From the NCBI GenBank assembly GCA_000320545.1, contig ADNK01003099.1, forward strand, positions 22,121-86,120: a DNA stretch of 64,000 nucleotides, read 5' to 3'. Each line of letters starts with the position of its first letter. Positions within the stretch are counted from its first letter, which is position 1. Below the pieces are notes generated by a model that was not told the DNA's origin, did not search any database, and saw only the letters and a list, made by a program, of their open reading frames with translations. This document shows positions 1 through 64,000 of this stretch, in pieces. A program made the position numbers and the translations under genes. Source of the DNA: Bigelowiella natans CCMP2755 (taxonomy: Eukaryota > Protista > Cercozoa).

Positions 1-1
1 T

Positions 2-3000
2 TGCGGATACTGCTCACGTAAAGGGAAACACACCGCTAAAGACTGCAGAGACAGGAAAGAAGGACGACCCAGGATGACGATCAGGCAGCTCAACGAACAC
101 TACGAGAAGTTAAAGAGAAAGAAAGGCAGAGGACAAGGATATAACAACAGCAAATGGCAAGGCAGCAACAACGGGAAGAACAATAAATATAAGAACAAAA
201 AGCAGAACAGTATCAATGCTATACAGCAGCAGATAAACGGAATATTAGATCACCTTAAGCAGGCGCCGACGAAGACAGCAGTACCAGCAACGCAGGACCA
301 AGACAAGCCCATGACCCTAGACGACATAAAGAACTTAGGAGTATGCAACATTAATGACGAAGACGCTAACAGGACTATCAAAGTTGCTATGACCAAGGTT
401 AAAGTTAAAGACAGCTACGGAGACTACAAGAAACTACCTGCCCTTTGGGATAGTGGCAGCATGCCGAAGTCCTTCATAAGCCTAAGCACAGTAAGAAGGT
501 TAGGACTATTGGATCAAGTGACTAAGAAAGAACGTAAATATGCTCAAGCAGACGGAAGCTCTTCCATGAAGACCGTCGGTGAGCTAATGCTAAAGCTACA
601 GATACCTGGCAGCGACGCGGAGACCCAAATCAAGACCCGAGTAGCCATGACTTTATCCATGGAACTACTCCTCGGACAGGATGCCCTAGAAAAATTAGGG
701 GGGATCATATCATTCTACAATCACAAGATATACTTTGCTAAGTTGCCAAAGAAGTCAGGCAGGACCATCAGCCAGAACATGATACGGCTTGACGAGTGGA
801 CCTCTGAGTCAAGCGTTAATGCGTTAGAGTTTATGGACCTAGCGGACAACAAGCTACCTACACCTACCGAGCTACGGAAGAAGAACCCCGGCAAGACCAT
901 CCGACAGATAACGGAGCTACTGGACAAGACCCCCCCAGCTGATGATTGGGATATCGACAAAGGCAAAAAGTACATTAATAAAATATTAAACGAGAAGTAC
1001 TCTGACATCACCAAGCCGACGACGAAGCCCTCCAGCAAGCTTACCCCAGTAAAGATCGAGCTAAAGAAGGGATACGAAGAGTGCATCATCAATGACCCAG
1101 AACATAGGCGACCGGAAGCGGACTGGGAAAAGATAGAGTGGCAGATCAATGAATGGGCAAAGGAAGGGAAGATAGAGCCAAGCAACTCACCATGGAACGT
1201 GAGACATGTGCTAGCTAAGAAACCTACTTACCCTTTCTTCCGCCTGGCGCACAACTTCATCCGCCACAACCGAGTAATAAAGAGGATCCAGACACCTACA
1301 CCAAGGATAGATGACGTTATTGAACACGTCATAGGATACAAATACTACTCTTCCCTAGATAAAAATGAATCATACATGCAGACACCCATCCACAAAACCT
1401 CCCGCCCCATTACCGCGTTCTCCAGCAGGCACAGGAAGTGGCACTTCGTCGTATTCCCTTACGGCCTAAGCATATCAGGGGATGCGTTCAGTAGTCAGAA
1501 CTACAGGGCATACACACATGATGGGATGGCGTCTGTGTTGTGGGTGTTTGTGTTTGTGTATGTGGATGATGACATAATATGTACCAACACAGTCGTCGCT
1601 CAGATCTTCCTCCTGGAAAATATATTTATTAGGTTTGCACACTTCGGTTTTACTATTAGACTGCAGAAGTGTACATTCCTAGCTACAAGAATCAAGTGGT
1701 GTGGATATTACCTGGAGCAAGGCCGCATCACCCCAAACCCCGAGAAAGTAGCAGCACTACAGCAAGCCCCTAAACCTAAGAATGCAAAGGAGTTAAAGTC
1801 ATTCTTGCAGACTGCAGCTTGGATACTACGTAGGTTCTCCCCTACCTACGCTAGGACTGCAGCTGCTTTTACTACTGCTTACCGGAAGGAGAACTCTGTA
1901 GGCCTCAGCTTCGCTAAGGTGTGGGCCAAGGCTGGCCTTGATGCCCACTTCGATAACCTAATAAAGTTATGCAGCAACACCCTATTGAATGCTAAGCTAG
2001 ACACTACTAGACCAGCTACCCTATGGACAGACTGGTCTAAGCTAGGTATGGCTGCTGTACTTACCCAAGACCAGCAGATCATACGGGTGTGGGGCAGGGC
2101 CTGCACAGCAGCTGAGGCCAAGTACAGCCCTACAAAAGGAGAGTATAAAGCCATGACTGAGGCGCAGAGGAAACTAAGATACTACCTGCTGTCGGTGCCC
2201 AGCTTCACCTTAATGACTGACCACAAGCCCCTCCTAGGCATCGACCGCAAGCTCGAAGCGCCTAACGATGAGTATGCAGCTATGAGGGCGGACACGGAAG
2301 AGTTTAGGGACAAGAGGACAGTGGTCTACGCACCAGGAGACAAGCAGCTTGCTGACTATTTCAGCAGGCTGTTCGAAAAGAAAGTCCCTACCCAGGTCAC
2401 CCCTATGGTTAACGCGATTACCTTCGAGGACGGCGACTTCCTGCCTGAGCCAGAGGAGCTCCAGCACCTTCAAGAACACCTGGATAAATACAAACACAAG
2501 CATGAGGTACTTAGTGATAGGATATATGTATACACTAATAATGTTAGGCGTACCTACGTGCCACGGCGGACCAGGGGAGCCCTTCTCTTTACCGCCCATG
2601 GACCTGCACACGTAGGAGAAAACCATATCACTGCTCTACTCTACCATTACTACTGGCCCTACAAGCTAAAAGAGATAAGGACATACCTGCGTGGCTGCAG
2701 GTGCTCCAGCTTGAAGGCGGCAGGCGTCGCCACCAAGGAGTCCAGCAAGAGCCGTGCATCTAAGAAAATCAAAGCAAGGAACTTCTTAGATATCGTGCAA
2801 ATTGATGTTTATAAGTACGATGGCTATCACTACCTTACCTTCGTTGATGTGGCCACTGGAAAGTGCTGGGTTAAAAAGATTATCAAGGTCAACGTTGCTA
2901 AGAAGAACAAAGGCTTATATAAGCAGAGGCTTACTAACTGCTACCGTACCTGGGAGTCTGAGCTCCAGGCTATCCCTGATGAAGTTAGCATAAACAAGAT

Positions 3001-3868
3001 ACCAAAGAAGTTACATGTGGATAATGAGACCTCTCTTCTACAGCTACCACACCCTAATATTGATGCCTCACCTGTATACTATGCCCAGTCCAACTCCAAG
3101 GTAGAGCGACTCCACCGCACCTTGGCCAACCTAAGCAGGATAAATAGCACCACACCAGACAAGATACAAGGGTTAGTAAACGACACCTTCACGTCTGGGG
3201 GAGGTATCAAGGATAAGGAGAGGGAAGAAGGCGACGACAACGACGACGATACCGAGAGCGAAGACGAGAAGGTCCCGTACGATGGCCGAGTTCTAAAGGA
3301 AGGACAGTATGTTAGGGCCAAGGTAAATCTGAGATCGAGAAATAAACAAGACCCCTTCTGGGGTGGCGTTGCAAAGGTTACCGAGAGGAAGGGGAGGAAG
3401 CAGTACTACATCTATGATGGGAACAGGGTCACCTTGCGCCACATCAGTCACCTAAAGAATTATGATATCGGTGAGAAGCTCCTAGAGGATGTTAAAGTAA
3501 ACCCTACTGTGTGGGAGCGAGCAATGCCTTGTTTAGGACCCCGACCTAAGTTCGATGTGGAATATGGAAACAATAAGGTCAGGGTGAACGACGATTGGCG
3601 CATGAAGATTGTCTATCTAGGCTACCCTGGATTACGAAATATGGAGAGGGTAGCTATGAAAATAAAGGACGGAAAATATCAGCTACTCTACCTAGCTGTT
3701 CCCGACTTACCCTTTGAGCACTGGTATAAGGTCCTGGGGGACCTTGATGCAGAGGGCTGGTATGGACACGAACCTAAGGACGAAGGTGAGTTCTGGGTAA
3801 GCGACAAAGGAGATAAGGTTAGAGAGGAATCTATTACCTGGTGGTTGGTGAAGTTCCGAAAGCGATGA
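2..3868 (+). CDS. Gag-Pol polyprotein (5'-partial): zinc knuckle, aspartic protease, RT, RNase H, integrase, extra C-terminal domain
   Basis: Frame is open from base 2: CGYCSRKGKHTAKDC (CCHC knuckle) is in frame with ORF 74-3868. Protease ALWDSGS; RT LDKNESY..PYGL..YVDD; RNase H TDWS..E..TDHKPL..ADYFSR; integrase H..H..CRC, QIDV, FVDVAT, HVDN..SNSKVER; SH3-like GPY/F region ending RHISHLKNY. Confidence 0.95.
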   Translation, partial: CGYCSRKGKHTAKDCRDRKEGRPRMTIRQLNEHYEKLKRKKGRGQGYNNSKWQGSNNGKNNKYKNKKQNSINAIQQQINGILDHLKQAPTKTAVPATQDQDKPMTLDDIKNLGVCNINDEDANRTIKVAMTKVKVKDSYGDYKKLPALWDSGSMPKSFISLSTVRRLGLLDQVTKKERKYAQADGSSSMKTVGELMLKLQIPGSDAETQIKTRVAMTLSMELLLGQDALEKLGGIISFYNHKIYFAKLPKKSGRTISQNMIRLDEWTSESSVNALEFMDLADNKLPTPTELRKKNPGKTIRQITELLDKTPPADDWDIDKGKKYINKILNEKYSDITKPTTKPSSKLTPVKIELKKGYEECIINDPEHRRPEADWEKIEWQINEWAKEGKIEPSNSPWNVRHVLAKKPTYPFFRLAHNFIRHNRVIKRIQTPTPRIDDVIEHVIGYKYYSSLDKNESYMQTPIHKTSRPITAFSSRHRKWHFVVFPYGLSISGDAFSSQNYRAYTHDGMASVLWVFVFVYVDDDIICTNTVVAQIFLLENIFIRFAHFGFTIRLQKCTFLATRIKWCGYYLEQGRITPNPEKVAALQQAPKPKNAKELKSFLQTAAWILRRFSPTYARTAAAFTTAYRKENSVGLSFAKVWAKAGLDAHFDNLIKLCSNTLLNAKLDTTRPATLWTDWSKLGMAAVLTQDQQIIRVWGRACTAAEAKYSPTKGEYKAMTEAQRKLRYYLLSVPSFTLMTDHKPLLGIDRKLEAPNDEYAAMRADTEEFRDKRTVVYAPGDKQLADYFSRLFEKKVPTQVTPMVNAITFEDGDFLPEPEELQHLQEHLDKYKHKHEVLSDRIYVYTNNVRRTYVPRRTRGALLFTAHGPAHVGENHITALLYHYYWPYKLKEIRTYLRGCRCSSLKAAGVATKESSKSRASKKIKARNFLDIVQIDVYKYDGYHYLTFVDVATGKCWVKKIIKVNVAKKNKGLYKQRLTNCYRTWESELQAIPDEVSINKIPKKLHVDNETSLLQLPHPNIDASPVYYAQSNSKVERLHRTLANLSRINSTTPDKIQGLVNDTFTSGGGIKDKEREEGDDNDDDTESEDEKVPYDGRVLKEGQYVRAKVNLRSRNKQDPFWGGVAKVTERKGRKQYYIYDGNRVTLRHISHLKNYDIGEKLLEDVKVNPTVWERAMPCLGPRPKFDVEYGNNKVRVNDDWRMKIVYLGYPGLRNMERVAMKIKDGKYQLLYLAVPDLPFEHWYKVLGDLDAEGWYGHEPKDEGEFWVSDKGDKVREESITWWLVKFRKR

Positions 3869-3919
3869 AGGTCTAAGGGAATAAGGAAGGAAGGAAGGAG
3901 CAACGTGACTTGGGGGAGG
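3867..3919 (+). promoter_or_regulatory. Polypurine tract region for plus-strand priming
   Basis: Purine run AAGGGAATAAGGAAGGAAGGAAGGAG, then GGGGGAGG immediately before the LTR-initial TG. Confidence 0.75.
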
Positions 3920-4245
3920 TGTAGCGCGTACCACTACGCGGGCACAAGTCACGTGCGACAACAAAGGGGTTGTCGCGGATATAGAATATAGATAACGTAG
4001 ATATTAATACAGCATAGGCACGTGGGTTCCGGCGGGACTCATGGCAGCACACCGGAAGTGTGCTGCCCCACGTGCGGCGGCATTCGCGAAAGCTTCGCGA
4101 ATGATTACGCAGTGCACGATTTAATAAAAATATAATCTTTAATAAAAATAAACACAACTCTTCAAAAGGAAGCAAACGTGCCTTTCCCCCCCCCTGCCTA
4201 CTTGTGCACGTAGCGCCTCGGCCTGTGAACACCTTACGCGCAACA
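3920..4245 (+). repeat. 3' LTR (326 bp)
   Basis: Starts TGTAGCGCGTA and ends TACGCGCAACA (11-bp inverted repeat, 1 mismatch). Directly follows the PPT. AT-rich TATA-like segment ~3978-4010; AATAAA signals at ~4123 and 4141. The 3' flank CGTTC would be the TSD. Confidence 0.85.
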
Positions 4246-4860
4246 CGTTCAGGTCATCCTTGCATCACACGATTCACACTTTGCTGTCAAAACTCAGACT
4301 TTGCATTTCAAAACTGAAGACGTGCATCTAATGATGAAAACAAGTCAGTTCAAATTTCAGATCCACATCGAACTTCTCCCGAAGCTGGAACACGAACGAA
4401 GCAATTCCAGCCCCTGCTGGTCTGCTGGCCCAGAAGAGTGCATGCAAGTGTCAATTTTGCAACAGCCACAACTCACATTCCTTTTTCTTTGGCAGTTTTG
4501 CTCTCACCGACAACTCAAAATGCCCAGGACGGCATTAGTTCTAGTGAATGATTAAATCGCAAAAAACGAAACACCAGAAACAGTGAATGAGAAATGGGGA
4601 TGGCACAGTCTGTCATCGGGTGCAAAGATCTTTGAAGACACGTTCTCAGCCTCACTCAATGCAGCGTCAATGGTAGCATTGCATTTCTGCATTGCGACAA
4701 GAAACAAAATGGAAAATCACTGCAGTACGCATGCAGATTCAAAAAGGAGCATAGATGACGATGACACGCGACTACAACTAACTTCGGCGAAGGCACGTCG
4801 TAGATCCGCTTTCTGGTTTTTCCATGCCATGCGAATTAGGTTCTTCGCGAAAAGCATTAC
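4246..4860. other. TpA-depleted decayed sequence flanking the retrotransposon
   Basis: By manual reading only one TA (CTAA) in 4246-4535. Later TAs are mostly CTA/TAG; CpG is retained. Confidence 0.7.
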
Positions 4861-4875
4861 TTTGTTCACACGTCA

Positions 4876-4917
<42 letters not shown>

Positions 4918-4929
4918 CTACCTTTCAGG

Positions 4930-6523
4930 AGCAGCACAAACACACAAGCGGAGGAGCAACTACACTCGAGACTCGCAAATTGGGTTTTGGTGATTTTACC
5001 TCATCGAAATTTCAAACGAGTCTGGTCGTTCGGAGCTAAGCATTGCGAGGGATGAAAAATATCCGTGCCTGTTCGCGCGCTTGGCTTCTTAGGAAGTAAC
5101 ATGTCGGGGCGACCACAAAACTCTTTCTTAGTTACCTGATTCAACGCAAAAACTATGGAGTTTGCCATGTCGTAAGATGAGATTAATGGTCATTAATTCA
5201 ATGATAGCGAAGCAAGTTCAGAGCTATCAGATTTATTTCAGATTTTCGTCATGAAGATGTGATGCTCCATCAAAGGGGAATTTTAAAATATGAAATGAGC
5301 TTTCGCATGTATTTGTAAATTCGGCCTTCATCTCATGATTGTAAATTTTCACTAGTATCTGCAAAAATTGACATTCTTATTGATCCTGTCTGACCCGTAA
5401 TATTTCTAATGGACGCAAAGAAGCATCCTGCACAATCCACGAAGTGTTAAATCTGCATCCCCTTCATCTTCTTTACCAATACTTAGACGCCATCAGACGA
5501 ATAATAAGTAACAAATCTCATAGATAGATAGAATCTTCTTTAACAATTCTTGAAAACTGTTAACGAGTACGCAACAATCTCGTTGACAGATAGAAGTTTT
5601 GCTGATTAATTATGAAATGCATTCCATAGAAATTACGTTTCAAATAAACTAATAATCAGCAAACAAATAACGTTGAGGGAAAATTGCTCTTTGTCTGGAA
5701 ACGAAACCGCGGATCCTCAAATCTCCGAATCTGGCCAGGATTCAAAAATTATGTACACCAGAAAGCAGAATGTAGTTGTTGAATCTGAGTGCTTATGCGG
5801 CCAGTTTCACAAGGTAGGTAAAATTCTATGAATCAACGACGACTAAAATAAAAATTGTGCAAGTCACTAAACGTACCCTTATCGAAATGCATGTGTTAGG
5901 GTTGGCCTGAGAACAGGATAAGGTATCTAATTTACAAAAATTCATCTAATGATAGGTTAAAAAGATGTATTTATGCAGAGACTTAAAGATATGCTACCAG
6001 GCTCTTGAAAGCATCAGATTATCATGTAAAGATCACATGGAGCTCGAAAAGGTTTTCAAGACATCTCATGGAATTAGTGCTCGGTACGGACAGACAACTT
6101 TTGCATGATCCCAATTCTGTTATTTTATGTTTTATTCACTCAAATTAATAGCTTAAAAGAAGGGCAGCCTAAATGGATCGAACTCATGCGGATACTGCTC
6201 AAGATCGTTGGTCGAGAAGACTCCTATGCTAAAGCGGTCATCTGAGACAAATTGAAATCCTATTTAGTGAATATTTCCATCCAGTGATAGAAGATTGCAA
6301 GGTTAACAATTGCAGACCAGAAATACTGAAGTAAAGTTAATGTATAGGCTGCTATAGAAGATCTTTGGAACTGGAAGAAGAAATTTGTTTCCATGCAGAA
6401 ATCGTAAAACTCATTAAGATTAAAATCAAAAAGTTTAAAAATATACATTTTCAGGTTCCTACGTCAACATGGTATTGGTGTTGCAAACTTTATGGAGCTG
6501 GTAATATGGAAACAAATGTTTTG
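4930..6523 (+). CDS. Possible spliced hypothetical protein or pseudogene with short introns
   Basis: Plausible exon peptides between GT..AG segments (DLKICYQALESIRLSCKDHMELEK, LKEGQPKWIELMRILLKIVGRED, AAIEDLWNWKKKF, FLRQHGIGVANFMELVIWKQMF*). No recognisable domain. Confidence 0.3.
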
Positions 6524-7006
6524 AAGAAAAATCGCTAATTCATAATAATCAGTGCTCAAATCTGGTCGATTCTATCTGGGACGAGGTCGTTGAGGGAGTT
6601 CCAGTGAGAAAAATTCTTAGAGCCAATCCCCGTCAAAGGTCAACTGAGCCATCGGACCGACCTCCAAATTATCGGTAATGTGGTGTAAAATAACTCCTTT
6701 AAATCCTGCTGACCAGTTTTACATTAGGCCGTCAGATCAGAATGCTAGAAACTCTATAATTGCGTCCTCCACTGCTCACCGTCAGTCTAGTCCATCTCAA
6801 GCGTCAATTTTCGGCCATACCTTGCTATCATTAGCAGCTGAACACAAACGGAGGAAGGTGTTTGTTTCTTTATTGTATTTGATAATATAAAAGAACTTGA
6901 ATATCAGTTTTTGGTTAAGGCTGCCGAAAACCAAGATGCACTATTTACGAATAATTGCCCACCCCCTCAAAAAAAACAAAGACTCACGCAAACCAATTAT
7001 TCAAGA

Positions 7007-8356
7007 ATGAAAAATTTTTCAAAGCCTTGGAGTCCTCCTCCAGCATTGCCGTCCAAACGAGTGGGGATGATGAGACAGTATAGCGAAGAGCAAATTAATG
7101 TACAATCGCCAGTCAGAAGAGCCCCTTCATCTTTTCCAACGAAGTAGCGAGAAATATCATGATCTAGGGTTGAGATTTTCAGTCTCACATTGTGTTTACA
7201 AATAGGTCTGAAGCAACATTTGAATGTGTATGCGGACATATGCATTCCTGCTGGCCTAAGAACAGATCAAGAGATACAAAGGTAGTTAACATCACACTGT
7301 ATACAAATTCGATGAAACACTTCAACAATCCTCTTTTGTAAAGGCATGTTTAAAAGCCCTTCTTAGCCTGAAGAAAAATTGTACCTCCTTGGCGGGATTG
7401 ACTAGATGCTTGAAGCCAAGAACTAAAAAAGAGAAACCCCGTTGGGCCGAGCTTCAATGTTTGCTCATTCAAAGATTGCGGGCAATTTCCAACGCGGACC
7501 GATATGGCATATATCGCGCACATAGGGTAATTGTAAATATATTTCTATGTGGTTCAATTAAATTTCCCTGAAAATATTGTAGGACTTAAAACTGTGGCAA
7601 ATAAGAATGAAATCAATTGCTTCGAAGTTTCGCTCCGTACACGGACGCACAGTAGAGGGATATGTCACTTCTGTAGGTATTGCTATAGACACTCTGGTTA
7701 GTGATCCAGCTCAGCACGAAGTTCATGATGAAGCGGTAGGAGACAGACCACTTCGTGAGAGCGAACAAAGTTTGCTTCAATTTCAAGAAGCTACGACAAA
7801 TGCTGCTTGTGTTCCTCCAGCTGTGTCACGAATTTCGTCTTTTTATGAAACTTCACATCGCGTAAAAAAGCAGGATACAAGAAATAATCGAAGCAATGAT
7901 GGCTTCACACCAGAACGTCACGTTCATTCTCGTTTGCCTTCATTGCCTGCATATGAAAACAAAGCTGTGATGAAATCCCATGGAGAAATATTGGCAAATG
8001 CAAAATTACAAGAAGAGACTATCAAAATAGCCCTTTGTATTATTGAACGAAAACCTTATTCATGTCCCATATGTAATGATCGCTTTCACAACATCGCTGC
8101 ACTGACAACACATATAAAGTCCGGTTCCCATAGACCTAGTCAATGCCCTCCTTGCTTAACCCGTAATAATACAACAATAAGTTCAAAACCTTCAAGTAAC
8201 AGTGCATCGACCAAGCTCTCTGGAAAAGATCTTAATACCTATTTTGGCCAACAAACAATTTTATCAAGGGGTAAAAGTGGTTTTCGCCCATTTACGAATG
8301 ATTTAAGAATTATGCGCCCAAAGCAGGAAACATTGCATAGCCCTATGCACGCATGA
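7007..8356 (+). CDS. C2H2 zinc-finger protein, about 4 exons
   Basis: Spliced reading MKNFSKPW..PTK/SEATFECVCGHMHSC..DTK/ACLKALL..AHR/DLKLWQIRMKS. C2H2 motif YSCPICNDRFHNIAALTTHIKSGSH in the last exon. Confidence 0.7.
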
Positions 8357-8761
8357 GGAAGAACCTAAAATTCGCAGATACATGTTATTATTACATTGAA
8401 CTTGGGGTTTCTAAAATTATCTAAAATAATTTAATTTGGACTAAATACTACTGACATCTACTGTTCAGCTAATAAAGCTGCACCGACCTTGATTTGGTCA
8501 TGAAAACATAAGAGGAATTAACTAAAACAAACTGTCCACAAGAATATATTTAAATTTTTTTGGATATATTTCTCATTCCCAATCGCTGCAATCGATGCAG
8601 CAAGAGTACCATTGCCACACACTGCGGATAACCACAAATGAATGGTTTTTTGATTGTCATCGTTATCGATCCTGAACGATCATATAACATACAAGTGACT
8701 GGAATTCTATTTAGATAACATGCATGCAGCCAAATGTCATTGAATGCCAGGGTCACCCTGA

Positions 8762-8828
8762 ATGATAGACATGCAATACACTATATATATATATATATAT
8801 ATATATTGTGTATTGCTGTGTCTATTAT
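8762..8828. repeat. Hairpin: imperfect ~20-bp inverted repeat around a (TA)n loop; member of a dispersed motif family
   Basis: ATGATAGACATGCAATACAC-(TA)n-GTGTATTGCTGTGTCTATTAT. The left arm recurs exactly at 39610 and variants occur at 49752-49848. Confidence 0.75.
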
Positions 8829-8899
8829 CTGATGTCAGCACAAATCGTTGTAACATTGTCATGTCTCCAAGATGAGTGTACATTTTCTAAATATGCATA

Positions 8900-9300
8900 G
8901 CAAACATCCTCAGAGCTAGTCAGCTGCTAGCTAGAGCTGGCTAGTTGGAGGTCTAGAGGTGTGCTAGCATGTTGCGTCCGAGAAATTTATTTTTCGCTTA
9001 TCTAAAGATCAAACTGCAAACATTGCTTTCCAAAGGCTCCACATTTCATCATTTCATGCACAGCGGACATTCTAAACACTCACAATCATCAACAGCTAGA
9101 CAGGTGACCAGACAAATCTCTAGATCTAACTAACTAGCAGAAAGTGGATGAACTGTGACAGAATGATGCACATCTAGACATGCTAGCATGTGAGCTAGCA
9201 GCACGCTAGCACGCTCACAGCTGGACAGCCTCACTAGCTAGCTAGCTAGCTTGCAACTTGATACCAAAAATGTCATCGCGCTTGCGAAATGCACATTGTC
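8900..9300. other. CTAG-rich, otherwise TpA-depleted tract between convergent genes
   Basis: Roughly three quarters of TA dinucleotides lie in CTAG (manual count); (GCTA)n runs; rich in TGCA/CATG/AGCT. Confidence 0.8.
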
Positions 9301-9520
9301 TTTTCGTGGAACGAATTCGAGCAAAACTTCATAATTAACAATCAATTACAAGTTCTGATGTTCGAAAAATATCTGTGCATCTTGAATTCTTTTTATGAAT
9401 TCAAGAAACAACTAGACGAGGCAACCAAAATAAACTGTGCTATCGCGCTAGCGTGCGTGAAGCATGTTTCGATGTCCATTGGGAACATTTCTTTACATAT
9501 ACTGTCTTACATTCTTTCAA

Positions 9521-12500
9521 TCACCAATCTCCGGATAGTCTAAAACTACCACTATGTGCTGCAAATATGTGTAATTTTGCAAGAATTTTATCCGAAACAT
9601 GGTTGTAACGAACTTTCACATTTGGACGCAACGTCCAAAAGGCAGAGACATGCTCTTTTATGCAATCTTCATTTGCACTATCGTTAGTTCCTTGGTAGTT
9701 ATAATGCTGATCTTTTTGCATTTGCATCATTGGCTTCACTAAGACTCGATCTTTCGTCAGTTCTAACACCTCCGCCAGGACAGAATAAAACATTGATGGT
9801 GACGACGATGACGATGATGATAATTCTTGGAAGGGAATATGTACTTTTTGTACCCGTTTCAATTCTTTTGACAAAGGCCCTTTTGAAGATTGGATCTTCA
9901 CGCTGACTGTAGACCCGACGATAGGCTCACCATAACCACTAGATCGTTCAAGTCTAATGTCTCGCAGTGTTCGAAGTTCTCTTCTTAGCGCAAGTAGTGC
10001 ATGTGCACCACGGTCAGTGATTCCATTGCCGATAAGAGTGAGACTTTGAAGGTTGTATGTTGAGTTCGAGGTCTTTTCTTTCAAAAGTGCTCGGCATAAT
10101 TTGCGAATGCCACTATCCCCCAATTGCGTCCAGCTTAAATCTACGTGCTTTATAGGACAAGATTTGATAATATTAGCAATTAGAGGAGCAGCTTTAGGTC
10201 CTAGAGGATTTTGGGAAAGATCCAGCCGACGAAGTGCCGTGCCGGCCTCTTCAAGCACGAAGCTGATTTCCGATAGTTCTTTAGTTGATAGAAACATCCT
10301 TTTCAGACTTAGCTTTGAGCGACGACGGCCCGAATTCTCAAGCTCGTACAGTTTTGACCGTGTAAAATCCACCGCCTGGTGAGCCTTGGCTCGGCAAAAC
10401 TCCTTGCGTGCGGAGTGGATAGCTGGATGCGAATTCATGAACAATAACCATTTCAGACGGAATCTGATTCGGAGAGACTTTTTTTGCTGGTTTCTATAAT
10501 CTCGAGCTGCCGCATCCACCGATTGTCCCCCCCCTGCTCCTCCTTCAACCCGGGTGCTTGCAACTGTCCCCGGAGTTGCAGAGTCCATTGAAAGAAACCG
10601 AGTGCGGCGACGTCTGGTAGGGGTTGATACGACTGAATTTGACATGAATCTTCTTGTTTGTTCTATTCTGCAGCCTGAGGAATCGTATAGGCATATATGA
10701 TGATGATTCCTCTGTTTGAAATCGCCATCCACATTATTACTATCATCATGGGCCTGCTTCTCACTATCATACTCCACTGACGGCATTGGGGCATAATGTG
10801 CGTTGGGAGACGTCTTAGAGATAAGGCAATTGTTAATCGGAGGGCATTTCAAGGCCATTTCCTCGTCGCATACGACTGGATTATTCTCCAATCTACCGAC
10901 AGTACAGTCCTCCTTTTTGTGTCCTTTGCGGGCTAATTCACTTCCGTCATTGATGCTTCTTCCAAATGTTGCCGCTGCAAATTGCCTACTGACCATATTT
11001 CCATCATCCGTGTCGTTCCTTGATTTTTCCTCTTTAAATCTTGGAAGTGTGCCACAAGAATCATCAAATGCAGAAACTGCAAGTCCTGTAGTTGATGAGG
11101 TGGTGGATGTGCTTAAAGCTGATGATCGAGTGGCGGTTGGCCCGTTTGAATCGTCATACATGAGAGAATCATCATCCTTTTTCTCTACAGTGATACTTAT
11201 GGAGACTCTTTGCGAATTTATCGATTCAGGCTGTGAGTGCTGTTCTTTTCCGTGCTGTTGCCCTTGTTCTTTCAGCAATGACTTGATATCGTGTTGATGG
11301 AAATACGAATCATCTCTCATTCCGTCTATCTTGGCGATCGAATGCATTTTTTGAGCTGCGAGCTGTTTGTCTCTCCCCCTCTGTCTAACAATCCTCTTCA
11401 TCACTTGTGCACAGAAGGCAAGGACAATTGGGTTGTTGTGGTGGTGATCGACTAGTAGTGTGGAATAGTACGCGTAGTATCCAGAATCAAGGAGCTGTAG
11501 AATACTCAAAGGGGAGGCTGGGTGCTGAACATCGAATAAAGCAGCTGCGCCCGTCAACCAAGCAATGATTTTGAGCAGAAACAACTCCAGAATTATCGAC
11601 CACCACCTTCATAAAGCGATTGATAGGACGGGGGAAGAAGGGGAAAACAAGCAAAGAACGAGAAGAAAAAAGAGAGTGAGAAAGGAGATCACTTTTATTT
11701 TAGAGTTCCAATGTAACACCAAAAATACAATTTCTTTTTCTACTCTTCGCTTATCAATCATGAGCCGCACAGTAGTTATGCTGCTGCTGCTGTCATCACC
11801 CTGCACCCTCTAAGACAAAATACTATATTGCAGCTGCCACTGCTACTCTTACATTGTGAATGAGAGGAAGGCAACAAAGCTATAAACGAGATTTCGTGAT
11901 ATGAAACCCTCGGACCCCCGGATACTGAAGACTTTGCGTCCAATCAAATACGACAGGTATTGTATAAGGAACAGTAGCGAGAGGCTGTAAAGGATATAAT
12001 TCACGACTGGATTGAAGACATGGGCTCGAAGGAACTTGATGAAGTACATCACTGCTACGAGCACGATGATCATTAGCGCGAGCCAGAAGGTGACCCAATA
12101 GAGCATGATGGTGTTGACCATCACCAACAATATCATCTTGATATTTCTGCAAAAAGACAATCGACACAAGCAACTAGATGAGGACGTGGCAGTGAGGACA
12201 AAAGCAGAGCAATGTCGGTGGGCTGTGGGTTGTTGCGGTCTCCCACTCACACACCCATCTCCGCGCATACAAATCCACTCAAACGGGCGCTGGTGCAGGA
12301 CACTGCCAACTACTACTTCTGCTACTACCCGTTGGCGCTGAAGACGTCCTGGGGATTAAACCAGTACTCTCCCCTCCTCAGCCGAAGGATGTGACGCTTG
12401 TACGCGTTGTAGAGCCGCAGGAGGAGGACCGAGCAGTTGAGGGCAGCAAGCATGGAGAGAAGCACTGCACGCTCGCTAATGATTCCCGTAATCATCGTAA

Positions 12501-13241
12501 CGGGCACTCCCTGAGTAGACTGAAGCCACGTCAGTGTGTATCCAGCCACATGAAACCCCACGGCCTTCATCGTGCCATCCATGATATACCGCGCTGGGGA
12601 AGGGTGATAGCGGAAGTCCACGGCTAGCATCTCGTCGTTGTCAAAGCTGCTTTGGAGTGAGTATGCGATCCAGTGGAGAAGTTGCACCCCTAATATCGCG
12701 CACACGACTATTATCACAGCCCCAGCCCCAAGGGAGGCGAGTAGCATCAGCGGGGAATAGTAGTAATCGAGTGGGTGCTGCTCGAGCCGGACAAAGCCAA
12801 GATCTAGCAGCACGTTCGCATACTTCTTCTCGGCGTTGAAGCGGTTGGTATGGTTCTTGGACATGTCAAAGGACTGTGGATGCGGGCTGATGGGCTCGTC
12901 TGCAAGGCGAATGACTGGTCTCCTCTTCTTCTGTTTACTGCTGTTTTGTTTTTTGTACTTGCCGAAGGCGGTGGTAGCAGTAGTAGTAGTAGTAGGAGAG
13001 GTGGAGGTAGTGGTGGTAGTTGTGGGACGCTGAGTCGATAGGGCCTGGTATTTGACGACGGCGTCATTGGATTTATTTTCTTGTGACGATTTCTGATTTC
13101 GAAATGATGATAACTGGGTGAGTGGCAAGGCGTGGATGAAAGGGTCAGAAACAAATAAACGGCGGAAATGATAAAGTTGCTACACACACCCCATTAACGA
13201 TAATAGCTGCGACATATTCACCACACACATACACACACACA

Positions 13242-13276
<35 letters not shown>

Positions 13277-13410
13277 CTCTGCGCCGTGCACATTCACAGT
13301 ATATTTATTATGTTCTCCTTAGGCACTCGCTCTACTTCCTCTTTTTCATTTTTGTTTCCCCCCCCCCCCCCCTTCTTTCTTCATTTTCTTTCTTCTTCCT
13401 CTCCTACTAT

Positions 13411-13448
<38 letters not shown>

Positions 13449-16021
13449 GAGCAGAGAGGTTGGGATTGGATCCAAATAATCGGTAATAGTATGAGCTATC
13501 AAATCCGTGTTGATCAGGAAAGTAGTCCCCATTGCCACCGCTACCACCACCACCACCCCCACTGCTGCTGTCTCTTAGATGATTTTCATGCGTGATGTAG
13601 ATGTAAGGAAACAGCCCGAGGAAGAGGCTAGGCCAGATCTTGATCACCTAATATTTTGATTTCTTGTTTGTTAATTCATTCCTGAGCGGCAATCTAAGCA
13701 TTGCTGCAACAACGGCCTTGGAATGGCGACGATGACAGAGAGCTCTGAGGAAGAAAACGGTGCGCGGCATGCTCAGGGGGAGGGGGGGTTATTATATAGT
13801 ATTACCGAATCGCCGCGACTCCTGATACAAAAGAGAGGGATGGGGGGGGTTTCATACTTGCCTGAATTCTTGTTAAAGACTAGCAACGCTGGGTCGAATC
13901 GCGCTGCGACATATAGCTCTGCGGCTGTGAGCCGTGCTTGAGCATAACCCATTCCTTGGGAAGCTTCGAGCTGTTGGTTCTGCTGCTGGTTCTGCTGCTG
14001 CTGCGGCTGTCGCTTTCCTTCACTCTCTGCGTATGGTGGAGGAAGAGGTGAGGGGGGCGGTGACGATGCCGAGTATCCCAAGGAAATGGGGAGAAAATGG
14101 GGCAAGGACGATGGTGGTGGCGAAAATATTGGAGAGAGGAATGGCATCGTGGGATCTTGGCTGCTGCTGGTAGTATCATTTGCTGATGATGAATTGAGCT
14201 CGGTCTTGCGACTTGAAGCTTGTGGGGAACCTCCTCCTAGCCCCCTATCGTCATCACGACGTATACTTGATATGCTGCACAGATCACCGCCGGAGGGGCA
14301 ACACGGCTTTATCGGAGTGCGCCTGTGCGCTCTCGCCGTGGTGTATTGCCGCCTTAGAAATTGATTCGTGTGAGGGTCGTCTTCGAGCGCTCGTTTGCCG
14401 ACGTTCAAAGGATGCGAATGCCGTTGTTGTTCGTGCTGCAGCCGGTTCTTCAGCTTCCTGTTGCGTGGCGCTTGAGCCAAGAGAGTGTGTTCCATGTAGT
14501 AGAAGGGAAGACTGATAGACATGAAGGCAAAAATCGTCACCATCCATAGCCTCTGCCCGTAGCAGGACGTTAGCGTGCAAGAGTTGGTGAGGATCACTGC
14601 GAAAACAGTGAATACCATCAGGACGAAGAGAACAGGCATCCACACGGAAGGATCAAGATGAACGAGCTTCAGGTAAAACAGCCGCAAACGGTGCTTGCAA
14701 GCGGAGACGATGCGAGCGAGCACTCTTCGGAGGTGCAGCTTTATCGTGCGAAAGTAGAAGTGGATGCCAGCCAGGAGGAGGAGGAGGAAAAGGAAGGAAA
14801 TGATGATGGTCAGGGGGAGGTTGAGGGTGGATATCACCCCCAGGGCCATCGTGAGCCCAGCATAGGCAATGTAAATGAGCGCGGTTGCAAGATCTAGCGA
14901 GATTCTGATGCCGGCCTCTTCGCAAGTCTTCGCCAAACGAGCGGAATGGAACCCAAACAGGCCAAAGGCCTCTCCCGTCATCATCGCCGTGGTACCGGCG
15001 AAAATGAAAGAAAAATAGGAATAGCTGCGCAGGGAGTTGAACGAGACGCCAAGCAGCGTGGAGACCAGGAGCAAAGCTACAGGCGTCCTTGTGACGACCA
15101 AGGAGGGGGAGGGAGAGGGGGAGGAAGAGGAGGACGAAGAAGAAGAGGAGATGAACCCCCACGAATGAATGAGCGTGCAGCTGAGCGTCTGTGCGATTAA
15201 CAAGGCGAGGGCATAGCAGTGTAGCTGAGGCTGTATATCGATGGATCGCTCTACCACGACCCAAATCCCCACGAAGCAAGGAAGGTCTACGAGGAGGAGA
15301 ATGTGCATCAACTCGCACCGGTGCTGACTCCAGCCGTAGTAGCTTGGCAGCCAGAACACGTAAGCGGCGACTGTGAGTAGCAGCATGACGGGGATGCGAG
15401 GAGTGTCGGCTTCATGTGTCTCTCGGCCTTCCAAGTAGGTGAAGAACACCCGCACAGGAGAAAGCCACGATGCGTGCACGACTCGGTGCAACACGCGCTG
15501 CAGCGCGACGAGGAATACGGCGAGTTTGATGACGCTCCGAGCCATTCCTTCGTCGTTGCGGCTCTGCCTCTCCTTGACACACGCACGGACTATCACTCTG
15601 AAAAGCAGCAGCGCGACGAGGACACCCACGAGTACACCGGGAAGCAGGACGATCATAGTATAGCTCGGCACAACATCACGGCAGTCTCCCTTCGGCGTGA
15701 GGTCCCCCCCAATCATCAGATTCACCAGAAACTCGACCCAGTCATAGGGGGTGCACACGGAGTCCATGAGGTAGTACATCACGGAGAGGATTCCCCAGAA
15801 GTAAACAAGGCAGACCAGCCACCAGGCTACCATGCTCGGCCACGTGTGGTGCGCCGGCATTGCGTTTGCTATCATGAGAGGAATGGCAAGGATCCACATC
15901 AAGGCGAAGACCGCTAGGAAGTTGTTACTGAGCCATACGGAGAGCGAGTCGAGAGGGTGGATTGCCGCGTACCTAGGAGGAGGACAGCAGGGGTGTGATC
16001 ATGTTCGTGAACCGATTGGGG

Positions 16022-16094
<73 letters not shown>

Positions 16095-17859
16095 GGCACT
16101 TGAAGGACAAATTTTGATATGTGGATGATCTACTAGTAGTGATGGTGGTGAATACCTTGTCCCACCGACACTTATATTGAGTGTTGTCCCAACGAAGACG
16201 AGCTGCTCATTGCTTGTGAATGGAAGAGGGTTGACGCCACTGAAGAAAGGAACTCGCTCATGACCGCTAGCAAGAGAAGCTTGCTGATGCAACAGTACTG
16301 AGCACACGTCTCCCACTTGGTTATAAGTGGAATTGTCGGTGATTTTCGGTCGTGGGATTTGCCATATCTCTGCTTTTTTTCCGAGTACAAATAGCTCTAA
16401 TTGGACGCTGCCCTGCGGAGCATCCCACACAACTCCATCAACACAACTAAAGTTCTGCATTCCGCCGCCAGTATCATTGTCACTAGCGCTACCATCACCA
16501 GTTTCATCATCATCGTCGTCACCCATTGAAACGAATTGGTCGAAGGTGAGAACGGCGAGTTGGAATTGTCCTCGAGGCCCAAGTTGTTGTGTGGTGAGGG
16601 GCGGGGCAGCAGACGAGTCGTTGGATGCTGCTAGCAGCACGCGATTAGCCGCCTGCAGACCTCCCATGTGCTCGATGAACTCGGGTTCCCATTCCACCCA
16701 CACGGCGAACCTAACAGCAGCTTGGAAGCTGGATAAATCGATCGGTATTGGCCCCTCCCCGAGCACGAAGACCTTGCAGCTTTTAAGAGGGGAGCGCACT
16801 TCCACCCAGGTCACTGCTGCTACGGGATTGCTGCTGCCACTAGCAAGCTCTCGAGCCGGCATGTTGGATACCATATATGCGAGCAATACGTAGGAGGACG
16901 AACCGGGGCCGCTGGTAAACGCCGTGTTGAAGCAAGCGAGGCCGTCGTTATTAGTCACTTGCTGCACCAGAAACCCCCCCCCCCTCTTGACCTGGACGCT
17001 CTCCGTCTCAAACTTCTCCAGGGGGGCCTGCACGATGTTGTCGTAGTTCCCGTGCATCCACACGGAGAAGAAGAACTCCATGTCGTTGCGGTAGGTGTCG
17101 CTCTCGCCGAAGAAGATACTGAACCCCTCGGAATAGAGTTTCAGGAGCCCTTGCTGATACAAGGACAAGATGTCCTGGCTAAGAACCTCCTGCGTGATAT
17201 TATCTGTCCGACCGAGACGATAAGCACCGATCTGAACAACTAGATTCTCAGCCTTAGTTGTCTCCCCATCTACAGATACTCTGGAAGATACAAGACAGCA
17301 GGGGCAATATAGAAGGGTGCGGAGGGGGGGGGGGGGGGGGAGAATGAGTGTGCATCAAGACTCTTTAATGATAATATTAAAGACGGTACACACGATAACA
17401 AGCACTCATAATAAGGGGGCGGGCCACTCACAACAGCAGCAGTCAAAACCTTGCTTCGACGCAAGTCTGGACGGTATCATTTGCGTTTCCATAAATCCAG
17501 ACAGAGCGGCTCTGAGGCTGCTTGGAGACCGATAATTGATAGATCGTGTCCGGGAGCGTAACATTAGAAGCATCACCAGCTGTGCTGTTGGTTGGGAAGA
17601 GCTGGCATTGGAATAAAACGGTGCCGTTTATCAGCACCGCACGGTGGTTCTCTATCTTCTCTGAGCCTGATTTGAGCGGAGGAATTTGTTAATACTCAAT
17701 GACAGTTGATTGACCATGACTTTTGACAACGAAGCAATGACTGATCGAAACAGTGAATTCTGTTGCTATTTGCTTAGTAGCTATGGGTAAGCATCAGTAT
17801 TCTTGAATATTCTTTGCATCTTTGCCCCTTCTTGCTTACCTCCTCTCTCAAACCTTTTT

Positions 17860-17901
<42 letters not shown>

Positions 17902-18579
17902 TTACTCTCTTTCTCTCTCTCCCTCCCACTCCCCCCCTCCCCCCCCGATATAGTAATCGGTTCTATTTCACAACTTTGAACGCATTTCCTGTGGCCAGCT
18001 TCTTCACCGAATGGGTCATGGTTGGTGACGTGCACGCACACCTCTGTTCCAAGCGCTTGTGTAATTGCATGTTGGCTTATGTCCCCAGGATAGGAGGCAG
18101 CAACGCCATTTCTATCTGCCGGGGGAGGGGGGATTGGGTGCGACATGAAGGCGTTGTCACCGCAATCACATCCAACAACGGCATGGAGGCTCATTGGCGG
18201 AGTAGCAGGGAATACAAACGCGAAATCTTCGATATCCAAAAGTAGGGGGGTCGCTTCTTCGCCAGGATTTTCGTAGTCGCGGACATTTCCGCTGTTGCGA
18301 TCAATGCAGTCGGTATGCATCACCCACTCCATTCTTACATCCTGGCTTATTGTCCAACGTGCTGTGCCATCAGATGCTTGAAGATTGTCGCGGATAAGTA
18401 GACTTCGTATTCCCTTTTTACAAAGCATGAGCTTCGAGAGAGAGGGGCAGCTGCCCCCACTAGCCTCTTCGATGTCTATTAAGCAGATCTGGGCTCCAGA
18501 ATTCACATTGTAGCAGCAAGCAATATATTGGAGATGGAGGGGGGGAGGGAATTGGCCTGCAGCACGAGTCGTAGTACTG

Positions 18580-18610
<31 letters not shown>

Positions 18611-19060
18611 CTGCTGCTGCTGTGTAGGTAGTGTTCGGAGCATACGGGTTCATAGTGCGGCATGTTGTTGTCTGGGTTGGCTTCAATGTAAGAGCACATG
18701 TACAGCCCTCCACGGGAGCCTTTCTACGATCCAGGATTACCGATTCCAAACCTATCATTTTCGAAGCAAACGCGTGCAGCATGAGTGAGACGCTCATCAG
18801 CTGCACCCATGGCATTATGGTGCGAAACCCAAAAAACCGGCATGTGCAACAAAATACCCGGTCCGAAAAACCCAATCACCTTGATTCGTGCCGACACTGA
18901 AAAAGTGAGCTTCCGACTTGACGAAGTCTTGATAGTAGGGCTTTGCAACTTGTGTGATGCCAGTGTTTGGCGGGTATCTCTCAACCGTAGCAGGGAGGAA
19001 CGTGAAATAAGCGCTGGTACAAATGACGAAGGCGAACATTAGTAATACGAGTAGACGGGA
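9521..19060 (-). CDS. Very large spliced multi-pass membrane protein with C-terminal RI-like leucine-rich repeats (possibly more than one gene)
   Basis: Consecutive minus-strand ORFs (15999-17168, 13773-15902, 12325-13128, 11849-12268, 9521-11584) separated by microsatellite introns. Many hydrophobic helices; N-terminal hydrophobic MSRLLVLLMFAFVIC; LRRs LRRLDLSQNPLG, IKHVDLSWTQLG, LQSLTLIGNGIT. 5' exon structure unresolved. Confidence 0.6.
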
Positions 19061-19959
19061 CATAACCCTATCACTGGATAAATCTAGACACCGCATACGA
19101 TTGGAGTCGACGTATCTTCCTGCCTCTTGCTTCTCGGTGGGGGGGGGGGGGGGGGCAGGAGGCATAGGACCAGAAGCTTGAATAGAGCCCTCAGGCAATT
19201 CCCGGATTTTTTGGTCGCTGCCTGCCCAATGGCTGTCGCTGTGTCTTTCTTTCGTATAAAACTTTACTGTATTGCTCTCCATATAAAACATGAAAGCTAC
19301 CTACAGGGTTACGATATGTATTGTTTAAGGGACGCGGAGAGCATTCTGTTTGGGCTGCATTGTTGATACTTGTCCTATACCGACATTAATTCTAAACATA
19401 ATAGGTTGTTAGATATTAATGAGTTATCATTAATGCTAGACCATAACAATTCCTAGCAGCATCGGCGAAAGCAGATAGAAATATCGGATGTTCTGCATTT
19501 GATAGGATTGAACATTTAATGAATTAAAGGCGAATCAGGTACTTCTTTCAGAGAATATTAATCAGGCAGTGTTATTTAAATCAGTCTTTCAAAACTGATC
19601 GAATGATTATTGAGGGCTATAGATTTTTATTTTAAATAAGCTGTAAAGCTCCGACTCATTGCTTCAAAAGTCGTTCATGAATTGATATAACATCGCCTTG
19701 CGAAACGAATGTGCTTCAATATAATACCAGCCCGGCCTCGCTTGCCGCAAATTTGTAGAATGCAATCATTACATACATAAATCTGCAAAAATAACAGTTA
19801 ATGAGAATGAGATCAGAATCTCGAAATGAAAGTGATATGGGAATTCAATGGAGAATAGAGCTGAACGCTCCTTAGAAAATATTATTGACGATGTCTACGA
19901 ATTTTCATGATCTTCTAATTTTGGGGATATTTTCGAATGAATTAGGGTTTAATTATCAG

Positions 19960-20940
19960 AATGTCTACCCGACTGACGAGAGAGCGAGCAGAAGTCTGGC
20001 TAGACGGCTTCTCCGAAATATGTCTTCGAAATACAGCCATCGGCCCTGAGCTTGCGCTCGAAACCCCTCGCAACACCGATTACATCGGTACATTAGAATA
20101 GCCGAATCGACACCGAAATAATCGTGCGTAACTCTATCCTCATTGGTAGACCTGTAACCACAACCCGGTTAAGCGTCAATACACACAATTTCTTCTCTTC
20201 GGAACGAACACCAGCGAGGCGACGGGCAAACGTTTCTGCAAGGACGCTAAAGTCAACTATCTGCTCCCACCAACCCTCTGTGTTTTGCGCAACGATTTCA
20301 TTTCTTTCATCAAGAGCTGCAAAAATTTCTTACCTCGTCCATACTCGATCCTATGTCAGGGTGTCCCCTTCGGCTGCCACTTCGTCCACGAGGGTGTCCC
20401 TTTCGGCTGGGTAGTTTAGAAGTCTAAGTGAAGTCGCTGATAAGTTATTCCCATTATTTTTAATCCTGCGACAATGAAATCAGCTTGCACATTTTGGTAA
20501 ATCGGCATGCACCGGAAGGAACCGATGAGAACTTCGGGCAGGATAGAAAAAGTGCCCGGAACTTACGACAAGGGATTGCTGCAGTCGCAGAGGAAAATAA
20601 GCGTTTATCTTTAAATTTAAAGCAGGTTTTGAATGTTCGATGACGTTCTTCCAATATCCCCTTTAAGAATGTCCTCCATTAAGCAGATGCACAGATGTGC
20701 TTTTCAAAAAGAGGCAACTCCCATGGTTCAACTACGTACGACAATGGATAATGATAAATTTAGGCGGAAAGTAGCATTCCCGTAGACCTTCGGCAACCAG
20801 CAGTCAAATCTGAAAAAATTGGAAGGGGTGTGTGGCGGCTTGCCCACACGCCCGAAGCGCAATTCTCTAATGATGTTCGCCAATTCTTCTAAGGTTCGAT
20901 CTACATCTTCTACAGCCTTTGCATCGTTTCATATGTCTAA
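19960..20940 (-). CDS. Possible spliced hypothetical protein
   Basis: Protein-like open segments (NDAKAVEDVDRTLEELANIIRELRFGR..., EIFAALDERNEIVAQNTEGWWEQIVDF...). No known domain; boundaries uncertain. Confidence 0.25.
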
Positions 20941-21209
20941 AAACATGTGAATGGTAGTCTTGCGTTTAGATACCGATGCGTGTCCACTATGAATCATCAT
21001 GAGAAAACCCGTGCATGTTTTTCCAAAATAAGTGTTGGGCTATTTTGTTAGTTATAGTTTGGAAAGTTGAGAGTGCCTTTTGTTCCGAAATGGGAACGAT
21101 TTTAAAATGAGTGTGCGGAGCTTTGTTGGATCACCACGCTGCATCTGCAGCTCGCATGGTAAAAGGGACATTCCGACTCATGTCCTTGGCTATTTTCACC
21201 AATAAATAG

Positions 21210-24200
21210 ATGGCGTTATCGTGGATCTTTATCCTAGTAATATGTTTACGGGTATCGAATGCGCAACGATACCAGGACAGCATGGGATTCATGAACGGTG
21301 ATCCCTTCGCAGATAACAATGAAGAGGTTCCAAACGGTAAAGATTTGTTCCAGATTCTCCAGGAGAGAAATTTGGACGGAAACACTGCGAGAGACAATAC
21401 TACGGATTCCAGAAATAGGTACTGAACGTTTGTTGTGTGCAAGTTAGCCCATGCTGAGACATATGGAATTTGATTTTCAGCGAAAAAGTTACTGCTCATG
21501 AGCACTTCGAAAACCTATTTGATAAGCTCAAGGGTTTCCAAGGCCGTCGTACAACATTTGACGACGTTGTAAAATCTAGTGATACGCAGCGAAAGCGATC
21601 TTCGAAGAGTAGAAGTGGGAAGAAAATAAAGAAATTTGGGTTTGGAGGGAAGACCAGATCGTCTTCAGCGTCTTCCGCGGGGAGGAAAAGCTCTGTGCGT
21701 AGAGCAACCAAGCCTTCGGGGGGGCGGCGGGAGATAGACGAAGACGACATTTTGCAAGGGTTATCTGGCTTATCTGAGAGGCTATCTTTGCCTGGCTCCG
21801 AAATTAATATGCGGCGCAAACCAAACTTCCGATCACTTAACCCCCGACTTAAGGCAACTGCCGCTCAAAGTCAGGATTCAGTCGTCACGACTGAAAACCC
21901 GCTCGGTGAAGATATCCCGTTGAAAGATAACGCAGATTATAACGATCCTCTTGGAGATCTTTTTGCCGCTGGGAGAAATGAAGACGAAACTCAAGATAAA
22001 ACGAAAACGCTATCGGGCCTTTCTGAGAGTGTGATACCGGAAGGCCCAATGAAAAACCAGGAAACACTGGCGAAGGGAAGCCCTACAATAGAAAATGTGG
22101 CGGAAAACCCAAACAAAGAATTAAAACAAACTGTAGAGGAAGTGAAGGATCCAAAGAAAATCGTGAATGGTACTGAAATCGGGGCAGAGAAACAGGCCAA
22201 GAAAAACCCAAACAAGGATGTGGACGCGAAGCGAGAAAAAGAGTTTGACTCTCCTCCGGAGGAAGTGGTCACAGTAAAGACCTCGAATGTGGTGGTCTCT
22301 GAGGAAAATAAAAATACTAGCATTACAGGTGCATCCTCCGTGTCAAGTAGCACACAGAGGAAAGAACCGGCGGCTGCCAGGATAGAAAAGGACGACGGAG
22401 AGCTGAAGAAACAACGAGAATCTAGCGAAGACGATAGCATGCTATCGCTTCCTAGTGGTCTCATAAGCTCAGATAGAGCGTTTGAACTGAAAAAAGCCTC
22501 CTCAGGTGCAGCAATGTCTACCGGAAAAGGTGTAGAGGAGGAGGACAACTCGGTCATAAACAATGAAGAGGATCTTCCGTCGCCTTTCAGCAAAGTAGAA
22601 GACATGAATGGTGGCAGCAATGAAGGTGGAGATGCGACACCATTGTCCCTTGAAAAGATATCATCATCCAAGTCTCCGATGATGGCAAACGAAGTGACGG
22701 GGAGAACAGAATATGGAAATATTTTCGGGCGGGAAAATGCAGACGCCTCTGGGAGTACTAGTGGTGGTGCCCCACCGTTGGACCCAGCAAGCCGCGAAGC
22801 GGTTAAGAGCAATGCCAAGCAGGATGTACCTTTTGGCATGACAACACCAAATATGCACTCAAGTACAGTTCCAGCGGAAATTTCAATTCCTACCTCCGTG
22901 TCGGCTCTAGTTTGGCTCTCAATAGGTTTTTTCTGATGAAGTAGTAGTAAAGACGGCATCTTAGTTTATAATATATGTATGTAACCACAGGTGTCACCAT
23001 GACTTTTATTTGCTGCGCGGCCAGTTTGGTTCTCTGCGCTTCAATGTCAAGCAAGACAAACAAGCCAAGCGGAATGGGGGGGGTGAGCAGCTCATGGGGA
23101 AGTATGCATGGTACTTCGGCGGGTGCGGGGCGAAAGTCTTCCGGTGATCTTGAGCTTGGAGTAACCTCATTCGGTAACTCAAGTTTCTGTGGTGGGGGGG
23201 GAGGAGGAGACCCATCACCTTCAAAGCCAAGGAAACGGAGGTATGTTAAACAGGAACTTCAACCAGCTATTACATTGTTGGATACGGCTACTTCTCCTCG
23301 GAGTCAGCAGCAAACGCCGCACAGCAGCACCGTAGAGCTTGGAGAGAATAGTAGTAGTAGCAGTAGTAATAGTAATCTCAAGCAAAATGCATTTATGCAA
23401 GTCAAAGCCCATCAAAGCTCCAGTTCTTTGACGACGACGACGACGACTTTGTCCAAGCAGGGTGTTCGAGAAAACAGCTCGACGATTCCAAAAATAAGTA
23501 GTGCAGAAGAAGAAAAGAAAACAAAAGAAAGGGTTCCTCGTCCCGAGCCGGGAGAAATTAAGAGAAGCTTGGGAAGCTCAAGTCAAAGCAGATCTAATGG
23601 TGGCACTCGTGCGCGCGCATCTACCGCACCTGCATCTGCAGACAATGCGAAAGCTTCTCGAAATCGCGCAATACGATTTGAAAAGCTATGGGGCGCAAAA
23701 GACCTTCAATCAAAGAAAATCACGGTAGCTGTCGGAGCTATTAAGGTTGCCGTTCTATGCAAGTCTTTAACACGGGCAGGATTTGCAATTGTAGCCTCTG
23801 GTAATAACTCCAAACAAATGATCTCTAGTTTTAAACAAAGCTGTCTCACATTGTTTGTTTTGCTTTCGAACGAAAGCTTGATAATCCTTACGAAAACTGC
23901 TTATGTTTATTCAGGACAGGTTGATGGACTTTGTAAGGTGTACTGCATAATGGAGTCTCCACAGAATAAAAAGTAATAATACTTTCTAATACTATTCTTG
24001 CGGTGTTTGATACCTTTCGGTTTTCCCAATTAAGGTGTGTGTTACATGAGATCCTCGGGCAAAAGGATGGAAATTTAAAGGTTCAATGTTATAAAACTAT
24101 GATGATAGTGAGGGGTAGTGTAAGCACGGATATTGTCGAACCCAAATATCACATATTTACTTCAGATACTTGGGAAGAGTATGGACAACGGCGAGTTAAT

Positions 24201-24326
24201 ATCTTCACTTTCGCACATAAGAGGAGTAATTCTTGGGCATGTGTCGCGTTGATCAGAGTGCTAATGGATATATTAGTATACTGTTGTTATCAAAGTCTTA
24301 GAAATATTCGTGCACTGCGCACATAG
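21210..24326 (+). CDS. Signal-peptide-bearing single-pass membrane protein with long low-complexity S/E/K-rich regions
   Basis: MALSWIFILVICLRVSNAQ signal peptide; 488-aa and 333-aa ORFs joined by short introns; hydrophobic VTMTFICCAASLVLCASM segment. 3' end approximate. Confidence 0.6.
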
Positions 24327-24863
24327 TAGTACTATTTCGCTTCATAATAGCAGTGCCTGTGCATGCACGGCCATGTACACGCGTACATATCATATATCTG
24401 CTACACTATAGTATACACGTGCTAGGGTGTATATACATGTAATGTGTAAGTACACATGTGCGTATAATACGTCTGTACGAAGCAAATTAACAAAACTAGC
24501 AGCTACGTTATCCTGCTGAGAGTAGAACATACAGCATTGAATCCATAACAAGAAATGATGAATGAACAAGCAAGTGCATGTACACACGCCATGGTTACCA
24601 TGTAGCAGACGCAAGCATGTATCTAGACGGTTGCTTGCCAAGCAAGTAGCCACACATAGTGGGATGAAATTCATTTTCAAATCACAATTTTTCCATGAAA
24701 CACACGATTCACTGTGCAATCATGCATCGTCCTTCGGATCATGATCGGGCCCATTGATGGTGGAATCCGAACGTCACAAGCATGATGGCCTGTGGTGTGT
24801 CTTTTATTGCAACTGCACGTGTGCTGATAAGGGCTAGAGGGGAATGAAGCGACCGTGCATCCA

Positions 24864-26258
24864 TCATCGTTGCACAACCTTTTTATCGAATTCATTGAGT
24901 TGCTCGATGAATCCCTTGTTGGGGTCCACAATGGGTCTCTTTTCACGAACTAATGCAAGTATAAGTAATCGAAACTTCCAAGTGTTGCTACATCATGGAT
25001 GCGCGCCATCTGTGGTGTCGGCAATCTTGGCAAATTCATGCTGTCACGTGGACAATGCACAGAGGAAGATGCCACGTGCGATGCATGTGGCATCCTGAAG
25101 GACATGGATCATCTCCTGCAATGTCCAATGCATGGTCGAGAACAAATCAGATTGCGCAATCAAATGCGCGCGATCATGAATCGCAACGACGACACGAACC
25201 GGTTGACAAAGGCTGAAATTGAATCCAGAACTGCTGCGCGCAGTGCGCGGCAACATCGGTCGCATGAGGACGCTTTCAAATGCATGAAACACATTGTGGC
25301 AGAAACCAACAGATGCAACATTAGCGCTGTAGCCGCTGCATTGCACAGCTACATCAGGATGACCATTGAAAAAATTTGATTCTTCATCACATCCGTCTCA
25401 TAAGTAATCGTTCGTATGGCTAATAGAATGGATCAAATAACATTAATATTGGAAAATAAGAGCGTGAGTTAGGTTTCACATACCAAACTCAAGGGCTTCC
25501 TGTGCGCTGAGATTTTTCGTCTCCATCAGCCAAGCGCACACAACTGTCACTGATCGAGACACTCCCTATTAGGAAAGTAATAAAAGTGCCTGTTAATGCG
25601 GACTTCAGACTGCTTAGTGCCACACGAACCTGATGGCAGTGTATTAATATGCTTGGAAATTGACCGCGAGCTTTATCTCCAGTGGTTTCTAGCAGATTCG
25701 ATCTGTGATAAGCTGATCTTGCAGCTTTGATGAAATTGAAGCAAGCAGGAAAATGCATGATCAAGTTCTCGTGTTCATGGTCCTCCACCTCGATGACCTT
25801 GTAAGAAAACTCGGCCGGGAAGTAACAAGGGACATTGTCGCTAACATTAAGAATCCACCTTTACACAAAAGGATTGTCAACAGCACTTCTAAGTTCCTCA
25901 AATCATGTTTTTACTCGACTCTGTGTTGTATCAGAAGCTCGTGACTCGCCGCAGCTTTCTCGCCCCCCAGCAGTAGGTATGGAAGGATCTTCGAAACCTG
26001 CGGTTCTGAGAATGCAGCAAGTGTTTAGATCCATTACGAGCTGGCTAAGCTGTAACGGGGTAGTAGAAAACCTTTTTGCTCTCCCGATTGAATGTTGTCC
26101 AAGACTCTCTGACGTCGTTCTTCAAGTCTTCGTGTTTTATCCTCTTCACTCCGAGCCTTCTCCCTTCGCCGCTTCTGGAGTGCTTCCAAATACTCAGTAC
26201 GAACTCGTTCGACTTCTCTATCAAGATCGGACATGAATAAAGACATACATCCCCCCAT
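24864..26258 (-). CDS. Dual-specificity protein phosphatase (DUSP family), about 5 exons
   Basis: Spliced: MGGCMS..coiled coil../EPQVSKILPYLLLGGEKAA../WILNVSDNVPCYFP..IEVED..HFPACFNFI..ILIHCHQ/GVSRSVTVVCAWLM..AQEALEF/VREKRPIVDPNKGFIEQL. Canonical HCxxGxSRS and RPxxxPNxGF motifs. Confidence 0.92.
24972..25399 (+). mobile_element. 5'-truncated non-LTR retrotransposon (LINE) fragment, antisense in the last DUSP intron, with 11-bp TSD
   Basis: Encodes an ORF2 C-terminal CCHC (zf-RVT-like) motif CDACGILKDMDHLLQCP. Flanked by ATAAGTAATCG at 24961-24971 and 25400-25410. Lies inside intron 24950-25483. Confidence 0.85.
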
Positions 26259-26569
26259 TCACAAATAGGCTCCGGTTTGGTGATAGGGAGGGGCGTCTGG
26301 GGCGGGGGAAGAAAGATCGTCACGTTCTATGAATACTCGAACAATCGCTGCAACATAAGCAACAACATGTACTATTTTCGGACAGAAATTTACATGAAAA
26401 ACATCCACGGCTCATTGCCGCGCATTTTTGGCACTGATCGATAGGCAATAATTCCCATGATTCCTATCCTGCGACATCATCTAAGCATTGTCGCAATTAA
26501 CTTTTGACAGATTCTTTCACAACATCTTCGCCTCGGCTACCCACTCAACGAAAACGTGTCGGGCGGACC

Positions 26570-27786
26570 ATGGCATTTGCTAGAGCAGCATTGCGCCTAC
26601 GCAGGTCCCTAGCCTCATCGCCATCGTCTGGTTGCAACCTTTCTCTTTCACGGAGGGGGAGAAGGAGGAGAATGGGGAGAGAAATACCGTTTTCGACGAA
26701 ACCGAGTCCGCCTAGTATGCCGGCCGGAGTGGAGATGAGCTCATCATCATCATCTTCGCCCTCATTTTCTGCTAAAGATATTAAGCAGAAAGTGGAGTAT
26801 GCTCGATCCAAAAGGGAAGAGCAGGGTATCCGTCTCACCAAACTAGAAGATAGGCTGGCAGATTTCCTCGAAATGTGTTTCTTCGTACGCGACGCAGAAG
26901 CATTCCGAGAGCTGCAAAAGTTTCGAGACCGCATGAGGGGGTCATGTCTCGTAATGGATGATAGAAGAGTCTTAGAAAAGCTGCATAAGGCGTATATAGC
27001 GACTTGTGGGTTGAATGGAGAGTTTGAACTCGCCAGCAGGGGCTTTTTCGTGATGACGGCAGAGGTACAAGCATCGATTGGTGAAACACTTTCCCCAGCA
27101 GCCCTTAAACGAACAAATTGCTTTGATTTTCAGGACAATATTAGAGCAGAAAGCGATGTTTTCAGAACGATAATAAACTCTTGTTTACGCTCTCATGGTG
27201 GGAGGGTTCCGAAACCGGACCTAGCTGACGAATGGGTGAAGCTAGCAACAACCTCATTTGACTGCAAGCTTCCCAAGGTAGGAATGAATAGTGCCATTGC
27301 TTCATCAATGATTGGGGACTTGATATCCTTAATCAAAAGACGAAGCTATAACCCACTCGGACTCATTGTCTGCTGCCTTACGTAGGAAAGTTACGAGAAG
27401 GTATTACGGGGACTAGCGCTCATAAAAGTCTCGAAACAAGTAAGAAAGAAATGTACTGCCAACTCCACGTGATGTGGGTGGTAAATATGCTACTAGTAAT
27501 ACATCAACGCTAAAAAATCCACTGCTAGATCATTTTCGGCTTCCTGAGCACACTGCTATTCCGTTTTGGTAACCTCTTCGATCGTACCCTAGAATCACGA
27601 TGCGTGGGTGGCACGAGTGAGAGAATACGTGCAAACGCTACTGCAAAACCAATTGAGACGGCAGGTCAGTCAGTCATCTTATATTAGCGAACTAGATAAT
27701 CCACAAACGACTAATCATACAGCTACTTATACTACGGCTACTGCCTCCTTCGGTGCCATTGTTTCTCAAACGACGTCGTCTGTTGG

Positions 27787-27829
<43 letters not shown>

Positions 27830-29435
27830 TATCAGACTGTATCACGACTTCTGGAGAATATCATCCGGTAAGTACAGTACGACTACATGTTATTGGCATA
27901 TTCATTAGGGTAAAAACGTGCCTGGAGCAAAACAACGGAACACTTGGAAATTCGCAAAAATAAAATGTGTCCGCCCTCTCCTATTCCCCTCATTCCATCT
28001 TTGTGACTACAACTAAGATGTGGGATCGATCCCTCTGGACTACTGGACGACGTGCTAGCAACACCTCCCAAGGCTGGCGTCAAAGACTACAAGCTTAAGA
28101 AAAATCACTGGACGCGGGTATGTGCCGTGCGAAAAAGAAGAAGAAGAAGCAAAAGACGCTGTGTGCGTTTGGCTGATACTGTGTTAAACGACGACGACTT
28201 TTGAGATAATTAACCCTACTGTCATCATCAGAGCGTGAATATGCTCGCAGAGGCATACGCTAGGGCGGGCAGTCTCGATAAGTCTCGGATGTGGGCAGAG
28301 AAGCTAGATAGTAAGCAAGTGTGGAAAACAACAGGCACCACCGAACCACCCTCTCTGCCTCTGCTGTCACCTGCGACATCGTGAAAATACACTTGCTCTT
28401 ATGCTTATCTACTACTGCCGATTATAATAATAATATAATAATAATAATTACGATAATGATCATGATGATGGTGATGACGATGTTTCTCAGGAAGTTAAAG
28501 ATTTCGTTGTCTTCAGCGTCATCAACACGCTGTGCAGGAGAGGAGAGGTACACCGTATTCATCACCCCTTCTGTTTTCCACACACCCCTTTCTTCGCGGA
28601 AGCTTGAGCATTCTCTTACTGAAGAAGGGCGTCGCGGAAATATTTGTCAGATGGAGAAAGCATACGTGCATTGGGAGACGGCGAAGAAGGAGCATGATGG
28701 TGATCGCAAGAAGGAGGGAGGCGAGGGGGGGGGGCACAACCAAGCAAAGCAGCTGATATCGGAGATCAGATTCAACGTCGAAATGATAAAAGGGTATTTA
28801 AATCGCTTCTACACTGAGAGTGATAAGTCCTCATGGAAGAGATTGGACGAGTATGATGACGTGAAGATGGCAAAGACGGTACTTTTGAAGATAATTAACC
28901 TTGCTACCCATCATACCGTTCCCCCCCCACCTGCCGCTTCAACCGACCGAAGCTCCACCGCTAGCATAAGAAGTACCCAGGAGGGGGGTGGCCCTGACGA
29001 TTCGTCGTTACTTCAAGAATCGGAAAGACAAACTGTGCACCGACTAGTAACAAGGTGCTGCTTTCATGGGAAAGTGGCGAAACAAGAAGAAGAAGAAGAA
29101 AAGAAAAAGAAAAAGAAGAAGTAGATATAGAGACGATGAACGAAGGAACTTAGAGAGCAAAGGGAGACGACGCAGAAGTAGAGGGTAGGGACGAGGGTAA
29201 GAAAAGGGGGTCAGGAGGAGGCCCATGGCGAGCTGTTTGTAGCGATGATGCGAATAATAATAGCGACCAACAATAGGAGTGTGGAAGGCCTTTTCCGATT
29301 GCTGGCAAAGAAAGGAATGGTGCGCGAAATGGACGAATGGCTGGATATGATGAAGCCTCTCAAGTAGCCTTTGAACCCCTCACTTCCTAGCAAGGATGCA
29401 AACACACCATTTCGCTACATACCTGCAACATATAA

Positions 29436-29473
<38 letters not shown>

Positions 29474-29509
29474 TATATGTATGAATTCATTACATCCGTC
29501 TCATATGTA

Positions 29510-29554
<45 letters not shown>

Positions 29555-31843
29555 TATATTTATATTATATTGTGATATCTGCCCTGAATTGGCCATCTTT
29601 TATGGAATACTGACGGGTCGCCTTCCTCTTTCCCTGCTATGGATTATTCTATGGCCTTAGGATGGAGATCAGCAGTACCACCTTCAAGTACATTCTTCTA
29701 GCATTAGTGAGAGCATCTGAAGTAGTCTCAGGAGGAGGAAGAGGAGGAGGAGGGGCGGCGGGGGGGGGGGGGGATACAGAGGAGAAAGGCGAGCGTAGAG
29801 ATCAACTCGAGGTCTTCGCCGACAAGGCTCTCAAATGGAAGGCGCTCAGGGAAGACCAAGGGTGAGAAGAAGATGTATTGCTTTATTATGAGCATGCACA
29901 ACACATACACACTCAAGAGGCTGAGGCCATAGTTTTTAGATACGAACATCAAAGGACGGCGAAGGTGGTAAAATTCGCTGTAACTCTCACACCGTCGTTA
30001 TCATCATCATCTTCATCATCATCACCATCATCATCACCATCATCATCACGTTACTATGTCTGCTGCCTTCAGAGCGGCGATCAGTGCGGGGAACTTCAGT
30101 AATATGGTGATAGTGCAGATAAAGGCCTCGCGGCTAGACAAGGCTCAGCAGCTAATACTGGAGATGGAGAAGGTGGTATTGCTCACCTTCCACGGATGGT
30201 GATCTTGCTGCTATTTTTGAAATAAATATGGCTTGATTGTCGATGTCTTTTCTTATCTCTTTAACAAAGTCTTCCCCCCCCCCCACACTCCCTTCTCGTT
30301 GTTTTTTGCTCTGTATTTCTAGAAAGGGCTGCAGCCCACCAAGCAAGTTCTGTTTGAGCTAGCTTTCCGGTGGGTGGCCAAAGATGCACTCACAAGGGGA
30401 GGGGAGTGGAGGGGGGGGGGGGGGGGGGGGTATATCGAGGGAGAGACAATAAGAAGTACGTACACTTATGGAAGAGATAATGGCGTAAAGGAAGAGATGG
30501 CAGGGCTATTTGAATTCCATCAAAGGAAGAATTGCCTGGATGTGTCGTTGGGGTACAAAGGAGGATGATGCTCAAGATTATATGTTCTTAATAAACACTA
30601 AAGCTGCTGCTGCTGCCACCGCATGTAGGCACTATGAATTGGGAGATCATGAGACCGCGAAATTGGTAATATTAGGTGCTGAGAGAACAGTGGGTGATAG
30701 TGAGGGGAGAGAATGAAGGCACAGTATTAGATACTCACATAGAAGGGGCGGAGCAGCCCATTTTGGTGTTTTTCCCGCCTCGTGATGAACGTTGGTAAAT
30801 ACTGGTTACGTTCAGTGTTTGGAAGAAATGCACAAGTTAGCCGGGCGAGTCGATAACAAGGTACTCGCACAGGAAGGGCCTCCTCCTCCTCCTCTTTCTC
30901 CTCCTCCTCATTCAAAACAGCAATCTCAGCATATTCTCTGATGTATATTCGTGCAAGGATTCTGCTACCATCAGTATCATCATCATCATCATTATCATCA
31001 TCATTGTCATTATCATCATCATCATCATCATCGTCACTATCATCCTCAGGGTGTGAGCCAAGGCTTTACAGATCTTCTACGCACAGTAGCAGACAGCCAC
31101 TATCTTCATCATACACGAAACTTCCGAGAGTAAGTGTTTCGTGCATGATAGAAAAGAAGGGGGGGGTGGGGGGGGGTGAATAAAAGGAAGGACAACCATA
31201 TATCTAGTCACAGGGTCCATATTCATCGAAAATTGAATAAGAGAATTGTTTCTTTTTTCCTTCGTTCAGGTACAACACGCTCATCACAGACGCAGCGAGG
31301 GAGGTAGTGAAGAAGAAGAAGAAGAAGAAGAAGAAGAAGAAGAGGAAGATAGGCAACCTCTTGATGAAAAGGGGACACGATAACATCGATAATAAGAATA
31401 GCAGTCACCATCGTGATAAACATGATGATAACGGCCACTACTTTGAGTAATATGGGGCTAGACGCTGTCATTGAGAATGGTTTTATCTCTCCATCTCTAC
31501 CCCCCCCCCCCCCCCTCTCGTAATCAAACATGTGCACGCGCCCAATCAATGCACCCGCATGCCATTTGTCATCGCCTATACCATAATTTTTCGCACGTTA
31601 CGATGCTGCCTCCTCTCCATCCGTTTGCCCTCACCCACCGACATGGACAACTACACAGGGGGGGGTGGAGGAGGTCTTGGAATGGGTGGAAGAGATGCGG
31701 TACCGAGGCCAGGAACCAAACGCCAAGACGTACAACGGCATTCTAAGCTCTTACATGAATCGAGATGACCTTCCTATGGTGCTGGAGATCTTCCAAGCTA
31801 TGCAGGTGGCTCGTTGTATTGCATCGCTGCTCTGCTTAAATCT

Positions 31844-31887
<44 letters not shown>

Positions 31888-32177
31888 GGTCGCAATAAAT
31901 CGATGCTCATGCGCTCCCCCCCCCCTCCCCCCCGCTGCCTTGGTTAGGATGAGGAGGGAATAACACCTGACAAAGCAACTTACTCTATTTTGATGACGGC
32001 CTACGCTAATGGAGGGCTTCTTCTTGAGGCAGAGGGCCTATTGAGTGCGTTGGAGATTAGATAAAGAAGACCAAGAAGAAGACGATGATGATGATAATGA
32101 TGATTATGATGATGAGAAAATGAAGGGTGATGAAAATAATGATTTGAGGTGTCTTCTCATGATCTGGGAGCTTGGAG

Positions 32178-32224
<47 letters not shown>

Positions 32225-32423
32225 TAACACTCAATAATGAAGTATATAAAGTATACATATTTCATCGGTCAAACCTCTAGCCGTGCCACTTTTTCTTCTT
32301 TTTCTTCTTCTTTTTCTTCTTCTTCTTCTTCTTCTTCTTCTTCTTCTTCTTCCCTTACTCTTGCTCCCCACCCTCCTCCACGCAACACCATCCGTTGATA
32401 AGGGTGATAAATAATAAATAAAT

Positions 32424-32454
<31 letters not shown>

Positions 32455-33082
32455 CCAGAAACGATGAAGGAGAAGCACGGAATTCAATCCAACCTGTTTC
32501 ACTACGCTACTCTGATCAACGCACATGCCAAGAACTTGGATGAGAAGGTGCCTCTTCTGGTGCTAGAAGGACGAGTGGGGAGGGTGGGGGTTATGGGATG
32601 TTAGGTAGGAGGAGCTCTTGCCGCTTTCAAATGCGTGTTTCGTACTCGTTGTTGTTGTTGTTGTTGTTTCATTCAATTACGGCTCTCACAATCAGGAAAT
32701 CTCGAGAATCATGGAAACGATCAACGACGCGGGATTGGACGCTGCTGATGACAAGGTTGTGTTTACGTGCATCATTGACAACTGCGCGAAAAGGTTTTAC
32801 GATGCGGAGGCTCTCCCGATGGCGGAGAGGTGGTTCAGGAAGATGCTCGACTACGACGTGCCAGCCGACCGCCAAACGTACAACGCAATGCTCTTTTTGT
32901 CCAAGTACCGCGATTTGGAAAAATTCGTATTCTACGCGAAAATGATGGCAGACGATGAAAACGTTGAAATGAATAACCCAAAAACCACCAAACACCTGAA
33001 GGACGTTGCTGGAAGATCCGAGATAAGCCCGCAGGTAAGTAGCCAGTTATCAAGGATTATTAATAGTCAATGCCAGCAATAA
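26570..33082 (+). CDS. Pentatricopeptide repeat (PPR) protein, probably organelle (mitochondrion) targeted, many introns
   Basis: Arg/Ser-rich N-terminus MAFARAALRLRRSLASSPSS. PPR motifs: EEMRYRGQEPNAKTYNGILSSY, GITPDKATYSILMTAYANGG, HGIQSNLFHYATLINAHAK, KMLDYDVPADRQTYNAML. 3' end uncertain (donor-like site at ~33034). Confidence 0.88.
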
Positions 33083-33267
33083 ATTACTGTTGTTTCTGCG
33101 AATATTAATGGTCAGTTTGTAATAATGCGATGGCAGTACACACGTAGAATGCAGCATGCAAGCATGCATGGATGGATGGATGGGCGCATGGTTTGCATTG
33201 CTAGATTGGCTCACCAGCGTACTAAGCAAACGGTCTTTTTATGCGCAAATGCTGACGCAACAGGGAA

Positions 33268-33335
33268 TGGCCGCAGCTTTGCATAGCTACATGATAGGGT
33301 GACAATTGAAAAATGTTCGCATGTTCACTACATCA
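33268..33335 (+). mobile_element. Short second remnant of the same LINE 3' end
   Basis: GCCGCAGCTTTGCATAGCTACATGATAGGGTGACAATTGAAAAA aligns with GCCGCTGCATTGCACAGCTACATCAGGATGACCATTGAAAAA at ~25332-25373. Confidence 0.7.
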
Positions 33336-33717
33336 TTTTTTACATACGCGTGGGCTTGCTAGCTTGCATAAATAGTGATAGTGACTCGTATCTCACTTAC
33401 GCTGGAGGGTCTGATTGCACGTCCTAGCGTCTGCTGCAGGTTCTTCATTACTGCACGTTGCGCAAATTGAAGGCATGCTACAATGACGTGCATAATGCAG
33501 TTTGCCAATGCCTATTATGGCTAAGATGTAGCGATGCATTGGTGTACACAGATGAAGCTTAGATTCACCCCGGGAGGATTTGCATGCTATGATACTAGGA
33601 CATATAGCACGTACCCATCTAGCCATACACAAAGAGTCCATTTGATTATCAATTAGAATGGCTGCTGCAAAATATCACAGCTCATCCTACTGCATCATGG
33701 CTGACTGAATTCCTTTC

Positions 33718-34328
33718 TCAAAGCTTCGATCTAGTGCACGTGCTACTCTTCGATTTTCCGACGTACAACATCTTCTCCAATTCACGACGGGTGAAACTGC
33801 ATTCATAGACCTTCCACTTAGAGCCGAGGACCTCGAGTATTTCTGGTATATCATCACCTGAGACACCATCTAATTCATCACGTATCCTCTTCTATTCTTA
33901 CCGAGCAAAAAGCCGCTTAAAACACACATGCTCTGCCTACTAACAAATACACACGGGTGCGAAACGCGTATGTGATTCAGCTCATATTTATAGCACTATC
34001 ATCAAAGCATGGTTGGTATGATTGACTTCGACTATCGAGGAAATGAGCATCGTTTGGGTTGATAAGCTGTTTTCCTTCCTTCCAGGGAAGTGTTGATTTC
34101 TTTATTTTCCAAGAAGCTCTCCCGCTACCTATTAGAGCCGATGATGGAGAATGCGAGGGATTAGTATTTGTTTCATATTTAAATGCCATTGGAAGTTATG
34201 TTCTTAACTGTCGTAAACTTCTCCATAAGAACCTTCCAAGTCTAGCATATGAATCATTTTCGCTCGATCTTCCTGTGTGGTTTAGAGAGGGGTCATGGCT
34301 ATCAAAGTCCCAACTCATATAATCCGCC

Positions 34329-34394
<66 letters not shown>

Positions 34395-35709
34395 CAATAG
34401 CATTTGAGTGGTTGTATAAATCCTTAAATCAGCTCACTTTTTTGGCTTATTCTCAGAACTGCCTTGCACGCATAATTCGTTTTTACACATTTCTGAGATC
34501 ATTTGTTTCCCGCTGGATGTTCGTATTCTCTCGTACCCTCTCATATGCAGCATCGACCAGATTCGCGCACCCGCCCGCCCTCAACCTGCTCCCGAATTCA
34601 GGAAGAGGATGGGCCCTGGAGAGAGGGGGGGGGCAGAATTGAGGCAAACGAAACGGAATGAATGAGTGAGCGAGAAATTATGTTTAACACAGTTGGGAAT
34701 GAGGAACATCAACCCCCACCTATCTCTAGCATACGCGAAGTGGTTTCCTACGATTACGAGCAACGACTCGTGGCCCTGAAGCAATGGCCAGAAAATGTAA
34801 ATGCTGCTGACGCAGTTTGGGAATAGATCTGAGCAGAGGAAACAGATAACCAGCGCCCCCAAGCCCGCCGTTTTCTTCCATTTTTTCATAGAGGCGGTGT
34901 GATGTGTTGATACTACCGTTGTGTCGCCCCCAGCATTTTCTGTGATACGACGCAGGGCGAGGTACGGTCCTTTACCCTGCACAAACAGCATCTGATAAAT
35001 CCTCTTCCTTCATCGTAACACGGCCATCCTTCAATATCTAGAAGGAGCAGAAACAGCTGTAGCGTACATTTGGATATAAAGCCCAGCGTTCCATGTAGAC
35101 AGCCTGGGGAAGGGGGGAGGAGAAGGTGTAAGGCGGTGGTGATGATGATGTATGGCGAAGACGCAAGATCAGCTTTTTCAGGTGAAGAAATAGGATTAGG
35201 TAATAAAGGGCCAACAGACCCCATCAACACCACTCACACAAGGGGAAGGGGAGGAAGCTACACTTAAAAACACAGCGACATGGCAGGACCTGCTGCTGCG
35301 AGTCAAGAGCAACACTGAATTCCTTGAATGATGTTCCATCGTCCTTTAGCTAGATGAGAAGAGAATGGGCAGGTTATTAGGAGGGCAACTCGCTCATATC
35401 AACTCGATGAGCACACTTTGTTGTCATCACCTCTATCCTCCAACGATTCGGCCTTGCCCTAGGAAATCTGCCGATGTGATGTATGCACACATGATATGAA
35501 AGAGGACGCAGCGCGTGAGGGAAACGCTATTCGAAACATTCCGTGAGGAGAAAAACGGCAGCAGCCAGCGGCACATCTACGATAGATTTCCACTACTACA
35601 CAATCAGAAAATTGGGACGATGTTTTTACTTAGGATGATAGTTCCAGTCAATAGCGTGATGCCTGCAACGTATCGAGAAAGAGATTGAGTAAAGACAAAT
35701 TAGCGTTGG

Positions 35710-35741
<32 letters not shown>

Positions 35742-36961
35742 TGTCATCATCGACATGATAATTATCATCCGTGTTTTTCATGATCGCTAATCTTCTATCC
35801 TACACCTCGTAGCGACAGGCGCTGCAGATTTCGCATCCTTTGGCTCTATCTTTGTGTATCCTGTTTGCCATACATTATCAGCTCACCGTCAGAATGTAAA
35901 GCGCAATCGATGGGACGCATTGCCTGCCCCATTGTATCACGGCGGAGTCGCAAAATGTGCCGAAATGTTTAAATACGAGGCGATGCGTAAACGTAGTCAC
36001 TCTGCTACCTGCAAATGTATGCTGACGGGCAAGGCAGCGCAGCTCATCCATCTAAATATTGAGGGGAGGGGAAATCGAAGATGGTTTTATTCTCCAAAAC
36101 TACCCCCGTCATTCTCATCACCACAAGCAAACACTACCGTGAGCTCCTTGAAGCCGCTCTTTGCACGCAAATATTCTGGCCTCTTCAAAGGAAACCGAAT
36201 GTCGATGAATAGGCTCCTAAGAAGAAGAAGAAGACGCGAGGCAATGGATCTGGTTAATTGGGTTTTGAGTCGCCTCTAGAAGTGAGAAAGCTTTCCTTAC
36301 GGTGACTGTAGGTTGAACACTATAGTGTCGGCTTCAGTCGACTCCTGTATAGAAAAGGCTCAAACAATAAAGAACACGACTACACGGCAGTAACCGTACA
36401 AACAAAGGGCCGATTCCATAATATACACAATGATTTCGTTTGCCTGTGGGTCAAAAGGTAGTACCTTCCAACCACCTGCGAATAACGGTCTTCTCCAAGC
36501 TCCCACTAAGTCTTCGTTGCGGTATCCATCTGTGTGCCATTTATCGTATCTGAAAACCGCGTGAGAGACTGATTCAGCGCTGAAGGCAAGTTGATAACAA
36601 GGCAAAGATAGACAGAGAGAGAAGAGAGAGAATAATTCGCAAAGTCTCCCTTATGTCGCACCCCATTTCATAAAAACAACCACAGCCGACAGCACACCCA
36701 GAAATTAAGAACCATTTTTTGTACGTTTCTGAGGTTATTCTGGCCGTTTTCAGGTAATGTGGTAGATCTTCCGGAGCATTATAATCACGCCCTTCGACGA
36801 AGAATTTGTTCAGCTTGCCCCCTCCTGTAAGGATATGGCCCTGTGTTGCGCTAAGTAATTATATTTTTTTCAGAATATGGAGAGGGGAAGTAATTGAGAT
36901 CTATCTCACTTCCAGTCAAGAAGCTGTGGGTCTTTGACTCCTTTATCTCCTGAGCATGCAT

Positions 36962-36992
<31 letters not shown>

Positions 36993-37470
36993 CACAGATA
37001 TCCATGTTTGTTCGTGTTTATGTATATTAACATTGTGCATTTTATATACTCACGTACTTTTTGTTTGCTTTTTGCAACATAATTATTACTGACAATGCAC
37101 AAATACACACACACGCACACACACATTCGCATATCCATGTAAAAGCGTGCATATATATTAACATACACATATATATTTATTCATTTGTAATTTACAAGTA
37201 TATCAGATTAGAAAATATGAAAGAAGCCATTATTTACAAGCGCAATTTTCAAATCCCACAGAAAAAGATCGACAGAACGATGCACGATGAGCACGGGAGG
37301 GGGTGTCTACGTGGCATGGTTTTTTGGGTTCCGAAAGTACGGGACTATATCGGAACCCAAAGGTGGGATGATTGGTTTAAAGTCACGCTGATTAAACGCA
37401 AAAATACCGCATATTTCATGCCGCAAGTGGTAAATTCCATGGGGAAACTTCGGAAAATTGTTACAATCCG
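33718..37470 (-). CDS. HRI1-like protein, many short exons (5' end unresolved)
   Basis: Spliced reading: LVGAWRRPLFAGGWK/ESTEADTIVFNLQSP/SLFIDIRFP../MDELRCLARQHTFA/GYTKIEP..ATR/HHAIDWNYHP/FPRARPNRWRIE/..FKEFS../AVYMERW../ESLLVIVGNHFAYARDR. The motif pattern resembles the HRI1 family as I recall it. Confidence 0.65.
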
Positions 37471-37695
37471 CTGCGAGGAAATGCGAGTGGATTTATTCAT
37501 AACGACAATCATATATTTGTTGTCGTAGATGTCAACAGGCCCTTTCTCCTGACCCAAAAGAGAGGGCAGCAGGCAAGTGCTCTTTGGTGCTCAGCAAGAG
37601 TACCAACGCCTACTTTTCCTCAACCCCCCTCGTGTACACACTCGCATTTCCGAGCCGCTGCTTTATTGTGTGCTTCTCCTCTGCACGCGTATGTG

Positions 37696-39365
37696 ATGTC
37701 TGCCCCTAATTCGACCTCGTCTTCGGAATCTGATCGAGCGTGTAGCACGGTTGCTGCTTCGGTACCGCTGTCGGGATCGTGGAACTTCCCCGTGGGAAGC
37801 CTCGTATGGGTGTGTGACAAGGAGGAGAAACTCAAAGGAACGATTGTACCCAGCCCAGAGTCAGCGGGCGGTTCCAAGCTCCGTGTTGCAGTTGAGGTTG
37901 ACAAGAAATATCATTATGAGGTGCCTGAGGAGAATTTGGAAATGATTGAGAAGTCCGCCACTCAGGGAGACGACTTGGTAAGGACACGATCAAAGAAGCG
38001 TGTACGAAAGCACGCGAACGTCGAGATGGACCGCCTTCTCGCAATCCAGATCCAGTCATTCAAAAGCAGCTGTAACTCTATCCGGGCTTATAGCTCTGTT
38101 CGGGGCTGTCGATCTATGCGAAGAAGATTGCTTTCATCTCCATCCAGTCCCCGTTCTCCTTCCAACTATTCTGGATGCTACCCAGATGGCTTTTCCTCAT
38201 TGTGCGAACGGAATTTTACCGAAGATGAGCGCGATCGCGAGATGTTTGAAAGGGTCAAGACTGGTGCTTACCTACATTTGATAGCACACCCATACGACTA
38301 CTGCTGCGAAAAATACAATAGAAGAGGTTGATATCGTCCAGCATTAACATTGCAATGCATACTAACCAGCTACCTTTGTTGTTCGTTTCTCATCTGATTC
38401 ATGCTGTAGATTATAGGTGCCATCAGGCTGCAGGATGGCTCGCAGAGGTTATATGATTTTCGATTTTTTGTCGGAACCATCATTCCTCACGTTGTCATTT
38501 ATGCGGAGAGTGTATCAATACATATATACATATCTACGTAAGTATATTTTCTACCAGCAGCAAGTAATATTTGCCGTTGAGCCTATTTACAACACATAAT
38601 AGCTTACAAGTATAATTGGAAGGTGACGACTGATGGCAAGAGCTCCAAAAAAATCAGCCAAGTTTGGGGTCATCATAGTCGGGAAAGCTGCGATTCATCA
38701 TCCAAACATCCAGAACAAATGATTTTGTACGATGCTGCCAAGTATTTGATGAGTGACGCTTATATTCAGGTTAGATTTCAGTGGTAATTTCCTCCAAATA
38801 TGGCGTTTGAATAATGCAATTTGTAATACTTTAATGATCTATTGCTAATTCGGAAAAATCGTCAAGTGCGCAACAAAATAGGGATCCCACTCGCTATTTC
38901 CCCCCCTTACCACTCCTTCACTCTTTCTCTTTTCAGGATAAAAAAAGAATAAACGGGACATTGCGCTTGGAAATCGTCATGCTTGAATGCTTCATTTGCT
39001 CCAGTTGCTGCTGTGCAATCCGTCAATTCGCTCACATTTTCCGGGTGCCGGTGTGGGCAATGTGGGTATCTGTGAAGAAAAAGCATTCAAACAATCCGGT
39101 GTTTACTCACTATCATATCCGGGATGTTGTCAAAAAAAACATCAGAACCAAAAAAAGCGGAACGAGGGAGCTCGGGGTGTTATGGGCTCTGATTAACGAC
39201 CGAGATCCCTTTTCATCCGCAAACCAACGTCAAAAAGCAAAGTTTTTGGTAACCGAAGATCGGTCCTGTTGCTTGATGGACGGGTGCGATCTTGAATGTG
39301 ACGATCGATGCCACAAATTCCTTGATCTAATGCCATTTGCAAAAGACCATCACCATGGGTTGTAA
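37696..39365 (+). CDS. Hypothetical protein with Tudor/PWWP-like N-terminal barrel and Cys/His-rich C-terminus
   Basis: FPVGSLVWVCDKEEKLKGTIV..LRVAVEVD..YEVPEENLEMI; later exons with CFICSSCCC and CCLMDGCDLECDDRCH. Confidence 0.5.
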
Positions 39366-40067
39366 AACAGGGTCAGGGTCCTGTTGTTACATGTATAAGC
39401 TTCCAATAAGATAAATCTAGACATGCTGCAGTGTCGTGGAAGATGTAGCACTCTTATACTGGTTATAGCACTCAATAGCACGCCCCACACGTTGATTTAC
39501 TGTCACTCGGCTACATATGTCTACATTTAACTAAACATAGACACTATGCGCCCTAGTTTGTTATATGATCACACGCATGCTCATGCCACAACGCAAGTAC
39601 AGTGCATGGATGATAGACATGCAATACACTATATATATGATATGGCTTCATGCATATACTACATAAATTGTGCTGCGCTCTTTGGCAACACACAGGGCAG
39701 GCTCACTGTATCATGGTTCTATATGGTAATCGAGGCAAGGCGAGGGCACATGTTGTTATTCCTTGATCTACTGGCAGCTATGACTATCCACTAATAGCAT
39801 GGTGTGGTGCATGCCTTGTACACAGCGCAACAGCTACAGCTACGCATGTGCATGGACAACAATGCAAACGGCACATTGTACGTAAATGTCGCTACATAAT
39901 CTAACATCATGCGCCATGCAATGCATGCATGTGCTGCTACAACATATGCACCACGGTAGATACTACAATAGAACGAACATGTAGTTAATTCATTAGGTCT
40001 AAGTCATGACTGCTAGACGCAGCAAGCTAGAGGCATGCATGCAAGAATTGAAGCCGGAGTCACAAGC

Positions 40068-41777
40068 CTACAAAGCATTTGTTTGAGACTCGAAATACTC
40101 CTTTTCGGCTTCCTCAACTCCGCCACCTATGTCTCGCAAGCTCTGAATAAACAAATCGTGTTACACTTACAGGCTGGTGTTTGGAACAAGTGTGTGCACG
40201 TTGCACATTCTTGCGAGGTACCTCTTGAACTCTCTTATGCGCTTCTGCATCGATGCGTTTCTGTTTAGCATACATATGGTGAAAATTATGGTAGAGAAGG
40301 TAGAATCAGGGTTAATCAATGAGAGTTGTCATCAAAGGTGCAGGTTTTGTACAATGCTATTGTCACGCAGCATAGTTTGCCATTTATCCCATGGAAGGTA
40401 TAAGGACAAGGTTGTGCTATTCTTGTAAGTCAATGTAATCCTACACTATCATGGTGAGGCTGTTTCCCATCGCTGCTCACCATGCGCGTCTCGAGCAAAA
40501 CTTCCTCCACGAAATCAAAAACTAAATACTGGATAGATTAAAGGTAAAATCAGAATGAAGAACGCGGAGTGCAAGAGAGGCGACTACGAGGCAGAAGTGT
40601 TGTCTTACCTCATCATGCAAGAGAAAAGTGGTAATACATTGCACCCCACAGCTCACCAATTTACGGTATTGAGGAGTCGGCCATTAGCGTTTGTTTTATC
40701 GATGTTACCTTTGAAGCATACTCTTCGATCTCTTCCATGAGATTGATATTGGCCTGTGATGGGGTCGGAATAATATAAGTTTTGCTGCGAACTATAATAT
40801 TTATTATCATCCACTATTCTCATGACATCATGGACAACGTCGACTAGGATACGCTATCGTCGTTTCTACTACAACCGAACAACACCGTGCTTTGGTACCG
40901 TCGTGTGCAGAAATGAGTTCCGGTTCTCTTTATCCTCAAAGGTGAGCAAGAAGACGTATTCGAAGCCTTCAGCCAAAGTCATCTGGCGATCGATACGGAA
41001 CGGCGGCAGCAACGAATTCAGTTGAGAACAACTTGGAGAATATCAATGAGAGAATAGCAATTGAATGTATTTGTCATCGTTCGACTCAATCAAGGCAGCA
41101 CTGCCTTCTGATCTCCCGGCCGAAACGCTTTACGTGCGCCGTCACCCATCGGAAAGATCTAGTTCTTGCTATGCTATTATTACTGATTAGGTTCTTTTCA
41201 CCTCTCTGTGGTGATTAGCGATGACGCCATGCTCGTAGCCCCACACCTCCTAAATGCGAATACTGTGAGCCGCATTCAGTCAAATCGTTCATCTCGTCTC
41301 AGTACCTCTACGTTTTGAGCAACATCGTTGAATCTTACAGCGAATCCCATCCAATGAGAGAATTAAGAGTGAGAAAGTCAGTTGTTATTAGCAATACACG
41401 GTAGAGCAAGTAAAAATGAAAATACGATATGATAGGGATCATAACGTTATATGATTGTCATAATCATCATGATGATGACGACGATGATAATGACAATGTT
41501 GGCTGTGGATACCGTGAAAAGATGCGGAAAATAGGTGCATCAGCCTTGAAAGTAGCAATTCTAATGGTATTCAATTGATCGATTCAGGACATAGTATTGA
41601 ACGACGGAATAGGTCGAAAACTCTTGGCAATAATAGAAAGAAATAGCCCAGTTTAAGTCATTGCAGTAGCAAAAATTTGGATGCGGTTGGTTTATCCGCT
41701 CATATAATCAAACCTGTGCTTCTCAAAACACATAATCTATTATCCACGCATTCTACACGCTACAGCACAAGCACATA

Positions 41778-41815
<38 letters not shown>

Positions 41816-42190
41816 CACACACTACCACTCACTTACACACACGCACACACACATGCATGCAGCTTGTTCTTACATGTAATGCCGAATCACAGGGGCCATT
41901 CCGGTGTCGCCCACGTCTACAACCTTGCAAAGAATGGGAAGTGTAAAAAACACTGAAAACGTGTCTACGGAAAATATGACTGATATCACTAGGAACACAC
42001 ATACGATATTCGGGTAGTAGTCCAACACCAAGCGGCTTTGCAGATGTTGCTCCATCATCGTCTGAGCAGCGAACAAAAACAATCCAAACCTCAAAATTCC
42101 GCTATTTATTCGGCCAGCACTCCACCAGCACGCACAAGAAGAAAACGAAGAAAATCAATCAACTACTGCTACTGCTACTATCACTACTAT

Positions 42191-42222
<32 letters not shown>

Positions 42223-43687
42223 TTTTTCTCACCTTTACACGAAGCTTGTAATCCATATCTTTCCGTGTGTCATCTCGACCAAGCCTGCAATTAAAAAATT
42301 CATATTTTCTTTACTGTACACCCCCCCCCCCCCCCTTCCCCCCCCCCCCAATGATGACCCAAGAAATAATCCTAGATAATACCTTCCGTTAAAAGTCATC
42401 ACCCAAGCCCACGTGTATATTCCTGAAAGAAATTTGCTTCTCACCCCTCTGTTTGCTCCAGTCTGGCACACACGGTTCGACTTGCGGCGGTGGGGGCATT
42501 AAAAATCACAAAAACAAAATCCCCCCCCCCCCCCCTTCCCTTCCCCCTCCCTCCCCCACCTGCGAGAGAGGCTTGCTCCTTGCCATTAGCCAGTTTTCCT
42601 TGCTGAAATCCCCTAATAGACTATGAAGACGATTCGGCTGCTAAGTGATGCTGCTGCTGGTGAAATGGGAAATGCACCGATAAAAACGAGCCCCAGTTGC
42701 GAAACACAGCCCTCATTTCCTGCAGCTACGAAATGACTTTTGGAAGGACAATGCATGGATTTGGGAAACGGACATAACTACCATGCACTGCGGGGGAAGC
42801 GCTACATTGTACGTGGACATCACTTCCCTAGAAGACGTGTAAACATATACGTAGTGAAGATCTTTAGATATCCATTCGCGTGCTTCGCAGCGACGAGGCG
42901 TGGCTGCCGCACATTTGCGCAACGACGGGACCGGTCATCATGCATCATCATGCCTGGACAACAACAGAAAAGGACCTTTCTAACTGCTCCGGTTTGAACT
43001 GGGCCAAAACGAGCTTTCTCATTTCTCTCAGCTCGAAATCTAGGAAGCCGGGGAGGTAGGGAAAGTCGTCTTCGTCCAATCTGGAGGTAGGGATTCATCA
43101 TTGGGAGAGTGTGACTATGTGCCCTTCGTTTGCGGTCAGGGAAAACGCACTTGCATGGCAGATTTTGGGCTAATCGTGCACATGAAGAAGCGATGCATTC
43201 ATTGTCTTGCTCATTAATTATTTACTCTTCTCCATCAGCGCCTTCAGCCCTGTTGGCTTCGGGGTCCTTTGGCTTGTGTTCTACAATCACCTATACCACA
43301 GTGGAAGAAACAGCAGTACAGCACGCAGCATTAGCAACAAAGAGACTCGTACTATGGCGAGAGTTGCCATCCATTTTGTCCTCACCTCCTTGTAGCTTGA
43401 ATTGCCTTTGAATATTGAACAAAAGTAGGAGTAATGTCAGACGCATATAACCCATAATGATGATACATTTCTTGAGCTCAAAGCCTATACTGCAAATGCA
43501 CTAGACAATGGACTACGTCACGCCACCTATGTTTTCGATAGAGTAGCGAGAGGGCAAGTTCTTCTTCAAAGCACCAGATCGTGATTTGAGCTCTTCCTCC
43601 TAAGACCAGACGTGAAGAGAGGAGTATTAGAGGGGAGAAATGAATGCGAAGGAGGACAGGGGAGGGAGGCAAAGAGGAAAAAGGAAG

Positions 43688-43726
<39 letters not shown>

Positions 43727-43807
43727 CGCGCGCGTGAGAGAGAGACAGAGAGAGAAAGAGAGAGAGTACACACACCTACTCACACACACACACACACACA
43801 CACACAC

Positions 43808-43845
<38 letters not shown>

Positions 43846-44462
43846 GGAGATTTGATGAAGGAAAAGTTTCTCGAATCTGCATACAGACGTCGACTCAAAA
43901 TACTGTCGTAGTAGTGATAGTAGTAGTAGCCGCAGTAGCAGGAGGGAAAATAGTAAAGACATATCACAAGCTTGCCGCCCCCACCTCAAGCTTGAAATCG
44001 AACACATTTCCAGGCTCCGTCTACCAAATAGAAGAACATCGCCTTCAGATGGGAACATCGCTTCGAGAAAGTACATCGTTGTCCTCAATAGAATATTCCA
44101 ACTGCATGTTCTTTCATAAGATTCATTGCTCACCTTGATCGTTACCACCCGTTTGCCTGCTCACCAAACAGGGAGAAACAACAGGATTTAGACGAAAGTA
44201 CAGGCTTACAAACACACGCCGCAGAAGCCTCATACACACACAGAACACAAATATATGAACACGAAAATGCTTTTCTTCGTCGGCCTCTCTTGCTCCTGAA
44301 CGACCTTCATCGTCATAAATCGCAAGTCGGGAGCCCTCAACCACTGTTAAAAAATAAAGGTGAAATTCGTCCCGTAAATGACTCCTATAGGCTTAATATG
44401 AGAACAATTTGTCGCATGCATTTCGTGCAATGTATAAGATCGCCCCGCCCCACAAATCTACA

Positions 44463-44512
<50 letters not shown>

Positions 44513-44861
44513 TTGATCCTCTTCGGTTTGTCCATTTAATGTAGTAATGTCTATGATTAAGTATTACCGTAAGAGTGATAGTCGTACGCATGCTGCCTCA
44601 TGCTCACTCGTTGCTGAAGATGAATATATTTAGATGAAGAGAATGATTTAGCTCACGCACGCACACACACACACACACACACACAAGCTACTATACGGAT
44701 ACGCTGAGCGCGTGCGTGCATTTGTAGTGTGCATTCACGCAGCAACTGCCAAGTAGTGCTGGTAGTAGTCTCTTATACCCCTGGTACAAGAAATCGTTCC
44801 GAGACCCTAGCTTTGCTGTCTTCATGAACCTAACGATGCAGATAGTAGTAGTAGCAGCAGC

Positions 44862-44896
<35 letters not shown>

Positions 44897-45466
44897 CACC
44901 AACGACAACAGTGAGTGAGAGGGTGAGTGAGCAGCCCGCTGAACAGCGTTTGCGTCACCATTTGCGGGAAACCGATTCGAACGACTTTCCATTTACATCT
45001 ACGAGGAGCTCTGCGTGTTTGAATGTTAATACTGCCCCTGCTCTTTTCTTATTTGGGGCGTTGGAAATCCAACCTGCTTTGTCCCGACGTGCCAGGGGTA
45101 CCTCTATCAGCAGGTAGAGAGGAGTAAGATGTAACATGCGAGCGTTGGGGGTGAGAAGCACGATGCGGGTTCGTTGGCTAAAGGCAAAATTTGGGTGTTT
45201 GTCGAATGTAGTTCCTCTTTGAACATTATCTCTGAGTTATCCCCCACCCTCCAACGTGCACACCATTGCACTAATCTTCGCTATCGTTGGCTCTATATAG
45301 TCTCACAGTCAGTCGCCCCTCTCCTTTTTATGCACGATGATTCGGTGACTTTCTACCGGAGGAGGACGCAATGGTTGTGATGTTATCGTCGTGGAAGAGC
45401 CGTCCTCATCACCTTCACCTCCATTTTCCGTCTGAAGGGAGACTTGTCCCTAACGAAATATGAGCA

Positions 45467-45507
<41 letters not shown>

Positions 45508-45886
45508 TTGTGTTTGTGTTTGTGATAAAGGGGGGGGGGAAGGGAGTCGTGGGATGGAAATGAGAGGTGAGGAGGAGCGATCTTTTACATCATTTATCTT
45601 CTTCCACTACTACATTCCCCTGTCTCAAAGATCTCAAAAGATATGTTTTTCCTGACACGAATGATGTCCGCTTACAAATCTAATACAGATACAGGCATGC
45701 CTTCCAAGGTTCCCCAACGCAGTTTAAGTAAATTGATTTAATATGTAGATATATGCACTCTTGTAGGTGTTATAGTGTTTATAATTACCTTCTCATTCAT
45801 ATCTTTCCCATCTCCCACACCGCCCGTGTATTTGCATTCCTAACACCGAGGACAACTCAAAATTAATTTTCTTTGTGTGTTTACTT

Positions 45887-45929
<43 letters not shown>

Positions 45930-46390
45930 TTGCACGAACACGCGCCCATATGGTATGTCATATTATTCGAGCTACATGCCAAGGATAAGTCCTAAAAATT
46001 ACATGTGTGCCGTCGTCTTTCACCACGCACGTCTGATGTAGATGGGAAACAAAGAACCGAGAAAAAAGTGGTTTTATGCCTAAGGCAGGGAAGACAGATC
46101 TCCAGTCTCCACGTGGGCTAGGGAGAAGAGAATAGATTCTATAATTTTCGTGACCCGATTCAACTTCCTAGCATTTCTATCCAAAGCATGCAGCACTCCA
46201 CATGCTTACCTCTCCCATAGGAACAACAATATTTTCAATGTCCGAGTTCGGTTTGGATGTTGCTGCTGCTGCCCCGTCCTCTGGCATTGCTGTTTTCCCA
46301 TCATCGCCATTTGCTTGCGCGCAGACATGCCCGATGCACAGAAGGGTGAGGCAAAATCCAAACCTGGGGTAGCATGTATCGAGCTAAGCT
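40068..46390 (-). CDS. Long intron-rich protein with C-terminal stress-responsive A/B barrel (Dabb)-like domain
   Basis: Terminal exons VIRHY..IATFKADAP..EVWGYEHG..AEGFEYVFLLTFEDKENRNSFLH..YLVFDF match the Dabb pattern; ends ESQTNAL*. Upstream exons lie between microsatellite introns; possible signal peptide near 46.3 kb. Confidence 0.5.
43690..43842. repeat. Compound intronic microsatellite (TG)n(CG)n(GA)n(CA)n(TA)n, representative of many in the window
   Basis: Directly visible; similar compounds at 13221-13272, 16024-16093, 34330-34393, 50493-50562 and 52394-52490. Confidence 0.95.
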
Positions 46391-47022
46391 TCTAAGGTAA
46401 TGATGATTTACTCGCATTCTATGCTAAAAGGTGCGAGCTTGCGAAGGCCGCACCTTGAGAAATACATCTTCTGCAGAATCGAGTCGGGTCCTTGAAATTT
46501 TTGTTTGATTTTCTAAGGTGTAAATCTAGTTAACAAGCAAGGTCGAAGCAAAGACTTTTGGTAGAAGTGTTACAGCGACATGGATCTCAGAGCGCTGACG
46601 TTTGCAACTCACTGTTTCACTCATTCTCATTGGTCGATATTTTATCACTACGTGACTTGGTTGTGCGTGCTCCTTACTTTGATTTCGAAGGAAGTCCACC
46701 CCTCAAAACAGCAGCCAAAAAGCTACGAGGAGAGAAAGTGTGGGATGCAACGCTGATCGGCTGTTGAGTTTATTCCCGAAAGCTGACACACGACGTGCAT
46801 GCCGTTACAAGCCAGCGAGATGCAGGCCATTTCCACTTTGCGTCTGAAGAAAAAGAAAGACTTTGCTAGTTTGTCTAGTTTGTTAGATACCGGTACTGGT
46901 GTAAGGATAACAATCTAGAGTTTGGTCGTATCTAAAAAATGAAGGCGTAATTGTGATAAACTGTTGGTGAGAAACCCACAATAATTTTACTATGCGACAA
47001 ATACACGGCCCTGTCGTAAGCG

Positions 47023-49220
47023 ATGGAAATGAAAGCCGAAGCCTCTTCCGAAAGTCATTCTCCTCCTGCAATGAATTCCGCGAAGGTTGAGCGCACGAGC
47101 TTCGCTTCCTAATACGATCCGTGTACTGTAATAGTTTGACTGCATGGGTAGATAGCTCTGTTCTTTCAAATGATAATGACTACGATGAAAATGGTGACGG
47201 CAGAGCGAAGAAAAGAAAGAAGAGGAAGGGAAAAAGGACGGAAAAGGCAGCGAGAAGGCACAACACGGGGAGGAGGCAAAAGCCAATGAGGAGAAGATAC
47301 TTATAGTCAAGCTACAATCTGATAAGTCGGAATAGATAAGATTTTCTTGAATTCATGCTAAGTTGCACAACGAAAAATGGGGAAGTGCCCAAAACGACGG
47401 CAAGATAAAATGATAGAACATGTGCGATGCAAAATCAGCGAATACACGATTGGACGAAGCCGAAAGAATAGGATTCGAGTTAAAGGTTGCCGTAAGAATG
47501 AAATGAGCATAGATGGCAGGCCGCCCTGTCCGACTTCTTTGTGAATGTCTGTTGTCTTTATGCAGGAGACAAGAAAGTTTCTGGTGTGCATGCGAAGATC
47601 TCAGTAGAGCGTATGTATTAATTGCTATATTGCGTTCTTATATTGATAACACAAATACTGATTCTTACTACTATTATTATTACTACTACTACTGCTACTA
47701 ATTCTACTACCAACTACAATTACTGTTATCGCCACCATTGTCACAACTTTAGCATTGCCGTTATGATTGTACTCATCATTCCTAAAATATCAAATAGGGT
47801 TCTTGACCGACGAGGGTTCATCGCATGGCACACTGGTACTAGTGAGAAGATGATGGAATATATGACACTGCAGGAAGAGCAGTTTGTTCACATCCTTGCT
47901 GACTGAATATGCCTTACTTAACACACCGCTGCCCCAGGTTAATGGAGAAGCGGTGGACCCGCTTAGCTCTATGGGAGTAGAGCTTGCGTCTGGAGATGTT
48001 GTTCAGGTGAGAACGGGTAGAGAAGTTGAGAGAAGGTATATAGGTGGAGAGTGAGAAAGATATGGGGGGGTGGGGGCAAGGAGAGAAGTGCTACGGCGAG
48101 CAACACAAGTGTGTCTAGCTTCAACCATGTCACTGTCTCAGCGAAATTGTGAGCTCCGAAAATAACCCATCGACGCATGTCTTTCGTACAACAACATCCT
48201 TACTCTGCTGAGCAAAGATGATGAGGCATGCCTGCTCTCTTTTAGGTCGGAACAACAAAGCTGAGAATCCTGTTTGATGTTGGCGGCGGTGGTAGTGATG
48301 CCGATTCTAAGCTTGAAAAGAAATCCCAAAATCAAGTAGCATCCGAAGACGCAATCGACAAGGATGATATTCGAGAGAAAGAGGGGACTTCCGGTAAGGA
48401 AGAAAAAGAACAAACTCAAAGTAGAAGAGAACCCGACGACAAAGATGTAGCAGCAGAGCACATCTCTCCTGAAGTAGAAGGACAAGATGGTCTAGTAGAA
48501 GACGCAGAGGAGACGGAGGGAAAAGAAGAAGGAAAAGATGAGCAAGTGCACGAAAAATCAAGCGTGGAAGAAGAACAAAACGCAGCTGACGAAACGTCGG
48601 CGACAGCTACTACCGATAAGTCTGAACCCTCACGGGATAATGATGACAAGGAGGAGGAAGGAGAAGGGGAATGCAAGAATGAAGATGACAGCAGCAATAA
48701 GAATAACGAAGAGAAGGAGAAAAGTGTCCAGGATAACAGTAAGAAAACGGCGGTGGCACCAGCATCAGTTACACCACAGAGTTGGGCGGATGATGAAGTT
48801 CCGGTCAAAGACCCTCTTGATGATGAGGAGGCAGAGCCAGAAATGAGCAAAGAAGAGAGGATGAGGATATTTGGCCCGAGCGAGAGGAGAAGGCTCGATT
48901 GGCAAAGAGCAAAGGTTGCACCTGGCCTGAGAGCGCCGGACAGAGACAGGAAAACGATGAATCGGGTATGTGGATGTCCGTCGTCTATGTGTATAAACAT
49001 TGTCAATAAGGCAGTGCAGTACTTGTCGTTTGATTGGCACATTATTGCTTCTTCCTCTCTGCATATTCTTCATCGATTTTAAAGCTTTTACTTGCTCCTA
49101 TGGAGATTCAATCCTCGAACTAACATGCTTCTTCTACCCAAGGTTTTATGCCATGCTATGGGGGTCCGTCGCCGAGTTCCAAAGTCAAATGACACTCCCG
49201 TCAAGGACGCTTGGGATTGA
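47023..49220 (+). CDS. FHA-domain protein with acidic low-complexity C-terminal half
   Basis: Spliced FHA motifs EYTIGRSRKNRIRVK/GDKKVSGVHAKI../FLTDEGSSHGTL/VNGE..ELASGDVVQ/VGTTKL; basic NLS-like AKKRKKRK. Confidence 0.85.
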
Positions 49221-49751
49221 ACACATGCGATGGCACTTCGATGCAGCACAATATGTAGAAAAATTTAAGCATCGATGTGATGATCCAAGTTTTATTTTCT
49301 TCATTTTCTGAATCACAAAGCGCGACGTGCGCTCGGCACGATGTTTCTGGCCAAGCCCGAGTCGAACCAATGATAAAGATGTGGTGATGCAAGTGTTGCA
49401 CACGGCCTCTATCACTGCACGCGCTTCAGTGCAACTCTCGCTCTCAAGCGTGATTGACATAGGCTAACGACTCCAGAATGTGCTAGTGTGCGCTAAAATT
49501 TCTTTGGTGGTGCTCCATCGCAGATGATTTAGACAATCCGCAACATGCATGCGCAGGCTGATAAGTCAAATGCAGTTTTTGCATTTTGCGGTTGATTTGC
49601 ACGTCGATCAGACATCTTCCATATATAATAAGATGCTCTAGTTCTAAGAACATTTCGGTAGAGTTGCCAGCAGATCACGTACGATACGCATGCTAGCATG
49701 CATTTATAGACGCGGCAAAGTTACCATGTGCTCGGCAAAGCCAGAAATGGA

Positions 49752-49848
49752 CAATAGACACAGCAATAGGATACATGTATTATGTATATCATAATACATT
49801 GCGTGTCTATCATGTCCAGATGATTTCATGATAGACACGCTATGTATA
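49752..49848. repeat. Three copies of the ATAGACA-GCAAT motif, two forming a 21-bp-stem hairpin
   Basis: ATACATTGCGTGTCTATCATG ... CATGATAGACACGCTATGTAT (1 mismatch), plus CAATAGACACAGCAATA at 49752. Confidence 0.75.
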
Positions 49849-50088
49849 TCTAGTGTGTGACCCCACGCTAGCGCGACTACACGACCACCACATAGGATGT
49901 TACGACGTACGGCATAGCATGTTGCATCATGCACTGTCGGGCCATGTCGTACACGTTTCGCCATGCATCTAGTGCTAGAGTAGCAAAGCCGTCTCGCGCT
50001 TGTGTTGCATACTGTGCCTGTATGATGTCAATCAATGCCTGACCAAGACTGTGCCTCCATTGCTAGATTGTTACCTCAATTTGATTGC

Positions 50089-50489
50089 TCATGCAGCTTC
50101 CTTAATCTCGCCATCACTACCACCATTTTTTTGTGAATTTGTTGTTGTCGTCGATGTCTGGGATTTCTCGTCATTGCTGCCTTTAATTTTTTCATTGATT
50201 TTTTCGGCCTCTTTTGCATATTTACTTTCCTGAACCATTTTGTAGTTGATCACACGATCGCGCTGGCTGGGCAATGAACCTAACAAGTAATTAGCCTGAG
50301 GATTCTTGCAGTTTCGATTTCGAGCCAATAAGGGAGACATTGTGAGTCGTCTCGAGAAGGTCATGGAAATGGGAAGTGGGGATGATAGATCATGTACCTG
50401 TTGGACTGCCATGGTTAAGGTACTTTCCATCATCATCCACCTGATATTAGTTATTACGATGTCTCTTTTTCTCCCTCCCCCCCCCCCCC

Positions 50490-50566
<77 letters not shown>

Positions 50567-52380
50567 TGTGCTTACATCAAGCCCCCCTTTGGTATGGACG
50601 ACAAATTAGTGAAAACACAAGCTCCAAAGCTATCGCCATCTACAGTAGGGTACTTACTAGGACGAAGGTGTCGAAGTTTGGGGGACACCAGACGAGCTTG
50701 AAGGCGATACGGGCTTTGAACTTTTGAAATTAAATTTTGCAATGATAAATATGTGTACATGTCTGGATATGCCTTATACATGATCCAAAAAATAATAATT
50801 ACACGTGTGTGTGCGTGCGCACACGCGCACACACACACACACACATACACAGATGTAAGCATAGGCTAGTACTAGTAGGGCATCATGTCACGTTCATTGA
50901 AGGCTAAAGCATCCATGGCATTTTACCAATCTGCTTTTCTGTACGTCTACCAATCACACCACCAGCTTATGAACAGCAGCTACAGCTACGCATTTGTACC
51001 TGAACGTGCGCGACATCCTGCGGGGGATCTTTGTTGCACCCTACAACACGATTTATCGACCTCATTGTCCGCGAGATGGTTTGCAGCTTTTGTCTTTATT
51101 AAGAATCAATCCCACGTGGCTATGCACGTAAAGCCCCCACCACCTCCTTCCCTTTCTACTTGTACGTACCCGTTCTTACTACACGTGTGCGCGTTTGTTG
51201 GTTGTATACTACCCATCATGCATGTGGACCAGGTGCCTCCGGGCCCAAGTTCTTTTATGCTATAGAAGGAAATCATAAACAAAAGAAAATGTACGATGCA
51301 TCATCATGTGAGTGCGTCGGGGGAGATTCGGGGGGGTAGTGTGCGTGAGGAGAGAGATAGCCGATTCCATTATGCCAATTAGTTTCGGATTAATTCGTGC
51401 GCTACGCTCTTGCTGGTATTTGCGAGCGAGAGAGCGACCTTGCTATCTGAATTCCAGGCCCCAACTGATTGCCCATGGCAATCCCCTGGACTTGTCCTTC
51501 GTTTTTGTTGTACGCCACTGGTTCAAACAAACGACATGAGGAGAATGGAGGGGGGGGGGGGGGGGGGGGGGAGGAACGAATCACCATTGCGGGGGGAACG
51601 AATCACCATTAAAAGTCGATAACAGCTGCCTCGTTGTCTGCGCACACACATCGAATTGCTACCATTGCTACTGCTACTACTAGTACTGCTACTGCTATTT
51701 CTACTGCTACCCTTGCCTAGCATCACACATGCGTCGCAGTGGTTCCAATCATTGAAACTATGCCCTGTATAGCCTATTTTTACAAATAAATAGTGATTGA
51801 ATTTATCAAAGTAATTTGTTGCTACATGACCACAATGTTCCTCCTCCTCCTCCTCCTCCTCTTCCTCTCTCTCTTTCTCCCCTCCCCATTCCCCTGTCTT
51901 CATAGAAGCACACAAAGAAAGGGAGGAGCGAAACTTACCCTTAATTAAAATAAAAAGATATTGCATGCAAGCATCATTCATTGCCTAGTATGTATGTAAT
52001 ATTGTCACCGTATCCCGGCGCTGCATTTGTGATATCCTTTAGTCCTGCTGCCCATAGGATATGTCTCCGAACCTTTTATTCAAGAGTCAATCAGTACTCA
52101 TTCAATGCAAAGAAAGGGGTTCTTGGTTCCTCTACTCTCACCTCATCCCAACTTCCATTGAGCTGATCCTTGGTTAGGCTCTTTGCCCTACGATAATGGC
52201 ATAATCAATGCTATCACAATTGCCTCTCTCTCTCTCTCTGTGGATGGGTGCGGTGTTAATGTGTACTAAATGTATGTGTACACAAACAGGGAGGATTGTA
52301 TTTTTAAGGAAAACTGAGTATACACCTTTGCATCGCAGACTTCATCCTCTTAACTATTGCGCCCAAAAAACGCACGTAGA
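50089..52380 (-). CDS. Conserved-looking hypothetical protein, spliced
   Basis: Coherent exons: YTGHSFNDWNHCD../VQGIAMGNQLGPGIQIA/SIKELGPGGTWSTCMM/GCNKDPPQDVAHVQ/FQKFKARIAFKLVWCPPNFDTFVL/VDDDGKYLNHGSPT/GSLPSQRDRVINYKMVQESKYA. Function unknown. Confidence 0.7.
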
Positions 52381-52390
52381 TTGAATTTTG

Positions 52391-52464
<74 letters not shown>

Positions 52465-52631
52465 TTATTTGTGTGCGTGTGTGTGTGTGTATGAATGCTT
52501 TTACGGATGTGTGATCTCACTCTCTCCATAAATCACATGTCTTATATGCTATATTTATACGTTTGATCTGTCACGCATCAGCTTATGCGTAGATTATTAG
52601 TTAGAAGAACATTAACATGATAATGTGAACA

Positions 52632-54186
52632 TCATCGTCGTTGGACACGCAGCGTGCTTCTTGGCAAATCATCGACGTTTCTTTCAAAAACATTTTGCTT
52701 CAAAAAGATGCTATTGGAATATTTGAAACCTGCAGTGCCGGGATATTTCTTGTCAATCTCGACACTTTCAGTACTTGATGTGCCTAGTTTGATGCGATCA
52801 GAAGTTGGAAGAGAACGTAAGGAGCGATGTGGAGATGAAAACAAATAAATGCAACCAAAAGAGTAATCGATAATCGCATAACGATTGTTTGGAATTCTTT
52901 CCCTTCTTAAGTATGCTGCTACTACTACTACTGCTGCTGCTGCTGCTAGTGCGCATTGCAATAGGCACCAGCCACTGTTGCCGATGCTGAAACTGCCGAG
53001 GACATCGCGACTACACTCTTAGAAAAATATGGCTCCCGAAAACTATATGACGAACATCAAAGGGGATCGAGAAGGGAGAGTAGGTGAAAGGTGGAGGATT
53101 TTTAGAAGAATCGGATTTAGTTCTTTAATATTCGTTTGACATGTCCAAGATGTCTCTTCGATGAACGAAAAAATGTGAAATAGTAGCGGCAAATGGTACC
53201 CGCCCCTGAGAGAGTCAGAGTTGTGGAAATAGTTGGAAAGTAACGTGCGCGGCTGCCGTGCTCTCCGTGATGTTCGCCCGAGCCGTCTTATCGATTTCAA
53301 AAGATTTCTTCTCGCCGAAAAGATGAAAGACGAAGTCGCGGAGTAAGAGGGAGATATGAGGATGAAGAATAGAAGGAAGAGGAGAGTGCAGGAAAAGGAT
53401 AGAAACGGCGCGAGATTGGTGGCTCGGGCAAACAATGCAGTCGACGATGTAGTGGTGATTCGACTGGTCCTGAGAATATTGCACAGTAGCTATTCCTATC
53501 GTAATCGTTCTTAGCTAACAAAAGACGATGCTTCTTTCTGTATTATCGTTCTAGTTTGTGTGCGCAGGTGAGCTAATACATGCGTCGGAGATATATGAAA
53601 ACAGCAACCTTTTAGATCTCAGCAGCCGTCTGAGCATGCAAACGAGGAGGGTAGAGCAGTTTGATGAATGGACCGATACAGTAATAATCTCTTGGTTGGT
53701 TTGGAGCTTTTCACACAGAACCGGGATTTCAGAAAACTAGGAAAATCGATGTCCTTTTATATCGATGCGACAAGGAGGAACTCGCATTGTTCATGAGATT
53801 CGACGTAATTGCCGAGAGCTTCTTTCGGTCTCGGATGGCAAGTACGACACGTGGCAAGATAAAGGGGATTCTGTATACTAAAGACAAAAGAGATGGGTGT
53901 CTTTCAACCAAAATGGCAATTGATTGACGACTGATACATCTCCCTCCAAGCTGCACAAATGTGTGGGGAAGATGCATCTTAAATTTGCACAATTGCACAA
54001 ATTTCCCTCCACATCCACTTCATAAGGAAGAAACCATGCCCTTCGCACAACTGCGACTACCCTATTTTCTGTCGCATTTGGAAATCCAAGAAGAACCGTC
54101 TTGGCGCGCTCCGGTTGCGAAAACTGTGAATGCAGGAATTGGAGGCGAGTCGAAAGTTTACGCACAAAATGGCATCTGTTTCCATT
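52632..54186 (-). CDS. Spliced hypothetical coding region (5' part of the preceding gene or a separate gene)
   Basis: Open segments such as SVEIDKKYPGTAGF and VVAVVRRAWFLPYEVDVEGNL; connectivity unresolved. Confidence 0.35.
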
Positions 54187-54305
54187 GAGTTGATCATTGG
54201 AATATTACCCTGCTTCTGAGTCTGAAAGCTGGGGAGGAGAAAGCTCGCAAGAATTCAAATATCTCTGTTCCCGCGCTTAGGACCTGGGAGTAAAGAACGA
54301 AGGCC

Positions 54306-60512
<6,207 letters not shown>

Positions 60513-60814
60513 TTCCTCCCCCTAAAGACCTCGCGCTTGTAGTCATTGTTGTTTGGTTCTTGCACAGCAAGTAGCAACACAATAATGGCAGACTGCGTGA
60601 CCCCGACCAACAGTCTCTTGGGAGGGGGTGGGGGGAGGAGTGCTGGGAAAACATCCTACATCGTCACTCTTATGTTGAAACATGTGAAGTTGTGATTATC
60701 CCGTTGATAATAGGGTTTCTTCTTCTGCAGTTTGTGCGACCATAACACCTTCCTACTCTCTTTTGCTAGATTTCTTCTTTAGAAACCTTGTATGGGAGGG
60801 AGAGCGGAGGTATG

Positions 60815-60890
60815 GAGGCACGTGTGTGAAGGGCGATTATGCAGAAAGCTCACTAGGAGCATGCTTCGCCTGGAGAAAATAAATCAGCAT
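60815..60890 (+). promoter_or_regulatory. Candidate SECIS element in the TrxR 3' UTR
   Basis: GTGAA (60826) GGGCGATTATGC AGAAA GCTC-ACTAG-GAGC ATGCTTCGCCT GGAG (60875): UGA/GA quartet, ~12-bp helix II, apical adenines and a mini-stem. Helix I is weak. Confidence 0.55.
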
Positions 60891-61199
60891 GAAAAGGGCA
60901 ATAGTTCGTAAATATTTTAAATATCTGTTTTTGTAGTAGCAGACGCAGGGCGGTCGTGAATAGAGAAATCACGATTTTGAGAATATATGACCTTGGTGAT
61001 ATGAGAATGTATCTCTTTCACATATCATTTGTAGTTGCATTTGTAGTCATAGCTTCGTACCAAATGAAGGGTTAACTTCGATGTTCGCATTTACTACACA
61101 ATTTCAAATAACTTGCATTATGATTTCTACCTTTTGCGTCAATGATGTTGCGCTGTACTTGTTAGCCTAAGCTCCTCCGTGGCATCGTATCTGCGCATA

Positions 61200-62280
61200 A
61201 TGCTATTTGCTAGTCATGCATTACGCCCCTAGAACTTGTGCTTTGCTTGTAATGTGACGCCATCATAACTAGATAGCAATGGTGGATTCTACTAGATCTA
61301 TGCTAGGCGAGCTAGCAAGCACACTGCTCACGTAAGCGATCTGTTAGTGATCGTGGCAAACCTAGAGGCATTTGTTTGTGCACAACCTGCATTGACAGTC
61401 TAACGTTCATCCTAGATGTGCGCGAGCGAGCGTCCACCATATGTTTGTCATTGCAATCGTTGCCTGATGGTCAGTGTGCGCAGTCCAAATGACGCTCCAT
61501 GGCGCAAGCTAGCGCTGCACAATTCATGCTAGCTACGCATGGCGCTACGAGTCGCAATGCAAGCAACACAAGCAAAGCAAGTTTGCATGTTTGAAATTGC
61601 ATGAGCTGATCACTGTCCAGTGGGAGATAAAGAGTGGCAACAAGCGTGCATCACACGTGCGTGTGCTGCTGAGCATGACATGTACTGTGTCCATGGTGAG
61701 AGCGTGCTCCTAGCTCCAGAGCTAGAGAGCTGGAGAGCTGTTCCGAGCCGCGCATGCATCGCACTTGCACCGCAACAAAAACCATGCTAGCATGGTAGCT
61801 AGCTAGCATGCATGTTGCAGGCACTGCAGGCTAGCAGGGACCTTGCCAGCAGCATCGCTAGATTTGGTGCACACAATGCATGCTCTGCATGGATGCCAGC
61901 TTGCAAAAAGCACCTGGAACGTGCGCGTCTCTGGCTAGCTAGCTAGCTAGGTGCGTGCTGGCGTGCTAGTGTGCACTCGCGATCAAAAGGCATCTGTGTT
62001 GATCAGCATCGTTCCCAACAAAGATGATCTTGGCAGTGCACCCCTCAAACCTAGCACACAAACTTGTCCTTTGATGACAATGTGTGGTACACCCTAGCAC
62101 CCCAATTCATTGAATTGGGTGAATGGATTTGTGCACAGTTGCTTTTGATCCGAAACGGCCGCAAGCCGCACACAAAAGACAAAGACAAAGATAATGATGA
62201 AGAACAACGTTCCCAAAGTGTGGCAAGACACTTGCAATGCACGAAACACAGTGCCTCGAACTAGCTCTAGTGAGGACTAA
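61200..62280. other. CTAG-rich, otherwise TpA-depleted tract between convergent genes
   Basis: In 61440-62280 about two thirds of the few TA dinucleotides are in CTAG (manual count); abundant TGCA, CATG and CG. Confidence 0.85.
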
Positions 62281-62289
62281 CTGGTGAAG

Positions 62290-63305
62290 ACCAGCTGCAA
62301 GGGTGCGAGTGGATTTTTTGTGAGATTTAACAGGGAGATTTCGTAAGAATCGGAGGGATTTGATAAGTCGCACTGCAAGAATTACCTTTGATTTATATTT
62401 CCGTAACCAGGTTACGAGGATGCGTGCTTCAAGCGCGATGCTCTTCCGGCAGCGTTATCACCGGAATGGAAGCGTAACTGAATCACTGCAGATCTCATTT
62501 GAAACAGTTGCCTCCCCCCGACTATCTGCATCAAAAATACGGCGATAAGCCAAGGACCCGGGAGACCAAAGCAGCAAATTGCCGCTCCCCTGCAATGGTG
62601 TTGCTGATATGGCTGGTTTCGGATTCTATCAAGATAGTTCTTGCAGTGTGCGAGATTTGCTTCGGCATCTATCAGCTCATGTTACCACAAAAAAAAGTTG
62701 TGAGGCCTCTTCAGTGGTCGGATAAGAGAAAAATTATCACACTTTTGAATCTCTCCTCGATGAACTTCAAGTTTAGATTATATTCTTAATCAGGGGTTCG
62801 CTCGCGGCCGCTACCCTCGCCGCTCCTTACATCATTGTACGAGTGCTCATGATTTGCTACCATAACCTTGTTTCATCACTTCCTGATGCTTCTACTTTAC
62901 GTTACGTTGATCTCGTAGGGGACTCATATAGGAAATTTCGGCTGGCAGGCGTGGAATTGGATGTCTAGCTGCGTTATAAGTAGTGATAAATGCCCTCTCC
63001 GTATTTCCTAGACAATCTTTGGAATCTTAATCATCATCCCTGAACTCTATTCAGATATGTTTGATTTCTGTACCATCCTCCTCTTCCTCTATCTTCCACA
63101 CGTTTTCCCTGACTTTCTCCTTTTGTTGCTCACGTACTGTTGGTGTATATAATCTTGCGAGCCAGTCCTCGTAATGACCTCCGGGGCCTATCTCAGCTGG
63201 ATTGTAACCTTTTTAACGCTAATTACGTTTGCTGATGACAAGCAAATAAATTGGAAGACTAGCCGCATGTTTGCAGGGGGTTGTGTGGGGTTTGTGTGTG
63301 TGTGC

Positions 63306-63345
<40 letters not shown>

Positions 63346-63599
63346 GATTAGTTTTTATGAGAGTATATATGGTAACGACACCATTTCAACTAGAATCGTT
63401 CTTTAAAGATGCTCAATTGTCCTTATTTGTATAGGTCTGCCGTGCACTTTACGCAACTGTGAGGCTAACCAAGAGGATTCCTTTCCTTCTTAGGAGGATT
63501 TTTATTGTCTCCATTGCAACAGGTAGGTACATGCGGTTTCATGGCAGTCAACGCGTAACAGTAGGTTCCCGCTTACATGACTCTGAACTTCACATATGT

Positions 63600-63643
<44 letters not shown>

Positions 63644-64000
63644 AATGTGTGTATGTGTGTGTGGGCGAGCCGGTTGAGAGGGGACTCTCTGTTGCGCGGT
63701 CCCTGCAGTGATACCGCCTGCTGCTGGATGCTTAAATCGAGCAAACAAAAATCCTGGAAAGGGAGAAGGGCCCTGCCAGGGAGCATGGAAGAGTTGCGGA
63801 GGGCGCGGAGCAGTATTGAGGAAAAGAGGAACTTTGATAATACTTTGAGCGACTCTGAGCTGATGTGGCTGGCGCCAAAAAAATACTACATTTCATCTAT
63901 ACATAGTTAGTAAAAACAAACCTGGCCCTACGACTCGCCGCGAGCATCTGGAAAAGCATAATAATATGTATTAGCATTATTGAAAGCGTGTATATGCACA
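62290..64000 (-). CDS. 3' part of a possible spliced hypothetical gene
   Basis: Protein-like segments (YNPAEIGPGGHYEDWLARLY, AFITTYNAARHPIPRLPAEISY) between microsatellite introns; no domain recognised. Confidence 0.3.

Follow-up and report, generated by a model that had tools for sequence, protein, structure and literature searches.

The window analysed here, a stretch of 64,000 nucleotides of Bigelowiella natans DNA, contains at 24972-25399 (+ strand) a 428-bp LINE fragment bounded by two copies of an 11-bp target-site duplication (TSD), ATAAGTAATCG, at 24961-24971 and 25400-25410 (+ strand), both of which keep their two TA intact. Four TpA occur in the fragment where base composition predicts 27.2, and none in the 331 bp from 24991 to 25321, where 19.2 would be expected and which form the window's longest gap free of TA; these counts agree with the original prediction, as does the abundance of CpG, which was counted 26 times. 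Since none of 20,000 shuffles of the fragment (0/20,000) reached four TpA or fewer, and the Poisson probability is 5e-6 even taking the window-wide TA observed/expected ratio (o/e) of 0.79, the depletion is not attributable to chance. The four survivors, at 24989 (CTAC), 25322 (TTAG), 25330 (GTAG) and 25350 (CTAC), all lie in CTA or TAG context and are also retained in five saturated LINE copies. An ORF2 C-terminus remnant of 126 aa spans 24999-25379 (+ strand), ends in the stop TGA at 25377-25379 and has the predicted 1 Tyr, 7 Cys, 6 His and 8 Met. It carries a CCHC-type zinc knuckle, C-x2-C-x7-H-x3-C, at 25077-25124 (+ strand), which is conserved in two outgroup families, and near it a His at 25131 (+ strand) where both of these families have Tyr. 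The assignment of this region to zf-RVT was not sustained, as a Pfam search of the 126-aa peptide gave neither zf-RVT nor any other real match; what is visible is the knuckle.

The TSDs and flanks had been described as TA-normal, which holds for the TSDs and for the downstream flank (25411-25710; 21 TA against 25 expected) but not for the upstream flank (24661-24960; 5 against 22, o/e 0.22). The latter is rich in TG and CA, and a genome-wide search for other copies of it returned only the self-match; it is probably an older relic of the TpA mutation process described below.

Searching the genome with the fragment gave more than 40 matches, of which four others were 100% identical (L001, L002, L004 and L005), and the upstream sequence common to the identical copies identifies the fragment as the 3' tail of a 5'-truncated element. 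The full-length element measures 4,958 bp and has a 486-aa open frame (ORF1) and a 1,179-aa open frame (ORF2), the latter with APE endonuclease (PF14529) and reverse transcriptase (RT; PF00078) domains; at least eight full-length copies are alike at 99.7-99.9%. Positions in the element are given along one natural full-length copy, on which the fragment occupies 4530-4957, and the copies used for comparison were picked by similarity score rather than by random sampling. An ORF1, APE and RT within ORF2, 5'-truncated copies with a common 3' end, and TSDs place the element among the LINEs. Two ORFs, 5' truncation and TSDs are thus shared with non-LTR retrotransposons (APE, RT, C-terminal CCHC); unlike typical members, the B. 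natans LINE has no poly(A). Its insertion sites are alternating purine-pyrimidine tracts of CA, TG and TA units (flanks of L001-L050; window 24330-24480), and these tracts resemble (TA)n microsatellites that the same TpA process may have worn down.

Only three relatives of this LINE were found. A sister family, 70% identical, comes from marine metagenomes, and a B. natans protein (jgi Bigna1) belongs to its cluster; a 3' stub of the sister family lies at 29486-29500 in the window, is followed by (TA)n and has TA where the fragment's family has CA. In the distant relative P0002 (L052, L053), whose tail is not TA-poor, an RNase H-like insertion recognised by eye follows the RT and hints at an affinity with the I group. 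Furthermore, two CT..AC segments (L031:6211-6294 and 6324-6423) are skipped in contigs of a probable RNA run and represent spliced antisense transcripts across LINE ORF2. Additionally, an 86-bp GT..AG segment in the tail (L031:8110-8197) is absent from DNA contigs of three runs, which suggests that one copy was retrotransposed from spliced RNA.

The original prediction held that TpA had been erased at this insertion itself, and this has to be abandoned. The fragment bears no private change relative to its four identical copies, and TA is kept in both TSDs. Because it is 100% identical to these copies, its TA loss was inherited from the master and did not occur locally; the match between erasure and insertion boundaries reflects a tail that had been purged before it was copied to this site. 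Thus, the fragment represents a recent insertion, truncated at its 5' end and not mutated since, of an active LINE from which TpA had already disappeared in the final ~700 bp. Along the element as it stands in the active family, TpA o/e starts at 0.3-0.4 over the first 500 bp, lies at 0.5-1.0 over 501-4250 and falls to 0.06-0.2 in the tail. A TA-free active family had been named in advance as a result that would speak against hypermutation; the active family is TA-free in this segment, but sister copies show that the master lost its TpA by the same process.

The evidence for this process comes from comparing LINE copies with their master, which revealed a strong TpA bias. Among 396 TpA in five older copies, 197 became TG and 151 CA, 36 were kept, 4 became CG and 8 changed otherwise; conversion to TpG or CpA, independent in each copy, therefore accounts for 348/396, and the predicted change on both DNA strands is borne out. 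In L034, 140/147 TpA were converted, 70 to TG and 70 to CA. Counted by strand, L032 has 69 transitions at 410 TA sites against 0 at 1,609 AA plus GA sites, and L033 has 60/136 against 1/585. AA sites were changed in 0/923 (L032) and 1/315 (L033) cases, transversions are almost absent, and CpG transitions are rare (1/416 in L032 and 1/194 in L033). Conversion thus reaches ~90% saturation while A or T elsewhere is hardly affected. At sites hit in two or more copies, 50/71 show both the TG and the CA outcome, for which an ancestral TA is the sole one-step explanation. In pairwise comparisons of saturated copies, the same outcome was found at only 377/669 sites, which rejects shared descent as the main cause, and runs tests found the order of TG and CA along each copy to be random, which rejects strand processivity.

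The RT motif also fixes the direction of change: two outgroup families have IYCDD, and its Tyr is lost in 6/6 mutated copies, which read MCCDD, VCCDD, TCCDD or MHCDD. Moreover, the two TSD copies of single insertions differ between upstream and downstream by TA>TG in L034, by TA>CA in L033 and by both in L024. Destruction of the RT Tyr together with mutation of one TSD copy means that the DNA mutated after insertion, and on both strands. Accordingly, TpA conversion in the LINE copies is a post-insertion, DNA-level change that affects both strands of the element, one strand per site and at random by site.

The same signature can be read back into the tail of the master. At ten sites, most of them inside the TpA-free run, sister copies keep TA or show the opposite outcome (25042, 25073, 25096, 25129, 25133, 25193, 25297 and 25316, plus 25377 and 25388 beyond the run). 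The ORF2 remnant stops with TGA in the fragment, whereas 9 sister copies have TAA at this codon and 4 have CAA. The silent change NNT/A to NNC/A stands at 2:40 in the tail against 20:9 in the control (p 7e-9), with p 0.28 upstream. As for the proposal that His, Cys and Met are a hypermutation signature, two motifs fit, since CPMH of the fragment corresponds to CRKY and CPEY in two outgroups and NRCN to NRYN in the sister family; but most of these residues are common to the sister family, and therefore the amino-acid counts are mostly no sign of hypermutation.

It could be argued that no special process is at work and that RIP or CpG decay in reversed polarity, selection against TA, or assembly error produced the pattern. 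The fragment does represent the state of the active family, and TpA is mildly under-represented in the window at large. However, the double outcomes at 50/71 sites and the rarity of CpG transitions reject CpG decay and reversed polarity, the catalytic Tyr is destroyed, and silent NNT/A is purged only in the tail. In addition, when contigs of three DNA runs (2011, 2025) are compared with the element, A>G and T>C outnumber all other variants; in one example they count 81 and 62, with C>T at 32 and G>A at 27. This evidence consists of run contigs rather than raw reads, and such an excess in independent read sets is not an assembly error. We therefore give this explanation hardly any credence.

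Conversion also follows a context rule: a C before or a G after the TA slows it. In saturated copies, TA was kept at 11/105 sites with C before or G after against 5/259 otherwise (p 8e-4), and in L032 at 15/23 against 6/48 (p 1e-5). CTAG makes up 26/61 of the survivors in TA-free tracts, 7.4-fold over its background share. The predicted sparing of CTA and TAG thus stands as a partial protection, strongest for CTAG, but not as a complete one, as CTA and TAG sites are also converted. Elsewhere in the window, CTAG constitutes 17/24 TpA at 8900-9300 and 26/45 TpA at 61200-62280.

The original prediction knew of no described system with this specificity, but the same spectrum has been measured in B. 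natans itself by Mettrop et al. (bioRxiv 10.64898/2026.01.13.699255). In that preprint, two viral inserts mutated ~1000-fold faster than the rest in mutation-accumulation (MA) lines, almost only by TpA>TpG/CpA; one of them, a 186-kb NCLDV insert, is single-copy. TpA-poor genes with RT, endonuclease and DDE domains served there to infer transposon targets, sites with a depth more than twice the mean were left out, and an ADAT2/3 pair was proposed as the agent. The LINE copies share with these viral inserts the organism, the spectrum, the involvement of both strands, the regional character and the disfavouring of TAG. A hand count of the preprint's mutation table gave ~20/211 in TAG context, set against 23% of the TA strand-sites of our window, a comparison that is supportive rather than decisive because the background comes from another region. 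From the preprint's numbers we derived a rate of ~1.1e-5 hits per TpA per generation, at which a copy would be saturated in ~2e5 generations with <1 background change in 2 kb, in agreement with L033. Hence, LINE hypermutation is the process that Mettrop et al. described in viral inserts, and LINEs are a new target class supported by direct evidence. Insofar as the preprint is available to us, it holds no copy-versus-master analysis, CTA/TAG/CTAG sparing, spread into TSDs and flanks, 3' front or wild data; relative to that text, the LINE evidence, the context rule, the flank spread, the 3' front and the lack of detectable hypoxanthine-repair genes are new.

Editing during retrotransposition, with an ADAR-like enzyme acting on RNA and a second activity on cDNA, would imply that copies were born mutated. 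Such an origin would suit the near-uniform saturation of five copies, the spliced antisense contigs over the LINE in the probable RNA run, and the preference of ADAR for a 5' U as stated in the preprint (bioRxiv 10.64898/2026.01.13.699255). On the contrary, host-derived TSDs and flanks are mutated and the TSD asymmetry largely refutes it; furthermore, the hits fall on the two strands in equal measure and at random, TAG sites are disfavoured, and, as the preprint reports, integrated DNA acquires such changes in the course of MA. ADAR itself edits A to I on RNA, on one strand per transcript, and favours UAG, whereas the change in the LINE copies affects both strands and the flanks and disfavours TAG; the genome has a single A_deamin locus. 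Editing of this kind is thus very improbable.

TpA conversion forms regional tracts that cross element boundaries into TSDs and flanks: the loss has sharp ends, lies in foreign or mobile DNA and extends some hundreds of base pairs into the flanks. Upstream of L034, L033 and L050, the TA that survive within 300 bp are almost only CTA or TAG. On the downstream side of L034 and L033, TA is plentiful right from the start of the flank, an asymmetry that comes from few copies. The full-length copy L032 is mutated at both ends, with 0/95 TA changed in 901-2700 and 47/63 in 3001-4200, and its upstream neighbour is a TA-free tract. An LTR copy in L023 had 10/11 TA converted relative to the LTR in the window. 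Pfam searches of the ORFs of seven TA-free neighbour tracts and of two window ORFs gave nothing above cut-off.

Young LINE copies are mutated almost only within the last 1 kb: among 22 of them, 14 distinct events fell on 269 exposures at 3901-4400 against 1 on 1,632 at 701-3900 (p 1e-11). Wholesale gene conversion from saturated donors is disfavoured as the source of these hits, as unconverted TA lies between hits in L046. The tail of the sister family is also purged (TA o/e 0.25), and 10/16 differences among six marine-metagenome contigs of this family are of the TA type. In these wild contigs (L054-L058), 4/6 of the non-TA differences are also A>G or T>C, which hints at weak activity outside TpA or at a general bias.

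This 3' front could arise if the same chemistry were targeted by homology, a true reverse RIP in which more copies attract more hits. The young-copy hits do fall where the summed contig depth rises, from ~1,200-2,000 in the LINE body to 3,800-4,800 and then >100,000 in the last bin, values that are not copy number. A purged tail is common to two families that are 70% identical and is lacking in a more distant LINE family, and the spread into flanks resembles the leakage of RIP. Against this stand the single-copy NCLDV insert mutated in MA lines, as reported in the preprint, and a Ty3/Gypsy element in the window. The pol ORF of the latter (74-3868) is intact, 1,264 aa long, TA-rich (o/e 1.14) and CpG-poor (0.62), and its LTR lies at 3919-4245. 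At least 39 copies, compared pairwise only, are identical over 3,795 bp, with 278 TA each and no TpA hit; at the rate of 1.1e-5 derived from the preprint, they would gain ~1 hit per 8 generations, although a very young age, or their collapse during assembly, may account for this. The element is a very recent burst, spared TpA mutation so far. Repeat targeting in the manner of RIP, as originally predicted, is therefore not established, and we consider targeting by homology unlikely. A Pfam search of the Gypsy integrase gave no Dam-like domain match. Adjoining the LTR, the interval 4246-4860 is a TA-poor relic (o/e 0.26) whose survivors are mostly CTA or TAG.

Fungal RIP turns C into T (CpA into TpA in Neurospora), and so creates TpA; it requires homology pairing, the RID/DIM-2 methyltransferase and a sexual cycle. 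Dinucleotide-specific transitions on both strands, saturated transposon copies and leakage into flanks are common to RIP and the B. natans process. Nevertheless, the latter changes A to G, destroys TpA and, as reported in the preprint, hits a single-copy insert in clonal lines; C:G to T:A transitions with a gain of TpA, by which RIP is recognised, run opposite to the direction seen in the LINE copies. With AID/APOBEC3, the likeness is a context-specific deaminase hypermutation that defends against retroelements. These enzymes convert C to U on single-stranded cDNA, with strand bias and before integration, whereas the LINE changes are A:T>G:C, symmetric and subsequent to integration. No other A:T-to-G:C genome defence was found in the literature searched.

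The reading that we favour, and regard as probable, jointly invokes recruitment to silenced or foreign chromatin, spread in cis, and selection that leaves tail-hit masters active. A host adenine deaminase of the TadA/ADAT2 fold would be recruited to such chromatin and would deaminate adenine in 5'-TA, and the resulting hypoxanthine would be copied as if it were G. One strand would be altered per site and the motif thereby destroyed, and the CG outcome would be rare because deamination of one strand removes the TA. The lesion would persist, perhaps through missing AAG/MPG and endonuclease V, and the mutated domain would spread in cis and serve as genome defence. Masters hit in the endonuclease or RT region would die, and hits in the tolerant tail would be passed on; as a consequence, active lineages would come to have purged tails, which each truncated copy inherits.

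The search for TadA/ADAT-like deaminases called for by the original prediction yielded six candidate loci of the TadA/CDA fold, namely C980, C570, C3623, C3286, C1679 and C3588, although TadA-fold genes occur in nearly all genomes; Bn78255 and Bn77986 are the candidates of the preprint. TadA-derived editors favour 5'-TA, and A-to-I deamination of DNA by enzymes of the TadA/ADAT2-3 kind (engineered ABE; BjADAT2/3) would give the observed change. Amphioxus BjADAT2, however, which is active on DNA, favours GAA and TCG sites, acts preferentially in hairpin loops and can deaminate C as well (PMC10354150). This spectrum is unlike that of B. natans, and the enzyme is not known to serve in genomic defence. 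Exon-by-exon searches of this intron-rich genome gave no match to AAG/MPG (PF02245) or EndoV (PF04493) with positive controls, and none to Piwi (PF02171), all weak negatives. If these are true absences, the first two bear on the persistence of the lesion and the third on guidance by small RNAs. The genome also has five C5-methyltransferase loci. One intronless locus, C1391:110667-111599, gives a full-length C5 DNA methyltransferase match (E 2e-76) and is possibly of viral or bacterial origin.

As to which base is attacked, A>G on one strand equals T>C on the other in sequence, and a lesion on thymine (TET/JBP-type oxidised T) or a Y-family polymerase of the Pol eta/iota type that places G opposite T would fit as well. 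In somatic hypermutation, A/T mutations at WA motifs are the work of Pol eta; yet WA includes AA, where LINE copies show next to no change (0/923 in L032 and 1/315 in L033), and transversions are almost absent. The oxidised thymine put forward in the original prediction found no backing in the genome, where an exon-by-exon search gave no Tet_JBP match, an uncontrolled and weak negative. We doubt that thymine or a polymerase is the origin. The favoured chromatin and deaminase reading also has to accommodate that the 3' front follows the 3'-ward rise in related sequence, which homology sensing fits equally.

A bolder form of this reading, possible though rather doubtful, is a dose-sensitive, cis-spreading reverse RIP. 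A natural deaminase of adenine in chromosomal DNA would act at high-copy transposon ends and viral inserts, and the genome would be one without hypoxanthine repair because AAG/MPG and EndoV were lost. Starting at the 3' end, the enzyme would ratchet TpA out of active LINE masters until they die or survive as TA-free tails.

These results emphasize the value of the LINE family as direct proof that transposons are targets, which the preprint inferred from composition only. With many dated copies and a known ancestral state at ~200 TpA sites, the family is a natural assay of the process. Any candidate enzyme must reproduce the context rule, by which C before or G after protects, CTAG most of all, and the positional rule, a 3' front with spread across TSDs, allows homology sensing to be told apart from chromatin targeting. 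Should the agent prove to be a deaminase of chromosomal adenine, B. natans would offer a rare example from nature of what adenine base editors were engineered to do.
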